A stretch of DNA of 64,000 bases, taken from IMG/VR virus record IMGVR_UViG_3300026430_000073, positions 1-64,000 of that record; one strand, 5' to 3'. The notes under the pieces are model-generated. The model was not told the origin of the DNA. It did no database searches and saw only the letters and a program-made list of their open reading frames with translations. The DNA is from an uncultured virus (IMG/VR IMGVR_UViG_3300026430_000073) (lineage: Duplodnaviria > Heunggongvirae > Uroviricota > Caudoviricetes). Below, piece by piece: positions 1 to 64,000 of the stretch. A program made the translations under genes and the position numbers. Within the stretch, counting starts at the first letter, position 1. Every line of letters begins with the position of its first letter.

Positions 1-660
1 GAAGCGTGCCACTGTTTCCACGACATGGCGATCTGGCTTGGAGATATGATCGCTACGACCAGTCAACCAGAGCGCATCAGCACCTACGTTGATGGTAGCA
101 GCAGGATCCTTCAACTCGCCATCCACGGCCTTGACTCTCTCGGCGACCTTCTTAGCGTACTCCTCCACCGACTTACTGCTGTTGGTGAGGCGTAGCCAGA
201 AGGACTTCATCGATTCGCTGATCGATTGCAGAGCAGCGTGCAGCCAGGTCATGATCCTGGAAATGACATTACCCTTCTGGGTTGCCACTTCGGCGGAGTA
301 ATTACCGGTCACAGATTCGAAGGAAGGAGCGACCATCTCGGCAGGGATGTTTATACCACCTACCTTGAGGATGGATTCCACAGAGATCCTGAGAAGCTCA
401 GCACCCTGTTCGTCGATACCGCCTTCGCCATAAATAGCGATGGTGTTGTCGACTACGTCGGTCAGACTGTCCGCCACGCAAATCCCAGTCGAGATCTCCC
501 CGACATGTTGATTAACCGTAGCGGCAATATCAGACAAACTTTCGATATTGCCGTCCGCGGTGGCAGCAGCCTCGACGATAGCGCTCTCGAGGCTGTGATC
601 AACTTGAGGTTTGTGTGGCGCCGACACTGCCGACAATTGCTTAAGCAGCGAGGCGCCCAT
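1..660 (-). CDS. Inner-head (virion) protein paralogue, partial (runs off window start)
   Basis: Not in ORF track. Open frame from ATG at 660: MGASLLKQLSAVSAP...SLES...YGEGGIDEQGAELLRISVESILKVGGINIPAEMVAPSFES...YSAE...KGNVISRIMTWL, collinear with the 672..2087 protein. Confidence 0.85.
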   Translation of the reverse strand, partial: MGASLLKQLSAVSAPHKPQVDHSLESAIVEAAATADGNIESLSDIAATVNQHVGEISTGICVADSLTDVVDNTIAIYGEGGIDEQGAELLRISVESILKVGGINIPAEMVAPSFESVTGNYSAEVATQKGNVISRIMTWLHAALQSISESMKSFWLRLTNSSKSVEEYAKKVAERVKAVDGELKDPAATINVGADALWLTGRSDHISKPDRHVVETVARF

Positions 661-671
661 TCACCATCCCC

Positions 672-2087
672 TTACTTTCGTTTCTGGTAAGTGGTGCCTT
701 CTTTCTCAGGCTCCTTACCGTTGCCGTAGGAGGTGCTCTTCTTGCCGGTAGCGTCGTAGCCGATGGCCTTGTTGTCATCAGGCTTGATGGTCTTCAGCTC
801 AGGAGCATCTTTGTCCTGACCAGCCGAACCACGGCAGCTGCGGTCAACCCAGGCGGCGTGCGCCTTGACGGAGCGCAGGAACAGAGGAGCTGCCTGTGCC
901 CAGCCTTGAGCCATGACCTGCGAAGCGCCGACGACGGACTTCAGCATGTCGCGGTGACGAAGCTGCTGAGCCTTCATGTGAACGTTATCCTCAACCTTGG
1001 CCAGCATGCTTTGGTTGAAGGCATTCGAGGACGCCCACTTCTGCAGACGCTTGGCATCTTTCAGCCATTCATCGACCTTGGTCTTCATGCCATCCAGGAC
1101 TTTCAGTGCCTTGTCGCACACCTCGATACCGGACTTGCAATCAGACAGCGAAACGCCACGGACTTTGGTGTCCTTCGGCTTTTCCTTACCTTCGACTTTC
1201 AGCTTGGCGCCGATCATCGGGAACTCGTTGTTGGCGCCTTTCGACACCTCGACCGAATAGCCAGGAACGATCTCGAGACCCTTGAGGTGGGTAACGCCGG
1301 ATTCCATCATGCCGCTCATCGCGTTGGTAGCGGAGCTGAAGGTTTCCTGCAGACCACCGACCTTGATATCGGCGATAGGGCCGAAGGTGCTGGTCCAGCG
1401 CTGAACGAACTTCTGGAAGACCTGAACGTTCTTGTTCAGGCTGGCCGAAGGGTTGCCGCCATCGATGAAGAGGATCTCGCCACCCAGGCTGATCTCACCA
1501 GCGCCGCCATCACCCTTCTGGGCGTTGACTTTGTCTTTGACCTTGTCGACGTACTTCTGGACACGACCAGCAGTAACGAAGAAGCGGGTGAAGAAGTTGC
1601 TGATGCCGTCGATCACAGCGTGGTAGGCGTCAGCCAGCCACTTCAGGATGCGGCTGATGACGCCGCCCTTCTTCTCTTCGGCTTCGGTCGAGTAGTCGGT
1701 ACGAGTCATACCGCTTTCGAACGATGGGACGAGCATGGACACCGGGATGTCGAGGCCAGCAGCCTTGAGCACCGATTCCATCGAGGATTGCAGGATGGCT
1801 GCACCTTGTTCGGTGATGCCGTCTTCGCCGTAGGTTTCGATGGTCTGGTCAACCAGATTCTCGATAGCGCCGGAGGCTACGGAAGCCTTGGACACTTCGT
1901 CGGCGGATTTTTCGATGTCGTTACCGATGGCACCGATAACTTCGATGTCGGAGTCGATTTCGTCGGAGAGGGTGATTACTTCACGCTCTTCTTCGGCTGC
2001 TGCGGCTTGGGCTTGGGCTGCGATGACTTCCTCGCTCGGTGCGAGGCTTTCCATCGAGGCGCCAGCCAGTTGCTTGAAGATGCTCAT
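672..2087 (-). CDS. phiKZ-like internal head protein with acidic propeptide
   Basis: Acidic N-terminus; S/A-X-E motifs (ASME, SSME, PSFE, YSTE), then amphipathic 'VISRILKWL' helix typical of phiKZ inner-body paralogues. Confidence 0.8.
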   Translation of the reverse strand: MSIFKQLAGASMESLAPSEEVIAAQAQAAAAEEEREVITLSDEIDSDIEVIGAIGNDIEKSADEVSKASVASGAIENLVDQTIETYGEDGITEQGAAILQSSMESVLKAAGLDIPVSMLVPSFESGMTRTDYSTEAEEKKGGVISRILKWLADAYHAVIDGISNFFTRFFVTAGRVQKYVDKVKDKVNAQKGDGGAGEISLGGEILFIDGGNPSASLNKNVQVFQKFVQRWTSTFGPIADIKVGGLQETFSSATNAMSGMMESGVTHLKGLEIVPGYSVEVSKGANNEFPMIGAKLKVEGKEKPKDTKVRGVSLSDCKSGIEVCDKALKVLDGMKTKVDEWLKDAKRLQKWASSNAFNQSMLAKVEDNVHMKAQQLRHRDMLKSVVGASQVMAQGWAQAAPLFLRSVKAHAAWVDRSCRGSAGQDKDAPELKTIKPDDNKAIGYDATGKKSTSYGNGKEPEKEGTTYQKRK

Positions 2088-2130
2088 GTTTCACTTCCTG
2101 ATCAGGGGAATGGATGGCTATAGAATTTGG

Positions 2131-3297
2131 TTACTCGGCTAGCTCTCGATATTGTTCGAGGTTCGCGCGCACGAAATGCTTGATCGAACCGAGGTAAGTC
2201 AGCCCAGCGAAGTAGGTCTGACTGATCGCACGGCAGTGAGAGTCGATCATGGTGGTCAAGGCGTTGAATACGTTGGCGTCTTGTTCCAGCTTGTCGTAAT
2301 CGACCTGAGGTCCCCGGCGGTTTGCTTCCATCTTCTGCTTCATGGCATCGTAGTGGCGATTGCCCAGCGCTTCGTAATTCTTCTTACGAATAGCCTCGAT
2401 CCGCTGATCGAACTTATTCAGCGACTTGACGGCAGCGGCTTCGCCACTGCTTAGTTCATCGATGGCTTTGAGGGAAGTTTGGCAGGCCTCTTTCATGGCA
2501 GAGGCTGCGAGTACAGCGCCGGTATAAGTGTGGTGCTTCATACCGGAACGGCCCTCAACGTTAACGGTCGCGATGCCGATGTCGAGCTTCATTTCGCCGA
2601 TTAGATTGAATTTGTACTCAAGGCCTAACTTGCTCCGGATCATACCGCCGGTCTCGACTTTGTTCTTGACCGGAGTTACCGATGTCGCGTCGAAGTTCAC
2701 CAACTTCTCGATGTTACTGACGATGGTATTGGTGGCTTTGGCACAAGCGTCCAGACCTGAACGAATGTTCCCCGTACCAACAAACGCGCCACTGGCGTTG
2801 ATCACGTACGGGTCGTTAGGACGGCGACTATCGGAGAATGGCTCGGCTTTATCCTTTGCGATACGACCGATGGCTTCCAGCATCTTCTTGAGGTCGGCCT
2901 CAACGCGGATGAGCTTGGTCTTCTGCAGCCCCATGAACTTGCGAATCATCTTCATCAAGTTGGAAACGGCCGCTTTGATCCATTCCCAGATACGCTTGAG
3001 CATACCCGGAGACTTTTCAGAGGCCTCAGTGCTGTAACCGACGTCCAGCTGCATGAAGTCATAAGTGAGCGCACTTGCGCTCTCCATGCTTTGCTGGTAG
3101 TTGCTGCGGTCGAACTGAGTGGTTGGTAACCAACCATCGGCGAGTTTACGATCGTACCCGCTGACGATGTTGAGAGCCTGAGTCGCTCGATCGATCTGGT
3201 CGTTCAGATGGAGGATCTTTGCAGCCTCGGCCTCGTAGTTATCCGTGGCAACATTAGCGATACAACTGGCCGATAGCTGCTTCAAAATACCTGTCAT
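2131..3297 (-). CDS. Internal head protein paralogue
   Basis: N-terminal LKQL, QSME and YSTE motifs, then 'GMLKRIWEWIKAAV'. Confidence 0.75.
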   Translation of the reverse strand: MTGILKQLSASCIANVATDNYEAEAAKILHLNDQIDRATQALNIVSGYDRKLADGWLPTTQFDRSNYQQSMESASALTYDFMQLDVGYSTEASEKSPGMLKRIWEWIKAAVSNLMKMIRKFMGLQKTKLIRVEADLKKMLEAIGRIAKDKAEPFSDSRRPNDPYVINASGAFVGTGNIRSGLDACAKATNTIVSNIEKLVNFDATSVTPVKNKVETGGMIRSKLGLEYKFNLIGEMKLDIGIATVNVEGRSGMKHHTYTGAVLAASAMKEACQTSLKAIDELSSGEAAAVKSLNKFDQRIEAIRKKNYEALGNRHYDAMKQKMEANRRGPQVDYDKLEQDANVFNALTTMIDSHCRAISQTYFAGLTYLGSIKHFVRANLEQYRELAE

Positions 3298-3378
3298 TTT
3301 ACACGCTCGCCACAGCTATTATAGAAACGGTGGATCGTAGCAAACAGACCCACTCCCATAGGATCTTTTGGAGGCAAT

Positions 3379-3975
3379 GTGGCTACCAAACGAGTTGCCG
3401 TCATCGGCTCGAGGGAAACCCCAGACAATGTATGCCTGCTCGCTAAGAGGTTCACAAACATCCTCGTAGAGCTAGGCTATGCCATTTATTCAGGAGGCTG
3501 TCCTAAAGGGATGGACTACGCAGCGCTAAAGGGCGCTTACGGCCACAAAGCTTCCGATAAGTCAAAGAACCGCATCTATCTCGCATGGGATGGAATGGCT
3601 GATCTCCATCATGATCCAGCTAACGGTTTTTACGACGCTACTAAGTTTGAGAACTACGACATAGCAAAGATCATTGCGGAGCTAGCGCGCGGTAGTTGGC
3701 ACGGCCTCTATGAGAAGGGGATCATGCTGCATTCCAGGAACCCGTACCAGGTCCTAGGAGACGATCTTTGCAGCAACGTGGACTTTGTGCTCACCTGGGC
3801 TATCCCGTCCGGTAAACAAGGTCGGGTGAAAGGCGGTACGGCGACTGCCGTGCGGATTGCCGTAGAGCATTTCATCCCGGTGTACAACCTCTATTACGAA
3901 GATGTATTTAACCGAGTCGATCACTTCGTCAGCTCGGTACTAATGCAAAGGGCGGTAGACAATGCTAAACGGTAA
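3379..3975 (+). CDS. SLOG/DprA-like nucleotide-binding protein
   Basis: VAVIGSRETP, SGGCPKGMD, RNPYQVLG, GGTATAV motifs. Confidence 0.8.
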   Translation: MATKRVAVIGSRETPDNVCLLAKRFTNILVELGYAIYSGGCPKGMDYAALKGAYGHKASDKSKNRIYLAWDGMADLHHDPANGFYDATKFENYDIAKIIAELARGSWHGLYEKGIMLHSRNPYQVLGDDLCSNVDFVLTWAIPSGKQGRVKGGTATAVRIAVEHFIPVYNLYYEDVFNRVDHFVSSVLMQRAVDNAKR

Positions 3976-4711
3976 ACGCGCCGTGGTCACGGACATCGTG
4001 TTCATGACCGCGAGCACTGGTGACGTGAAGCCGGTGATCGTCCTCGACGATAAAGGTCAGGTGGTTCTGCGTAACGTTCACCTGCTCAGTTATCACGCGG
4101 TATTGGTAGGCGACACTATCGAGGTCGACAAGTTCGGTGAGATCACTTCGGTCATTAAATGCGAACGTCCAGTCGATGCTCATCCAACCGCCATACCTGA
4201 CAAATGCCCGTCGTGTAACAGCGCACTGCTGACCTATCCTCGGAAGACCTCTCTTAAGTGCACCAAGTCTCACAGTTGCCGTGACCAGATAATCCCTAGG
4301 ATCGTGCGATACCTCGACCTGATGAAAGCTCCCCTCGAGCAAGTAACCGTGAAGGCCCTTTACGACAAAGGGTTGGTGCGCGGCATCCCTGATCTCTATT
4401 CCCTGCGCGGTCATCATTTGGTCGAGGTGGGTATGTCGATGCGCGATGCACTGGACTGGATGACCATGCTCGACGACCCTCACGCCATCGAGTTTTCCGA
4501 TCATCTCTATGCACTAGGGATTCCTGGGATGTCGAAGAATGCAGCCAAGGACGTCACCAGTGCTCATGGCGACTACGACTCTCTGCTGAAGAAGATGGAA
4601 ACCAGACCTACGGAGATGTTGCAGGTCCACGGATCTCCGGGTCTACTGGAGTATTACGAGAGCATGCACGGTAGAGAGGTCCTTCTAGAGATGCGCGATA
4701 TTCTGAGGTAG
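3962..4711 (+). CDS. NAD-dependent DNA ligase C-terminal-like fragment (OB + C4 Zn finger + HhH), no adenylation domain
   Basis: 'TGDVKPV..L' OB start, VGDTIEV, CPSC...C...C zinc finger, 'DLYSL' and 'LYALGIPGM' HhH; no KxDG. Confidence 0.75.
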   Translation: MLNGKRAVVTDIVFMTASTGDVKPVIVLDDKGQVVLRNVHLLSYHAVLVGDTIEVDKFGEITSVIKCERPVDAHPTAIPDKCPSCNSALLTYPRKTSLKCTKSHSCRDQIIPRIVRYLDLMKAPLEQVTVKALYDKGLVRGIPDLYSLRGHHLVEVGMSMRDALDWMTMLDDPHAIEFSDHLYALGIPGMSKNAAKDVTSAHGDYDSLLKKMETRPTEMLQVHGSPGLLEYYESMHGREVLLEMRDILR

Positions 4712-4715
4712 GACT

Positions 4716-5171
4716 ATGCTTGTCGATATAAAAGGAGACATGCTGAAGCTGGCCCCTAAAGGCTCGCTCGTAGGCATTCCGGTAAACACCGTAGGCGTGG
4801 CTGGTAAAGGCCTTGCCTGTTACATGCGGGAGCGCTGGAAGAAAGCTCACGAGCACTACGTCAAGGCATGTAGACGAGGCCGGATCGCAACGGGCGAACT
4901 CGTAACTTACGAGGTTGATGCATTCACCTTAGCGTTCCTTCCTACCAAGTACCATTGGCCTGATCCATCCGTTCCTGATCTCATCAAGGTAACGCTGGCG
5001 CGGCTCGATAAGTACATGGAGCAGAATCTAATCACGGAGTGTCATATCCCGAGGATCGGATGTGGCGAAACGACGGGGACGTTGGATTACAGGACCGAGG
5101 TCAGGCCTTTGATCGAAGCACGGTTCGGTGATAACAACGTTACCGATACGCTCTACGTGTACGACTGGTAA
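4716..5171 (+). CDS. Macro domain protein (ADP-ribose binding/hydrolase, DarG/Poa1-like)
   Basis: KGDM...PVNTVGVAGKGLA...LPTKYHW...IPRIGCG motifs. Confidence 0.85.
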   Translation: MLVDIKGDMLKLAPKGSLVGIPVNTVGVAGKGLACYMRERWKKAHEHYVKACRRGRIATGELVTYEVDAFTLAFLPTKYHWPDPSVPDLIKVTLARLDKYMEQNLITECHIPRIGCGETTGTLDYRTEVRPLIEARFGDNNVTDTLYVYDW

Positions 5172-5210
5172 CGGCATAGACGGCGGGCGGGAAACCGCCC
5201 GCTTATGCCG
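5172..5210. terminator. Stem-loop terminator with CGGCATA/TATGCCG flanks
   Basis: GCGGGCGG-GAAA-CCGCCCGC hairpin. Confidence 0.7.
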
Positions 5211-5224
5211 CATCTTATCGCATC

Positions 5225-5248
5225 TAAAAAGTTTTCAGTCACACATAG
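5225..5248 (+). promoter_or_regulatory. Putative phage early promoter
   Basis: TAAAAA...TCACACATAG; recurring motif upstream of operons. Confidence 0.6.
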
Positions 5249-5287
5249 TCAGCGCGATAGCACACCTTGAGACCTCGGAGGTCCGCC

Positions 5288-5740
5288 ATGTTTTACGCCA
5301 GTGAAAAAGAAGTGGCTAAAGCGAAGGCCCGCTTTAGCAAGGTACACCCGACGGAACTTGATCACGGCATGCACAGCATCTGCCGAAAGATCAACAAGAT
5401 CCCAACCGTCGCCACGCTCGCCAGCAGCATCGGCGCGCCAGAAGAAGGTAAGGTCCGGTTCTACGTCAGCTTCATCGTCGCGGATGAAGCCGGCGAGCGT
5501 CGGATGAAAGATCTGTACAAACGCTGGTGCATGAACCTCGGCATGGAGCGAGTCACTGAGGAAGTAACCATCCCAGTGGCTAAGAACACCCTGCTGAACG
5601 TGCACCGTACCGAGATGCCGCACGAGGTGGATGACATCATCTGGTTGTGGACTCTCGAGACCATCGTCGATGTTGAACACATCACCCCGATGGTAGCTCG
5701 CGAAATGCTGAGCAATGCCGTAGATTCGATCACACGCTAA
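5288..5740 (+). CDS. Hypothetical protein
   Basis: GGAGG RBS before ATG 5288. Confidence 0.7.
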   Translation: MFYASEKEVAKAKARFSKVHPTELDHGMHSICRKINKIPTVATLASSIGAPEEGKVRFYVSFIVADEAGERRMKDLYKRWCMNLGMERVTEEVTIPVAKNTLLNVHRTEMPHEVDDIIWLWTLETIVDVEHITPMVAREMLSNAVDSITR

Positions 5741-5804
5741 ACCTAGGAAGGGTAGTCAATAGTGACTACCCTAACCCGAACATACAACGACCGCGGAGGT
5801 CAAC

Positions 5805-5948
5805 ATGAAATACAAACCTTTTAAGCTGGCCCTGACTGGTATCATGATTGGCGCACTGTTCGCTAGCATGACTGCCAACAACTTCTTCAACGAATCTGGC
5901 AACGCCCAGGCCGCTCGCGCCGCTTTTGCATCGGTGCAAGGAGAATGA
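5805..5948 (+). CDS. Small membrane/secreted peptide (47 aa)
   Basis: GGAGGT RBS; MKYKPFKLALTGIMIGALFAS...; overlaps the next start. Confidence 0.6.
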   Translation: MKYKPFKLALTGIMIGALFASMTANNFFNESGNAQAARAAFASVQGE

Positions 5949-6325
5949 ACATGGAAGGTCAAGTAAAGGTAACCCACGATGCTGAAGGTCGAGTGTTCTT
6001 CCCTGAGCACTACGAGTTCCATGGGCAGAAGTGCCTGCACTACACACTGCTGCGCAAAGCGGATCTGGCTGAACAAGCCATGCTGCGCAAGACCGTGGAC
6101 GGCAAGCACCACTACGTGAGGATCGTCACTATCATCGACGATCTGAAGTATCGTGACTGGTGCGCATTCGCCCAGTGTCATGACAAGCCATCTCCGCTCT
6201 ACGGAGATAACCGCGCCGATCAATTGGAAGAGATCTATCAACACCTCTCCACTGTGGACGGCATAAAGAAGAGTGCGATCTGGCCGCGCTTGCTGTATGC
6301 GCGTGCGCAGCGAATCGCACTCTAA
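5945..6325 (+). CDS. Hypothetical protein
   Basis: ORF with GGAG RBS, phage-like codon usage. Confidence 0.7.
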   Translation: MNMEGQVKVTHDAEGRVFFPEHYEFHGQKCLHYTLLRKADLAEQAMLRKTVDGKHHYVRIVTIIDDLKYRDWCAFAQCHDKPSPLYGDNRADQLEEIYQHLSTVDGIKKSAIWPRLLYARAQRIAL

Positions 6326-6346
6326 ATTTCCCAAGGCACACATTAC
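6323..6346 (+). promoter_or_regulatory. Putative phage early promoter
   Basis: TAAA...CACACATTAC. Confidence 0.65.
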
Positions 6347-6393
6347 CAGCATAGACATGCGCTGTCTTTTGTCCCTAACCGAGGAGTAACATC

Positions 6394-6489
6394 ATGGCTA
6401 ACTTTCTTCGCAGTGTAGCTGTAGGCGTAACCGTAGTGGTTGTAGCCAACATCGTAATCTCCCAACTCCACAAACGCGGGTACATGTAA
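6394..6489 (+). CDS. Small hydrophobic peptide (31 aa)
   Basis: GAGGAG RBS; MANFLRSVAVGVTVVVVANIVISQLHKRGYM. Confidence 0.55.
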   Translation: MANFLRSVAVGVTVVVVANIVISQLHKRGYM

Positions 6490-6522
6490 CTCGATTCAAC
6501 CATCGACCGAGGAGGTCAACCA

Positions 6523-6810
6523 ATGCTTAACTTCATCGACATCGTTATCGCTATACTTACCGTCGGCGGCGCCACTTTCAGTGTCGGCATCCTGATCTAC
6601 GGGATTGGTTTCAGGGAAGGTGCGCGTTACTTGGTCAGCTACCACCGTGCGCTGGGTAAATGGTCCGCCAGCATCGACGTCGTGAGTTTGGGGCTGTTCT
6701 TGATCGCCTACAACTACTTCGGTATGTCGTGGAGCATCTGGGCCACCGTATACTCGACCTTCATGGTCTATGGCTACACCGCAATCGGCTGCTGCATACG
6801 CGCCGAGTAA
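6523..6810 (+). CDS. Membrane protein
   Basis: GGAGGT RBS; three hydrophobic segments. Confidence 0.7.
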   Translation: MLNFIDIVIAILTVGGATFSVGILIYGIGFREGARYLVSYHRALGKWSASIDVVSLGLFLIAYNYFGMSWSIWATVYSTFMVYGYTAIGCCIRAE

Positions 6811-6875
6811 GGATATGTCAGAGGCGGCCCAGCCGCCTCATTCCTTTCTTTTTTTTTGTCAGCGGAGTGGCAAGT

Positions 6876-7967
6876 ATGCCCAGCAAAAGTAAGGCCCAGT
6901 ACAAGCTTTTCGAGATCGCGTCTTACAACAAGGACTTCGCTGAGGCCCGCCACATAAACCAGGAACAAGCCAGGGAGTGGCACGCCGAAGATAAGAAGAA
7001 ACGCAAGGAAGATCCTAAGTGGTACGAGAATCTGCCGGAGAAAGCAGAAGACGACGACAAGAAGGATAAGAAAGAAAAGAAGAGCGACAAAAAGAAAGAT
7101 GACAAGAAGGGCGATGAATCCATGGAGGCTAAAGGCCTGCTGTGGGATATCGTGGTCGGCTTGACCAACTTCTTCAGCGGCACGAAGAAGAAAGATGAAG
7201 ACAGCAACGAGATCTACGAATCGAAGTGGACCTTCATCCAGAAAGCTGAGAAGACGGTGCAGGGCACCTACACGAACAAGGAATGGCTGTCGCAGATCGA
7301 AGTGACCGACGCCATGATCCCGTTCGGTGACATTGGTCCTCTGCTACGCCTGAAGCCTTGGCCTCAGAACCTGCTCGACGGCATCGAGAAAGGCGTCAAC
7401 GAGATCGAGAAGTTCCTGATCGATTACAGTCGGGAAATGACCAAGTACATGGGCAAGATGGAAACGCTCTGGGGTGAATTCCTCAAAGCCGATGACTACA
7501 CCGAAGCAAAGGTCAAGCTCCTGGCTGAGCAAGCCAAGATCGCAGGACCAATGAATGCGCTGAAAGTGCCGCGCGGTACACTCGGTAACTTCAAGATCGA
7601 AGTCAAACGCGACATCTACCACTCCATCGTACAAGAGCCTCAGAACAGCCCAAGCTACTGGCCAGCCCTTACCGTCAACGGTGTGGAGAAAGCCGGTAAG
7701 CTCATGTTCAGGATCCTTGGTATCCTTGACGATCAGTACGGTCGTCATGAGTGGTGGTACACCGACGTGATGGACGATTTCAAATGGGCTGCTCGCAACG
7801 GTAAGTTCGAGAAGAACGAGAAGAACGAGAACGCGTTCTACTCGGTGACTGAGTTGGTGGATAACTCCTACGACCCCGTCAACTACTATTACGACCAGCC
7901 AATGATCGACCAGCTCGTCAGAACGCTCAAAGCGCTCGACAAGTTGATCTCGGCCTCCGTCAAATAA
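6876..7967 (+). CDS. Probable virion head protein with processed N-terminus
   Basis: Start corrected to MPSKSKAQ (the upstream track ORF crosses a terminator). K/D-rich linker, ESME motif; C-terminal domain resembles the C-terminus of the 60578..64000 protein. Confidence 0.7.
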   Translation: MPSKSKAQYKLFEIASYNKDFAEARHINQEQAREWHAEDKKKRKEDPKWYENLPEKAEDDDKKDKKEKKSDKKKDDKKGDESMEAKGLLWDIVVGLTNFFSGTKKKDEDSNEIYESKWTFIQKAEKTVQGTYTNKEWLSQIEVTDAMIPFGDIGPLLRLKPWPQNLLDGIEKGVNEIEKFLIDYSREMTKYMGKMETLWGEFLKADDYTEAKVKLLAEQAKIAGPMNALKVPRGTLGNFKIEVKRDIYHSIVQEPQNSPSYWPALTVNGVEKAGKLMFRILGILDDQYGRHEWWYTDVMDDFKWAARNGKFEKNEKNENAFYSVTELVDNSYDPVNYYYDQPMIDQLVRTLKALDKLISASVK

Positions 7968-8004
7968 ACATAACGCCCCGGTTGACACCGGGGCTTTATG
8001 CAGT

Positions 8005-8028
8005 TAAATTAACTACGGTCACACATTG
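8005..8028 (+). promoter_or_regulatory. Putative phage early promoter upstream of amrZ-like gene
   Basis: TAAA...TCACACATTG immediately after a terminator. Confidence 0.65.
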
Positions 8029-8084
8029 TAGACCTGCAATACCATACCGACCGTGAAGGTCATTATCTTAAAAGGAAGTTGTAA

Positions 8085-8480
8085 ATGCGTCCAATGAAAC
8101 AAGCTGTATACTCCTCCCGCACTGCTGACAAATTCGTTGTTCGTCTGCCTGATGGCATGCGTGAGCGTATCGCAGAAGTAGCTCGTGAACATCACCGTTC
8201 GATGAACTCTGAAATCATCGCACGTCTGGAACGATCCCTGATTGAAGGCGATCTGGTTGATGAAACCGGACCGACCCCAGTGATCGACGTTACTGATGCG
8301 TGGAGCCCGATTCCAGGCATGGTGGTAACGATGCGTAAAGGCGAATACCGCGGCCAGCCGCTGATCCTCCAGAAGCTGACCATTGATAAGAAGAGCGGTA
8401 AGCTGATGGCAGTCGTCACCGGCCACGCAGGCGGTGGCGAAAATCCAATCGGCGATCTGATGCCGTTCCTCGTTAAGTAA
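8085..8480 (+). CDS. amrZ: AmrZ/AlgZ-like Arc (ribbon-helix-helix) transcription factor
   Basis: [41 protein letters not shown] closely matches the Pseudomonas AmrZ N-terminal domain; C-terminus differs. Confidence 0.9.
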
Positions 8481-8529
8481 AAGATTACAGCCTCCGGTTA
8501 TCATGTAGTACAACCGGAGGCTGTAACCA

Positions 8530-9918
8530 ATGACTCAACAGAAAGGTTATCTGATTGCTCTTGAAGGTACCGACAAGGTAGGCAAGAGTACTCAACGCGC
8601 CAAGATTGGCAAGTTTTACGAAGATGCTGGTTTCCGAGTGCACTACACTCGCGAGCCAGGTGGGACCCCAGCAGGGGAAAAGCTGCGTGAATTTCTTTTT
8701 GCCGAAAGGAAGGACGGGCAGGAGATTTCCGACATCGCCGAGCTCCTGTTGTTCTTCGCAGCACGCGACATTCACATCAACCAGCTCATCAAGCCGCTGC
8801 TGGCTGACGGCTGGATCGTCATTACCGATCGCTATGTCGATTCGAGCTATGCCTACCAGATCGCCGGCGGCGGTGCGCCTGTCGAACTGATCAACATGCT
8901 CGACAAACATGTCGTGGGTGAGGTCGTTCCTGACATGACCTTCCTGCTGACCGCTGATGTGAACACCAAACTCCAGCGCGCTGAAGGTTCCACTCGCGAT
9001 GCGATGGAGCTCAAGGGTTCCGATTACTACGCCCGCGCCGAGCAGGCTTATCTGGACCTCGCTCTCAGCGAGCCTGATCGTTATCGCGTCATTGACGCTA
9101 ACGTCGACGTCGAGCAAGTGTTCGCACAGATCCTCCCAACCCTGGGTGAGATCGATCGTGATCTGCGCAAGCGTCCGACCATGACCATCGACTCGTTGAT
9201 GGCCGAAGGTGCTCACGCAGATATCGAGCCAGGCCGTGCAATGGATCCGGTTAAGCCGATCCCGACCGAAAACTGCCCTGACCTCTGGCTTGCCGGCGGT
9301 GTTGAAGTCCTCCCAGGCTTCATCATTGCTCCTCAGGTCGGTACTGCGATTCAGGAAGGTGCGCCTGCTGGCCATCTATTCGTCGAGTACACCGAAGGCC
9401 TGAACTTCATGAACGCCGTTGTGCCATTCTGGGTCGAGACCACCTGGAATACCGCACAACTGTATTCGCTGAATACCGAAGTCAGCGCGAATGTCATCCG
9501 CAACATGCTGATGGCAATGACCAACAAACCTGATGTCCTCGTCGATGTCATGGTCGTGGTCGACAACTTCGCAACCAACTTCGGCACCCACCATCTTCGT
9601 AAAGGTAGCCGCTACCCGGCTGAACGTTGGTTCGATCTCCCGGAGCCGTCGCGCAGCCTTGACGCCATCATCCCGGCTCGCATCGGCGAAGCTGTTCGCG
9701 GCTGCGCTGCGATCTCGACACCTATCGACGAACATCCTCTCCAGCGTCTGGAAGGCATCGACCGCTCGGTATCGATCAGAACCTTGAACGATGGTCGTAT
9801 CGAACTGCACGTCGTCATCGATGCCAACGATCAGCGTCCGTACGACACGGTCCAATCTATCGCTGAATTCATGCTGCCGCGCAGCCGTGGTTTCGTCGCT
9901 GACGAGAAGGGTGAATAA
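8530..9918 (+). CDS. tmk: Thymidylate kinase fused to an unknown C-terminal domain
   Basis: IALEGTDKVGKST, TREPGGT, DRYVDSSYAYQ in the first ~210 aa. Confidence 0.9.
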   Translation: MTQQKGYLIALEGTDKVGKSTQRAKIGKFYEDAGFRVHYTREPGGTPAGEKLREFLFAERKDGQEISDIAELLLFFAARDIHINQLIKPLLADGWIVITDRYVDSSYAYQIAGGGAPVELINMLDKHVVGEVVPDMTFLLTADVNTKLQRAEGSTRDAMELKGSDYYARAEQAYLDLALSEPDRYRVIDANVDVEQVFAQILPTLGEIDRDLRKRPTMTIDSLMAEGAHADIEPGRAMDPVKPIPTENCPDLWLAGGVEVLPGFIIAPQVGTAIQEGAPAGHLFVEYTEGLNFMNAVVPFWVETTWNTAQLYSLNTEVSANVIRNMLMAMTNKPDVLVDVMVVVDNFATNFGTHHLRKGSRYPAERWFDLPEPSRSLDAIIPARIGEAVRGCAAISTPIDEHPLQRLEGIDRSVSIRTLNDGRIELHVVIDANDQRPYDTVQSIAEFMLPRSRGFVADEKGE

Positions 9919-9920
9919 AC

Positions 9921-10649
9921 ATGTCGCCGATCAACGAAGAATACAAGTACGAGAAGCAGCTTGAGAGCATCTTCGGCCTGGAGATCATGCAGGCAATCGT
10001 CCTGCTGAACACTCCGCGCCAGGGCGTGATCAAGCAAGACGTCGAGAAGTTCTGCCACGACGCACGCTGGGACATCGTCTCGCGTACCCGTAAGCGGATG
10101 GAAGCGTCTCGTACGGAGCTGCACTTCATCCCCTACGGCACCGTGTCGAAGTGGCCAGGTGAAGGTAATAAGAAGTCCACCCTGTCGTACAAGCGCCCTG
10201 ACCAGAACAACGGTGAAGTGCGTCTGTCCGGCAAGCGTTCGGTAGGGTTTGCAGGTCATGTCGATTCCATCGACTACGTCCGTAGCCCGAAAGGCGTGAT
10301 CTACGCCTACCAGACGCTGCGCGCTTCGTTCATCCGTGAGGTAGACGAAGAGCTGCGGTTCTACCACCCAGGTCTTGGCAAGTTCGTAACCATTGCCGAT
10401 GATCCTGAATACTTCTGCGTGGAAGCGCGAGGTTTCATCTATGACACCACGGACGACGTCGGCAAGACTCACCTCGGTGTGTACTTCGATGTTGAAGTAC
10501 AGCCAGTACTTGAAGTCACTTCGGGCGAAGAAGATGCAATCGAAGACGTCAAATGGCAAACCGGCTTTGAGCTGGATGATACCATCGACGTTTACGAAAA
10601 CTGGTCGCAGTTCATCATCAGCGCAGACCTTGCGCCGGTGGTAGGTTGA
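9921..10649 (+). CDS. NUDIX-like hydrolase (YmaB-like)
   Basis: IPY, SVGFAGHVD, REVDEEL, DVGKTHLG, ENWS motifs. Confidence 0.75.
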   Translation: MSPINEEYKYEKQLESIFGLEIMQAIVLLNTPRQGVIKQDVEKFCHDARWDIVSRTRKRMEASRTELHFIPYGTVSKWPGEGNKKSTLSYKRPDQNNGEVRLSGKRSVGFAGHVDSIDYVRSPKGVIYAYQTLRASFIREVDEELRFYHPGLGKFVTIADDPEYFCVEARGFIYDTTDDVGKTHLGVYFDVEVQPVLEVTSGEEDAIEDVKWQTGFELDDTIDVYENWSQFIISADLAPVVG

Positions 10650-10709
10650 TCCACGCCCCGCCAGCAATGGCGGGGCTTTATGTCCCTCAATGTAAGGAAA
10701 TAGAAAAAA

Positions 10710-11198
10710 ATGGCCAACGAAGCAATGCTGTCCCCAATGAATGATTGGACCTCCGATGACTTCACTCAGGTACCGTGGGAGGATTCGTATTTCGCTGAAC
10801 CTATCCATCTCTTCCCGGGCATGAGCATCTGCGTCAGTAACGAAAAAGACCTCGTGAAACTCCCTGATGCTGACGGCTATCTGCACATCCGCATGAAGAC
10901 CGACAAGGGCGAGAAAGACTGGGCGATCTTCTTCAAGTTCGCTCCAGATATCGACTGGGACAAACGTGAATTCGCAGTTCTTGATGTTGTTCGCTTCAGT
11001 AAGCTTATTGCCGAAGAAGTGGTCTACAGCGTACAAGACCCTAATGTGGAACTGAAGCGCGTCTGGTTCATTGACGCTGCCCGCTTCGGGCTTGACTTCA
11101 AGTCGGTGATGTACGGAAGTGCCGATAATCGCAACATCCGTTCGGCTTGGGGTCCTGGTGATGAGCCTAAACAGTCGTCGGCGGTGGTGATCCGCTGA
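10710..11198 (+). CDS. Hypothetical protein
   Basis: AAGGA RBS; coupled to the next gene. Confidence 0.7.
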   Translation: MANEAMLSPMNDWTSDDFTQVPWEDSYFAEPIHLFPGMSICVSNEKDLVKLPDADGYLHIRMKTDKGEKDWAIFFKFAPDIDWDKREFAVLDVVRFSKLIAEEVVYSVQDPNVELKRVWFIDAARFGLDFKSVMYGSADNRNIRSAWGPGDEPKQSSAVVIR

Positions 11199-11605
11199 TG
11201 AGTACGATGACCACATTCCTGGAATCAGGTCTGCTCGGTCTGCTACAGCAAGGCTGGTGGCGGGATAATGTTCTCGCCATCTTCCCTTTCCTGGACGCAC
11301 TCACCAAGGAAGACTATCACCACATCGCAATGGCGATCCTGTATCTTGGCAGCATGCTCACCACGTTTACTGAGGCCTTCCTCAAAGCCTTCCAGTCGCG
11401 AAACATCATGGCAGGCCATTACTGGTCGGCTTGGTTGACATCGTGGCTGGTAACGACGTGTGCTGTGGCTAGTGTATCGTTCATCGTCATGGGCGGCTGG
11501 GTAATCTTACTGACCTCTGGAATAGGTGGGTCATTTGGTTGCATTGCGGCCATGGCGGCTCATGAGCGATTGTTCAAATCAAAACATACAAAACCGGCTA
11601 ATTAG
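11198..11605 (+). CDS. Membrane protein
   Basis: Several hydrophobic helices, small-residue GIGGSFG motif. Confidence 0.7.
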   Translation: MSTMTTFLESGLLGLLQQGWWRDNVLAIFPFLDALTKEDYHHIAMAILYLGSMLTTFTEAFLKAFQSRNIMAGHYWSAWLTSWLVTTCAVASVSFIVMGGWVILLTSGIGGSFGCIAAMAAHERLFKSKHTKPAN

Positions 11606-11630
11606 ATAGAAGACCATTGGGAGCAAACTG

Positions 11631-13451
11631 ATGTCCGATCCAGTAATCCACAACCTTGTTGATGCTCAGTTCGTCGACAAGTATCGCCATTGCCTCGATC
11701 ACGGCTGGTTCCAAGAGGACCGCACCGGGGTGGGTACCTACGCCACTCACGCAGCGGTCATGCGCTTTGACTGCCAGTTCGGTCAGATGCCGATCATCAG
11801 CCTGCGCGGTATCCTACCTGAGAAGTTCCAGCACGAGATGCATTGGTTCGTCTCCGGTAACACCAACATCAAGTACCTGCGCGACAACAAGGTAGGTATC
11901 TGGGACAGCTGGTTCATCAAGGGCACCGACAAGTACGATGAGCCGCGCATCAGGCGCCGCACTTGCCAGCAGCGTATCGACCTGTCGTGCACCACCCTCG
12001 AAAATACCGAGGCGATCCAGAAGTTCATCGAACGTCGCATCGAGATCAGCGGCATTGGTGGTCCCGAAAGACTTTCGCTGCTGCCCGGGCGAAGCTCGAA
12101 GCAGGTGACTTACTCCAATCTGGCCGATGCTGACATCCATGAGATCCACAAGTTCCTTGACCAGTTTGGCGTAGCTCGCGTGTACGAGTTCTGGGACGCT
12201 GTGGAAGGCGACACACTCACCACCCAAGAACGTATCGAGCTGGCTATACAGACGGGGAAGGTCTACATGGTGGTGCCGTTCCTCCATGGGTTCCATCCGG
12301 GCGGTGGTCGTGAGCCGTACGAGTACCTGGACTTCAAGCATCCGAACATCGCCAGTAACTTCGGGTTCGATCGCGACCAGGTCGACGGTTTCAACCACAT
12401 CCTCGACTACAGCGGCATCCCACGCCGCCGTAACGTGCCGAAGCGCCTGTCGCTCAAGCGTCGGTTGGCGCGCCTGTCGAAGAACCGCGAACATGAATGG
12501 AGCCGAATCATTGGCGCTATCATGATGGGTGAGGACGATCCTGCTGAAACCAAGACCGTCCCGGTGGTCGTGTTCCGCAACGGCAAGTTCGAGGACGATA
12601 TCCTCAACAACGCCCAAGTGGAACGGGTAGAGAAACTGCTGGACTTCTTCGGCATCAATGCGTGGCCTCTGCTTGAAGCTGACATCGGTGCGGGTGGTTA
12701 CGGCGCACAGTGGCGCAAATGGCAGGATTGGCAAGTAGTGTCCAATGCTGACAATGCCGTCCCTAGCTTCTCCGACTACATCAAGCAGGGCTACTTGAAG
12801 TGGGGCGAGATTCAGCCAGAGTTCACCACTCTCGGTCACTCGGTCATGCACCGCAGCATCGACCAGTTGCAGAACTGTATCGATACGCTACGCACCAACC
12901 CGGATGACCGTCGGATCATCGTGACTGCTCACAACCCCGGCCGTACCTGGCAGGCAGCGCTTCCTCCATGTCACCTGTACTTCCAGTTCACCTCGCAAGT
13001 GCTCACCATGGCGCAACGCGTGAAGCTGCTGAAGTACAAACATCGCGATGACGTCGAGCTTCCCCAAGGCGGTGCTGGTAGCGTCGATGAATATCTCGAC
13101 AAGCAAGACATTCCGCGTCGTGGCCTGAACTGCTTCGTCCTGTTGCGTTCCAGCGACCTGCCGCTGGGAGCCGTGTTCAACGTAGCTCAGTACGCCTACC
13201 TGCTGCACATGGTAGCTCACGTCACCAACCACGCTCCGATGGAACTCGTAACGGTCGGCGTCAATGCTCACATCTACCTCAACCAGGTCGATGCGATCAA
13301 AGAGCTGATCTGGCGCGACTCCGACGGTGACTTCGATGCCCGCATGGTCATCAACGGTAAGTTCGACAACATCGACGACATCAAGTTCAGCGATGTTGAG
13401 ATCACCGGCTATACCCACGGTCCGTTCATGGACATCCCTGTCGCTGTATAA
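11631..13451 (+). CDS. thyA: Thymidylate synthase with large repeated insertions
   Basis: DRTGVGT, EMHWFVSG, IWDSW, YGAQWR, IDQL, RRIIV, ALPPCH, RSSD, FNVAQYA, AHIYLN. Confidence 0.92.
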   Translation: MSDPVIHNLVDAQFVDKYRHCLDHGWFQEDRTGVGTYATHAAVMRFDCQFGQMPIISLRGILPEKFQHEMHWFVSGNTNIKYLRDNKVGIWDSWFIKGTDKYDEPRIRRRTCQQRIDLSCTTLENTEAIQKFIERRIEISGIGGPERLSLLPGRSSKQVTYSNLADADIHEIHKFLDQFGVARVYEFWDAVEGDTLTTQERIELAIQTGKVYMVVPFLHGFHPGGGREPYEYLDFKHPNIASNFGFDRDQVDGFNHILDYSGIPRRRNVPKRLSLKRRLARLSKNREHEWSRIIGAIMMGEDDPAETKTVPVVVFRNGKFEDDILNNAQVERVEKLLDFFGINAWPLLEADIGAGGYGAQWRKWQDWQVVSNADNAVPSFSDYIKQGYLKWGEIQPEFTTLGHSVMHRSIDQLQNCIDTLRTNPDDRRIIVTAHNPGRTWQAALPPCHLYFQFTSQVLTMAQRVKLLKYKHRDDVELPQGGAGSVDEYLDKQDIPRRGLNCFVLLRSSDLPLGAVFNVAQYAYLLHMVAHVTNHAPMELVTVGVNAHIYLNQVDAIKELIWRDSDGDFDARMVINGKFDNIDDIKFSDVEITGYTHGPFMDIPVAV

Positions 13452-13462
13452 GGAAAGTAATC

Positions 13463-13783
13463 ATGCTGGGAACACTCCTCGTAATCGGGGCCTTTGTCAT
13501 AGGCCTTCTTGCCGGGAGTTTCCTGGCATGCTGGTGGGTTCTCCGTCGCGGCAGACGTATCGCCGAAGAACACAATGCTGACTTGAGAATCCTTCGTCGC
13601 CGGGCGAAACGGTACGGCTTCCTGCTCGACATGAACAATTTAGAAGTCGTGTGTTTCGAATGCGGTAATGCGAAGGGTGATGTCTGTCATGACGAGCAGA
13701 AGCGACTCGCGTTCATCCGTAAAATCAAAGCCCACAAACTACTGTACCTGAACATGCTGATGGAACACTTTGGAGTAAAGTAA
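13463..13783 (+). CDS. Hypothetical membrane-anchored protein
   Basis: N-terminal TM helix, CxxC motif. Confidence 0.65.
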   Translation: MLGTLLVIGAFVIGLLAGSFLACWWVLRRGRRIAEEHNADLRILRRRAKRYGFLLDMNNLEVVCFECGNAKGDVCHDEQKRLAFIRKIKAHKLLYLNMLMEHFGVK

Positions 13784-14640
13784 TGATCAAAGTAATTGCC
13801 ACCATGAACTTCGCCACTGGCGTAATGTCCCGCGACATCGCTGTCAAGATTGGCAAGTTCCCGGGCGGTGAGATCGATGTCAAACTCGATCCATGCGATG
13901 CACCGATGATCCGTCCTGACGTGACCATCGTAGCCCACCTCAGCAGCTCCGACCTGCTGATCGGTCTCATGCTCACCGCTGACGCTGTGCGTCGCCGCTG
14001 GCCGGGCTGTGCAGTACGTCTGTTCATCCCGTACCTGCCGTACGCTCGTCAGGACCGCGTCTGCAACGAAGGCGAGGCTCTGTCGCTGGCAGTGGTTGGG
14101 CAGATGATCAATTCGATCAATGCGGAAACCGTGACCATCGTGGACGCTCACTCCGAAGGCGCCATGACCGGTATCAACAACTGTGTCAACGTCAGCGCCC
14201 TGGAGTACATCGGTAAGCTCCACCTGCCCGAAGGTCTGGTGTTGATCGCTCCTGATGCCGGTGCGCTCAAGAAGACCTACCAGTACGCCAAAGAGCTCAA
14301 GGCGTCTGAAGTCATCGTGGCCAGTAAGCACCGTGACCCAGCTACCGGCAAGATCTCCCACACCGAGATCTACGGTGATGTTGATGGCAAGAATGTCATC
14401 ATCTTCGACGACATCTGTGATGGCGGCCGTACCTTCATGGAGCTTTCCAAGAAGCTGCGTGAGAAAGGCGCTAAGTACATGTCGCTGTTCGTAACCCACG
14501 GCATCTTCAGCCACGGCTACGACGAAATGCCGAAGTATTTCGATGCGATCTACAGCACCAACTCGTTCCACGGTAAAGGACGTGGCCCGCTCTGCCCTGA
14601 CGGCGAAGTGCGCGAAGGCTACCACTGGCTCGAAGTTTAA
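13783..14640 (+). CDS. prs: Ribose-phosphate pyrophosphokinase-like protein (probable NARP1 Adps)
   Basis: FPGGE, PYLPYARQDR, DAHS, APDAGA, DDICDGGRTF, VTHGIFS. Confidence 0.9.
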   Translation: MIKVIATMNFATGVMSRDIAVKIGKFPGGEIDVKLDPCDAPMIRPDVTIVAHLSSSDLLIGLMLTADAVRRRWPGCAVRLFIPYLPYARQDRVCNEGEALSLAVVGQMINSINAETVTIVDAHSEGAMTGINNCVNVSALEYIGKLHLPEGLVLIAPDAGALKKTYQYAKELKASEVIVASKHRDPATGKISHTEIYGDVDGKNVIIFDDICDGGRTFMELSKKLREKGAKYMSLFVTHGIFSHGYDEMPKYFDAIYSTNSFHGKGRGPLCPDGEVREGYHWLEV

Positions 14641-14667
14641 ACACCCACCCGCAAGCAAGGACGTAAC

Positions 14668-16731
14668 ATGTCTCTCAAGAAACTGTTCAAAGCTTTCAAG
14701 ATGTTCGGCCCTACCGGTACCGATGGCTACAAACAAGGCCATGGTCCGATGTATCCCGACGGTTCGTCGTTCCTCTACGCCAACAGCACCGCGCGTAGCG
14801 ACAAGATCTTCGCTCGATCGCCGAGTTGTAGTTCGATGTGGGACCGTAAGATCCTGGTCACCGGTCACGTAGCCGCGCTGCATGAAATCGTCAGCATGTG
14901 GGAAGAGAGCTTCTTCAGCAAGCCGAAGTCCGACGTGCTCTACAAGTTCAAGCGCCGCTGCGACACCTACATCGGCAAAGACAAGGTATCGGCCAAGTCC
15001 CTTGCCAACCTGCACGATATCGGTCACCTGCCGCTGCGTATCCTGGGCGTGGAAGAAGGTACCCGTCTGCCGATTGGCGTGCCTATGTACGTCATCTACG
15101 ACAGCAACGGTAATGTCATCGATGAAGGCTCCGAGTTCTTCTGGCTGGCCGAGTTCCTCGAAACCATCATGTCGAACATGACCTGGAAACAGGTTACCGT
15201 CGGCACCATTGCGTTCGAGTACCGTCGCGTCCTGACCAAGTGGGCCAAGATCACCGGCGTGCCTACCGACTTCGTCAAGTTCCAGGCTCACGACTTCTCG
15301 TACCGTGGCATGTCGGGTATGGAAGATGGCGCTCGTTGCGGCGCGGCTCACCTGCGCGTGTTCACCGGCAGTGATACCATGCCGGCCATCGACTACATCG
15401 AGCAGATGTACAACGGCGATGCCGAGAAGGTGATGATCGCAGGTACCATTCCTGCGACTGAGCACTCGGTGGCAACCGCGAACATCCTGAGTCGGCTGCG
15501 TCAGATGGTCAAGGCTCGTCGAGCCGAAGGCGCTACCGAAGAAGAGCTGCTCTCTGAACTGAAAGGCATGCGCCTGGAAGCAGAGCGTGGCTTCATCAAG
15601 GAAATGTTGACCGTCAAGTTCAAGACCGGCATGCTGGGCCTGGTGTGCGACAGCTTCGACTTCTTTGGCGTACTGACCTCGGTCCTGCCTTCGCTGAAGG
15701 AAGAGATCCTGGCTCGTCTGCCTGACGAGAACGGCATGGCCAAGCTGGTCATCCGTCCTGACTCGGGCGATCCTGTAGAAATCATCTGCGGCGTGGAAAT
15801 CCTGGACCAGCTTGCTGCCGAAGCTCAGATGGTGAACTACAAGCCGGAGTTCGTCTACTTCAAAGATCCGGAAGGCAAGATTCACAAAGCCACCAGTATC
15901 GCCGGTAAAGCGATCTCCCGCACCATCAGTCAGGTCAAGGCCGATCTGCCTGCGGTTGATCACAGCTACTACGACGAACTGATGACCGACGTGATGGGCT
16001 CCGCCGCCCTGTTCGACTACCCGTTCCCGATCAGCGCCGATTGCACCGACCCGGTCCGCTTCAAAGCGTATCGTGAGCTGCATGACCTGCTCGAGCTGCG
16101 CGGTGTCGAAGTCATGGTCATGGGTAAGGGCACTTACCGCAACGGCTACAAGATCGAACAGGTCGAGCTGTCGGCGCAAGAGAAGGGTGCCATCGAGCTG
16201 CTGTGGGAAACCTTCGGCGGTACCGAAACCGAACGCGGCTACAAAGTTCTGCACGAACGCATCGGCCTGATCTACGGCGATTCCATCACCGTACACCGCG
16301 CTGAAGAAATCTGCCGTCGTCTGGCGATCAAAGGTTTCGCATCGTGCAACGTCGTGTTCGGCGTCGGCTCCTACACCTACAACTACCTGACTCGCGATAC
16401 CTTCGGCATTGCCGTTAAGGCTACCGCGACCATGGTCAATGGTGAGATGGTCGAGCTGTACAAAGACCCAGCCACCGGTGACGGTCTGAAGAAGTCGGCC
16501 AAAGGCCTGCTGGCGCTGATCGACAGCGATGAAGGTATCGTGCTCAACCAAGAGCAAGATATGAAGATCGCCGAGATCCACGTCAAGTCTGGTCTGCTGA
16601 AACCGATCTTCATGGATGGCGGTTTCGTGGTTGATCCTAACCACACCGACATCTGTGCGAAGGTCGATCAGCACATCACCGAAACTACTGACCGGTGGTT
16701 CGAACTGCACGGCAATTCGAAAGTCGCGTAA
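14668..16731 (+). CDS. Nicotinamide phosphoribosyltransferase-like protein (probable NARP1 Namat)
   Basis: TDGYKQGH, HDFSYRG, GSDT, PATEHSV, IRPDSGDP, LIYGDSIT, FGVGSYTY, TRDTFG, KKSAKG. Confidence 0.9.
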   Translation: MSLKKLFKAFKMFGPTGTDGYKQGHGPMYPDGSSFLYANSTARSDKIFARSPSCSSMWDRKILVTGHVAALHEIVSMWEESFFSKPKSDVLYKFKRRCDTYIGKDKVSAKSLANLHDIGHLPLRILGVEEGTRLPIGVPMYVIYDSNGNVIDEGSEFFWLAEFLETIMSNMTWKQVTVGTIAFEYRRVLTKWAKITGVPTDFVKFQAHDFSYRGMSGMEDGARCGAAHLRVFTGSDTMPAIDYIEQMYNGDAEKVMIAGTIPATEHSVATANILSRLRQMVKARRAEGATEEELLSELKGMRLEAERGFIKEMLTVKFKTGMLGLVCDSFDFFGVLTSVLPSLKEEILARLPDENGMAKLVIRPDSGDPVEIICGVEILDQLAAEAQMVNYKPEFVYFKDPEGKIHKATSIAGKAISRTISQVKADLPAVDHSYYDELMTDVMGSAALFDYPFPISADCTDPVRFKAYRELHDLLELRGVEVMVMGKGTYRNGYKIEQVELSAQEKGAIELLWETFGGTETERGYKVLHERIGLIYGDSITVHRAEEICRRLAIKGFASCNVVFGVGSYTYNYLTRDTFGIAVKATATMVNGEMVELYKDPATGDGLKKSAKGLLALIDSDEGIVLNQEQDMKIAEIHVKSGLLKPIFMDGGFVVDPNHTDICAKVDQHITETTDRWFELHGNSKVA

Positions 16732-16732
16732 G

Positions 16733-16772
16733 CGGCATAAATCGGCGGGGAGAAATCCCCGCCTTTCTTTTT
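16733..16772 (+). terminator. Intrinsic terminator
   Basis: GGCGGGGA-GAAA-TCCCCGCC + T tract. Confidence 0.8.
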
Positions 16773-16792
16773 GTTAATTGGAGTTGAAGTAA

Positions 16793-17023
16793 GTGGACCT
16801 TAGCATCGCCCTGTCGGCGTTGGTACTTTGTGCAATCATCACTTTCAAAATCGCCGGCGTATGCGCGTCTATCAAAGACATTCGCAAATGGGAAATCCAT
16901 CTCAGCGGTTTTGGTGAGATCGTCGATCACATCAAAGCTTGGGGCTTGATCTACCCTGCGGTAATGCTTGCGGGTTGGGTTGTAGCTCTTCAGATGGCGG
17001 GGTTCAAGATACTTACTCTGTAA
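16793..17023 (+). CDS. Small membrane protein
   Basis: Two hydrophobic segments. Confidence 0.6.
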   Translation: MDLSIALSALVLCAIITFKIAGVCASIKDIRKWEIHLSGFGEIVDHIKAWGLIYPAVMLAGWVVALQMAGFKILTL

Positions 17024-17032
17024 GGAGACGAC

Positions 17033-17299
17033 ATGCTGACGATCCTGTTCTACGATGGTCGAGATGAAGAAGATGGGGCTACCTTCGACTTCACCGCCGA
17101 TGGTTTCAAAGCCCTGATCGCCACCAGGATTTTCCGCACCGCCCACATCGCGACAGATGACGGTAAGCGGGCGATCGATCTGGGCATCTACCAGGTAAAA
17201 GTAGCTCAGTACTTCGAACAGCTGGAGCCGAAGCATCCCCAACACAAAGAGATCCTGCGCTGCTGCAAACAGTTCAGGTATCTCGTAGGAAGTCCTTAA
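17033..17299 (+). CDS. Hypothetical protein
   Basis: AAGGAG RBS. Confidence 0.7.
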   Translation: MLTILFYDGRDEEDGATFDFTADGFKALIATRIFRTAHIATDDGKRAIDLGIYQVKVAQYFEQLEPKHPQHKEILRCCKQFRYLVGSP

Positions 17300-17308
17300 G
17301 GAAAAGCC

Positions 17309-17458
17309 ATGTACGTCAACGTAATCCGCTATAAAGGTCAAGCCATCCAGCGCGGTAGCGATGCGGCCAAGCTGTGGGAAGACAAGAAGTTCGATGAGCT
17401 GGATAAGCATCTAGCAAAACTCGACAAGGCCTGGAGAGATCTGGAGGGGCGTAAGTGA
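17309..17458 (+). CDS. Small hypothetical protein (49 aa)
   Basis: AAGGA RBS; MYVNVIRYKGQAIQRGS...; fills the gap between neighbours. Confidence 0.6.
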   Translation: MYVNVIRYKGQAIQRGSDAAKLWEDKKFDELDKHLAKLDKAWRDLEGRK

Positions 17459-17799
17459 AGGTACTCCCGATCGATGTACGCACCCGTGAAGAACTGGAAG
17501 CCGACTTCCTCGAACTGTTCAAGAAGCACAAGTTCGAATGGAAGAAAGAGAACTGCGTCAGAGCGTTCCGAGTAAGCCATCGGGTTCTCTTCACCGTCCA
17601 GCTGGTCCATTTCCCGAGCGGGAGTATGACCATGCGGTTCGGCAGCACCTCGAAGCTGTACATCCATTACTCGGCCTCCGAAGATAAGATCACGATCGGT
17701 GTACCGGGCATGGATAGCGAAACCCAGTGGCTGATGGCTGGTCAATACTACGTCATGGCAGAAGCATTACTGGCGACGCTCGCCGAGGATCTGCTGTAA
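17455..17799 (+). CDS. Hypothetical protein
   Basis: GGAGG RBS, GTG start overlapping the previous stop. Confidence 0.7.
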   Translation: MKVLPIDVRTREELEADFLELFKKHKFEWKKENCVRAFRVSHRVLFTVQLVHFPSGSMTMRFGSTSKLYIHYSASEDKITIGVPGMDSETQWLMAGQYYVMAEALLATLAEDLL

Positions 17800-17805
17800 T
17801 GAACG

Positions 17806-17848
17806 CCGACAGTACCGAAAGGTACTGTCGGTGCTTTCTTTTTTTTTG
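17806..17848 (+). terminator. Intrinsic terminator
   Basis: CCGACAGTACC-GAAA-GGTACTGTCGG + T tract. Confidence 0.85.
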
Positions 17849-17855
17849 TGCTGTG

Positions 17856-17879
17856 TAAATTAATAAGATACCACATTAT
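17856..17879 (+). promoter_or_regulatory. Putative phage early promoter
   Basis: TAAA...CCACATTAT. Confidence 0.6.
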
Positions 17880-17912
17880 CGGATGGAGATAACATAACCT
17901 GGGGAAAGGTAA

Positions 17913-18134
17913 ATGCGTGGTGCTTTAATCGTAGCTGTAGGTTTGGTCTTGACAGGTCTGGCGATAATCGCCGCCTCTAACGGTCAGTTAGACAAACCGC
18001 AGCGAATGGAAGGCAGTGATGCCATTGTGGTCGCCATGCGCAAGTGTCTTGATGAAGGTGGGGATCAGGCCCTCATCTATCGCCAATGCTGGAATAAAGC
18101 AGAACTCGTAGGTAAACGCAAGGGAGCTAAGTAA
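17913..18134 (+). CDS. Small secreted/membrane protein
   Basis: Signal-like N-terminus. Confidence 0.6.
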   Translation: MRGALIVAVGLVLTGLAIIAASNGQLDKPQRMEGSDAIVVAMRKCLDEGGDQALIYRQCWNKAELVGKRKGAK

Positions 18135-18406
18135 TGCGCAAGTCCAAGATTTACATCGGTCGTAACAAAGGCATCGACAAGTTCGGCCGCAACAAACTCA
18201 AGAAGATGCCGTCGGTTCTCAAGAACTACTTCTTGCTGCAGATCCGCCGTTGGGCTGAGATCCAGCAGCTCAAGATCAACATGAACTCGACGTTCGGCAT
18301 GGCGTCTCAAGCGCTTGAGTCAAAAGGTTACGAAACGGCGCTGGAGCGTCGTATCGGCATCAGTAAGCGCTTTCATTCCGGTAGCTATCACGGGGGCATG
18401 GTTTAA
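18134..18406 (+). CDS. Basic hypothetical protein
   Basis: TAATG coupling at both ends. Confidence 0.65.
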   Translation: MRKSKIYIGRNKGIDKFGRNKLKKMPSVLKNYFLLQIRRWAEIQQLKINMNSTFGMASQALESKGYETALERRIGISKRFHSGSYHGGMV

Positions 18407-19005
18407 TGACGACTGTAGTATTCGATGGCGTCACTCTGGCAGCCGACTCTCAGCGTAGCCGCGGCATGGGCTCGGGCGATCGTCATTGCGTCCATTGTAA
18501 GGAATCGATCAACGCAACTGCGTCGTTCGTTGAGAAGCTTCAAGTACCTAAGAAGGCGGTGTCCTTCCAAGGCGAACGTGTCGTCGCTGTCGCCACTGCC
18601 GGTACGGTGAATCTCACCCAAGGCCTCGTCCACGCCATATTCACCGGGATGGATCTTGATGCGGCTATTGAACTCCTGAAAGCCACCACGACAGAAAATC
18701 AGACTCTGCCCACCGGTACCGTGCTGGTTCTCACCAAGGAGAGTTTCTTCGAACTCAAGATGGGCATCAAGCACAAGTTCACCGTCAAGAAGATCACCAA
18801 GTTCCCGTACTTCGCTGGATCTGGTGCTGACGTGGCTCGTTGCGGCATGGACATGCTCGGCCTCAGCGCGGCTAAGGCGGTTCAGTTGGCCCGCCAGTAC
18901 GACAAGGCTACCGGCGGTGAAGTCCGCTACATCGCCCGTAAGGGCAAAGTCAAGACAATCCCTGTCGATCGCATGATCGAAACGAATCATTCTCGCGGCG
19001 AATGA
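18406..19005 (+). CDS. HslV/proteasome-like Ntn-hydrolase
   Basis: N-terminal M-TT-VV...LAADS; GSG motif; 'A..AV.LA...D..TGG' C-terminus. Confidence 0.75.
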   Translation: MTTVVFDGVTLAADSQRSRGMGSGDRHCVHCKESINATASFVEKLQVPKKAVSFQGERVVAVATAGTVNLTQGLVHAIFTGMDLDAAIELLKATTTENQTLPTGTVLVLTKESFFELKMGIKHKFTVKKITKFPYFAGSGADVARCGMDMLGLSAAKAVQLARQYDKATGGEVRYIARKGKVKTIPVDRMIETNHSRGE

Positions 19006-19211
19006 CCAGGACCCTAGCAGCGTTAAGGGCTAGGGTCTACGCAAAGGTCTACGGCGAATGCTCGGACCCTGAGAGTCTACGACTAAGGGCTGCTGCGTTT
19101 GAAGTGGACCTCAGGGATCTAAGCCATTACAGCAGAGAACGTCGCGAACTGATAAAGAAGGTTCGTGAACTTAACGAATACGCTGATGCGTTAGAACGAT
19201 TGGAGAGATAA
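19002..19211 (+). CDS. Hypothetical protein
   Basis: Overlapping start/stop with neighbours. Confidence 0.55.
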   Translation: MTRTLAALRARVYAKVYGECSDPESLRLRAAAFEVDLRDLSHYSRERRELIKKVRELNEYADALERLER

Positions 19212-19669
19212 TGGAACGTAACAACCTCCACAAGGAAGGTGAGTATTACGTAGTGCTGCTCGGGAATTTCCATACGCCGTCCCCGCATACCGGCTTCACG
19301 TACGAGATCAACAGTAATCTCCACAAGGAGATTGCCCGACTCAACAAAATGCGGACACTCTATTGCACCTTAGGCGGACCGACTCGACGTGCGCACGCCA
19401 CATCGGAAGATGCGATCATTGCATTTCAGAATATCGAGATGGATGACATTTGTGCTCTGGTGCGTAACGTGCATATGCGGTACGAAGACGATCAAGCTTT
19501 CCTGCTCGGCCAACTTCGGTTTGCTGGACCTAAAGGTCAGATCGCCAAAGACATGTTCGCAGAACCGGGCAAAGCGCGTATGGCGATGCGGTCACTTCTA
19601 AAACCGACAGTCAGCACGCACAAAGAAATCGATCGCATCATCACATTCGATTTGGTCTACGGCGAATGA
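19211..19669 (+). CDS. Degenerate prohead-protease-like paralogue (gp175/S80-like)
   Basis: YYVVLLG, LYCTLGGP, LLGQLRFAGPKG, MAMRS, IITFDLV follow the order of phiKZ-type head protease motifs. Confidence 0.5.
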   Translation: MERNNLHKEGEYYVVLLGNFHTPSPHTGFTYEINSNLHKEIARLNKMRTLYCTLGGPTRRAHATSEDAIIAFQNIEMDDICALVRNVHMRYEDDQAFLLGQLRFAGPKGQIAKDMFAEPGKARMAMRSLLKPTVSTHKEIDRIITFDLVYGE

Positions 19670-19950
19670 GTAAGAACTCTCAGCGTGCCAAGCTCTGGTA
19701 CGAGGAAGGTAAACGCGACGCACTATCTGGTAAATGGAAGCTCAAACGAAGGCCACGCCATGGGGTGTTCAAGAACGCAGCCATGTGGTCTTACCGTAAG
19801 GGCTTCCAACACGGCCTCGCGGAATTACATCAGCAAAGGAAGCGCGAGCAATTGGCAACATTCAAAAGGAAAGCCGGGAGGGTCATTCGCGATATCCTGG
19901 TCTTCGGTTCCATCATCGGCTGCGTAGCCTACGTAGCGTTCTTCAAGTAA
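19666..19950 (+). CDS. Hypothetical protein with C-terminal TM helix
   Basis: Basic N-terminus, hydrophobic C-terminus. Confidence 0.6.
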   Translation: MSKNSQRAKLWYEEGKRDALSGKWKLKRRPRHGVFKNAAMWSYRKGFQHGLAELHQQRKREQLATFKRKAGRVIRDILVFGSIIGCVAYVAFFK

Positions 19951-19959
19951 GGAAACCCC

Positions 19960-20733
19960 ATGCCAAAGATTCATTTCATCAGTAAGGAAGCTGCTGTCGC
20001 GCTGACTAAGCCGACGCGACTGATCGGCCTGCGCGGTAGTTACGACTCGCCAGCCGTTTACCACGCTAACCACATTCAGCTCTTGCAGCTGAAGTTCGAT
20101 CCGATGAACATGTCGAAGGTCAAGCCGGAAGGTCAAATCACCGACGAGCACATCCTCTCGATCATCGACTTCGCGTTGGTAGCGTCAGAGTCTCGTAAGG
20201 AGATCATCGTCCATTGTGGCGAAGGCCGTATCCGCTCTCCGGCGGTGGCTCAGTTCATCGAGTACATCCTCGAGTTCATCTACGAGGAAGAGGACGCGGC
20301 TCCTGATGTCGAACCTTACTACATGGCCACTGACCACCCTGGCTGCATCGGCAGCGCTGGCGGTATGGACCGTGAGTTGTTCTTCCGCATGAAGATGTTC
20401 TGGGAGCATCGCGGTAAGAAAGACCCTCTGGTTGAGATGTTCCACAAGAACCGCAAAGCCGGGCACAAGGTCGTGGAGATCTTGCGCGATGCAGGCATGG
20501 TTCGTTACATCCCCAAACATCTTCTCGACAATCGCTACCCCGGCTATGTGTTCTGTCCTGAGGACAGAACCAATACCGAGGAGTTGACGTTCGAGGAGCG
20601 TTACGCCTTGATGTACCCCGGCTGCAAGCCGCCGACGAATGAATTCGAGCTCGGCGACGCGCACTGTGCTGTCGAAAACAACCGCACTCCAACTCACCGC
20701 ATTATCCCAACTATGGACAAGGAAGCTGTATAA
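19960..20733 (+). CDS. Cys-dependent protein/tyrosine phosphatase-like protein
   Basis: IIVHCGEGRIRS (HCx5R). Confidence 0.8.
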   Translation: MPKIHFISKEAAVALTKPTRLIGLRGSYDSPAVYHANHIQLLQLKFDPMNMSKVKPEGQITDEHILSIIDFALVASESRKEIIVHCGEGRIRSPAVAQFIEYILEFIYEEEDAAPDVEPYYMATDHPGCIGSAGGMDRELFFRMKMFWEHRGKKDPLVEMFHKNRKAGHKVVEILRDAGMVRYIPKHLLDNRYPGYVFCPEDRTNTEELTFEERYALMYPGCKPPTNEFELGDAHCAVENNRTPTHRIIPTMDKEAV

Positions 20734-22187
20734 TGACTGCAAAGAAACAAACTGCCCGCGAAGAATTCCTGGCTAAATACCCGACCCTCGACACCGTAGA
20801 TGTCGCCGTTGCCAAACCCGAAGAACTGCCAGCGGGCGAGCGCTTCGTCGTTTACCAATACTTGAACGGTAGCTTCGAGGTACGCGCCATTCAAGAAGTC
20901 GCTGAGCGTCTCATCGACAGCCAGCGGTCTGCCTGGTGGCCAAAGGTGTTCAAAGCCATTGTGGACGGTAAGTACACCAAGCTCAGCGTTACTCCTGATG
21001 TTGCCGATCCACGCGCGCACATCAAGGCCAGATGTAACGAGATGCGCGATAATTACCGTCAACTGTTCCCAGACTTCGAAATGCCGTCGACGCGTAAGCT
21101 CGAGAAGGACCGCTACGGCGTCCCGATCAAAGTCTTCGAAACCGACAATTGTCACTTCTGTGAAGTGTTCGACGACAAGTTGTACGAAGACCTGGTCGGC
21201 GAAAAGGCAGAAGCGCTCATTGAGTTCTACAGCCTCGTAATGCGTGGCGAAGTCACCAAGCTGCGCGAAATCAATCCTGAGACTGACAACATGACTGCAG
21301 AAGCCATGATCAAAGAGCGCGATAAATACGTGGTTGAAGAAGGCGAAATGCAGATCCATGATTGGGGTACCATTACCCTCATCGACCTGCATGCATGGAC
21401 AGCTATCGGCTCTCCAGCTGATCTGCGTCCTACGCACTACGTCAGCCTCACCCACGGTACCAAGCCACTCACTCGTAAGTTCTACTTCCGTGTTGAGCAG
21501 GACTTCTCGTTCACCTCTCGCCATGGCGTTGTCGTCAACCATGCCTTGCTGAACAAGCAGATCAACCTGCTGGCCATCGAGCTGCTCAAAGCGCTGGACT
21601 ATACCGACTGGCTCGCCTACAAGACTGCGGACCGTGTCGGCGCTCTGGGTTCTGCGCGCCGCGAACTCACCGGATTTGAGCTCTCGACGCCGTTTGGTAT
21701 ACTCGGCGCCAGTGTCTTGGACCACTCGGTCGACTCGTTGAGCTCCGTGTTGCGGAAGATGGACTTCAAGCGCAAGCCTACCATGGTGATGACTGCCGCT
21801 GGTAAGGAAGTCGAACTGAGCGACGCCATCACTACGTTCAGCCTGACTACCATCAACGACATCACCAAGCACGAAAACGTGGTCAACGTTGACGTCGATG
21901 AGATTTCGCGCGAGATCAGTGTCGACATCGGCCCGTGGGCGTTCAGCACCAATCGTCATTCCGGCATCAAGGCGGCAATCAACACGCTCTGGCCTGGCGT
22001 GACGATCACCCTGTACGCCAACCCTGGTCACTACCCTGACTCGGCGCTGGTGCAGAAGATCACCGACATCGACTACGAGGCCTTGGAAAGCCAAGTAGGT
22101 CCTAAGCTGCACAACGAGGTCTTCGAGCCTTGTGAGGGCGTCACCATCAGCCTCGAGAACGCCACCTTCCGGTTCGTGTTCGAGTAA
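20733..22187 (+). CDS. Hypothetical protein (484 aa)
   Basis: Long ORF, AAGGA RBS, phage codon bias. Confidence 0.8.
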   Translation: MTAKKQTAREEFLAKYPTLDTVDVAVAKPEELPAGERFVVYQYLNGSFEVRAIQEVAERLIDSQRSAWWPKVFKAIVDGKYTKLSVTPDVADPRAHIKARCNEMRDNYRQLFPDFEMPSTRKLEKDRYGVPIKVFETDNCHFCEVFDDKLYEDLVGEKAEALIEFYSLVMRGEVTKLREINPETDNMTAEAMIKERDKYVVEEGEMQIHDWGTITLIDLHAWTAIGSPADLRPTHYVSLTHGTKPLTRKFYFRVEQDFSFTSRHGVVVNHALLNKQINLLAIELLKALDYTDWLAYKTADRVGALGSARRELTGFELSTPFGILGASVLDHSVDSLSSVLRKMDFKRKPTMVMTAAGKEVELSDAITTFSLTTINDITKHENVVNVDVDEISREISVDIGPWAFSTNRHSGIKAAINTLWPGVTITLYANPGHYPDSALVQKITDIDYEALESQVGPKLHNEVFEPCEGVTISLENATFRFVFE

Positions 22188-22264
22188 CGTTTCACATACC
22201 CGCGCTAGGCTATGTCCTAGCGTGGGACTTCTTCCCCCTGCCAACTTTTTTATTTTGGATTCCT

Positions 22265-22861
22265 ATGTCTCTCGATCTTTCGCGATTCCAACTGGAAATG
22301 GCTGATCCCGTCAAAGGGAAACTCGCCATGATCGTCGCAGCTACTGCAAACGGCGAGATAGGTTACAAGGGCACCATCCCATGGAAACTCGAAGGTGATC
22401 TTCCCCGGTTCAAAGACCTGACCACGGGTAACGTCATCATCTCCGGGCGTAGTACTCACGAATCGATGCCGGCTGTCATGGTCGGTCGTAAGCGTATCGT
22501 CGTCACCCGCTCGCCGGAATACGCTTCCGAGGTGCATGATCCAGAGAACGAAATCTATGGCGTGTCCAGTGTCGATGAAGCTCTGGAACTGGCCCGTACG
22601 TTCGACACCGAGTGGATCTTCTTTGTCGGTGGCGCCAGCATCTACGAAGAAGCCCTCGACATCGTCGGTACTGTGTTCCTGACGCTGGTCCACAAGACAG
22701 CACCGAAGTACGATACTGTCATCAAGAACTTCCGCCTCCCTCAAGATAAGTGGGTGCGGCAGCATCTGCGTGACGTGAAAGAATCAAACCCCAAAGCGCC
22801 GGAGTTCCAGACTCCGTCCCACACCTACTACACCTTCGAGCGAATCGAAGCAACGGAGTAA
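22265..22861 (+). CDS. folA: Dihydrofolate reductase
   Basis: MIVAA..NGEIG..G.IPWK...DL..FK..T, GR.T.ES, VGGASIY. Confidence 0.92.
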   Translation: MSLDLSRFQLEMADPVKGKLAMIVAATANGEIGYKGTIPWKLEGDLPRFKDLTTGNVIISGRSTHESMPAVMVGRKRIVVTRSPEYASEVHDPENEIYGVSSVDEALELARTFDTEWIFFVGGASIYEEALDIVGTVFLTLVHKTAPKYDTVIKNFRLPQDKWVRQHLRDVKESNPKAPEFQTPSHTYYTFERIEATE

Positions 22862-22864
22862 GGC

Positions 22865-23710
22865 ATGAACGTCCCATTCCCTGTATTTGAAGGTATCTAC
22901 GTAGCCTGTAATAACCGCGGTGTAATGCCGATCAAGGCCGCGGTCCATTCGACCGATTACGGCATCAAGAACCACCATCTGGTGCAGTTCCTCTACGCCC
23001 ACCCGCCGGGCAAGTATCAGGGTCTGTCGCGCCCAAGTGCCGACAAGATCGAAATCACCTATGAAGAAGGTGATCTGAAAATCCAGGTGATTGGCTACGA
23101 GATTCTCGACCACTTCCGTAACATCGAGAAGGGCGGTAAGCCGCTCGAGTTCACCTACCCGGAAACTCTCCACTACGGTATCGACCTCGCTCAAGACCTC
23201 TGGGCGAATAGCCCGTTTGTGGAAGACGTGACCTACGCCACCTTCCTGGAGCGCACGGCGAAGAACGTAGCGGCCATCGCCGCAGCGCGCGTCCGTTGCC
23301 TGGTGATGGAATCTCGCTACATCGAAGAACTCACCAGCGCCAACCTGGTCCTGAAAGATCCGAACGTCAACCAGCACTCTGCCGGCCTGTTGCGTAACCT
23401 CCAGTTGGCAGTCCTGTATCCGCTGTTGCGTGCACGCTCCATTCGCGTACATATGTCGCCAATCGTGGCGGTCGAGCGTGCGCTGGAAGCCGTTCCTGCA
23501 CTGATGCGCGACGAGATCATCCACTACCTGACCAGCGACGAACAACCTCGCTCGACGTTCTCCGTCCCGCTCAAGAACTATATCGAACGCGTCATCGAAG
23601 ACGGCGCTCTCGATCAGTCCATGGTCGGCAATGCAATGACCGATGAAGAAGTCGAAGCTACCCTGCGCGACATCTTCTCCGATCTGCGGTTCGGCGCGAC
23701 GTTGAACTAA
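22865..23710 (+). CDS. Hypothetical protein
   Basis: Long ORF in operon. Confidence 0.75.
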   Translation: MNVPFPVFEGIYVACNNRGVMPIKAAVHSTDYGIKNHHLVQFLYAHPPGKYQGLSRPSADKIEITYEEGDLKIQVIGYEILDHFRNIEKGGKPLEFTYPETLHYGIDLAQDLWANSPFVEDVTYATFLERTAKNVAAIAAARVRCLVMESRYIEELTSANLVLKDPNVNQHSAGLLRNLQLAVLYPLLRARSIRVHMSPIVAVERALEAVPALMRDEIIHYLTSDEQPRSTFSVPLKNYIERVIEDGALDQSMVGNAMTDEEVEATLRDIFSDLRFGATLN

Positions 23711-23754
23711 CGACATAAGCGGCGGGGAAACCCGCCGTCTTTTTTTTGCTCAGT

Positions 23755-23779
23755 TAAAGAAATTAGGGTAACACATTAC
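23755..23779 (+). promoter_or_regulatory. Putative phage early promoter
   Basis: TAAA...AACACATTAC directly after terminator 23713-23748. Confidence 0.65.
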
Positions 23780-23814
23780 TGCCCTGGATAACCACCATTA
23801 ATAAGGACAGCAAC

Positions 23815-24375
23815 ATGTTGGCTTTCAATAGCGTCGAACGCTCCCGCATCTACACCGCCATCGGCAAGATGATCAAGAAAGATCGAGGCTTCCCGCACTT
23901 GCGCTTCATGGCATTTAACGAAGTCTTCGCGATCACCAAAGCGCACATGTCGGCCCAAGGTCTAGGTACTCGCGGCGGCGTTTACACGTACGAGAATAGC
24001 TTCGGCCTCGGCGTGATGATTCATGGGGAATATGGCAACGTCGCTATCGAGGTTTCCCACGACTGTAAGGACACCAACATGTTCGTGTCTCCGCAGTACG
24101 TGTTCCACGACCGTCAGGTCGAGGGCCTGGTGGAGATGTCGAAGACGGCAATGAACTTGATGGTTCGCTGCATGTGCGCAGGCTTTAGCCTCGAAGCTGT
24201 CATGCAGTGGTTCGATAGCATCTATCGTCTCCACACCAACCGCCGCACCTCGCCTAACTTCAACCCGCAGCAAACGTTCGACAAGATGTGCACGTTCCTT
24301 GAGCCGGGTTGCCGACTCATCGAAAACAAATACCAAAGTCTCATCAATAACGAGAGACTACATTCCTGGTTCTGA
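23815..24375 (+). CDS. Hypothetical protein
   Basis: AAGGA RBS. Confidence 0.7.
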   Translation: MLAFNSVERSRIYTAIGKMIKKDRGFPHLRFMAFNEVFAITKAHMSAQGLGTRGGVYTYENSFGLGVMIHGEYGNVAIEVSHDCKDTNMFVSPQYVFHDRQVEGLVEMSKTAMNLMVRCMCAGFSLEAVMQWFDSIYRLHTNRRTSPNFNPQQTFDKMCTFLEPGCRLIENKYQSLINNERLHSWF

Positions 24376-24386
24376 GGATAAGTGAA

Positions 24387-24797
24387 ATGCCGCTACGCAA
24401 GCAAACTCAACCCGCTCCAGTCTATAAACCCATCTACGTGGGCGATACCTACACTACCAAGCGTAAAGGGTCACACGCAACCCTAAGCGTATACGTGGTG
24501 GAAGTCAAACGTGATAAGGTGAAGCTCAAGCGCGATCAGTTCTGCGTAGATAGCTTCACCGAATCCCGGGCCAAGATGGACGCCTACTACGTCCGTCAAG
24601 AAGACAAGTCCACCCGTTGCCATGATGAATGCGTAAAGAACATCATCGGCTTCGCAGACGCCAGTCTCGCAATACGTCGAGCAATCGTCGAGCATCGCAT
24701 GAAGCATAACGCCCAGTTCGATGAGTTCGTAAAGAGCACCACCTCCTGTGACGTCAATCACGTCGTCACGGAGTTTTCTCTGCGTACGGCACTCTAA
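24387..24797 (+). CDS. Hypothetical protein
   Basis: GAGGA RBS. Confidence 0.7.
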   Translation: MPLRKQTQPAPVYKPIYVGDTYTTKRKGSHATLSVYVVEVKRDKVKLKRDQFCVDSFTESRAKMDAYYVRQEDKSTRCHDECVKNIIGFADASLAIRRAIVEHRMKHNAQFDEFVKSTTSCDVNHVVTEFSLRTAL

Positions 24798-24845
24798 GCC
24801 TACGCATTAACAATACCGACACCACACGGTGTTTAGGAGAGCCAC

Positions 24846-25769
24846 ATGGCTAGCAATAACATTCACAGCGCAACTTCGACAATCTCGGCCAGACTGATCG
24901 TTCTGGCAATGGAGAGAAGAACCACTACCTACGAAGAGCTCGCAGGTCTCGTGGGCATCCCTAACAGGGGCAACCAGATGGCCAAGACCATCGGCGGTCT
25001 GCTCACCCACATCTTCCACTTCTGCATCGAGAAGAACTGGCCGCACCTGACCTCGCTCGTCGTACGTAAGTCGGGCACCAACGCCGGACTGCCCGGTTCT
25101 GGATTCTGGAATCTGCTGGAAGAAGTGGGGGCTGAAGAAGCCAAGGCCTACACCAGCGGCGCACTATTCTGCGCCCCGAAGAATGTCAGGGCATCTATCG
25201 CAGGGTATCTGCAACTGCGCTGCTACGCTTACTTCGAAAAGCTCAACGGACCATCGGTGTTCGAGGAGTACCACATCGCAGACTCTGGCCGGCTTCAAAG
25301 ACCTCCAAGCGGTTACTCGAAAAACGCAGCTGCCCCTACCGACTCCGAGTTGGCGGAAATCCCTTACTTCAATCTCCTCAAGGAGTGCGAACGTGAGTTC
25401 ATCAAATCTCGGTTTTCGAGATGCGGGATGGATGAGCTTGAGGAATTCATCTCGCTGGTCCTCAATAGATCTGCCGATCTCCCAATGACCCTGCCGTCCA
25501 ACTTGCATCATCTCCGTTCCAGGTTTGCCGGACTCAGAATTCCTGGAGAGGGTGGGAAGACCTACTACGAAGTATCCCAAGAGGTCTGCTGGCACATTAC
25601 CGGCTACAAGGAACTGCGCGTCGATGAACAGCAGTTCCTGATTCGCCACCTGGCGGCGCGTAGTCCGCTGGCTCGTGATCGCGAGATCTCGATCATCAAT
25701 AACCTCGGCTTCAACATCCCAGTCGCGCGCATTCGCCAATACCTCCTCAATGAAGAGAACCCGACCTAA
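24846..25769 (+). CDS. Winged-helix-like N-terminal domain protein
   Basis: TTTYEELA...L..I...C....WPHLTSLVVRK...G.PGSGF pattern. Confidence 0.55.
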   Translation: MASNNIHSATSTISARLIVLAMERRTTTYEELAGLVGIPNRGNQMAKTIGGLLTHIFHFCIEKNWPHLTSLVVRKSGTNAGLPGSGFWNLLEEVGAEEAKAYTSGALFCAPKNVRASIAGYLQLRCYAYFEKLNGPSVFEEYHIADSGRLQRPPSGYSKNAAAPTDSELAEIPYFNLLKECEREFIKSRFSRCGMDELEEFISLVLNRSADLPMTLPSNLHHLRSRFAGLRIPGEGGKTYYEVSQEVCWHITGYKELRVDEQQFLIRHLAARSPLARDREISIINNLGFNIPVARIRQYLLNEENPT

Positions 25770-25987
25770 TGGAAGGCATGAACGTAAACATCGAGCTCAA
25801 TCCCGATGAACCACTCCCTGAGTGGATGTTGGCCAAGAACGCTGAAGAGACTGACTCCGAACGCGTGATTGACCTACTGGAAGAAGCGCTCGGGTCTTAC
25901 GAACGCCTCGGTCGGATACAGCGCCGTGACGTGATGGATCTGATCGCCACTCTGGAAGAGCATGGGTTGAAACTCGAACTCATCTGA
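25769..25987 (+). CDS. Acidic hypothetical protein
   Basis: TAATG coupling. Confidence 0.6.
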   Translation: MEGMNVNIELNPDEPLPEWMLAKNAEETDSERVIDLLEEALGSYERLGRIQRRDVMDLIATLEEHGLKLELI

Positions 25988-26163
25988 GGACGAGCTATGA
26001 AACATAAACCTCCGCTCAAGCCATTCACGGCTAAGCAGAAGAAAGCAATGTGTCGATTGAAGATCATCATGGCAGTTACCATGGCGATCTCCATGTTGAT
26101 GCGTTGATCCACAAGCCGCGGGGCTAACCACCCCGCGTTCTTTTTTTTTGTCGAGAAATCAAA

Positions 26164-26472
26164 ATGACCCGAGAAACCATGGACTTCCGTCAACGTATCG
26201 AGAACGTCATCAAAGACGTGGCCGCAGAGAATAACCTTCCGTTCACTGAGGTAGGTCTGGCCGAACTTACCGAGCTCATGCAGCCTAAGGTTCATGAGAT
26301 CATCTGGGTGCTGCTCGGTCTGGATCCTGAAGATGTCGAGGTGAAGATCGCTATCACCGCATCTCCTGTAGAGCGGGCAACGCATACCTGGAAGACCGAC
26401 ATCAACATCAAGGCCGGTACTCCTCGTCCTGGCTGTAAAGGTTGCCGGAGTTGCTCGAAGGGATCTCATTGA
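26164..26472 (+). CDS. Hypothetical protein with C-terminal CxxCxxC
   Basis: ORF ending GCKGCRSCSKGSH. Confidence 0.65.
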   Translation: MTRETMDFRQRIENVIKDVAAENNLPFTEVGLAELTELMQPKVHEIIWVLLGLDPEDVEVKIAITASPVERATHTWKTDINIKAGTPRPGCKGCRSCSKGSH

Positions 26473-26518
26473 TTTCCGTACATTTTTACGGAACGTGTAG
26501 ATAAGATGTAAGAAAGAT

Positions 26519-26594
26519 AGTGCCGTAGCTCAGCTGGTAGAGCGCACCCCTGATAAGGGTGAGGTCGGTGGTTCAATCCCACTCGGTACTACCA
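26519..26594 (+). tRNA. tRNA-Ile(GAU)
   Basis: AGTGCCG/CGGTACT acceptor, CACCC-CTGATAA-GGGTG anticodon arm, encoded CCA. Confidence 0.95.
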
Positions 26595-26603
26595 CTTGCA
26601 TCT

Positions 26604-26687
26604 GGATGGGTTCCCGAGCGGTCAAAGGGAGCGGCCTGTAAAGCCGCCATTAATTTTTCGAAGGTTCGAATCCTTCCCCATCCACCA
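26604..26687 (+). tRNA. tRNA-Tyr(GUA)
   Basis: GGATGGG/CCCATCC acceptor, GCGGC-CTGTAAA-GCCGC, long variable region, CCA. Confidence 0.95.
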
Positions 26688-26692
26688 TTTAC

Positions 26693-26757
26693 GACCCTTG
26701 CCAGGCAGCGTATTACGCAGCGCGCTTAACTAGCCGTAGATCGGCTGGAGGGTCACC
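26693..26757 (+). ncRNA. Short tRNA-like RNA (acceptor-like stem + T-arm-like hairpin, no anticodon arm)
   Basis: GACCCTT/GAGGGTC stem then A-CC; TAGCCG-TAGAT-CGGCTG hairpin directly before the 3' strand. Confidence 0.5.
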
Positions 26758-26763
26758 CTTTGT

Positions 26764-26839
26764 TCCACGATAACTCAGTCGGTAGAGTAGCGGACTGTTA
26801 ATTCGCCTGTCCCTGGTTCGAGTCCAGGTCGTGGAGCCA
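26764..26839 (+). tRNA. tRNA-Asn(GUU)
   Basis: TCCACGA/TCGTGGA acceptor, GCGGA-CTGTTAA-TTCGC, G73, CCA. Confidence 0.95.
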
Positions 26840-26847
26840 TTTTCAAT

Positions 26848-26925
26848 CGGGGTATAGCTTAGCCTGGCCTAAAGCAGCGGCCTTTGACGCCGCGATCATT
26901 GGTTCGAATCCAATTACCCCTGCCA
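26848..26925 (+). tRNA. tRNA-Gln(UUG)
   Basis: CGGGGTA/TACCCCT (1-72 mismatch), GCGGC-CTTTGAC-GCCGC, G73, CCA. Confidence 0.9.
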
Positions 26926-26933
26926 AATCAGAA

Positions 26934-27100
26934 GCTCGGTACTCCTATGCCAAGCCTAAGATCCTAGCCCCGTGCCCTCCCTACCCGAGGCGCTATAGCT
27001 GCACGTAAGGCTTTGTAGTTACATTAGACCCTACGACGACGAGGAGCCAGTCTGTTGGCTTTGAGTTATCAGGGAAGCGCCAGCGCCGCACATGCCGAGC
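26934..27100 (+). ncRNA. Unknown multi-stem structured RNA
   Basis: Nested pairings GCTCGGTA/TGCCGAGC, CTCCT/AGGAG, AAGCCT/AGGCTT, CGTGC/GCACG; no ORF. Confidence 0.55.
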
Positions 27101-27227
27101 ACTGTTCTAGCATGGTCAGACACTAGCTAGTACCGCGCAAACCTGCCTGAAGCGATATGAAGGCACCTTGGCCACTAGGGTAATTAGTGGCAAGACCTGG
27201 GGAATGTCCTCCCCAGGCGCTTATTCT

Positions 27228-27376
27228 AACTCTGTAGCTCATTGGTAGAGCGTCCTCACCTTCCTGAAAAGGATTGCAGGTTCGAGTCCTGCTTGGCCGG
27301 CACTATCGGCCAATGGCGGAATTGGTAGACGCAAACATGAGGAAGGCAGCGGGTTCGATTCCCTGCTAGAGTTACC
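27228..27376 (+). ncRNA. Double-elbow tRNA-like RNA 1 (permuted class-II tRNA body in place of the anticodon loop)
   Basis: Outer acceptor AACTCTG/TAGAGTT with D and T arms; inner variable arm, T arm, TTGGCCG/CGGCCAA acceptor and Leu-type D arm, in permuted order. Confidence 0.85.
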
Positions 27377-27384
27377 TATTCAAT

Positions 27385-27534
27385 AGCACTGTAGCTCAGT
27401 TTGGTAGAGCGTCGTCCCTCCCTTAAGGTCGCCGGTTCGAGTCCGGCATCGCCCGTATGGGTGATTAGCTCAGTTGGTTAGAGCGTAAGGCCAACTTGAC
27501 GAAGGTCACTGGTTCAATTCCAGTCAGTGCTCCC
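27385..27534 (+). ncRNA. Double-elbow tRNA-like RNA 2 (permuted class-I tRNA body in place of the anticodon loop)
   Basis: Outer AGCACTG/CAGTGCT; inner CCTTA/TAAGG stem, GCCGG-TTCGAGT-CCGGC, ATCGCCC-GTAT-GGGTGAT, D arm. Confidence 0.9.
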
Positions 27535-27552
27535 TATTCAGAGAAACTTGTG

Positions 27553-27828
27553 ATGCGCAATAAGCAACTGAAAGAACTCGAGGTTAGTCCAGAACTGGAA
27601 GCCAAGATAATCAGGCTGCTGCACGTCCACGGGGATCTCTACACCACCGACCTCGTTGCGTTCGATAAGGTCGGTAATTTCTTCAGAAAGCAAACCGAAG
27701 AAAGCATCACCGCTATGGGTAAAGAACCTAAGTGGTGGCGCTGGAAAGGTTTTGCCGGTACCGAAATCCTGTACGATGGTTTCTTTGATGACCTCGAACA
27801 GTTCATGATCTCGGAAGGTTTGCTTTAA
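27553..27828 (+). CDS. Hypothetical protein within the RNA cluster
   Basis: Start moved to ATG 27553 because the track's TTG start lies inside RNA 2. Confidence 0.7.
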   Translation: MRNKQLKELEVSPELEAKIIRLLHVHGDLYTTDLVAFDKVGNFFRKQTEESITAMGKEPKWWRWKGFAGTEILYDGFFDDLEQFMISEGLL

Positions 27829-27835
27829 GCTACAT

Positions 27836-27947
27836 GCTTCCTTAACTCAGTTGGTAGAGTGCCGTCTTCGAGCCTCCTGGCCCCTTAAATGGGGCAGGCT
27901 CACCATACCTGGCGGAAGTCCGAAGTTCGATTCTTCGAGGAAGCCCC
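27836..27947 (+). ncRNA. tRNA-scaffold RNA 3 (hairpin in place of the anticodon loop)
   Basis: GCTTCCT/AGGAAGC acceptor, D arm, CCGTC/GGCGG stem, CGAAG-TTCGATT-CTTCG T arm; ends C-CC-TATT. Confidence 0.85.
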
Positions 27948-27953
27948 TATTCT

Positions 27954-28040
27954 CGTTCCTTAGCTCAGCTGGTTAGAGCGTCGGCCCCTTAGCTAAAAGA
28001 CACGCCGAAGGTCCGTGGTTCAAATCCACGAGGAACGCCC
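27954..28040 (+). ncRNA. tRNA-scaffold RNA 4 (18-nt loop in place of the anticodon loop)
   Basis: CGTTCCT/AGGAACG, TCGGC/GCCGA stem, CGTGG-TTCAAAT-CCACG; ends C-CC-TATT. Confidence 0.85.
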
Positions 28041-28070
28041 TATTCATCCAACCACCCGCAGAGATCTTTC

Positions 28071-28796
28071 ATGACTCAGAACTATCTGGTGAACAAGAAC
28101 GTTACTGTCCTCGCCTGGTCGTCTCAATCCGGCGAAGATGGTAAGCCTGGCTACAACGTCAAAGACGAAGCCGGCAACGTAACCTGGCAATCGGAAGAGC
28201 AGTTCCTGAAAGATCACTTGCCGCTCGGTCACATCGACAGCCGCCCGGCGCATGTCCAGCGCATGATTATCGAGCAAGCGCAACTGACCGCGCGTCACAA
28301 AGGTCTGTGCTCGTTCCTCTACAACGTGGGTCAGGGCGCCAAGCCTGAAGGTCTTTCCGATCTCGATGTAGACATGATGATGCAGCAAGGCGCGTTCATG
28401 GACAAGTACTCCACTGTCCTGCGTCGTCGCATTGGCCGCGCTACCGAGCGTCGCCTCGAAGCCAAGAACCTGCCGTTGGTCGATGGTAAGTTCAACGTGT
28501 TCGGCTTCGGCGATCCCAGCGTGTTGGATCTGACCGACAGCGTCGGCGCTATCCGCTTCAACAACGTCCGCACGGCCGATGGTATCAAGCTGTCCCATGA
28601 CCTCTCTGCTATCAAGCAGATCGAAGGTCAGCGTACTCAGAACTACACCCTCAGCATCCCTGGTGCTGAAGACATCTACCTGAAGGTAGATCCTGAGCGC
28701 GCCTTGCTTTCCATCACCGTGCCGTCCAGCATCAAGACCGAGCTGTTCTTCGACCTCGAGGTTGTTCTCGAGAACCCGAACTACCGCTGCGCGTAA
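28071..28796 (+). CDS. Phage protein with 'GY.V....G...W' N-terminal domain and crAss001_48-like helical domain
   Basis: GYNVKDEAGNVTWQSEEQF; HVQRMIIEQAQL..R...L..F...Q...M..Y..VL.RRI. Confidence 0.55.
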   Translation: MTQNYLVNKNVTVLAWSSQSGEDGKPGYNVKDEAGNVTWQSEEQFLKDHLPLGHIDSRPAHVQRMIIEQAQLTARHKGLCSFLYNVGQGAKPEGLSDLDVDMMMQQGAFMDKYSTVLRRRIGRATERRLEAKNLPLVDGKFNVFGFGDPSVLDLTDSVGAIRFNNVRTADGIKLSHDLSAIKQIEGQRTQNYTLSIPGAEDIYLKVDPERALLSITVPSSIKTELFFDLEVVLENPNYRCA

Positions 28797-28803
28797 GTTT
28801 TAT

Positions 28804-28929
28804 CTCCGCCTAGCTCAGATGGTAGAGCGCACTCTTTCGGTTCGATTCCGAACATGCCCATCCCTTCGGGGTTCGGCGTGGATCAGGTACATGAGTGAGG
28901 TCCGTGTCTCGAAAACACGGGTGGAGACC
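28804..28929 (+). ncRNA. tRNA-scaffold RNA 5 (degenerate double-elbow)
   Basis: CTCCGCC/GGTGGAG, D arm, CACTC/GAGTG; insert contains TTCGG-TTCGATT-CCGAA and CATGCC/GGCGTG capped by a UUCG hairpin; ends A-CC-TATT. Confidence 0.8.
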
Positions 28930-28933
28930 TATT

Positions 28934-29083
28934 TTCCAACGTGGTATCGCTAAAGTGTCGCAATCGTCCAAAACGCTACATCAGGACATCGCCCAGCAAT
29001 GGGGAAAATTTAGGTACGACCCGAAATCCTAACTGCGACCGCTCAACAATACAATAGGCGATACACTGGGTATGTTGGAGACC
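28934..29083 (+). ncRNA. Unknown structured RNA with tRNA-like 3' end
   Basis: TTCCAACGT/ATGTTGGAG, GTATCGC/GCGATAC, GTCGCA/TGCGAC stems; ends A-CC-TATT. Confidence 0.6.
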
Positions 29084-29100
29084 TATTAGGAGAGAGTGCA

Positions 29101-29304
29101 ATGCTTGAGTCGTATGAAGAAGGAGTGGATTACAAGTCTCCTAGCGGACTGCGATTCAAAGTCCTGTATAAGGCGCAACATGGGCAAGATTGCTCTTGGC
29201 CGATGGTGGTCTACACAAATGTGGAGCCTACCCATGATGCACCGGCAGGGAAGATCTGGACCATTGCTGAGTCCATCTTCATGCGCACCTTCTCCGATTT
29301 CTAA
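29101..29304 (+). CDS. DUF1653-like small beta-barrel protein
   Basis: Y...SG..FKVL..A.H......MVVY...IW......F...F pattern; AGGAG RBS. Confidence 0.55.
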   Translation: MLESYEEGVDYKSPSGLRFKVLYKAQHGQDCSWPMVVYTNVEPTHDAPAGKIWTIAESIFMRTFSDF

Positions 29305-29322
29305 ACAATACAGGATACCGGC

Positions 29323-29511
29323 ATGAGCGAAGCTACCAAGTTCGAACCAGGTGATGTCGTCTACCTCAAAAGCGGTTCTCCGGAACTGACCGTCGAGCGT
29401 TATGATGAGGAAGACGAGCACACGGTGGTTCGTTGGATGGCCGATGGTGAAGTTCGCGCTACCGGCTTCCCGGCGGCTTGCCTGACTAAGGAAAAGCCCA
29501 AGTTCCTGTAA
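29323..29511 (+). CDS. YodC/DUF2158 family protein
   Basis: FEPGDVVYLKSGSPELTV...V.W...G......FP...L. Confidence 0.8.
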   Translation: MSEATKFEPGDVVYLKSGSPELTVERYDEEDEHTVVRWMADGEVRATGFPAACLTKEKPKFL

Positions 29512-29518
29512 CGATCAT

Positions 29519-29649
29519 CCCTGGCTAGCGGCTGGCGCTACTCCGGCGAACTGCGATACGATATACTGGAAAGGGTTTCATGCCTGACGCACTTTCCCGT
29601 GTCCGTCGTTTATTAGTTGGTGGGGAGTTCAAATCTCCCGCTCGGGGCC
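29519..29649 (+). ncRNA. tRNA-like RNA with canonical T arm and long internal region
   Basis: GGGAG-TTCAAAT-CTCCC, imperfect acceptor CCCTGGC/GCTCGGG, G-CC-T end, followed by a terminator. Confidence 0.55.
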
Positions 29650-29653
29650 TAAA

Positions 29654-29687
29654 CATACTGCCGGGATAGATCCCGGCTTTATGCCGT
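29654..29687. terminator. Terminator closing the RNA cluster
   Basis: GCCGGGA-TAGA-TCCCGGC-TTTATGCCG. Confidence 0.75.
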
Positions 29688-29738
29688 AAACTTTCATTTA
29701 TGCTGGCAAATGTATGTCAGAGAATACCGGAGCTTAGC

Positions 29739-30119
29739 ATGGCCTTTTGGACAGCGCAGATTAGCCAGTGGAGACTGGTGCAGGATAGGGGAATCATCCT
29801 GGCCGATACCACGGTAAAGTCAGCTGTGGAGTACGAGTTTCTCGCACCCACTTGGACGATGGTCATGAACCACAAGGGCGAGCTCATAACCGACGAGATG
29901 TATACCGAACAATACCTAGCGCTATTACGCGATCGGTACGGTAGTTGGCGTCGGTCTTTCTACGATCTGCTCGAATTGGGACGAGACAGTGAGGTGGCCA
30001 TTGCGTGCTATTGTAGTCCCGGTAAGTTCTGTCACCGACACTTAAGCATAAACGTTTTACGGAAGATCGCTGAGAAGGCGAACTTACCGTTTGAATATAA
30101 AGGCGAGATTACAAGATGA
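29739..30119 (+). CDS. DUF488-like protein
   Basis: LAPTW, Y...Y...L, ACYC....FCHRH motifs; GGAG RBS before ATG 29739. Confidence 0.7.
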   Translation: MAFWTAQISQWRLVQDRGIILADTTVKSAVEYEFLAPTWTMVMNHKGELITDEMYTEQYLALLRDRYGSWRRSFYDLLELGRDSEVAIACYCSPGKFCHRHLSINVLRKIAEKANLPFEYKGEITR

Positions 30120-30643
30120 GTAAGAAAACGGTCTCACAACCTCCCTTCAATCCGAAGGAGATGGTACAGAGCCTGCTGGCGCCATTCCACGCCGAACAGG
30201 AGTGGTTCGAGGAACAGTACAGAAGGGCAGCTCCTCCAGACGACATCTGGTTGCGTGACTGGAAGACTGTGGGGTTCTTCGTCCCACGTCAGACCGGCCG
30301 TACCAGAGCTTTGGCTCAGATCTTCAACCTGGTAGGTGAGGCGCTCTACATCGTACCGAACCTCAGGATCAAGAAGATGCTGATCCAGAACTGTGCGAAC
30401 GAGAACCCTGATTTCATCGGGTATCCCCGTGCAGAATTAGAAAGCGTTCGTGTGTGTACGCCATACGAAGTAAAGCGCTCGATCCTGCATCGGAAGAAAG
30501 GTCTGCCCGATCCTATTCCCCCAGCAAAGCTCATCATCGTCGACGATGCCAGTTACTTCTTCTGCAATATGAAGTATACGCAGTTCTACGAATGGCTGGC
30601 TCAACGCGGTGGTCGTGATCAAGTGATCCTTCGGGTCAACTGA
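30116..30643 (+). CDS. Small degenerate P-loop NTPase-like protein
   Basis: VPRQTGRT (Walker A-like, K to R) and IIVDDA (Walker B-like). Confidence 0.5.
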   Translation: MSKKTVSQPPFNPKEMVQSLLAPFHAEQEWFEEQYRRAAPPDDIWLRDWKTVGFFVPRQTGRTRALAQIFNLVGEALYIVPNLRIKKMLIQNCANENPDFIGYPRAELESVRVCTPYEVKRSILHRKKGLPDPIPPAKLIIVDDASYFFCNMKYTQFYEWLAQRGGRDQVILRVN

Positions 30644-30646
30644 CTG

Positions 30647-30670
30647 TAACTAATCACAACCACACATTAC
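30647..30670 (+). promoter_or_regulatory. Putative phage early promoter
   Basis: TAAC...CACACATTAC. Confidence 0.65.
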
Positions 30671-30710
30671 CGTATAGAGCAACACCAACCCAACTGCAAT
30701 GGAGCTTCAC

Positions 30711-30986
30711 ATGCAACTGACCGCTGAACAAATCGCCAAGCTATCCACCGAGAACGGCGAAACCTACGCTACTCTGGCGCATCTGAGCGACCAAGGCGCC
30801 AGCCTGGTATTCGGTGACAATTCCATGGAATCGGTCCTGGTCGGCGATACCGCCATCACCGAAACCATCGGCACCCGTATCTACTTCGGCACCGACGGCA
30901 AAGTGACCCGCAGCACCGCACCGACCTACAAGGCACCGGCTCCGAAGCAGGGTCAAGGTTCGACGGCACTGCGCCCGGACCTTTAA
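30711..30986 (+). CDS. Hypothetical early protein
   Basis: GGAG RBS; monocistronic between promoter and terminator. Confidence 0.7.
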   Translation: MQLTAEQIAKLSTENGETYATLAHLSDQGASLVFGDNSMESVLVGDTAITETIGTRIYFGTDGKVTRSTAPTYKAPAPKQGQGSTALRPDL

Positions 30987-31055
30987 GCAGCACAAGCGAG
31001 AGCAGGGTCGAAAGACCCTGCTCTTTATGTCGTTTTATTTTGTAAGGAGATAGAT

Positions 31056-31646
31056 GTGTCGTTGATCATTTACAAGGATGGAGTCCTCGGCGCTGATCGC
31101 TGTGGTGTTGTCCAGCCTTACACCACCTATTCCAACCTTCAGGAAATGCGGAAGCTGTACGTCTGCAAGACCAAGCGCATGGCTGTAGCTTTCTGTGGGG
31201 ACAACATCCATCCTGAAAGCGTTCAGATTGCGATGGATATATTCAGCATCGTACTGATGGGCTGGGAAGCGGCTGAGAAGAACGTCGGCCCTGAGTTCAC
31301 CGAGGAACAGCGGGAAGCATTCCTGGGCGACCGCACTTATTTCGTAATGACCACCACTGACGCGTGGTGCGTTGATGGTTACCGCTGGACCCATCTGAAC
31401 GAAACCACCCAATGTCGAGGTAACGGTGCATGGATGGGATACGTCGGCTTGGCCCACGGCCTGTCAGTCACAGACACGATCATCTCAGTAGGTGAGCTCA
31501 ACCCTGAGGTAGGTACGGTGGTTGATGTCATCGGCCAGAGCGACCTGTTGCCGCTGATCACTCCACCTGCGAAGCCAGCGCCGGTAGAAGTAGCGCCTAC
31601 CCGTAAACGTGCCCGTAAGCCTCGAGTCCCAAGGATCGCTAAGTAA
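31056..31646 (+). CDS. Divergent Ntn-hydrolase (HslV-like) paralogue
   Basis: MSLIIYKDGVLGADR...K...AVAFCG...GNG pattern. Confidence 0.55.
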   Translation: MSLIIYKDGVLGADRCGVVQPYTTYSNLQEMRKLYVCKTKRMAVAFCGDNIHPESVQIAMDIFSIVLMGWEAAEKNVGPEFTEEQREAFLGDRTYFVMTTTDAWCVDGYRWTHLNETTQCRGNGAWMGYVGLAHGLSVTDTIISVGELNPEVGTVVDVIGQSDLLPLITPPAKPAPVEVAPTRKRARKPRVPRIAK

Positions 31647-32284
31647 TGGCAAACGTAACTGTATTCAAAGACAACGAGATCTTCCTCCAGACCGGCATCT
31701 TGAAACCTAACGATCTATACACCAAGGTGTCGATCGATTCGCTGATTACCAAGTACGGGTTAATCATCCCGCTGGAATGCAACTGGCCGGTGATCTACGA
31801 TTACTTCGATGGCACTATCGATGAGATCCGCCAGGCTGAAGTCGCCAACGTCTGCAATATCCTGACGCCTAGCGGAAAGCTCTACGAGTTCCGCGTACCC
31901 AACAAAAGCGAAGAACACAAGACGTACATGCTGCGCCGCCGCGTACATTACGGGCAAGGCGTTACCTACGTCCGCGGAGCTGCCAGTAAGCTTGAAGAAC
32001 AGATGACCATGGCTGTTCACATCACAAAGAGCCTTGACGAAGCGGGTCAACTGCTGCGCAAGTGTTCGCTCGGCGGCTTACCGCCTTACGAGATCTGGAA
32101 GGTCGAAGATATCTTGGCGCTGCTGCATGCCAAAGGTTTCACGGAGGACCACAACCTCAAGCCTCCCATCCGCAAGATCACTACCGAAGAAAGGCGCGAA
32201 CGCATGACCGATCGGTTGCAATCTGAAGTTGATGAGAGCATGGGTTACGCGGAACCCATGAACCAAGCGACCGATAACGGTTAA
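31646..32284 (+). CDS. Hypothetical protein
   Basis: Translationally coupled to the previous gene. Confidence 0.7.
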   Translation: MANVTVFKDNEIFLQTGILKPNDLYTKVSIDSLITKYGLIIPLECNWPVIYDYFDGTIDEIRQAEVANVCNILTPSGKLYEFRVPNKSEEHKTYMLRRRVHYGQGVTYVRGAASKLEEQMTMAVHITKSLDEAGQLLRKCSLGGLPPYEIWKVEDILALLHAKGFTEDHNLKPPIRKITTEERRERMTDRLQSEVDESMGYAEPMNQATDNG

Positions 32285-32334
32285 AATCTAACCCAATGCC
32301 TTATGTTCTGACATAAGGCAAACTGGAGACTGTA

Positions 32335-33177
32335 ATGCTTGTAATCTACCACGCTGACTGTTTCGACGGCGTCGTTGCCGCATGGGCAGCTCGCAACAAG
32401 TACGGTGATGATGCCGACTACATCGCCGCAGCTTATGGTGATAACCCACCCGACGTTACCGACCGTACGGTCATCATCCTCGACTTCTCCTATCCGCCGA
32501 ACGTCCTCGCTGAGATGTGCGATAAGGCGAAGATGGTCACTGTGCTCGATCATCACGAGACGGCCATCGAACGTATCGACGAATACTTCGAGAAGGCGGG
32601 CTATCCGAACAACCTCGACCTGCGTCTTGACATGACCCGGTCTGGTGCAGGTCTGGCGTGGGACATCATCTTCCCCAATCAGCCGCGGCCGACGATTGTC
32701 GACCTTGTGGAAGACCACGACCTGTGGAACTACAAGCTGCCTGATACCCGAGCTTTCATCGCAGGCTTTGCCACCTTGCCTATCGAAATCGATTCGGTGA
32801 CTTACGCTCATGCGTATACCGAACATCTGATTGATGTAGGGCAGCCGCTGGTGGCGATGGAAGATCAGCAGATCGGCCGACATCTGGAAGAAAGCTTCCT
32901 GGTCAGCTTCGCTGGCTATGAGAACATTCCGATGTCGAACGTGCCGCGCTACAACGGCAGCCGCGTCGGTGAAGAGTTGATCAAGAAGTACAACTCGCCG
33001 TTCTCGATCACTTGGTACGAAGACGCCAAGTTCCGTTACTACCGTCTGCGTTCGCTCAAGAGCTCTGACGTTAACGTCGCCACCATTGCCGAACAACACG
33101 GCGGCGGCGGTCACACTAACGCGGCAAGCTTCAAGCGTAACCGCATCGATCATCTCGATATCGTCGAACTCGTGTAA
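32335..33177 (+). CDS. DHH/DHHA1 family phosphoesterase
   Basis: YHADCFDG, LDFS, LDHH, D.DLW, GGGGH..AA.F. Confidence 0.88.
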   Translation: MLVIYHADCFDGVVAAWAARNKYGDDADYIAAAYGDNPPDVTDRTVIILDFSYPPNVLAEMCDKAKMVTVLDHHETAIERIDEYFEKAGYPNNLDLRLDMTRSGAGLAWDIIFPNQPRPTIVDLVEDHDLWNYKLPDTRAFIAGFATLPIEIDSVTYAHAYTEHLIDVGQPLVAMEDQQIGRHLEESFLVSFAGYENIPMSNVPRYNGSRVGEELIKKYNSPFSITWYEDAKFRYYRLRSLKSSDVNVATIAEQHGGGGHTNAASFKRNRIDHLDIVELV

Positions 33178-33186
33178 GGAAACAAG

Positions 33187-34353
33187 ATGCCAACCATTCT
33201 GGCCGATGAAGGCCCATACGTAACGCTCAGCAATATCAACCTGCACAACAAGATCGACGCAGTCGCTCCAATGGTCTACCGTGTAGGGACCAAGGATGAA
33301 GAAGTCATCCTGATCAAGGACCGCGAAAAGTTCAAGGTTCCGACCAAGCGCTATGGTCAGCACGATGCTTACAAGACCAGCTTCATCAGAACCTACGGTG
33401 AGGCCAAGGGCACCACCGGTATCTTGCTGACCGGTCTGAAAGGTGCGGGTAAGTCGTTGCTGGCTGAAGACACCATCAACTCGGTGATCGAGAAGTTCAA
33501 GCGGCCGTGTCTCATGATTACCAGCGCCATCCCGGCCTCGGTGATCAAGCGCCTGATCCTGGCGATGGGTAAGTGCGTCGTCTACTTCGATGAGTTCGGT
33601 AAGTACTACGAAGAAGAAGCTCGCGATAAGATGCTGACGTTGTTCAGCGACTCGGATCTGGAAGGGGTGATGTTCATCGTTACCTCCAACCATGTCCACG
33701 AGCTCAGCGACTACATGATCCACCGCCCTGGCCGCTTCCTGTACAAGATCAACTACGAAGGCATGCAGGAAGATGCCATCCTCGAAGTGATCGAAGAGCT
33801 TCAGCTCAAGCCGGCTATCCTGGCATACATCCTCGACTACTGCAAGTGTCACCGCATCAGCTTTGACATGCTGCGAGTGGTAGCGAAGGTGGCCACCGGC
33901 GCCAAGGATCTGAAGGCCTTCAAGCAAGAGCTCAAGATCCACAACGTACCTGACGAAGTGTACGCGAACTACAACCTGCGTGAGATCCTGCACAACGGTG
34001 AGGCGTTCAAAGGCGACAGTCGTTTCGTGCATGAGGATGATGGCACTATCGTTCTCGAACTGCGCGATCCGAAGTCCAACGAGATCGTCGACAGTGGTAA
34101 GTTCGAATGGCTCACGGCCTCCAAGGTCGAGACTGCCGCTGATGAAAGCGAATGGCGTGTGGTGATCAGCCCAACCATCACCATCAAGGTCAATCGCAAT
34201 CTGTCGCCGTATAAACAGCGCGCAACCAATTCGTCGAAGATGAAGCGTTACCGTCATGACGATGATGAACCGCACCTGCACAGTGACCCAAACGATCCAT
34301 GGGGCGCTCCACCGCCCGGTCAGCATCGTCGTTTTAAAGGAGGTGGTAAATGA
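33187..34353 (+). CDS. AAA+ ATPase
   Basis: GLKGAGKS Walker A, VVYFDE Walker B, TSN sensor 1, RPGR arginine finger. Confidence 0.88.
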   Translation: MPTILADEGPYVTLSNINLHNKIDAVAPMVYRVGTKDEEVILIKDREKFKVPTKRYGQHDAYKTSFIRTYGEAKGTTGILLTGLKGAGKSLLAEDTINSVIEKFKRPCLMITSAIPASVIKRLILAMGKCVVYFDEFGKYYEEEARDKMLTLFSDSDLEGVMFIVTSNHVHELSDYMIHRPGRFLYKINYEGMQEDAILEVIEELQLKPAILAYILDYCKCHRISFDMLRVVAKVATGAKDLKAFKQELKIHNVPDEVYANYNLREILHNGEAFKGDSRFVHEDDGTIVLELRDPKSNEIVDSGKFEWLTASKVETAADESEWRVVISPTITIKVNRNLSPYKQRATNSSKMKRYRHDDDEPHLHSDPNDPWGAPPPGQHRRFKGGGK

Positions 34354-35051
34354 TTGCAGAACTGTTTGATACGCCAGACAAGCTGCCGCGCCTGATGGTG
34401 CAATACAGCGATGGTAATATCGAGCGTCGCGACGCGATGTTGCGTTTCCAGTTCAATAATGCTGGACCGCTGGCTTACGATTCAATCGATAGGCTGGTGT
34501 TCGATTTCTCTACCGAATTCGCCGATGCTCGCCGTCGTGGCGAACGCCGTCAGATCGTCACGATTACTTCGCTGGTGGTCGAGCCGTTGAAAGACCCGCT
34601 GGTCTGGGTTCTCCCAAACGGTCTGGGCGGTAAAGCGCTGGACTATGCGGTGGCCGTAGCGCTGAATTGGACCGAGCCGTATTACGGCCGGGGTACGATT
34701 CGTCTACATGAGGATCGCGAAGGTGAACCTCCGTTCATCTCCTACGATGCGCCGGACCCGGATGAGGAAGAACTTGAGTTCAACCACACCTACGGCTTCA
34801 ATCCATCCCGCAGTGTGAACATGGCGGCACACATCGCCATCAATAACAACATCAACACGCAGTTCCGCACTCGCCGGGATCCGGAAGGCCAGTACACGCG
34901 GGCTTGGATCGACGATGAAACTCGCTTTGCTGAAAACTGCCAATCGTATTCGGTGGCCGTATGTAGAGCGTTGGTAGCGTACAGGTTCCCTAACGGGATG
35001 GCGATCCCACTTTCGTTCATCCGTGCTGACGAAGCCCCGGCCGAGAAGTAA
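34350..35051 (+). CDS. Phage protein with NinX/ABA-sandwich-like C-terminal domain
   Basis: ALDYAVAVA...FNPS...AVCRALVA pattern. Confidence 0.55.
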   Translation: MIAELFDTPDKLPRLMVQYSDGNIERRDAMLRFQFNNAGPLAYDSIDRLVFDFSTEFADARRRGERRQIVTITSLVVEPLKDPLVWVLPNGLGGKALDYAVAVALNWTEPYYGRGTIRLHEDREGEPPFISYDAPDPDEEELEFNHTYGFNPSRSVNMAAHIAINNNINTQFRTRRDPEGQYTRAWIDDETRFAENCQSYSVAVCRALVAYRFPNGMAIPLSFIRADEAPAEK

Positions 35052-35093
35052 TTGATGCGGGGCTCTTGCCCCGCTTCTTTTTTTTTGCCTATC

Positions 35094-35117
35094 TAAGAAT
35101 TAGATAGTCACACATTT
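35094..35117 (+). promoter_or_regulatory. Putative phage early promoter
   Basis: TAAG...TCACACATTT after terminator. Confidence 0.6.
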
Positions 35118-35158
35118 TGGAAGTGAATAACCAAACCAACCACTAGGATCAGGACTAC

Positions 35159-35530
35159 ATGAAAGTTGCAATCTTTTCGGCATTGATGCTGACCGCTGTT
35201 ATCGCTAACGCCATGCCGCACTATGACGATAGCCTTCCGGAATTCGAATACCACAGAGTCACCACTGAGGATTGTAAGATGGTGGCTGACATCAGTAAGG
35301 GCGCAGTAGCTGCTCGTGCTGAGAACGCAGGTATGGACTCGGTGCTGCTGGGTTTGATGAAGCCCGAACATCTGCAAGATGACGGCTACCGCGCAATGGT
35401 ACCGATGGCTATCGCCAACGTGACCAAGATCTTCAACTCGCCAGCGGCTGCCAAAGCCGAAGTGGTGGGTGAAAGTGACTACGCGGACTGCGTGCTCTAC
35501 ATCGGCTTCGATATGCCGTACCAGAAGTAG
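35159..35530 (+). CDS. Secreted protein (Sec signal peptide)
   Basis: MKVAIFSALMLTAVIANA signal. Confidence 0.7.
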   Translation: MKVAIFSALMLTAVIANAMPHYDDSLPEFEYHRVTTEDCKMVADISKGAVAARAENAGMDSVLLGLMKPEHLQDDGYRAMVPMAIANVTKIFNSPAAAKAEVVGESDYADCVLYIGFDMPYQK

Positions 35531-35587
35531 TCGTGTTTCTTTACTGGGCATTTACTTGGTATGGGCAACCCAATCAGGAGATTCATC

Positions 35588-35827
35588 ATGCCAGCTTGTA
35601 AGTATACTCCCGGGCAGATTCTCAAACACTACAAAGGACAGGAGTACGTGATCGTTACTACTCCTGAACTGCATCATGTCCGACTCGAACAAACCGGTGA
35701 ATGGGCCTATGGCTACGCCAAGCCTGGTCTGCCGGTCGATGACGAGAACCCACTCTGGCAACGCGGCCAGGCGGAGATCGAGGACGAAACTCGCTTCGCT
35801 CCCGTCCCTAAAGAAGGAATCAGCTGA
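35588..35827 (+). CDS. DUF1653-like protein
   Basis: PG....HYKG..Y.I...E.TGE....Y...W.R; AGGAG RBS before ATG 35588. Confidence 0.65.
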   Translation: MPACKYTPGQILKHYKGQEYVIVTTPELHHVRLEQTGEWAYGYAKPGLPVDDENPLWQRGQAEIEDETRFAPVPKEGIS

Positions 35828-36099
35828 TGAGCATCGTCGTCTGGTACTTTGTCCTCGGCGGTGACGATAAGCCTCGTGAACCGTCTATCGACTGCGAGCC
35901 CGTCTTGAAGAAAGTGCCAACGACGAGCACCAGCATCGCTGACATCAAGCAATACAACTATTGTCGTGACATCGAGATAGCCAACAGGGAGTTCCATGAA
36001 CGCGCCTGGCTGTACTTGATCGTCATCGCAATAATCATCGGTTTCATCACCCTAGTCGTACGTGACGTACGACACCCCAAACGGAGAAAGTCCCCATGA
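35827..36099 (+). CDS. Membrane protein
   Basis: C-terminal TM helix. Confidence 0.6.
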   Translation: MSIVVWYFVLGGDDKPREPSIDCEPVLKKVPTTSTSIADIKQYNYCRDIEIANREFHERAWLYLIVIAIIIGFITLVVRDVRHPKRRKSP

Positions 36100-36455
36100 G
36101 CAACGCCGAAACCAAAGTCTATTCCGTCGACTGCCTGCTGGCTCTGGCTACCGCTGTTACTCACGATATCGTGGACAACGGCAAGAAGGTCATCACCAAG
36201 GTGATCATCGGCGGTCAAACCAGCCAGTGCGAGGGCGACGTCATCACTACCGGCCAGACCATCAGTTCCCTGATGGACAACAACCTGGACATCGCTCTCA
36301 ACGCTGCTGTCGAAGCGATCGAGAACGGTGCCGACGTGTTCGTCAATGGCAGCAAGATCGTCATCGCTACTGAAGAAGAGCAACACGCCTTCAAGCAGGA
36401 GCGTGATGACGCTCAGATCGCTCGCATCGCACGCGGCGAAGAAACCCTGTCGTGA
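36096..36455 (+). CDS. Hypothetical protein
   Basis: Codon bias, overlap coupling. Confidence 0.7.
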   Translation: MSNAETKVYSVDCLLALATAVTHDIVDNGKKVITKVIIGGQTSQCEGDVITTGQTISSLMDNNLDIALNAAVEAIENGADVFVNGSKIVIATEEEQHAFKQERDDAQIARIARGEETLS

Positions 36456-36706
36456 GTAAAGGTGACGAGGCATTCAAGCAATGCCTCGAAGCCGCATGCT
36501 GTATCCCGTACAGCCCTAAGTACGTAACGTCGATCCAACGACCTGCGTGGGACGGTTGTGTTGATAAGCATCATCCGAAGTTTGACACCAGCGAGGCTAT
36601 GGCTGCAATCCTCCTGTCGTTCTTCCTGATGATGCTTGTCGGGTATGGGGTGATCTTGGCAAGTCGTAGTCATTTCAGGAGAAACACCCGTGACAGTAAT
36701 CGCTAG
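36452..36706 (+). CDS. Small membrane protein
   Basis: Cys-containing N-terminus, TM helix. Confidence 0.55.
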   Translation: MSKGDEAFKQCLEAACCIPYSPKYVTSIQRPAWDGCVDKHHPKFDTSEAMAAILLSFFLMMLVGYGVILASRSHFRRNTRDSNR

Positions 36707-37298
36707 CACGGATCGCTTCCAGAAGAAACGCGAAGTCGACACAGCCGGTAAAACGCAGCTCGACTATGCGGTCGCTTTTGAAGAAGCAGTTGAGTTGTTC
36801 CCGGATAATCCGCTTTGGTCGATCGCCGGCAAGATTCAGCGCGAGTTTGCTGATGGGAAGTATCGTGAGCAGCATGCGATCTATACCGCAATAATCTCCC
36901 GTGATTCGGATACTACCGGCAAGTTGGAGAACGTCGGCGAAAGCGTAGCTGTTCTGTGGCGTACTAAAGTTCGTCCAGAGCACGATTGCTTCATGGCGCT
37001 TCAAGCCACCCGTCAGAATCGTCCAGATGACGTCGAAGCCATGCCGGATTACAGCATGCTGGAAGAGCTGCTGGCCGATCTGCTCGAAGACTACGGACGG
37101 CTCAATCCGGCCGTGGCGATGTTCATCGAGAGCAGTGTCAGACTGTTCATCGAGAACGAACTCGATGTTGTCTACGTCGACGTCGAAGAGGGCGGGGGCA
37201 TGTTCGACATCCAGGGGTACGTCAAAGGGCGAGACTTGCTCATCGACGTGCAGTTCGATATCAACGCACTGGTGGAGGATTGCGATGTCTCGTCGTGA
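36690..37298 (+). CDS. Acidic hypothetical protein
   Basis: AGGAG RBS, GTG start. Confidence 0.7.
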   Translation: MTVIASTDRFQKKREVDTAGKTQLDYAVAFEEAVELFPDNPLWSIAGKIQREFADGKYREQHAIYTAIISRDSDTTGKLENVGESVAVLWRTKVRPEHDCFMALQATRQNRPDDVEAMPDYSMLEELLADLLEDYGRLNPAVAMFIESSVRLFIENELDVVYVDVEEGGGMFDIQGYVKGRDLLIDVQFDINALVEDCDVSS

Positions 37299-37422
37299 TC
37301 ACGTCTACTGCTGCGAATGTAAACGCCAGCCGTGCCAATGCGTTTTGCAAGGCTGGCTTTTCACCGCTGGCCTAGTCATCGTCTGCTTGGCGGTGTACGG
37401 CGCTTACAAGCTTTTCAATTAA
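37285..37422 (+). CDS. Small Cys-rich membrane peptide
   Basis: GGAGG RBS; MSRRDHVYCCECKRQPCQC + TM helix. Confidence 0.6.
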   Translation: MSRRDHVYCCECKRQPCQCVLQGWLFTAGLVIVCLAVYGAYKLFN

Positions 37423-37452
37423 CCCACCCGCAGTACCACTCGAGAGTAAAAC

Positions 37453-38343
37453 ATGAAGAAGATGCTCGTCGCCGCACTGGCCATGATGGCCATGTCGTTC
37501 AACGCCCTCGCTATCGAAGGCAAAACCCTCAACTTCTGCGGCGGTGCAGAAGGCGGCTTCTACGAGTCGTTTGCCAAGCAGATCGCCAATGATGTCGCCA
37601 AAGCAGCCAAGGTCCAGGTTGAGGTGCTGTCGACTGAAGGCTCGGTGTCCTCGGCCCAGATGCTGAAGGACGGCGACTGCGATGTCGCCATTCTGCAAGC
37701 TGACGCCGTGATCTCCCGTCCCCTGCCGTCTGACATCGCCGTCAGCGACGCCCACAAGGAAGCCATCTACTGGCTGTTCGGTAAGGGTGGCGTGAGCGAC
37801 TTCGGTGACATGTCCGACAAGGAACACAAGAACAAAGGCATCGCCGTTGTTGAAGGTTCCGGTGCTGAAGTGACCCTGCGTAACTTCGGTAACGTCGACA
37901 AGGACTTCAAAGACCTGAACATCATCGTCTTCGACGACTGGTTCTCGGCTGCGAAGGCTGCTGCTGACGGCAAGGTGCGTCGTGCCAAGAACGACATCCC
38001 AATCGCTGGCATGGTCTACATTGGTCGCCCTGGCAACATCAGCTCTGAAATCACTGGCGAGTTCAAAGAAGACCTGACCATCGGCGAGATCGATGTCTCG
38101 AGCTTCAAGGGCGTGAAAGACGCCATCGGTGGTCAGCTGTACTCCACCTGTGAACTGACCGACAAGCAGACCAACGGCCTGAAGACCTCCACCCGTCTGA
38201 AGCCCGATACCTACTGCGTCAATGCTCAGATCGTCTACAACAACGAGCTGTTCGACGGTCTGGACAAGAAAGATGTTCGCCTCCTGCGCAAGTCGCTGGA
38301 TAAGGCCATCGTGCAAAACGTGCGTCAACAGCGCGTTCAGTAA
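37453..38343 (+). CDS. TAXI-type periplasmic solute-binding protein
   Basis: Signal peptide; GG.EGG.Y, TEGSV..A.ML..G..D.AILQAD, GSG motifs. Confidence 0.75.
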   Translation: MKKMLVAALAMMAMSFNALAIEGKTLNFCGGAEGGFYESFAKQIANDVAKAAKVQVEVLSTEGSVSSAQMLKDGDCDVAILQADAVISRPLPSDIAVSDAHKEAIYWLFGKGGVSDFGDMSDKEHKNKGIAVVEGSGAEVTLRNFGNVDKDFKDLNIIVFDDWFSAAKAAADGKVRRAKNDIPIAGMVYIGRPGNISSEITGEFKEDLTIGEIDVSSFKGVKDAIGGQLYSTCELTDKQTNGLKTSTRLKPDTYCVNAQIVYNNELFDGLDKKDVRLLRKSLDKAIVQNVRQQRVQ

Positions 38344-38345
38344 CA

Positions 38346-38386
38346 CGGCATAAAGCGGGGGAGAAATCCCCCGCCTTTTATTTTTT
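38346..38386 (+). terminator. Intrinsic terminator
   Basis: GCGGGGGA-GAAA-TCCCCCGC + T tract. Confidence 0.8.
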
Positions 38387-38420
38387 GTAAGCAGCACTTT
38401 TTCTTAAAGAAGGAACTCGC

Positions 38421-38714
38421 ATGAAAACTCTCATCGTATCCGTTAACACTAAGGGCGTTAACTTCGTAGCTGGCTTCTTCGACGTATTCCCTGTCGCGGT
38501 TACGTCCCTGTCGCCAGAGGCGCTGACCAAACGTCCGCAGCATCTGAGCATCGTAGTCACCCCTAAGGTCGGCGAAACCGCTGCCGAGTGGGCTGCCCGC
38601 GTAAAGGCCGATGACCGCTACGGTCCTCTGGTCAAAGACTATCTCGAACTCGGCCGCGTACATCTCGCGTTCAGCGATGACGGCAAACCACCATTCTCCC
38701 ACCTCGACGTATAA
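38421..38714 (+). CDS. Hypothetical protein
   Basis: AAGGA RBS. Confidence 0.7.
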   Translation: MKTLIVSVNTKGVNFVAGFFDVFPVAVTSLSPEALTKRPQHLSIVVTPKVGETAAEWAARVKADDRYGPLVKDYLELGRVHLAFSDDGKPPFSHLDV

Positions 38715-38724
38715 GGAAACAATC

Positions 38725-39144
38725 ATGAGCAACTACGAAAAGAAACTTGGCGACATCAACATTACCGTGTTCACTGACTCCTTCAATCCGAAGGGTAAGT
38801 GCATCTACACCAAAGGCGCTGACGACGTCACCATCATCTTCAACTTCAGCACTGACAAGCCGGTCAGTCCAAAGGTGCTGAAGAAGCTCTGGAACGAAGA
38901 CAAGGAAACACGCGCTATCTTCGGTGTTCTGGAGAACGTGGTCGAGAGCACGCCTTACTGCCACCCAATGCCGAAAGAAGTCCAATTCGGCAGCTGGAAC
39001 TTCCAGGTCTATTCGACTCGTCGAGAAGGTAAGCGTCTTCAGAAAATCAACGAAGTGTTGGGCGGCCTTGCCTTCGCACCAAAGAACCCGACCGAAGACG
39101 AAACTCTCCCTAACCGCATCATCAAGTTGGGTGAGTCTGCATGA
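38725..39144 (+). CDS. Hypothetical protein
   Basis: AAGGA RBS before ATG 38725. Confidence 0.7.
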   Translation: MSNYEKKLGDINITVFTDSFNPKGKCIYTKGADDVTIIFNFSTDKPVSPKVLKKLWNEDKETRAIFGVLENVVESTPYCHPMPKEVQFGSWNFQVYSTRREGKRLQKINEVLGGLAFAPKNPTEDETLPNRIIKLGESA

Positions 39145-39662
39145 TCGCCATTGATCTGATCCGTACGAAAGACGGTGAGACCTACAAGTCGAAGAAGACC
39201 GATCAGCCTTGGGGTGCGTTGAGTCAGTTGCTCGAATGCGATATCGGCTGGAATAGCGAAATCCTCGAACTCACCGAAACCCGGCTGGTCAATCGCGTCA
39301 AGGTATTGGGCTGCATCGACGACACCGTTTACACCGGTACTGAAGAAGAAATGAAGTACCTGGTCAAGGCGGCTGGCTATGCGGCGTTACTGCAAGCCAA
39401 GCAGCTACAGCCGGAATATCGAGACGCGCTGGTAAGTAAAGTACAGCATCTCTCTGGCGGTAATGCTCGCGTCATCGACATGGGCCTGCCGATGTTCCTC
39501 GGTAGCGGCGTCAAGCGTGGCGCCATCATCGGCATCATCTGCGAAGGTCACGAAGGCGACATCGAGAAAGTCAAGCAACTCGATTACTCGCGTCTCATCA
39601 CGCTCCTTGAATGGAAGGTGGAAGGCGCTGATCACGAAACACTAATGTCTACTATCGCATAA
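39141..39662 (+). CDS. Hypothetical protein
   Basis: ATGA overlap. Confidence 0.7.
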   Translation: MIAIDLIRTKDGETYKSKKTDQPWGALSQLLECDIGWNSEILELTETRLVNRVKVLGCIDDTVYTGTEEEMKYLVKAAGYAALLQAKQLQPEYRDALVSKVQHLSGGNARVIDMGLPMFLGSGVKRGAIIGIICEGHEGDIEKVKQLDYSRLITLLEWKVEGADHETLMSTIA

Positions 39663-39674
39663 AGGAATTTGCAC

Positions 39675-39806
39675 ATGAACAATCTGGTTCGTCGACTGTT
39701 TCTCACTCTCTGCCTGGTAGCTGGCCTGTACGGTATCTCCGAATTAGGCAAACAGGAACCGCTCGGCGACCGGATTGCTGAGCAGATCATCAAGCGTACG
39801 AATTAA
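39675..39806 (+). CDS. Small membrane peptide (43 aa)
   Basis: AAGGA RBS; MNNLVRRLFLTLCLVAGLYG... Confidence 0.55.
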   Translation: MNNLVRRLFLTLCLVAGLYGISELGKQEPLGDRIAEQIIKRTN

Positions 39807-39810
39807 GGGG

Positions 39811-40302
39811 ATGATGATGGCTGAACAACAAATGGAGTTGGAGTTGGATTGGCAAACAGCTCTATCAGTGCTGAAGCATCACATCAGCGCAACCCAGTTA
39901 CGAATGGACCGTCTCGAGAAGGCGTTCCGAGAAGCTCCTGAAGTGACCAGACCTAAAGCCCGCCGACAGTTCAGCGGTAATGTTGACGCTGCCGTTGCCA
40001 TGAACTTCGGGATCAAGCTGACCGTCGTCGAAGTTAATGGCGGTCCTTGGCATTACGTGTTACGTGATTTCAATGACCAAGTCCTCGCCTTAGGCAATGC
40101 TTACATGATCGTAGGACGACAGTCCGATGGATATTGCGAAAGTGTGACCATCGCTATGCTGCGTCGAGCCGATTATAAAATCGTCGTGACCATCCACCTT
40201 GAGACATCCAGGTGTTTCGCTGCATTGTTTTACAAAGGCGGCAAAATGCTTGAAACCGAATTGAAGGAGGTGCGTGATGCGCCGGGAAGTATTGACCGCT
40301 AA
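39811..40302 (+). CDS. Hypothetical protein
   Basis: ORF; exact start among three tandem ATGs uncertain. Confidence 0.65.
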   Translation: MMMAEQQMELELDWQTALSVLKHHISATQLRMDRLEKAFREAPEVTRPKARRQFSGNVDAAVAMNFGIKLTVVEVNGGPWHYVLRDFNDQVLALGNAYMIVGRQSDGYCESVTIAMLRRADYKIVVTIHLETSRCFAALFYKGGKMLETELKEVRDAPGSIDR

Positions 40303-41002
40303 GAACCTCTCCAGAAACCTTAAGGAACATGAGGAGGCGTTCAAGTCCCGCAATGGGTACGAGGTAGAACCTCCGCCCGAAGTAGATGGTGACGTAAGCG
40401 GTATCATCGCTCAGATCGTCTTACTGGAAAAGGTCTCTGAGAGGGTTATCAACGAGGCTGCTCGAAAGATCCGCGATCTGTCTGAACGCAAGATCAAATA
40501 CATGAGAGCATCATTGATGATCTATCAGGCGATGGGTTATAAGGACAGGCAGGAAGCTGCTGCCTTCAACTCAGATCCTGATTTCATCGCCAATCGTAAC
40601 TTCGGCCGTAAAGACCCAGGTGTTCTGGCTGATGAAATCACAGCCGAACGTTTGAAGCGACTTGCGCGGGCGAAGGAGCTACTGACGCCATTCTTCGATG
40701 AAGTAAAGTCGTGGGATAACTTTGGCTGGTTCGGTGCATTTGCTTCTGTTCCTGATTCTAAAGCTCGGTTCCTCGCTGCGGCCATTCAATACGTTGCAGA
40801 GCGTCTACCCGATGCCGAGCATGAATACAGACTCGGCATCGTCTGTGCTCTGTCGTGGCGGTTCCGACCGATGCGTCCAGAACGTCGCAAATGCGCGCGA
40901 GTTTTCTGGATCGGCACTGGCGCAGATGTCTACCAAGTGGCTCAGGAACTAGGTGACGTATACTGGCCGAAAACCAAAGGTGAAACTCCACCTGAGCAAT
41001 AA
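40277..41002 (+). CDS. Hypothetical protein
   Basis: AAGGAGGT RBS. Confidence 0.7.
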   Translation: MRREVLTAKNLSRNLKEHEEAFKSRNGYEVEPPPEVDGDVSGIIAQIVLLEKVSERVINEAARKIRDLSERKIKYMRASLMIYQAMGYKDRQEAAAFNSDPDFIANRNFGRKDPGVLADEITAERLKRLARAKELLTPFFDEVKSWDNFGWFGAFASVPDSKARFLAAAIQYVAERLPDAEHEYRLGIVCALSWRFRPMRPERRKCARVFWIGTGADVYQVAQELGDVYWPKTKGETPPEQ

Positions 41003-41059
41003 ACGATTTGTATCCCTGCCTGGGTAACCGGGCAGGTTTTTTATTTTGTCGAGGTGGTT

Positions 41060-41557
41060 ATGAATGCAGCAAAGATTCAGGAACTGATCAAAGCCCTCAC
41101 CTCTAGCGGAAGTTGTCGAATCATCCTGACAGGTCCGGGCGCTGAGGGTCGTCGCTACATCGCGAACACTATCCTCGATGAGTTGGCGCTCGAAAGTAAG
41201 TCAGTCCAAGACATCGTGATCGTAGTCGAGGAAGAGAAGCACCTCGACGCCATGGTGAACATGCAGCAGATCCTAGCTCTGCATCGCGGGCGGAAGTATC
41301 CTGGCCTGATCGCTCCACCTGACGTCGACGACATGATAGATGCGCTGGACGGGCTGACCAGGGATCCGATGGAAGGCTTCAAGCAACTCATCGATTCCAT
41401 CAACCCGGACTCGAAGCAATTCGTACTCGGCATTCCCAGTAAACGGAATTCTGGTCGTACATTGTTGACTGGAGAAACCGGTAGCGAGCGTAAAGCTCAT
41501 GCCAAGAAGGGTTCTGCTAAAGCCCACGATCCGCGCGTTAGACGTCGCGGCTATTAA
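41060..41557 (+). CDS. Hypothetical protein
   Basis: GAGGT RBS; basic tail. Confidence 0.65.
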   Translation: MNAAKIQELIKALTSSGSCRIILTGPGAEGRRYIANTILDELALESKSVQDIVIVVEEEKHLDAMVNMQQILALHRGRKYPGLIAPPDVDDMIDALDGLTRDPMEGFKQLIDSINPDSKQFVLGIPSKRNSGRTLLTGETGSERKAHAKKGSAKAHDPRVRRRGY

Positions 41558-41583
41558 TTGACATTCCACATTAGGAGAGTTAC

Positions 41584-42153
41584 ATGATCGATCGATTGCA
41601 CCACGAGCAAAAGAATACTGACTTCGTTGACGTACGCGTCGCTGAAGGCGTAGCGATGACTCCAGGCACCATCCCTGAGTTCACCGGCGATGGTTACGTG
41701 CAGAGCAACCTTGCCCACGGCTGGCATGCGCTGTTCCGTGATCCGTCCAACAAAGACTTCCCGGTCATGGACCACCTGTACCTGGTGAACCAACACACCG
41801 GCCAGCAGCTGATCCTGCGCCTTGGTCTGGCTAAGCCTACCCGCCGCATGCTGGTGCCTATCGAGTCTGAGTTCGATACCGTAGAGCAGCAGCTCAACGC
41901 GATTCTCCACAGCTGTGATACCGGGGGGTTCCAGCTTTACTGGAGAGCGCGTGACGTCGAGTTCAAGGACAGTAAGTCTCTCGGCGATGAACTCCTGTAC
42001 ACCAACATCGGCGGTGTCATGGTCCATATTGCAGCTCTGGCAGACCCGCGCCTGAGCTACTACTGGGCTCGCGATCTGCCAAACCACGACTTCCCCGGAC
42101 AGGAAGCTGTGATTGAACGCCTGAAGGCCATCAAAGACCTGATCGGCAATTGA
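41584..42153 (+). CDS. Hypothetical protein
   Basis: AGGAG RBS. Confidence 0.7.
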   Translation: MIDRLHHEQKNTDFVDVRVAEGVAMTPGTIPEFTGDGYVQSNLAHGWHALFRDPSNKDFPVMDHLYLVNQHTGQQLILRLGLAKPTRRMLVPIESEFDTVEQQLNAILHSCDTGGFQLYWRARDVEFKDSKSLGDELLYTNIGGVMVHIAALADPRLSYYWARDLPNHDFPGQEAVIERLKAIKDLIGN

Positions 42154-42212
42154 TGTAAAAAGATAAGCAGCAAGACCATTAGATGTAAATCCCGCAAACA
42201 AGGACTGTAATA

Positions 42213-43874
42213 ATGACTCAAGAAGTAGTTGGTAACTCCGTAGCCGAGGTTCTGTCGGCCTCCGGTGCTGATTTCCACAAGGCCCAAGCTCTGGCGATCC
42301 AGACCTTCAAGGAAAACTTCGCAAGCTTCGGCCCGCATCTGTACTCCACCCGCGGCAAAGGTCTGTCGACTGTCTACCGTCAGGCCTTCCCGGAAGAGCT
42401 CCAGAAGCACAACAAGTGCACCAGCTGCCGTCTGTTCTTCGAACGCTTCGGCCACCTGGTCTTCATCACTCCGGAAGGCCGTACCGTTCCGGCATTCTGG
42501 GACTCCAACGCCGTGCCTGAAGAATACCGCGCCTCGACCAAGGCTGTGGAAACCTTCGTACGTCGTCAGGGCGTTGCCGGTTACTTCTGGACCGAGCACG
42601 CCAGCTGGGGCGAAGAACTGACCGACGGTCAGCAGAACGGCGAAGCGGTGAAGTGGTCGCACTACTTCCTGCCGAAAGATCTGGTGCGTCAGGTGTGTTC
42701 CGAAAGCAACGTTGCCGAGAACATCGGCCGTTACGCTGAGAACTTCACCCTGCTGGAAAACGCGATCAAGAACTACCCGCTGAAAGCTATCGCTGCCGCG
42801 GTCGTGATCTCCGAATCCTGCGGTCAGATCGCTCTCAAGCACACCGAACTGTTGAAGTGGTTCCACGGCGTGGTCAAGGCGAAAGACGACCTGGGTCTGA
42901 AGGACACCCTGCTGCGCAACTACATCTGGCGTGCAGTGGCTGAAGGCATGGCCATCAACCCAACCTTCCCGCGCGTCGGCACCAACGTCGTGGCTTCCAT
43001 GCTCCTGGATCCGATCGTCAACGGTCGCTCCACCGAGATGGCCAAGCGTGCGTTCATCAAGCAGATCGATCCGGTCAACTACCGTCAGCAGACCGCTGCT
43101 CCTTCCGAAGGTAACGTCGAGCGTGCTCGTCAGATCTTCGAAGAGCTGGGCCTGGGCGAAGAAGACCTGCTGCGCCGCCTGGCGAAGATCGACGAAGTGG
43201 CCAATCGTTTCACCTGGTCGCCAAACCCGATCGAAGTCAAGCAGCCTGAGAAGAAGCTGTTCGGCAGCCTGACCACCAAGCAGGAAGAAGCCAAGCCGCA
43301 GATCAAGGAACACATCGCTCCGGCGGTGACCATGACCTGGGAGAAGTTCTGCGAGAAGGTTCTGCCTAACGCTCGCACCATGCAGGCTCGTCCCGCCATC
43401 GTCCAAGGTAACTTCTTCTGCGTTACCGCGCCGGTGAAGGAAGACTCTGGTCGTATCTTCTTCTACGACCACGAGGACAACCGCAACCCGTTCTGCTGGT
43501 ACACCAGCTCCGAAATGGTCGACATGCGTCAGTACAACATGGCTCCTAACGTGTTCCATGACGTGGCTGGCGTCCTGCCGATCCCTGGTACCTGGACTGG
43601 CGGTGAGGCTGCTGCGAAGTACGCCGGTGACATCATCGTGCTGGAAGGCCTGAAAGAACGCAACCCCCGCAAGCTCTGCCTCTTCAACGAACTGCTGCGT
43701 CGCGAGTTCAAGGAAGTGGAGCGTGTGATCAGCGCGTTCTCTGACGGCGGTTCGCTGGAACTTGACGTAGAGCGTCCGGCCATCGGCCTGCGCCCTGCAC
43801 AAGGCGCACCGTTCATCATCCGTGTCGAGACTGAATTCGGTAAAGCCGATTACATCATCGACCGTCCAGAGTGA
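42213..43874 (+). CDS. Large phage protein with N-terminal H..C..C motif
   Basis: HNKCTSCRLFFERFG; strong codon bias suggesting high expression. Confidence 0.75.
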   Translation: MTQEVVGNSVAEVLSASGADFHKAQALAIQTFKENFASFGPHLYSTRGKGLSTVYRQAFPEELQKHNKCTSCRLFFERFGHLVFITPEGRTVPAFWDSNAVPEEYRASTKAVETFVRRQGVAGYFWTEHASWGEELTDGQQNGEAVKWSHYFLPKDLVRQVCSESNVAENIGRYAENFTLLENAIKNYPLKAIAAAVVISESCGQIALKHTELLKWFHGVVKAKDDLGLKDTLLRNYIWRAVAEGMAINPTFPRVGTNVVASMLLDPIVNGRSTEMAKRAFIKQIDPVNYRQQTAAPSEGNVERARQIFEELGLGEEDLLRRLAKIDEVANRFTWSPNPIEVKQPEKKLFGSLTTKQEEAKPQIKEHIAPAVTMTWEKFCEKVLPNARTMQARPAIVQGNFFCVTAPVKEDSGRIFFYDHEDNRNPFCWYTSSEMVDMRQYNMAPNVFHDVAGVLPIPGTWTGGEAAAKYAGDIIVLEGLKERNPRKLCLFNELLRREFKEVERVISAFSDGGSLELDVERPAIGLRPAQGAPFIIRVETEFGKADYIIDRPE

Positions 43875-43929
43875 TGCCTGAGCCGGGTGGGAAACCACCC
43901 GGCCTTTATTCCGCAAACAGGAGATTACC

Positions 43930-44430
43930 GTGAAGCTCTTCGGACTCATCGAAATCAACTGGGCAAAGAAAGAACCGCCCCTAGATAAAGATACAACCGT
44001 GGCCGATGTCTTCCAAGCGTTACAGGCCATGGGCCGTATCGCAGCACCTGAACCGGGTCAGCATCGGCGGGTAAGGACAATCGGCCGTGCGCGCATTACC
44101 GACCAGATTGTCTTCCCGGAACCGAACGACCATAATGACGTTTGGGAAGTCCAGCGCCTGACTAACTTGGTTCAAAACGTCGATAAGATGTTTACCAGGG
44201 GATGGATAGATATCTGTGAATTAGACAAAGCGGTCACCGAGTTCAAACTGTGTCAGCCGCCTAGGGCGAAAGCTGCTTATGAGAAGCTCCGCCTGCTCCA
44301 CTGCGTCAGTTTCAATAAATACCTGCCGGGTATCTTTGAGCAAGTACCTGACTTGATGACCTGCGTCTTCAGCGAAGGACGTCTACCAGCCCAACCGGTA
44401 AGCGATAGCTTACGAATCACCCAGGAGTGA
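43930..44430 (+). CDS. Hypothetical protein
   Basis: GGGAG RBS, GTG start. Confidence 0.7.
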   Translation: MKLFGLIEINWAKKEPPLDKDTTVADVFQALQAMGRIAAPEPGQHRRVRTIGRARITDQIVFPEPNDHNDVWEVQRLTNLVQNVDKMFTRGWIDICELDKAVTEFKLCQPPRAKAAYEKLRLLHCVSFNKYLPGIFEQVPDLMTCVFSEGRLPAQPVSDSLRITQE

Positions 44431-44434
44431 CACG

Positions 44435-44968
44435 ATGTCCACAGAAGCCCTCCCAAGCAATAACGAAGATTCCCACGTAGTCGTACTCGATGCGGGAATC
44501 GCCTCACGCGACAAGATGGTGCAGAAGCATCGCGATGTTCTACAGAACGCCAGACTCTTCATGTTGCGTGTCTACCTGATGGTCACCATTGCTGGGATCA
44601 TCATGATTGGCGCTATCGGCTGGATCGGCTGGGATACCAAGAAGACTGGTTATCTGTCGTACCCAGTGGACTGCAAGATTACCAAGAATGACGCCACCGT
44701 CAACGGCACCAGAACATTCGGTCAGCCCTTCATCGACTTCTACGGCGCGTACCGTCACATGAACAAGCTGGAGACTACCGAGAAGACCACTATCAAACTC
44801 ACAGGCGATGATACCGAAGTCATCGGTCTGATGAAAGATGGGTCATGGTGGTGGAAGAATGCAAGTAAGGGAGAGTTCGGTAATCTCCCTATCGAACACG
44901 CCGATCAGTATGTAATCATGGTCGGTAATAAGCGAACGGTATTCACCGATCGCGAATTCTGTAAGTAG
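44435..44968 (+). CDS. Single-pass membrane protein
   Basis: TM helix at aa ~45-65. Confidence 0.7.
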   Translation: MSTEALPSNNEDSHVVVLDAGIASRDKMVQKHRDVLQNARLFMLRVYLMVTIAGIIMIGAIGWIGWDTKKTGYLSYPVDCKITKNDATVNGTRTFGQPFIDFYGAYRHMNKLETTEKTTIKLTGDDTEVIGLMKDGSWWWKNASKGEFGNLPIEHADQYVIMVGNKRTVFTDREFCK

Positions 44969-44980
44969 GAGGTAATCGCT

Positions 44981-45184
44981 ATGTCTGAAGTAATTCGTGG
45001 GGCTAAGCAGATCAATGATCGTCTCCTCGAGTTGCTCGAGGAACAGGCGATCACCCCTGATCAGTTCACGGACGCCGAATCGATCATTATCGCCACGCCA
45101 GATGTGGAGATGATCCTCACCTATTTTAACGGCAGTCCAATAATCAACATCAAGGCCGGCGGCATAGACCTCGGCTTCTTCTAA
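44981..45184 (+). CDS. Hypothetical protein
   Basis: AGGAGGT RBS. Confidence 0.65.
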   Translation: MSEVIRGAKQINDRLLELLEEQAITPDQFTDAESIIIATPDVEMILTYFNGSPIINIKAGGIDLGFF

Positions 45185-45193
45185 GGAGTCCTC

Positions 45194-45532
45194 GTGGATA
45201 TTCTCGAATTCCTCTCTGCGAAGTTCAGCGGTGAGTTGCTGGAACGTTTCAAATACCTCACTGAGAAGCAGAAGGTTCCGCTGGATCTGTTTCGTGATGA
45301 AGCTAACCAGGAAGTGCTTGCGCGCTACCTGATGGGCGAGATTGCTGAACTGATCAGCAAGCATGACAGCGAGAACGCTTGGATCGATATCTCGATCTAC
45401 TCGTTCATGCTCCACATCCTCGGTGCTGAAACCGCGGGTGAAATCATCAGTACCTATCAGCGGGCAGCCTCGGAGGTCCCAGCAGTGGGTATCGCCCAGG
45501 CTCACGCTATCGACATCAGCAGTTTGGAATAG
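45194..45532 (+). CDS. Hypothetical protein
   Basis: AAGGAG RBS. Confidence 0.65.
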   Translation: MDILEFLSAKFSGELLERFKYLTEKQKVPLDLFRDEANQEVLARYLMGEIAELISKHDSENAWIDISIYSFMLHILGAETAGEIISTYQRAASEVPAVGIAQAHAIDISSLE

Positions 45533-45541
45533 GAGTACACC

Positions 45542-45637
45542 ATGGCTACATTTGTAGGCTGGGTTGTAATCATTGGACTGGGTCTTTACGGACTCAAAGC
45601 CCTGTACGATAAATACGGTAATAACGACAAGGGCTAA
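45542..45637 (+). CDS. Small membrane peptide (31 aa)
   Basis: AGGAG RBS; MATFVGWVVIIGLGLYGLKALYDKYGNNDKG. Confidence 0.55.
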   Translation: MATFVGWVVIIGLGLYGLKALYDKYGNNDKG

Positions 45638-45737
45638 CAGCATAGATGCCGGGGCTTAATCGCCCCGGCATTTTGATCTCTTTTATTTTGTTACAGTGAC
45701 ACATTATAGAATAGATGTCAACTTAGGAATTCGTGTC

Positions 45738-46313
45738 ATGGCTTACGATCCACTCGACGCGTTACTGCGCATGGCGCTGATAGTCGAATACGTAAAAGAT
45801 AAGAAGGAACAGAAGAAGAAACTCATCAAGTTATCCAAACGCTGCACCCGCTCTGTCCAGGAAGCGATGGTCAATAAAGTCATCGACGCCCCTGGCCGTA
45901 AAGAGATGGTCTATTTCCTTGCCGACGGCCTGCTCGATCTGTATGAATGCTCGACCGAGATCTCGAAGATGGGGCGACCTGGCTTTGTGATCTATGAGGG
46001 CGAAGCTATCCCTCTGGACATACAGCTGCGGGACCCTAAGGTAATGCGAGAACAGGATGGTAACAAGCATCCCGTCGAACACTACCGCAAGGACGTCGTC
46101 GAGGACAGGGCGTGGATAATTGCAAACGAGCATGAGATGGTGGCAGCCGCCGCTCACGCTCTGATGAACTTCCTTAACATAGAGCGAGTTGCATGCGAAG
46201 TCGTCCTGTTCAAGACCAGGGGCTTCTCAGGCACTCGTCAAAGCATCGAGGTAGAACGTGGTGTCGCAGGGAAATTCAACAAACGCATCGGTAAGTCGAA
46301 CTACTACTTCTAA
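45738..46313 (+). CDS. Hypothetical protein
   Basis: AGGA RBS before ATG 45738; GACACATTAT promoter-like motif at 45698. Confidence 0.7.
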   Translation: MAYDPLDALLRMALIVEYVKDKKEQKKKLIKLSKRCTRSVQEAMVNKVIDAPGRKEMVYFLADGLLDLYECSTEISKMGRPGFVIYEGEAIPLDIQLRDPKVMREQDGNKHPVEHYRKDVVEDRAWIIANEHEMVAAAAHALMNFLNIERVACEVVLFKTRGFSGTRQSIEVERGVAGKFNKRIGKSNYYF

Positions 46314-46325
46314 TAGGGGATACGG

Positions 46326-47012
46326 ATGTTGATTCGTCACTTCGGTAGAAATAAGTTTGGTCGCGATATTGCGATCGGCGATATCCACGGTTGCTGGGAC
46401 CGTGTCGAGCGGGGACTCGAAGAGATCGGCTTCGATAAGCAGTACGATCGTCTGTTCAGCGTCGGCGACCTGGTAGACCGTGGACCCCAGAGCAGCCAAT
46501 CGCTCTGGTGGTTGTCTCAGCCATGGTTCTTCGCTGTACGCGGCAACCATGATCAGTACGTCGTCGACTGGCGTCAACGCCCTGTAGACAAGTGGGTCTC
46601 TGAAGGTGGTTCGTGGTTCCAGAACTTCAAAGAAGAGCACAAAGATGAATGGGCTGCCGCGTTCGGCAAGCTGCCCATCGGGATGGAGATCGAGACTGAA
46701 GAAGGTCTGGTCTGCATCGTCCACGCTGACGTGATGTTCGATACCTGGGAAACCTTCAAGGAGTACCTCCACTCGAAGGATCACCGCATCGCATGGCTTG
46801 TGCGTAACGCCGTGCAGGGTTCTCGCAACCGCTACCAGATCCGTGATGAGCGCCCAGTGCGCGATATCCGCGCCTTGGTGGTCGGTCACTGCAAAGTAGC
46901 AGAGCCGCTGATCGTAGCGAACATCCACCACATCGACACCGAGGGTTGGAAGAAGGGTTACTTCACCTTCTACGACCTCGCTACCTTGGAGCCTATCCGT
47001 GCGCAAGCTTAA
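46326..47012 (+). CDS. Ser/Thr protein phosphatase (PphA/NinI-like metallophosphoesterase)
   Basis: GDIHG, GDLVDRGP, RGNHD, HA, GH, IDT motifs. Confidence 0.9.
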   Translation: MLIRHFGRNKFGRDIAIGDIHGCWDRVERGLEEIGFDKQYDRLFSVGDLVDRGPQSSQSLWWLSQPWFFAVRGNHDQYVVDWRQRPVDKWVSEGGSWFQNFKEEHKDEWAAAFGKLPIGMEIETEEGLVCIVHADVMFDTWETFKEYLHSKDHRIAWLVRNAVQGSRNRYQIRDERPVRDIRALVVGHCKVAEPLIVANIHHIDTEGWKKGYFTFYDLATLEPIRAQA

Positions 47013-47316
47013 GCACTACTTCGGCGGTAACCGCAAGCTCACCAAGCGTGCGCTGGGTTACCAGCTGCGCCAAGCGTACAATCTCCTTGAGGCTGAGGTC
47101 CGTACCGTGACCGCCGCTGCTCTGGGCGATACGCCGTTCCGCGTCATCATGGGCAGCAATTACGGCCCCGCTGACTGGGCCATCGAGGTGAAGACCTTCG
47201 AAGGCTATGCGTGGATCGAGGGCACTGACCCTAACTTCGAGAAACGCATCCTCCAATACTCCAGCCATCCGCTTGAGGAGTTGGCGCCTCTACATCTGTT
47301 GGAGGGTCTTCGTTGA
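46999..47316 (+). CDS. Hypothetical protein
   Basis: GGAG RBS, GTG start. Confidence 0.6.
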   Translation: MRKLKHYFGGNRKLTKRALGYQLRQAYNLLEAEVRTVTAAALGDTPFRVIMGSNYGPADWAIEVKTFEGYAWIEGTDPNFEKRILQYSSHPLEELAPLHLLEGLR

Positions 47317-47528
47317 TCACTCTGACCTATGGGGAGCTCTGGCTCCTCATTTACCTAGTCGGCGGCGTAATCACCGTCATGTGGGGAAACCTCCTGAAGG
47401 ATCCCCGCTATGCGGAAGCCTGGATTCCGTTCGGGTGCGCCGTACTCTGGCCGATCTACCTCTTCTGCGGCATCATCTGGTGCGTCTGCAAATTCTTCTA
47501 CGTCGTCTTCGATCTATTAAGGGACTAA
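47313..47528 (+). CDS. Small membrane protein
   Basis: Hydrophobic; 'LWPI' motif common in phage membrane peptides. Confidence 0.6.
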   Translation: MITLTYGELWLLIYLVGGVITVMWGNLLKDPRYAEAWIPFGCAVLWPIYLFCGIIWCVCKFFYVVFDLLRD

Positions 47529-47529
47529 C

Positions 47530-47910
47530 ATGATCATTCCATTCCGCTACAAATTCAGCATCGGCGTTCTAGTGTTTGTTCTTCTGGGTGCGATGTTGTT
47601 CGCCATGGGTGTGATCAATGACACCATCATGCTCGCGATCCCAGAGTTCCCGGCCACGGCCATGTTCTATATCGCTGTCTACAGCGCCGCCATTGCGTTC
47701 CCGATCGGCAAGTGCATCCAACGCTTCAGCGACAAGCTCGAAGCCATGTCCCGCACTCGACATGAACGCATCACCAGGATGCTGATGTCACAGTGGCTGA
47801 GTCAGAACATGCACCAGCTTCACCCTGGTCAGTACAAGCGCGGCGATAACGTTAAGATCTCTCTGACGTTCACCGTGGATGAATGGAAGACGATCAGGAA
47901 TATGGCCTGA
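47530..47910 (+). CDS. Membrane protein
   Basis: Two N-terminal TM helices. Confidence 0.65.
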   Translation: MIIPFRYKFSIGVLVFVLLGAMLFAMGVINDTIMLAIPEFPATAMFYIAVYSAAIAFPIGKCIQRFSDKLEAMSRTRHERITRMLMSQWLSQNMHQLHPGQYKRGDNVKISLTFTVDEWKTIRNMA

Positions 47911-48026
47911 TGTGTCGGTGTGGGAAGACTTGTAACTGTATCGACTGGACTGAAGCCAAGGGCGCATTGATCGCCTTTGGCATCGTCGCAGTCATCGTAG
48001 GCTTTGCCTGGTTAAGGAGCTGCTGA
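47910..48026 (+). CDS. Small Cys-rich membrane peptide (38 aa)
   Basis: MCRCGKTCNCIDW...TM; TGATG coupling on both sides. Confidence 0.6.
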   Translation: MCRCGKTCNCIDWTEAKGALIAFGIVAVIVGFAWLRSC

Positions 48027-48463
48027 TGTTTAGTGACGATGGTGGTGGTCCTTATTACCCCTCGGCGACATTCGAGGTGACCCCACCACCTCCGCCAGCA
48101 TTAACGAGCTGGGAAGACAAGCAGAATATGTTTGACGCCGCATTAGGGCGGATGCTGGGTGCGCATCGACAACTGGCTTCCCAATTCGGCTACGTCGCCG
48201 GGATCTCAGCGATCGTACCGAAAGGCATGAAGGTTGGGGATAACTCGGTAATCCACCCTAATGTGAAGATCCCTCTCAAAAGCGATGGCGAGTTCTGCTA
48301 CGGCAGGAAGCGCTTCGAAGCGGGCGGTCGGTGGTACGAAGCTGCGGTTGTCGTACATATCGCGACAGGCGACACCAAATGGTGGTGGTTGGATAACACA
48401 GAGCCGGAAGCATCTTCCCGACATGTGATCAACAACATCGGTTGGGGAACTAAGGTAGGGTAG
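48026..48463 (+). CDS. Hypothetical protein
   Basis: AAGGAG RBS. Confidence 0.65.
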   Translation: MFSDDGGGPYYPSATFEVTPPPPPALTSWEDKQNMFDAALGRMLGAHRQLASQFGYVAGISAIVPKGMKVGDNSVIHPNVKIPLKSDGEFCYGRKRFEAGGRWYEAAVVVHIATGDTKWWWLDNTEPEASSRHVINNIGWGTKVG

Positions 48464-48527
48464 TCCGTAACTTTTTACTGGCACATTGCCTTATATGTAA
48501 AGCACTGCCGCCGCATTAAGGGTTTGG

Positions 48528-48791
48528 ATGTTCGGATCCTTCAGCGCCTTAGGTCTCGCATTCCGGCTCCTCGAACTCTCCGTCAAACGCTTCAACCGCT
48601 ACCTCCAGATACCCACCTACGAGGAAGAGGATTGCTGCACTGACGGGGAGGAAGATGACGATTACCTCGAATACGTTCTCCGCATGATCGGCGGATGTTC
48701 GTGGTCGTGGCAATCATCGGGGCGATTCCTTGGCACCCACAGTCACGCCGCCGAGATCTGGACTCGGTTTGGCATGGCCCAGACTCCCTGA
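48528..48791 (+). CDS. Small acidic hypothetical protein (in a highly structured transcript)
   Basis: Third-position C bias supports coding; weak RBS. Confidence 0.45.
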   Translation: MFGSFSALGLAFRLLELSVKRFNRYLQIPTYEEEDCCTDGEEDDDYLEYVLRMIGGCSWSWQSSGRFLGTHSHAAEIWTRFGMAQTP

Positions 48792-48854
48792 CGCCTTTGG
48801 GACTTTAATCACCCACCCCACTGATAAGCGTAGATAGTCAACCAAGAGACGGGA

Positions 48855-49090
48855 TGACCGCTCAAATTAGGCGTCTGTGTGATGCCGCGATACCACGGCG
48901 ACAATCTGTTGGGTAGCGGGAGATGAAGCAACACTCTGGCTTGCGCTCACAGACCGTCGAGTATAGAAGCACCGTCACCTCCTAAATATGAAGGCGTAAC
49001 TGGGATCGCCGCTATTCCTTGATCAAGGATAGTGGGACCGCCAGAGCGGGTTTCAGAATAGGAGGTGGCACGTTTCTACCTCTATGCCGC
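48855..49090 (+). ncRNA. Candidate structured non-coding RNA
   Basis: ORF-free; GTCTGTG/CACAGAC, GTCACCTCCTA/TAGGAGGTGGC, TAGAAGC/GTTTCTA, CTCTGGC/GCCAGAG pairings. Confidence 0.5.
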
Positions 49091-49125
49091 CAATAACATG
49101 AAACCTAATTCAAAGGACTCTCGTC

Positions 49126-49662
49126 ATGGCGTCATGGAACCCTAAGTTTACACCAAGTTTTACGCCGCAAGAGATGCTCGAGAAGGGCGTCTTCGAAGGC
49201 AAATACATCAATAGCGTCAAAGGGGTACCTGAGGCTTGGAAGAAATATCCGAGAGTATTAGGTCCCAAAGATAGTCCGGACATAAGCCTGAACTTCTACG
49301 GCGTCAAATCCAGACAACCTCTTTCTGTCTGGCGCGCTAACGGTTGGATCAAGACCGATAAGTCTGGTTGGTTCGAATGGTACTGCCATTACTTCATGGG
49401 TCGTCGCCTAGGTAAGGAAGACGATTGGCAGATCGGTCGATGGAATAGCTTTGTAGCCAGGCACATGGGGCAGATCAAAGCTAACTGTACGCTGGCCGAT
49501 AAGAACTGCCGGCCTGTGCAGAGACAAGGCCTGCTGCAATGGGCGTGGGATTCGAACACCGCATTTACTGATGAGCAGCGTGAGAAGAACCTCGCAAGAA
49601 TTTTGAGTAAGTCTGGGACTAAGGTGGGTCTATCCACTGAGTCCAAGATGCTGACCTGGTAA
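49126..49662 (+). CDS. Conserved hypothetical protein
   Basis: F.P..TP.EML..GVF.G.Y, GWFEWYC.Y..GRR, QI.RW, RQ.LL.WA motifs. Confidence 0.7.
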   Translation: MASWNPKFTPSFTPQEMLEKGVFEGKYINSVKGVPEAWKKYPRVLGPKDSPDISLNFYGVKSRQPLSVWRANGWIKTDKSGWFEWYCHYFMGRRLGKEDDWQIGRWNSFVARHMGQIKANCTLADKNCRPVQRQGLLQWAWDSNTAFTDEQREKNLARILSKSGTKVGLSTESKMLTW

Positions 49663-49713
49663 ATTGGGCGGGAGTAATCCCGCCTTTATGCCGCACCTGA
49701 ATAAGGATTTAGG

Positions 49714-50064
49714 ATGATTAAAGAGACATTTCGGATTGAACTGATCGTGCCTGATGAGGAGAAGTTGAAGGTATTCTCGGAGAAGCTGGTTCCGAGGATT
49801 GTCAATACACTCGTCACATTGGGAATGAGCACGGCAGATCAGTTCAGCGAGCAGGAAGAACAATTCGTGCGCGTGCTGCGCGATGAGTTCAAACTACAGT
49901 TCGGTAAACAGTTCGGCCTATTCTCAGGAAAGTACCACCAAGCATTCGACGACATGGGACCTCGCTACGACTTGGGCCTTAAGGTCGGCGAAGGTGAGGC
50001 TGGAATGTATCCAATTCGGGTCGAACTGATCATCGTCCCAGAAGAAAAGACAACCCTGCACTAA
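49714..50064 (+). CDS. Hypothetical protein
   Basis: AAGGA RBS. Confidence 0.65.
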   Translation: MIKETFRIELIVPDEEKLKVFSEKLVPRIVNTLVTLGMSTADQFSEQEEQFVRVLRDEFKLQFGKQFGLFSGKYHQAFDDMGPRYDLGLKVGEGEAGMYPIRVELIIVPEEKTTLH

Positions 50065-50074
50065 GGAGAGCATC

Positions 50075-50329
50075 ATGACACTGCAACAAGCATTCAAAGT
50101 AACCAGCATGACTATCAGTTTCCCAGTTGGTCATGAAGGTTCCATCGACGTCAAAGCCCATCTGGTTGCGACTGGCCACTTCAACGAAGATGTCGAAATC
50201 GAAATCGACGAGAAGCTCGTTTGCGAAGAGAACGAGTTCGCAGATGTAGAAGTTGAAGGCACCACCATCAACTATAAGGCCCAGGCTGCCCACAACAAAA
50301 TGCTCGAAGTCACCATCTATATTCACTAA
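50075..50329 (+). CDS. Acidic hypothetical protein
   Basis: AAGGAG RBS. Confidence 0.65.
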   Translation: MTLQQAFKVTSMTISFPVGHEGSIDVKAHLVATGHFNEDVEIEIDEKLVCEENEFADVEVEGTTINYKAQAAHNKMLEVTIYIH

Positions 50330-50339
50330 GGAGAGTTGC

Positions 50340-50912
50340 ATGCAAGTAGTAGAAGTAGCGGCCCTGTTCAACCTCGCAGGTTACGAGCCCACTGAGTTCC
50401 AGAAGATCGAGAACGATTACTGGCCCGACCATCCGAACTACGACGACATGCGTAAGCAGTATCCGTGGTATCTCGTCAGCACTGAAGAGGGCCAGATCCG
50501 CATCGGCTGGCGGAAGCGCGTCATCTCGATTGATTGGTCGAAGACTTCCCGTCGCGGCAGCGTCACTGACGATGATGTCACCAAGAGCGATCACATGGTT
50601 CACGCCTGGAGTCTACCGAAAGCTCTGGAATACCTCACGGCCATTCGGCGTCTACCGGTCGTTGAGAATCCGACAGCCGAGGTGGAGTGTTATCAATACT
50701 CCGGCGTTGCCAAAGTTCGCGAAGGCATCAAGTTACTGGCGCTGAATGCCGACAATGGTCAGCTCGAGAAGATGCTGGCTTGGGTGGACCTCTTGCCGGA
50801 AACTGATGAGATCACTCTCACCGTTACCAGAAACCGCGCCTACCGCGGTCTGGAAGGCATGGCGTTCCACATCAACTACTACGGCGTCGACGTCCGTTTC
50901 GAAAGCAAGTAA
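50340..50912 (+). CDS. Phage hypothetical protein
   Basis: AAGGAG RBS before ATG 50340; PWYLV.T..G.I.IGWRKRVI.IDW motif. Confidence 0.7.
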   Translation: MQVVEVAALFNLAGYEPTEFQKIENDYWPDHPNYDDMRKQYPWYLVSTEEGQIRIGWRKRVISIDWSKTSRRGSVTDDDVTKSDHMVHAWSLPKALEYLTAIRRLPVVENPTAEVECYQYSGVAKVREGIKLLALNADNGQLEKMLAWVDLLPETDEITLTVTRNRAYRGLEGMAFHINYYGVDVRFESK

Positions 50913-50974
50913 TTCCCAGCAATACAAAACCCCGGCGGTGAGAGTCTCACCGCCACTAACTAATTAGGAGTGAC

Positions 50975-51385
50975 ATGATGTCCTACCGTCCACAAGTTAC
51001 CGAAGCAAACTTCCAGAAGAAACGCGTCCTGATCGATCCCCGCAAGAAGTTCGTAGGTGCGTTCAAGAACCCTAACATCAAACTGTTCCTGCCAACTGAT
51101 CAACTCGGTAACGCGACTTGCCCTACCAAGGCATGCCGTATGGAATGCTGGACTCCTGATTTCGAAGCTGCTAACCCGCGCATGCCTGGCGTGTTCGAAA
51201 GCAGCGGCGTGGGCCTGAGCAATGCAGTCATTAAGCTCGAAGGCGATGACGTTTACGCCTCCCTGGTGCAGAGCGTCGCTCTGAGCGGCTTGACCGTTCT
51301 CAATGGCTGGCTCAAGACCATGAAGCGTACGCCTGAAGGCGACATTCACTCCTTCGAAGTATTCATCGGTCAGGGTGGTCTGTAA
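50975..51385 (+). CDS. Hypothetical protein
   Basis: AGGAG RBS. Confidence 0.65.
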   Translation: MMSYRPQVTEANFQKKRVLIDPRKKFVGAFKNPNIKLFLPTDQLGNATCPTKACRMECWTPDFEAANPRMPGVFESSGVGLSNAVIKLEGDDVYASLVQSVALSGLTVLNGWLKTMKRTPEGDIHSFEVFIGQGGL

Positions 51386-52284
51386 TGGCTAAGCGTGCAC
51401 TCGTCCTCTTCTCTGGTGGGATGGACTCCACTTACCTCATGTGGGAAATGGCAGAGGCAGGAACTCAGGTCGACTACATCTACGCTGACGGCGCCCAGGG
51501 TCGCAATAAGTCTTCCGTCGAAGAGGACTCCCGCGGGGAGATCATCAGCCTGATCAAAGAGTATTGGCCAGGCTGGTATCCGCATGGCGGCGGGCGTGTG
51601 TTGTCGAAGGTCAATCTGTCGGCGACGCCTAAAGCCAAGTGGCGTCAAGCGCTACCTTGGATGGTAGCTGCAATCGAGATGGTCGATCCCGATGTCCACA
51701 CCTCGGTCAACATCGGCTATTGCGCTGACGATGACACGCTGCAAGAGATGCACTCGATGATCGAGGCGTGGAATGCCATGTGGCGTTTCACCAAGAAAGG
51801 TGATGTCGTCCCCTTGAAGTTCCCGTTGCGACACACTACCAAGTTCGCCATGATGCGCGATCTCCCACCAGAGATCTACGCTGCTACCTGGGTCTGTGAA
51901 CTACCGACTACCAATGCCCGTAAGGGCGCTACAGCGTGCGGGCGTTGCGAGCCGTGCATGACGCGTGAAGTGGAGAAGTTCCGCTTCAAGCTGAAGACGC
52001 ACAAGACTCTGGAAGAACATCACGAGTCCATCGCCAAACGCTGCGAAGATCTCAAGGAGCGTAACCGCAACAAGTGGCGACAGGCAGTGGAATCGGAGCA
52101 CACCTCCTCCGCACCGCAAGAAGTCAAACAACTCACTGCGCCTGTCGAGCGTACCGTCACCGGCGGTGAGGTGATTCGGATTCCGATCAGCAAGACTCCC
52201 GTAACGGATCAGATGCGCCAGCTTCTCGATGAGAACCCCGACATGGAGATGGAAGACGCTATCCATCGTCTGGCTGAGATGTAA
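51385..52284 (+). CDS. QueC-like PP-loop ATPase
   Basis: LVLFSGGMDST; TWVC...CGRCEPC zinc site. Confidence 0.75.
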   Translation: MAKRALVLFSGGMDSTYLMWEMAEAGTQVDYIYADGAQGRNKSSVEEDSRGEIISLIKEYWPGWYPHGGGRVLSKVNLSATPKAKWRQALPWMVAAIEMVDPDVHTSVNIGYCADDDTLQEMHSMIEAWNAMWRFTKKGDVVPLKFPLRHTTKFAMMRDLPPEIYAATWVCELPTTNARKGATACGRCEPCMTREVEKFRFKLKTHKTLEEHHESIAKRCEDLKERNRNKWRQAVESEHTSSAPQEVKQLTAPVERTVTGGEVIRIPISKTPVTDQMRQLLDENPDMEMEDAIHRLAEM

Positions 52285-52348
52285 ACGATTGGGTCGGGAA
52301 ACCGACCCTTTCTTTTTTGTGTACTTAAATACCAAGAGCAATGAAAGT

Positions 52349-52831
52349 ATGGAAACTTACGACGTTCAGATCGAACTGTATCATAAGTCCATCGGCCTGA
52401 AAATCACCCGACTGGTTAAGCATCCGTCCGGCGAACAGATGGAGAAGATGGAAGACCAGCATTTCATGGCTGCCATGATGCACGTCTGCGGCACGCTGGA
52501 AGTGCTGGACGGTGACTACCCTGTCAAAGTCGCCAGGCGGTTAAACGAGGCTGTCGATAGCGTCCCCAATCTGGCAGCGCTAGTTCGCCACATTGGTTGT
52601 GATGGTATCGTTGTATCCTATCGCCGCCGTAACCGGAACTACAATCCTAATCAGGTTGTTATGTCCACTGAGGCTTATTTCAAGCTCAAGAACATTGCTA
52701 CCAAGCACGTAATCACAATGACCGATGCGAAAGAGCTGGTCAAAATATTCAGACACGTCCGTCATTGGAACGAGCATATCGCAAACATGTTTGCGAAGAT
52801 CAATCCCAATAAACGGCATAGAAAACCTTAA
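52349..52831 (+). CDS. Hypothetical protein
   Basis: Start after terminator 52291-52318. Confidence 0.65.
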   Translation: METYDVQIELYHKSIGLKITRLVKHPSGEQMEKMEDQHFMAAMMHVCGTLEVLDGDYPVKVARRLNEAVDSVPNLAALVRHIGCDGIVVSYRRRNRNYNPNQVVMSTEAYFKLKNIATKHVITMTDAKELVKIFRHVRHWNEHIANMFAKINPNKRHRKP

Positions 52832-52840
52832 GGATAACCG

Positions 52841-53584
52841 ATGCTGCTGTCCGATCGTCAAATTCAGGCGCGTTGCATGCGCCCTAACCACTTCATGCGT
52901 CGCGATGGTTTCTGGGAACCGATCATTCCGGGCGTCACCCATACGCCAGAGATCGTGGCGAATATGGAGAAGCGTCGCTGGATGGGGTTGGAGACTCCAA
53001 AGGATGACGAGGACTGCTCCCGCTTCGGTTGGCGGCCCATGATCTGGCCGTTCTCTCCAGAGGCTAACCGCTTCAACGAGAAGGGTACCAAGATCATCAG
53101 CTGGGGCACCAGCTCCTACGGCTACGACATTCGCATCAAGGCCGACGGTATCAAGCTGTTCACCAACCTCACCGGTGAGATCGTCGATCCGATGCGGCCG
53201 TATGGCGACCAGCTCATGGACCCGGTGATCCACTTCGATGAAGAGTTCGGTCTGCACTACTTCATCCTGCCGCCTAACAGTCTGGCGCTGGCCCACACCG
53301 TCGAATACTTCGTTATTCCGCGTGACCTGCTGGTGACCTGCCTTGGCAAGTCCACCTATGCCCGCGTTGGCCTGTCTCAGCTAGTTACCCCGCTGGAGCC
53401 GGAATGGGAAGGCGAGCTGGTTCTCGAGATCGCTTCGATGACCAACAGCCCAACCCGCGTGTACCTCGGCTGCGGTATCGCTCAGCTGCTGTTCCACACT
53501 GTCTCTGAAGTCTGCAGAATCAGCTACAAAGACAAAGGCGGTAAATACCAAGGGCAGCGCGGAACCACACTCGCAAGGACTTGA
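52841..53584 (+). CDS. dcd: dCTP deaminase with N-terminal insertion
   Basis: ISWGTSSYGYDIR, GKSTYARVG, TPLEPEWEG, SYKDKGGKYQGQ. Confidence 0.92.
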   Translation: MLLSDRQIQARCMRPNHFMRRDGFWEPIIPGVTHTPEIVANMEKRRWMGLETPKDDEDCSRFGWRPMIWPFSPEANRFNEKGTKIISWGTSSYGYDIRIKADGIKLFTNLTGEIVDPMRPYGDQLMDPVIHFDEEFGLHYFILPPNSLALAHTVEYFVIPRDLLVTCLGKSTYARVGLSQLVTPLEPEWEGELVLEIASMTNSPTRVYLGCGIAQLLFHTVSEVCRISYKDKGGKYQGQRGTTLART

Positions 53585-53585
53585 C

Positions 53586-53756
53586 ATGCGTCCACGTAAG
53601 TTCAAGGTCTACAACAAGACCACTAACCAGTGGTCTAAGGTAGAGGGCGAAGAAGCCCTCGCCAAACTCGTCAACTTACCCGTCTCGGATATCCCGCGCC
53701 TAGCCATCTTCAAGATGACTGTCGGTGAATGGCAGATTTACGAGACCTCTCTGTGA
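53586..53756 (+). CDS. Small hypothetical protein (56 aa)
   Basis: AAGGA RBS; MRPRKFKVYNKTT... Confidence 0.55.
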   Translation: MRPRKFKVYNKTTNQWSKVEGEEALAKLVNLPVSDIPRLAIFKMTVGEWQIYETSL

Positions 53757-53765
53757 GGTAAAGGA

Positions 53766-54083
53766 ATGTCCCACACTGAACGACTCGACAGTGAAATCAA
53801 CGCTTGCATTGACGTATCGATCAACCTGTGCAGTAAGACAGGTCAGGTAGAACGCAAGTTCAGGCTGGGTGCTGATTCTCTGTGCTTCAAACGCGTCACT
53901 GACCAACTGCGCAATGCCGTCAAGCGTTACTGCGGTATGCGCAAGGTCTTAGTCGAGTATTCGCCTATAACTCGAGAGTTTATGGTTACGATCAATCTGG
54001 ATACGGTGGCCATGACCCTCGACCAATCGCAGCGCTATGTCGCTGCGATGGCACAATTAAACCAACAAGCCTTGGCGTGTTAG
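53766..54083 (+). CDS. Hypothetical protein
   Basis: GAGGT RBS. Confidence 0.65.
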   Translation: MSHTERLDSEINACIDVSINLCSKTGQVERKFRLGADSLCFKRVTDQLRNAVKRYCGMRKVLVEYSPITREFMVTINLDTVAMTLDQSQRYVAAMAQLNQQALAC

Positions 54084-54085
54084 CT

Positions 54086-54367
54086 ATGAAACATTTCATC
54101 TACGCTTTATCGGTCACTGCGATCACCTACGTGATCGGCATGTTTGTCGCAGCCACTCCCGACATCAGTCAGTGGGATGGGTTCGGGAAGATGACGCTCG
54201 CCCTACTCTGGGTGATTGGCTTGGCGTTCGTCTTCTTCGACCATCGTCGCCAACAGTCGATCGACGATTACAACGAGTTTCAGCGCCTGAAGCGTGAGAA
54301 CAAACACCTCAAGTCAGTGTCGCCAGCGCCTGGAAAGGTAGTGCCTATCCGTAAGGAGCACAAATGA
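54086..54367 (+). CDS. Two-TM membrane protein
   Basis: Two hydrophobic helices. Confidence 0.65.
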   Translation: MKHFIYALSVTAITYVIGMFVAATPDISQWDGFGKMTLALLWVIGLAFVFFDHRRQQSIDDYNEFQRLKRENKHLKSVSPAPGKVVPIRKEHK

Positions 54368-54573
54368 AACTGTTAAGCGTATTGTTCGCCTGGGCAATCG
54401 TCTTCCTGGTCGAAGGGTTCATCCTCGGCACGCACCACATCCGCGAATGGTCGTGGATCGCGATTACCATCATGATCGTGATTGATATCATCATCGCCGT
54501 CATCGCTTACGCACCGGGCGGCGTTGGCGAAGCGATGGATGGTCTGGGCGATGCGTTCGACGGCTTCGACTGA
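54364..54573 (+). CDS. Two-TM membrane protein (possible paralogue of upstream gene)
   Basis: Same TM-(I..W)-TM layout. Confidence 0.65.
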   Translation: MKLLSVLFAWAIVFLVEGFILGTHHIREWSWIAITIMIVIDIIIAVIAYAPGGVGEAMDGLGDAFDGFD

Positions 54574-54599
54574 TCTCTACTGTAAGGTGGCACATCGCT

Positions 54600-55217
54600 A
54601 TGAAAGCATTGAAAGACATCTGGGCTACCGCGACCAGGCTCCTTAACCGTCCATTGTTCCGAGCCACTGTGACGTTTCTCCCAACCGTACCTCCGGAACC
54701 AGAACCTGAACCTGCAATCAAGCGGGTACAGCGCCCGCTGATTATGGCACGGATAGGTATCGATGGGGAGGAGCAAGAAACCTCTCCTCAGTTCCTGGCT
54801 TACGGCTGGAGTAAGGGTACTTTCAACCATCTGTCAGAGCCTGTCTACACGATGATCCGGGACTTGCTCAACAAGCCGAATCTAGAGTGGAAGGTCAGCA
54901 ACAACTCGATGGACTTCCAAGGCGGACTCAGCGTTCGTACGATCGAAGTCACGCATGTCGACGGCTACGAGTTCTATGGCGATCCACATGTCGCCATGTT
55001 CTTTCCAGTAGCTCCGATTCCGAACACTAATAGTCTGTTCGGCGGACCCTCCGCGGGTCTGTTGCAACTGCTGCAAGAAATCGCCTTCAAGCTTGAGTGT
55101 AGGATCGTGACCATCGAGACCGCCACCGACGACACAGTGCTCGTCATCTTCAAGGCGTGGGGAACAGAATTTTCACCAACCGCTATTGCGGAACATTACA
55201 ACAGCAGCCTGACTTAA
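54600..55217 (+). CDS. Hypothetical protein
   Basis: ORF with PEPEPEP linker. Confidence 0.65.
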   Translation: MKALKDIWATATRLLNRPLFRATVTFLPTVPPEPEPEPAIKRVQRPLIMARIGIDGEEQETSPQFLAYGWSKGTFNHLSEPVYTMIRDLLNKPNLEWKVSNNSMDFQGGLSVRTIEVTHVDGYEFYGDPHVAMFFPVAPIPNTNSLFGGPSAGLLQLLQEIAFKLECRIVTIETATDDTVLVIFKAWGTEFSPTAIAEHYNSSLT

Positions 55218-55239
55218 GGCTGCTTTAGGAGTATGGGGC

Positions 55240-55917
55240 ATGAATATGTTGCAGGCAGCAAAGAAAACAGCGATCAAGGTGATCTATATTCCCGTAGAGG
55301 AAACCGCCGGTCACCGTGAAATCGCCATCGCGAACAGCAGTGTGTTCGAAGTGCTGCGCAAGAAGAAGTCTGCAGAGATTTCTTACTGGGGTCTGCCCGA
55401 CAATAAGTCCGACGTGATGCGCCGCCGCATTCGTGTAGTCAGGCAAGAGAAGAAGACGGCAGCAGGTAGCTTAGAGGATATCCCAGATCTTGAAGACGTC
55501 CATTACTCCGACCTGCCGTGGATCGGCAACGTCACCTTCAACCAGGCGCCACGACAGTTCCGGTCGAAGCACGTACTGGCGGTGGTGGCTGAGGTCGTTC
55601 GTGAGATCGATGGTTATCTGTTTAGTATTCGGATCGACAGCGACAAGATGTTCGAACCACAGCCGCCAATGATCCTCTGCCGCTTGTACAAGGCAGGACC
55701 ACTGGAACTGAACCATCGCATCGACGTTCACCTCGAACCTACTGAAGAGCAGATTAAAGCCATGAAAGCGCCATGGGACGTACCACCGTCTCTGATCGCT
55801 GAAATGGCTGCTCTCGATTACCAGCTGCGGGGCAACACGTTTGTCCACCCTCTGCTGGATTCGCAAGGCCACAGGCTGGTATGCGAACAGTACGGTAAGC
55901 TCGTCATCGAACAGTGA
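55240..55917 (+). CDS. Hypothetical protein
   Basis: AGGAG RBS. Confidence 0.7.
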   Translation: MNMLQAAKKTAIKVIYIPVEETAGHREIAIANSSVFEVLRKKKSAEISYWGLPDNKSDVMRRRIRVVRQEKKTAAGSLEDIPDLEDVHYSDLPWIGNVTFNQAPRQFRSKHVLAVVAEVVREIDGYLFSIRIDSDKMFEPQPPMILCRLYKAGPLELNHRIDVHLEPTEEQIKAMKAPWDVPPSLIAEMAALDYQLRGNTFVHPLLDSQGHRLVCEQYGKLVIEQ

Positions 55918-55926
55918 GGTAACGTC

Positions 55927-56382
55927 ATGAAGTTGGAACTGATTCCCAAGTGGGTCTGGCTACTCTTACTTGCGGCGGTACTGGGCGGTGCCTATTTCGG
56001 CATCGGCTATGCGGTGGATACCTACCGCAACATGACCACGGAGTTGGCTGAGGAAAAGGCGAAGGTCGCCAACTTGCTCGAGATCAACGCCAGTGTCAAC
56101 CAGGAACTCATCAGACGCGTCAAGGACGATGAGGACCGCAGGAAGACCGAGGAAGCAATCGATCAGCAAACCACTGATCTGCTGGGCTCGGTTGATGAGT
56201 TAGGCGTCAAGCTAGCCAAAGCGGTGGCTGAACGGAAGAAACTGGAAAGCAAACTGGCTGATCAGTCCAACGGATCGAATCCGAATACCTTCAGGGGTAT
56301 CCCGGTAGAGATCGAAATCACATGGCAGGCTTACTGCAAGGTAGCTCCATCCGACCCGCGGTGTGAGCCTAAGGAGAAGTAG
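55927..56382 (+). CDS. Rz-like inner-membrane spanin
   Basis: N-terminal TM, coiled coil, C-terminal Cys pair; followed by a lipoprotein gene. Confidence 0.75.
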   Translation: MKLELIPKWVWLLLLAAVLGGAYFGIGYAVDTYRNMTTELAEEKAKVANLLEINASVNQELIRRVKDDEDRRKTEEAIDQQTTDLLGSVDELGVKLAKAVAERKKLESKLADQSNGSNPNTFRGIPVEIEITWQAYCKVAPSDPRCEPKEK

Positions 56383-56385
56383 CAA

Positions 56386-56718
56386 GTGTTCAGGATTCTG
56401 TCCGTAGCGTGTTTCTCGATCTTGATCACAGGTTGTGCTCCCAAGGTCAAAGAGGTCATCGTAGAGCGTACCGTCACCAAGTACGCTGTCATCGACGATC
56501 GGTGGTTGAAAGACTGTCCGGTACTCTCTCCGGCAGAACCTGATGAATACCGTCAGATGTCTCTCCAGGAGCAGGTGGACTTCTGGAGCGGTCTGTACAT
56601 CAAACAGATCGGTCTGGTGGGTGCGTGCAACATCCGCTTGGATAATACGCGCAACTACAACGCCCTCAAGAAAGATGAGGTCAACATCCTCACCTGTAAG
56701 GAAGGCGTTTGCAAATGA
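56386..56718 (+). CDS. Rz1-like outer-membrane spanin lipoprotein
   Basis: Lipobox LITG-C; 'CN..L' C-terminal motif. Confidence 0.75.
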   Translation: MFRILSVACFSILITGCAPKVKEVIVERTVTKYAVIDDRWLKDCPVLSPAEPDEYRQMSLQEQVDFWSGLYIKQIGLVGACNIRLDNTRNYNALKKDEVNILTCKEGVCK

Positions 56719-56753
56719 CATATAGGCCGGGTAATCCCCGGCCTATATGCTGT

Positions 56754-56778
56754 TAAAGTTTATTCGGTCATACATAAT
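56754..56778 (+). promoter_or_regulatory. Putative phage early promoter
   Basis: TAAA...TCATACATAAT after terminator. Confidence 0.55.
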
Positions 56779-56810
56779 CGACAGGATGAACCGTGATAAT
56801 AGGTGGCCCT

Positions 56811-57260
56811 ATGTTCTACCATGTGATAACACATAATGCCGCCGCTGCAGAGAGCCTAGGACCTTTGCCGAAGTATGCGGACAAGGAAGATAATTGTTTC
56901 ATTTGGCGGTGCGGTCATTGGACTGTAAGCGACAAAGTGCTCGAGCCCCAAGTCGCTGGAAAGCCAACAACCGTTTCAGAAGGCGTCCTTCTGATGAAGC
57001 TGCTGGATGTTGACGCTCTCGCTATCGCGAAGTGCATCACTGCTGCACAACGCTTCAGACGCTGGTACTACTTCCGCAAGGCTGGAGACAGCGAGCAAAT
57101 CAAGATCGTCCGATTAGAGGACAGGCTGTGCTTTAAGTACAGCTGCATCGCAGATGCGATTCCTGAACACGCCTACTTTGAGCACAATCTGGAATTCGCA
57201 CTTAACCAAACCACTACAGATGAGAGTGAGCTTTATCTATGTCACATGTTAACCAGGTAG
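56811..57260 (+). CDS. Hypothetical protein
   Basis: AGGT RBS before ATG 56811. Confidence 0.65.
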   Translation: MFYHVITHNAAAAESLGPLPKYADKEDNCFIWRCGHWTVSDKVLEPQVAGKPTTVSEGVLLMKLLDVDALAIAKCITAAQRFRRWYYFRKAGDSEQIKIVRLEDRLCFKYSCIADAIPEHAYFEHNLEFALNQTTTDESELYLCHMLTR

Positions 57261-57532
57261 TCAGCTACGACGAAGACTTCGTACAACAAAGCGTAGACTA
57301 CGGCCGTGCCGTAGCGGACCTGCGTAGTCGTCGTTTGGCTCTGGATGCTAAATACGGGCAGTTGTCGACTGAACGTCAGGAAATGCAAATGCGCCACGAA
57401 GATACGACCGAGATTACCGATCGTATCCGCGAGGTCATGGGTAAGATGCGCGAGATTTCTGACTCCATCGATATACTGCTCGAGAAACAGTTAGTCCATC
57501 TCAATACTTGCCAGCATCGGCAGCGTGCCTGA
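57239..57532 (+). CDS. Coiled-coil hypothetical protein
   Basis: Heptad-like pattern. Confidence 0.6.
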   Translation: MSHVNQVVSYDEDFVQQSVDYGRAVADLRSRRLALDAKYGQLSTERQEMQMRHEDTTEITDRIREVMGKMREISDSIDILLEKQLVHLNTCQHRQRA

Positions 57533-57540
57533 AATCGCAT

Positions 57541-57565
57541 TAAAAAGAATTTCAGTCATACATAC
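57541..57565 (+). promoter_or_regulatory. Putative phage early promoter
   Basis: TAAAAAGAATTTCAGTCATACATAC, a near copy of the 5225 site. Confidence 0.6.
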
Positions 57566-57634
57566 TCAGCGTGAGTTGTGCAACATGACGGCTCAAGGAA
57601 CACCAATCGCATAACACCGAAGGAGGTAATCGCG

Positions 57635-57814
57635 ATGCTTAATTTCCTGTTTGGTAACACCCGCAGCAACGAAGTCACCGATTCCCTCCTGAGGGAAAAG
57701 CGGATGGCTGAGAAGCTGTTCGAACGCGCCATGCGTAACCACGGCGTTAACTCTGACGAAGCTAACCACTGGTCTGCAAAGATCGATGAGGCCGAAGCCG
57801 CCTTGGCAGCATAA
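57635..57814 (+). CDS. Small hypothetical protein
   Basis: AAGGAGGT RBS before ATG 57635. Confidence 0.65.
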   Translation: MLNFLFGNTRSNEVTDSLLREKRMAEKLFERAMRNHGVNSDEANHWSAKIDEAEAALAA

Positions 57815-57825
57815 AGGAAAATGTG

Positions 57826-58077
57826 ATGGCAGAGTTATTCAAGATAAGTCACTACCGAGGTGACGTAGATGACGAGGACCCGGACGAGTTCTTCAACAAC
57901 TTGCTCGAAGAGGCACAGGAGTTGAGCTATAAAGCCGATGCGTTGAAACGTTTCGGCACGAGTCCGCACGTTCAAGTCGACTACATCGACATGCGCCGTA
58001 AGGAGCTGTTGGGTATGCAGGGTGACATCTACAAATTCGTAGTGAATGAACTCGGCCGTCAAGGCCAAGTACTTTAG
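57826..58077 (+). CDS. Hypothetical protein
   Basis: AAGGA RBS. Confidence 0.65.
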   Translation: MAELFKISHYRGDVDDEDPDEFFNNLLEEAQELSYKADALKRFGTSPHVQVDYIDMRRKELLGMQGDIYKFVVNELGRQGQVL

Positions 58078-58178
58078 CGACCGAAAGGTCAGACTGGACA
58101 TCCCCTTTAGGGGCGGGAAACCGCCCTCTTTTTTTTTGTTACAAAACCGCCCTGTGCTATAACTACAAGGAGACTACC

Positions 58179-58640
58179 ATGCTTGGGAAGAATAAAAAGA
58201 TGTATTGGGTGGACTGCATTTATGCGATTCTGCTCGTTGGGTTCATCTGGCTGACTAATTACGCCGACGGTAAATCAAGTTATCCGACCGAACGGGTTGT
58301 GCGCTCCGCGGAACTGACTCAAGCGTGGAGCTACTTGAGCGGTTCCAAGAGTCATCTAGAAGAAAACTGGATGGGCTACTTCGTCGATAAGAAGACCAAA
58401 GCGGGCTTCGAACATCCGATAAGCGGCGGTGTCTATCAGACGTACAAGTCAGGTAAACGTGGGATCGTTTACGACATCAACGTAGTGCGCTATAAGTTCG
58501 ACCCTAACGTCACCAGTACCCCATGGTGGTTTGTAGCCGTTATAGTTTCGGCGATCTGTACCGTTCTCGTCGGGTTCCTTTGGTTCTGTTGGGTCATGGA
58601 CCGGAAGAAGGAAAACACCCCACATCCTGACTTCCGGTGA
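58179..58640 (+). CDS. Two-TM membrane protein
   Basis: TM helices at both ends; AAGGAG RBS. Confidence 0.7.
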   Translation: MLGKNKKMYWVDCIYAILLVGFIWLTNYADGKSSYPTERVVRSAELTQAWSYLSGSKSHLEENWMGYFVDKKTKAGFEHPISGGVYQTYKSGKRGIVYDINVVRYKFDPNVTSTPWWFVAVIVSAICTVLVGFLWFCWVMDRKKENTPHPDFR

Positions 58641-58680
58641 TATTCGTATGCCCACTATAGGGCATTGACGGATCATCACC

Positions 58681-59103
58681 ATGGCTAAGCTGTTCAGTAA
58701 CTTCGACACACGTCAACTGAGTCGTCAGGAAAATCTGCTCCTCGATGACTTCAGCTTCAACGACCAGAGTGGTCTGGGTCTCATCACTGCGAGGAAAGGT
58801 TTCGTTACCGACTACGCTTCGATCGATGCCCTGTACAACATCCTCACGTTCTTGTTCTACGCTCTGCTCATGAGTTACGGGGACAAGAGCGCCACCATCC
58901 ACGACTGGCTGTATAGCGGGTACGGGATTGAGGTGGAGCCTGGTCGGTTCTATTACCCAACCCGTAAGGAGTGTGATCAGATCTTCTATCGCGCTCTACG
59001 GGCTGAGGGTATCGCTAAATGGCGGGCATGGATCTTCTACGCCGGTGTTCGCCTCTTCGCCAAACGTAACTTCTCGACCACCTCTGAGAAGTTTGCTGTA
59101 TAG
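58681..59103 (+). CDS. DUF1353 family protein
   Basis: GFVTDYASI, A.IHDWLY, R.ECD.IF, A...YAGVRLF. Confidence 0.8.
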   Translation: MAKLFSNFDTRQLSRQENLLLDDFSFNDQSGLGLITARKGFVTDYASIDALYNILTFLFYALLMSYGDKSATIHDWLYSGYGIEVEPGRFYYPTRKECDQIFYRALRAEGIAKWRAWIFYAGVRLFAKRNFSTTSEKFAV

Positions 59104-59113
59104 AGAGGATTAG

Positions 59114-59404
59114 ATGAGAAAGCTGCACCTAAAGACAGACATGGATGTGCCGGGCTTCTTCGTTATCGAGATGGTCGATACCGGAAAGGTCTACACCGGT
59201 ACGTCCACTCAGATGCAAACCGCCTTACTCAAGATCAAGCGTGATCTGGAAGACGGCAAGATGAACTGTCCTAGGTTGCAGCGCGTCTATGGGCCGAGGG
59301 AGGACATCAAGGTGAGGTTCTACCCTGCCGTAGATGTGAGTGAGGCGAAGAAAGAAGAACGTAAGTTCCGGAAGGATCGGCCTAGTTGGTTACTTCTGAA
59401 TTGA
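59114..59404 (+). CDS. Small degenerate GIY-YIG-like protein
   Basis: GFFVI....TGKVYTG.S...E...LLN pattern. Confidence 0.5.
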   Translation: MRKLHLKTDMDVPGFFVIEMVDTGKVYTGTSTQMQTALLKIKRDLEDGKMNCPRLQRVYGPREDIKVRFYPAVDVSEAKKEERKFRKDRPSWLLLN

Positions 59405-59406
59405 CG

Positions 59407-59450
59407 ACATAGAGCCCCGGCGTTTGCCGGGGCCTTATGCTGTTTTTTTT
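59407..59450. terminator. Bidirectional terminator at the convergent junction
   Basis: GCCCCGGC-GTTT-GCCGGGGC with CATA/TATG flanks and T tract. Confidence 0.75.
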
Positions 59451-60528
59451 AGGCGAGGATGCCCTTCAGCCATTTCAGTACCAACGCTGGGCGCATGATG
59501 ATGCGGTCAGCGGCAGCAACTGCCATGCTGAATACCTGGATGTCGTCCAGGATTTGCTTCTTCTCCTCAGGCTTCATCTCGCGACCTTGGGACTCGAAGC
59601 GCGCGATGCGTTTCTCCATCCCTTTGATGGTACCTTGCAGGTCTTCGGACTGGCCGTGGATGCTGACGATGCACGCGGTGAACTTGCCGATGTACTCCGC
59701 GATTTTCGGAATATCCACTTCGTACTCTTGCTTGTTGTCGTCGCCATTGCCGTTGGCTGGGAACGAGGCCATGATGTGGCCGATCTCGGTCCGGAAGTGA
59801 TCAGGAGTACCGCCCTTCACTTCGCCCTGCATCAGGTTCTTGACCTGAGTGCCATTGCAAACGGCGATGATCTTGTCCAGCTCACCCCAGTTGATCTGGT
59901 CGCCTTTGACCATCCAGCCCGGCAGGCGCTTCATCGACTTGACCTTGACGCCCGAACCTTCCTGCGATTTGTACTTCTCGGCGAAGCCGTCAGAAGCCAG
60001 GCGCTTGATGCCATCGTCGGAGTACTTCTTCGCGTACGCTTTTGCGTCTTCCTCGGCCTTCTTCGCTTCTTCGGCCTTGGCTTTGGTCTTGGCGCTACCG
60101 CGAGTGAACAGGGCAAGCAGCGCCTTGACCTTTTCGCGGATCCATTTGATGGCAGCGTCGATGGCGCCTTTGACTTTCTGACCCACGGTCTTCTTGTCGG
60201 CTTCCGCCGCTTCGAACGAAGGGGCAATCAGGTCAACCGGGATACCCAGGCCGCTGGAGCGCAGCAAACATTCCAAGTTGAAGCGATAGCTTTCCATCGC
60301 AGCTTCGGTGATGTCGCCAGCTTCCACTCGCTCGGACATCGAGTCGAGCGACTGCACCAGCGCCACGCCGCGATCGATCTCGTTAGCGCTGTGCTCGATC
60401 AGCTGAGACAGGTCGCCGTCGATGGTGTCGTTGTCATCAGGCGGGATCTCGACAACGGCGGGTTCTGGAGTGATCAGACCCGACTCGACGCCGTAGGTAT
60501 TCAGGATATCGCTCAGGAGAGTTTGCAT
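59449..60528 (-). CDS. Internal head protein paralogue
   Basis: Acidic N-terminus, GVES, AMES, 'GLGIPVDLIAPSFE', then an 'AIKWIREKV' helix as in 672..2087. Confidence 0.8.
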   Translation of the reverse strand: MQTLLSDILNTYGVESGLITPEPAVVEIPPDDNDTIDGDLSQLIEHSANEIDRGVALVQSLDSMSERVEAGDITEAAMESYRFNLECLLRSSGLGIPVDLIAPSFEAAEADKKTVGQKVKGAIDAAIKWIREKVKALLALFTRGSAKTKAKAEEAKKAEEDAKAYAKKYSDDGIKRLASDGFAEKYKSQEGSGVKVKSMKRLPGWMVKGDQINWGELDKIIAVCNGTQVKNLMQGEVKGGTPDHFRTEIGHIMASFPANGNGDDNKQEYEVDIPKIAEYIGKFTACIVSIHGQSEDLQGTIKGMEKRIARFESQGREMKPEEKKQILDDIQVFSMAVAAADRIIMRPALVLKWLKGILA

Positions 60529-60577
60529 GTTGATACTCGCTGTTGTTAAGGTTGGCGGACCGTAGTCCGCCCCTATA

Positions 60578-63500
60578 TTACTTGATACTGCGTTCCATCC
60601 AGGCCATCAACGCAATGATGACATCACCACCAACAGAGGAAGAATCAGGGAACCCTTCGACGATGGCTTGCCCTACGGTCTGGTGGTAGTATTGATCGTA
60701 GTAATCCATGTACAGCATTTCGTCGTACTCATGGATTACATTCGAGAAATCACTACCATCTTCGAAGTCCAGCCATGACTGATAGAAGTCACTGCTTTCG
60801 CGCATCTTCAAGCACTCGCGGATGATCTTAACCGCAGCGATAAAGCCGTTGCGATCGAGTGCCGGAATGCGGGCAGGGGACTTGACCTCAGTTTCCTTAC
60901 CCTCAACGTTACCGCCAAACATCCAGCGGTCGTTCTTGTCGAAGTAGACCTCGACACTGCCGATCACCTTGACGGGAGTCATCTTGGCCATCGGCACCGG
61001 GATGTCGTCGTAGGCCTTGACCGCTTCTCTGATCAGCTCTTCAAACTTGTCGTGCTGATCAGCCTTGGCAGCGGCGATGAGTGGTTTCTCATACTTGCCG
61101 TAAACCCGCTGCACCGCACTGTCCATCTCTTTGAGTTGGGACGCAAACTTGGCAGCCTTCGTCTTGTAGTCATTGAGATGACCATTGATAGCCGACATCG
61201 GATTGGTGGTCGTGAACTTACCGTCGTACGACAACGCCTGGATGATGCCGTTACTTGGGACGTCGACGTTGAACTGTTGTTTAGACAGCCAGGAATCGTT
61301 GCCGAAGTAATCATCGATGTATTCAAGCAGCGCTTTAATTTCCTTGGTGCTCATCCAAGGTTTAGTCGGTAGGTGTTTCTTCTTGTCTTCGCGATTATCG
61401 CCGAAGATCATCTTCTTCAGGTTACTCATCACCTGCGAGAAGCTTTCGGTCGAGTATTCCGCTTTCGACTTGACGATCTCGAGACGGTAGTTGGCGAGCA
61501 CCTTACTGATATCGACTTGCTCGGTCTTGATGATCGATTCATCGATAGTGTTCTGGGTCTTATACTCGTTCTCGATGCCGTTCTGCTGATTGAAGTTCGG
61601 CAGCCACTCGTCAGAGTTCTCACCCTTGATGGTGTACAGGAAGACCTGGGCCTTTCTGACGTCAGCGGGAGTGATGTTGTCCGGCGAGGTAATGACCAGC
61701 TTACGAGTCTTGGCATCGTACGAATATCGATCGACACGGAACTCTTTCTCAAGAGCCGAGCCAATCCCCAACATGATCGCATCTTCACGATCGGTGGTTG
61801 CGTACAGCCACTCGTTCGACTCCACGCCATCCCAACGAACCAGCTCACCGGAGCGCTGGAAGCCAGGCATGAGTTCGCCCTGCTTATACATCGAGCCGTG
61901 GTACAGGTAATGCGGGACATCAAAGCCCACACTCTCTTTCGAGTAAGCTTCGTTACCCCAACCTGTCCGGCCTTGGTTAGTCAAGTTCGTACGAGCCCCG
62001 ATGCGGTCAAGGAACTTGTCAATACCGAGGATTTGTGCGAGCAGGTCACCAGCGTCGACAAGCAGATCGAACACCTCAGTCGAGTACTCATCAACGGACG
62101 CGGATTCCAATGCCAGCGTATCCACGTCGACGTTATTCACGCCAAGGATCTGCGACACTTGGTTCTGACTCCAGAGCAGGATGTCATTACTGCGCGTCGA
62201 GATGTTCGGCATGTCGCCAGTGTCGAGCAGGAAGTCGAACACGTAGACGTTCTTGTCCTGACCAAGACGGTTTGCACGAGCGATGGTCTGTGTACGGATA
62301 GCGTCACGGAACGGCTGGTTGATCATGAGGATCGTGTTGGCCGCAGTGAGAGGTACCGCAGTCGAGAGTGACTGGTAGGTAGCGCACAGCGGATTGAGGT
62401 CTTCGTCTTTGTAGAACTGACCCACGATCGATGCCAAGTCTTTGTTGGTAGCGCCGTAGACGCGCCCAGACTTATAGCCGTTGCTGTCGACGATATCAGC
62501 CACCGACTCGAGGACCTCGACGTAGCTGGTGAAGATCAGCGTCTTCTTCTCAGCGTCGTCGATGTACTTGTTGAAGTCGATGTGCTTGACCATCTCGACG
62601 TGACACTTCGAGCGCATACCGCCAACGATGGTGCCGAGTGCCTCGCCCATGATCTTGAGGTCGACGTACTTGATAACCGAACGAGCACCTTTGAAGTTGT
62701 TCTTCAGCGGATTGTTCAGGACCGGGATGATGGTCTTGAGCTCGTACTGGTTACAGAGCTGTGCTTCAGCCTTCATCGTCTGCGGATCAAAACGACCGGC
62801 GATGACTTTGAATGCAGACTGGTACGCTTCGAACTGACGCTTCTGCTGGTCAGTCTTGAGCGTCTGCTTGAAGACCTTCAGGCCATCCTCGTAGAACTTG
62901 ACATAGTCCAGTCGGTGTTTGGCGTAATGCTCACGACGCTTGTCGATGAACTCACGCAGCAGCTTACCGATGTTCTCGAGGGTGTAATCCTTCGCGTTAG
63001 GCATCGAGACTTTGACGGTCTCAACGATAACCTCGGTATGGACCACGTCCTGTTGAGGTACGTGATACTTGAGGTGACCGATGCGGTTACGCAGGATGTC
63101 GTTAGCGCGCTTAGCGTCACGACCGTAGATCTTACGGAAGGCTTCTTCGCAGTAGCTGTCAAACAGCGGGTCAACACACTTCAGGAACGGGATGCACTCA
63201 GTGCCCAGCGCCTGGATCGGGGTACCAGAAGCCCAGAGGTTGTAGGTAACCTGAGGGAGGTTGCACAGCTCGATGAAGAACTGGGTACGGTCCGATGCGA
63301 TGCGGTTGAAGTTGTGCGACTCGTCAAGGATGACGAAAGTGTTCTTGAACGCCTGTGGGTTTGCCTTGACAAACGCCAGCATCTGCTCGAGCGACTCGTA
63401 GTGGCAGATGAAGTAGTAGTCGTTGACGCTAGGCGGCTTGTTACCCACCGACAGCCAGTAGGGTTGCTTCTTCAGGACGATGTCCTTGATGGTAGCTTCC

Positions 63501-64000
63501 CAGACGCGCTCTGCGGCGTTCTTTGGCGTGACGATGATTACCTTGTTGGCATGCAGGGACGCTGCGATAACGAGGTCTGTGACGGTCTTACCGGTACCTG
63601 CACCTGCATCGAGCATGTAGCCCTTCAGACGGTAGGCTGGGACCATCTTCCCGAACACTTCCACGAACTCACGCTGGAATGGCTTCAGGGTGAAGCTTAC
63701 GGTCTTGTCGGCTACACTGATGTCAGTGATCGGAGTGATGTCCTTACCGACTTGGCCGAGCCAGGTCTTCTCTTCGAGCTCCTCGATGATCTTACCCAGG
63801 ATACGCTTTGGCATGCTGGTGTATTTCTCGTCGTAGAGGCGACGGCAGATGTAGAGGAAGTCGAGGCCGAAGAAGTGTCGCAGCTTGAATTCGCTCGACC
63901 GTACTTGAGAGAACATGTACTTGGCGATGGTGTTGTTACCCCATACGCGATACATGTCCTTGGTGAACGATAAGGTACTGAATCCTTCCACCACGATATA
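60578..64000 (-). CDS. SF2 helicase fused to ART-like and head-protein-like domains (5' end probably outside window)
   Basis: GTGKT, DESH, SGTP, 'QTIARANRLGQ'; then LYHGS...WLYAT domain; then a C-terminal domain. Domains are separated by S/A-X-E motifs. Confidence 0.8.
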   Translation of the reverse strand, partial: YIVVEGFSTLSFTKDMYRVWGNNTIAKYMFSQVRSSEFKLRHFFGLDFLYICRRLYDEKYTSMPKRILGKIIEELEEKTWLGQVGKDITPITDISVADKTVSFTLKPFQREFVEVFGKMVPAYRLKGYMLDAGAGTGKTVTDLVIAASLHANKVIIVTPKNAAERVWEATIKDIVLKKQPYWLSVGNKPPSVNDYYFICHYESLEQMLAFVKANPQAFKNTFVILDESHNFNRIASDRTQFFIELCNLPQVTYNLWASGTPIQALGTECIPFLKCVDPLFDSYCEEAFRKIYGRDAKRANDILRNRIGHLKYHVPQQDVVHTEVIVETVKVSMPNAKDYTLENIGKLLREFIDKRREHYAKHRLDYVKFYEDGLKVFKQTLKTDQQKRQFEAYQSAFKVIAGRFDPQTMKAEAQLCNQYELKTIIPVLNNPLKNNFKGARSVIKYVDLKIMGEALGTIVGGMRSKCHVEMVKHIDFNKYIDDAEKKTLIFTSYVEVLESVADIVDSNGYKSGRVYGATNKDLASIVGQFYKDEDLNPLCATYQSLSTAVPLTAANTILMINQPFRDAIRTQTIARANRLGQDKNVYVFDFLLDTGDMPNISTRSNDILLWSQNQVSQILGVNNVDVDTLALESASVDEYSTEVFDLLVDAGDLLAQILGIDKFLDRIGARTNLTNQGRTGWGNEAYSKESVGFDVPHYLYHGSMYKQGELMPGFQRSGELVRWDGVESNEWLYATTDREDAIMLGIGSALEKEFRVDRYSYDAKTRKLVITSPDNITPADVRKAQVFLYTIKGENSDEWLPNFNQQNGIENEYKTQNTIDESIIKTEQVDISKVLANYRLEIVKSKAEYSTESFSQVMSNLKKMIFGDNREDKKKHLPTKPWMSTKEIKALLEYIDDYFGNDSWLSKQQFNVDVPSNGIIQALSYDGKFTTTNPMSAINGHLNDYKTKAAKFASQLKEMDSAVQRVYGKYEKPLIAAAKADQHDKFEELIREAVKAYDDIPVPMAKMTPVKVIGSVEVYFDKNDRWMFGGNVEGKETEVKSPARIPALDRNGFIAAVKIIRECLKMRESSDFYQSWLDFEDGSDFSNVIHEYDEMLYMDYYDQYYHQTVGQAIVEGFPDSSSVGGDVIIALMAWMERSIK

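Follow-up and report, generated by a model that had tools for sequence, protein, structure and literature searches.

The YrlA RNA (RF02553) contains a permuted tRNA module in which a T arm, a closed acceptor stem and a D element follow one another. A GG docks in its T loop, and the module is made for binding and not for decoding; it hangs on a Ro60-binding stem and is encoded beside the Ro60 gene, as the accessible parts of the sources describe it (PMC4201824; 10.1101/312249). RNA 3, which is encoded at 28804..28931 of the window analysed here (the opening 64,000 nucleotides of a virus contig that is 74,030 bases long and about 30% complete), has the same module order. However, its D stem is absent and only a GG strand is present, and the module hangs on a complete second tRNA body. 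RNA 3 obtained no score with RF02553 (cut-off 69). A TROVE/Ro60 gene was found in none of five related records, among them two cultured genomes and two records that are 98–100% complete, nor in the contig itself. The Ro-binding motif GNCGAAN0-1G is absent from RNA 3 and from its paralogue RNA 1 and has one match in the 3' part of the paralogue RNA 2 (27498). With no Ro60 gene in these records, no Ro motif and no Rfam score, RNA 3 is not a YrlA RNA, although its inner module would work in the manner of the YrlA tRNA domain.

The valine tRNA-like structures of plant viruses (TLS-Val; for example, in TYMV) are likewise non-decoding viral tRNA mimics with A35-C36 and A73 or C73. They form the 3' end of a genomic RNA and are valylated; their acceptor is pseudoknotted and their anticodon loop has 7 nt, according to the accessible part of PMC9976931. 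In contrast, the RNA 3 family consists of free-standing genes of DNA phages with an insert of 18–109 nt in the loop. RNA 3 has both A35-C36 and A73, and its end reads CCTA, so that a CCA would need trimming and repair.

In Lak megaphages, tRNAs with “introns” that may encode a tRNA also combine a phage frame with a long conserved insert holding a T arm; in 20 rows of Table S6, the inner body has the normal tRNA order, with its T arm towards the 3' end of the insert, and the outer frames are Tyr, Thr, and others (PMC6784885, accessible part). The inner body of RNA 3, however, is permuted, with the T arm first. Permuted tRNA genes, in which the 3' half precedes the 5' half, occur in red algae and archaea, and engineered tRNA scaffolds carry a cargo in the anticodon loop for stable processing. 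Compared with these, RNA 3 is natural and phage-borne, and its permuted body is UUCG-capped and nested, with no sign of tRNA maturation. The species 1 and 2 RNAs of T4 (rnaC and rnaD) resemble RNA 3 as stable non-tRNA RNAs of 120–140 nt in a phage tRNA cluster (PMC9697503; PMC3014915, accessible parts); rnaC has one T arm, rnaD has none, and neither has a tRNA frame with a nested elbow. In the literature searched, which lay mostly outside subscription journals, we could not find a description of the two-elbow layout or of phage RNAs with A35-C36. Within that literature, the architecture and identity signature of RNA 3 are new to print, whereas the tRNA-mimic kind is known.

RNA 3 is a tRNA frame in which a 58-nt insert replaces the anticodon loop; all features described here lie on the plus strand. 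The 5' strand of the outer acceptor (28804..28810) pairs with 28920-28926 over 7 bp, one of them a G-U, and is followed by U8-A9 and the outer D arm with G18-G19 (28811..28828), whose stem is invariant in 7/7 aligned orthologues. The 5' strand of the outer anticodon stem (28830..28834) pairs with 28893-28897. The outer T arm (28903..28919) has the loop CTCGAAA, which is non-canonical here (U53-A61, C54, A60). The gene ends with the discriminator A73 and CCTA (28927..28931), which reads A-CC-TA rather than CCA. All cloverleaf stems (acceptor, D, anticodon and T) are present, but the 7-nt anticodon loop is not.

Within the insert, a single T precedes a canonical T arm (28836..28852) with the loop TTCGATT and G53-C61. 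An acceptor-like helix of 6 bp follows (28853..28880, with 28853-28858 paired to 28875-28880). It is capped and has no free CCA end; the cap is a UUCG hairpin (28862-28871) behind a 3x3 internal loop, and the UUCG loop and its closing pair are identical in 7/7 orthologues. The single strand GATCAGGTACAT (28881..28892) holds a D-loop remnant with GG at 28886-28887 and then positions 34-38 of the outer frame, among them A35-C36 (28889..28890), which is the valine identity pair in the accessible part of PMC9976931. A preliminary description of the locus had listed intact outer acceptor, D and anticodon stems and, in the insert, a canonical T arm, an acceptor-like helix, a TTCG hairpin and a GG strand; each of these parts was recovered in its place.

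Neither ARAGORN nor Rfam made a call on RNA 3, and Rfam had no match at 28804 up to an E-value of 10. The orthologue in L259 scores 49.5 bits against the tRNA model (RF00005), and the relatives match only tRNA in Rfam. Gene finders overlook or mislabel such RNAs. Two other folds were rejected, namely an inner D stem GTG/CAT (pair probability 0.002) and a mini-tRNA made up of the outer 5' half and the inner T arm (only 2/7 pairs).

The contig encodes an S80 head protease, an HslV-type peptidase, NAMPT/PRPS, thymidylate kinase and thymidylate synthase. This gene set and a neighbour gene common to Noxifer, phiKZ-type and Psa21 phages place it with the phiKZ-like jumbo phages. Four tRNAs of the cluster are ordinary and have an encoded CCA (Ile, Tyr, Asn and Gln; ARAGORN), whereas five tRNA frames have enlarged anticodon loops (27228, 27385, 27836, 27954 and 28804), each followed by N-CCTATT. 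A search for sigma-70 promoters found none, against 3.1 expected.

Four of these frames are paralogues of RNA 3, and all four carry AC in register. RNA 1 (27228..27378) is a two-elbow RNA with a short inner D stem of 3 bp and AC at 27335-27336. RNA 2 (27385..27536) is a two-elbow RNA with a complete permuted inner body; its 37.7 bits against the YrlA model are the best score in the cluster and lie below the cut-off of 69. The same tRNA frame is found with a 44-nt hairpin insert at 27836..27949 and with an 18-nt loop at 27954..28042.

Further structured elements lie nearby. At 28933-29087, directly 3' of RNA 3, there is a structured element of 154 nt, which is bounded by an 11-nt repeat of the RNA 3 end (28923-28933 and 29077-29087) and is not present in the syntenic clusters L249 and L250. 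The tRNA-like RNA at 29517-29652 has a long irregular arm besides its T arm, and 131 nt of it are identical in L249 and L250. More structured non-coding stretches stand among the tRNAs at 26690-26762 and 26930-27225, with no Rfam match above the cut-off. At 30116-30643, a small P-loop-like protein with Walker A- and B-like motifs and no Pfam family is encoded; its gene adjoins the tRNA region in this phage group and in phiKZ-type phages and is the sole neighbour common beyond close relatives. As it also occurs in phiKZ-type phages without such RNAs, it is not counted as an RNA partner.

The fold of RNA 3 taken singly is unexceptional. The MFE fold equals the proposed fold, but its energy is not significant (z −1.61; 15/200 shuffles fold as well), and the outer anticodon stem has a pair probability of 0.48. 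Hence, the case rests on relatives. When the 58-nt insert was shuffled 20,000 times with its dinucleotides kept, 29 of the shuffles held a perfect T arm, six of them with G53-C61.

We aligned seven orthologues (RNA 3 and six from related uncultured jumbo phages) over 33 pairs, which gives 228 cells. Paired cells make up 99.6% (one is unpaired), and 17/33 pairs show two-sided change. None of 500 shuffles reached such a value, and slid registers were 30–48% paired. Covariation is strong in the outer stems, where two-sided change affects 5/7 acceptor pairs, 4/5 anticodon pairs (none broken) and 5/5 T pairs. It is thinner in the inner body (T stem 1/4 two-sided; helix 1/6 two-sided and 3/6 one-sided; none broken) because the inner T stem and helix vary less. 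Pairwise identity is 0.56 for the outer acceptor, 0.67 for the anticodon stem, 0.62 for the T arm and 0.92 for the D arm, against 0.89 for the inner T arm, 0.75 for the inner helix and 1.0 for the UUCG loop. Thus, what is preserved in the frame is its shape, and in the cargo its sequence. RNA 3 is real, conserved and under selection.

Comparison with both paralogues and with the relatives supports the view that RNA 3 has the same permuted layout as RNAs 1 and 2. The inner D element of the relatives ranges from a full D arm through a 3-bp and a 2-bp D stem to the stemless GG strand of RNA 3. RNA 3 had been called “further evolved”, which holds in the sense of streamlining but not of decay, as the identities of the inner T arm and helix exceed the 0.56–0.67 of the outer acceptor, anticodon stem and T arm. 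The inner module is not decaying, and its conservation is higher than that of these outer parts.

The outer T loop sets this genome apart. The preliminary description assigned the canonical T loop to the inner body and recorded the non-canonical outer loop, which is indeed present, but overlooked the changed closing pair. In the other orthologues, the outer arm reads TTCRANY with G53-C61 in 6/6 cases, so the assignment fits this genome and not the family. Such features are rare: among 625 distinct 7-nt-loop tRNA frames of the analysed loci, C54 occurs in two and a non-G-C closing pair in nine. The altered arm still pairs 5/5. The odd loop is identical in the IMG/VR contigs L252, L255 and L262, which may not be independent, and no variant letter was found in the contigs of 4/4 RNA-library runs examined. 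It is not an assembly error.

As U55, C56, G57 and A58 are retained, the outer elbow may still form. The modification rules of TrmA and TruB are the basis for expecting a preference for the inner loop: as the outer loop lacks U54 and G53-C61, m5U54 and pseudouridine 55 are expected in the inner loop and not in the outer one. In its loop and closing pair, the outer T arm is the same as three anticodon arms of tRNA-Ser(CGA) from other loci, and a conversion from such an arm is possible; against it, T loops and anticodon loops are similar at the outset, and no donor was found in the contig.

Positions 34-38 are the last five bases of the insert, numbered backwards from the point where the 3' strand of the outer anticodon stem begins. 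In a first tally, A35-C36 was present in 31/32 frames from nine loci, and all four bases occurred at 34, 37 and 38. In the enlarged tally, it was present in 36/38 frames from 13 phage loci, or in 34/36 when two frames preselected by an AC-demanding pattern are left out. These 38 frames share ancestry and are not 38 independent events; at 60% identity, 12/14 insert clusters have AC. Elsewhere in the inserts, AC accounts for 4%, and any other dinucleotide at 14 other registers reaches at most 16/38. Ordinary 7-nt loops have AC at 35-36 in 24/360 cases. The exceptions are two frames (RTH11 4859 and L643 2881). Outside these lineages, A35-C36 is not clearly present in the two-elbow RNAs of L158 and of the L004 and L006 types. 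RNA 1, which is outside the parser's tally, also carries AC in register.

AC occurs with two-elbow inserts (24 frames) as well as with hairpin or 18-nt inserts (14 frames). Hence, the signature belongs to the frame, and as the latter inserts have no inner D arm, it is not a leftover of that arm. G45 is found in 35/38 frames. The valine identity elements are A35, C36 and A73, with G20 and G45 as minor ones (PMC9976931, accessible part). Taken with the tally, A35-C36 is the valine identity signature, held in register across a family of such RNAs in several jumbo phages. The earlier reading had seen the parts and the layout but had missed this fixed pair. The pair narrows an odd fold to one question, namely binding by valyl-tRNA synthetase (ValRS) or by a tRNA-Val nuclease.

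BLAST with RNAs 1 and 2 led to Xanthomonas phage RTH11 and Burkholderia phage FLC9, two cultured phages with unannotated two-elbow RNAs, RNA 3-like ones included. BLAST of 28797-29095 against cultured phages gave seven records and nothing beyond short D-arm matches. Pattern scans of IMG/VR found orthologues in the syntenic clusters L249, L250 and L259 and more distant ones in L609, L610, L616, L612, L194, L156 (three) and L158. One pattern scan gave 13 matches, ten of the two-elbow type and three tandem tRNAs. Ten or more distinct phage contigs or genomes have the same layout, with two to six variants per phage; the known range of phages is a lower bound.

Other scans were negative within their scope. 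A metagenome scan with the inner motif gave 120 loci, among which the parser found no RNA 3 orthologue, and the 24 loci of a GTDB scan were, by eye, tandem tRNAs or chance matches, none of them nested. A scan for AC with two T loops yielded, among the matches listed, mostly tandem tRNAs, one partial frame (L556) and no new complete frame. Pattern scans over the whole records of RP12, D479, SNUABM_11, DT01, 201phi2-1 and five more showed no two-elbow RNAs, their five matches reading as tandem tRNAs or tRNA-like neighbours. None were seen either in KTN4, Psa21, Viktualia, Noxifer and AH06, where regions of 18 kb were covered. The distribution among jumbo phages is patchy, which fits an accessory host-interaction gene.

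The stretch is present at full word share in all 24 soil RNA-library runs listed, and the sequence of RNA 3 is identical in the three IMG/VR contigs named above and in the contigs of four runs. The four runs examined contain long contigs (up to 43 kb) at flat depth (100–5,000). As such contigs may be DNA, the libraries cannot establish transcription; either the phage is very abundant or its DNA was carried over into the libraries. One run has an adapter tip at 28036, which hints weakly at a 3' end, and only at that of the neighbouring 27954..28042 element.

We tentatively favour the reading that RNA 3 is a stable, non-decoding tRNA-Val mimic on a tRNA scaffold that would engage a host reader of tRNA-Val, with ValRS as the first candidate and a nuclease as the second. 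Host RNase P and 3' trimming would release it from the tRNA-cluster transcript like a tRNA. The 3' side of the former anticodon loop would stack on the stem and present A35-C36 to the host ValRS, which would read this pair and ignore position 34. The GG strand is predicted to dock in the inner T loop, as in YrlA, and the resulting second elbow may bind a second elbow-reading protein or a second copy of the enzyme. As the RNA cannot enter decoding, it would work by occupying or recruiting the enzyme during infection, in a takeover or counter-defence of translation. ValRS is ranked first because the pattern of fixed and free positions corresponds to its identity rule and because the phages encode no such synthetase (class I synthetase genes were found in 0/5 related phage records). 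ValRS also contacts the G19-C56 corner of tRNA, and T4 modifies the host ValRS. Outer stems that change freely yet stay paired, around a conserved cargo, are what a scaffold predicts. Absence of tRNA-Val from the carriers (0/58 ARAGORN calls, 11 loci) was rejected as support, as five phage regions without the RNAs also have 0/23.

Several points speak against valylation. The discriminators are mixed (A, C, T and G), many acceptor stems are bulged, and the lineage ends in CCTA. Efficient valylation is reported to need a regular acceptor helix, and the acceptor of RNA 3 has a G-U; the valylated plant-virus mimics covered by the accessible part of the same source all keep a 7-nt anticodon loop, which the RNA 3 family does not (PMC9976931). 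The 29517-29652 element ends in CCA in L249 and L250 and in CCTA in the window, so CCTA may simply be trimmed and repaired. Against the favoured reading, the benefit to the phage of engaging ValRS is not evident.

More broadly, and with similar reserve, these RNAs may be natural tRNA scaffolds of jumbo phages, in which A35-C36 would address one host enzyme and the anticodon loop would hold exchangeable cargos, including a permuted elbow. Such a device, made of RNA only, might tether or neutralise ValRS or a tRNA-Val nuclease in takeover or anti-defence, and in this genome its outer T arm would have been converted to a Ser(CGA)-like anticodon hairpin. If ValRS or a tRNA-Val nuclease binds, RNA 3 would be for bacteriophages what the valine tRNA mimics are for plant viruses. 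It would then represent an RNA-only tool in the contest between phage and host over tRNAs and a natural version of the tRNA-scaffold trick, and it could help to explain other stable RNAs encoded in phage tRNA clusters.

Alternatively, the outer frame could serve for processing and stability only, with the inner elbow as a YrlA-like effector and AC as a structural or processing motif unrelated to valine. The inner order of T arm, closed acceptor and D element is that of YrlA in the accessible part of 10.1101/312249, RNA 2 has sub-threshold YrlA scores, the cargo is conserved above the frame, and the acceptor ends look ill-suited to charging. We nevertheless regard this explanation as rather unlikely, given that the Ro60/TROVE gene is missing from the related records and from the partial contig, and that AC stands exactly at 35-36 although 14/38 frames have no inner elbow.

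The RNAs could also be decoys for a host defence nuclease that cleaves tRNAs and prefers tRNA-Val, in which case A35-C36 and the two elbows would give avidity and spare the real tRNAs. This would account for the same signature, the location in a tRNA cluster, the patchy spread and the two to six variants per phage. Phage tRNAs have been proposed to offset tRNA-targeting defences (PMC7824862; PMC10264068, accessible parts), and retron Eco2 cleaves tRNA-Val among others. It does so, however, in the acceptor stem and on many tRNAs (PMC12916289, accessible part), and no nuclease that reads A35-C36 was found in the literature searched. Moreover, the free positions 34, 37 and 38 and the lost U33 would suit synthetase rules better than loop-cutting nucleases. 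We consider a decoy unlikely.

An intron is improbable. Removal of 51 nt after U33 would give a tRNA-Val(UAC) with the loop U32-U33-UAC-A37-U38 and an excised, circular permuted tRNA-like RNA. In RNA 3 and in the L259 orthologue, joining gives a fully canonical loop, A73 is present here, and the Lak phage tRNA inserts have been described as introns (PMC6784885, accessible part). Across the family, however, U33 is found in 20/38 frames and R37 in 24/38, and a canonical Y32-U33-R37 is restored in just 6/38. Hence, most frames could not decode even if spliced, and splicing is unlikely. At 58 nt, the insert is well below the size of group I and group II introns, and bacteria are not known to have the archaeal splicing endonuclease. 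L259 has U73, and the outer T loop is defective here. RNA ligase was found in 2/5 and RtcB in 1/5 related records, and no insert-skipping joint was present in the contigs of 4/4 RNA-library runs, although contigs drop rare forms.

That RNA 3 is a functionless, decaying product of recombination between tandem tRNA genes is highly improbable: a broken outer T loop in this genome, the lack of an encoded CCA and the weak folding z-score would agree with it, but one unpaired cell in 228, 17 two-sided changes, an altered T arm that pairs 5/5, the spread of the layout and the fixed AC speak against it, and the covariation has already largely refuted it.

In addition to the favoured tRNA-Val mimics, the scans brought up other tRNA-like RNAs. 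Two further two-elbow families occur in gut-type contigs (L004, L235, L242, L399 and L457; L006, L064, L073, L109 and L115), both with near-invariant inner modules and variable outer frames. Vibrio phage D479 (L466 2908-4342) has at least five tRNA frames with 49–60-nt inserts that have in common a hairpin and a GCAAC-like motif; they lie near an RNA ligase gene and form a scaffold family of their own, which does not have A35-C36. In L643 (minus strand, about 2320-2450) and L647 (2960-3096; Psa21), an outer tRNA-like frame encloses a complete tRNA (Lys, Asn) in normal order. The 7-nt-loop tRNA frames in L641 (1899-1975), L642 (1573-1648) and L609 lack U33, have purines at 32-33 and are called Ser by ARAGORN; they are probably further non-decoding mimics. 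Finally, a scan for a D arm close to a T arm gave 74 loci (L391-L464). Most of the distinct matches are mini-tRNAs of 58–65 nt with acceptor, D and T arms and without an anticodon arm, which occur in many unrelated small phage contigs (e.g., L392, L397, L400, L411 and L443, near 594-654) and are matched as tRNA by Rfam.
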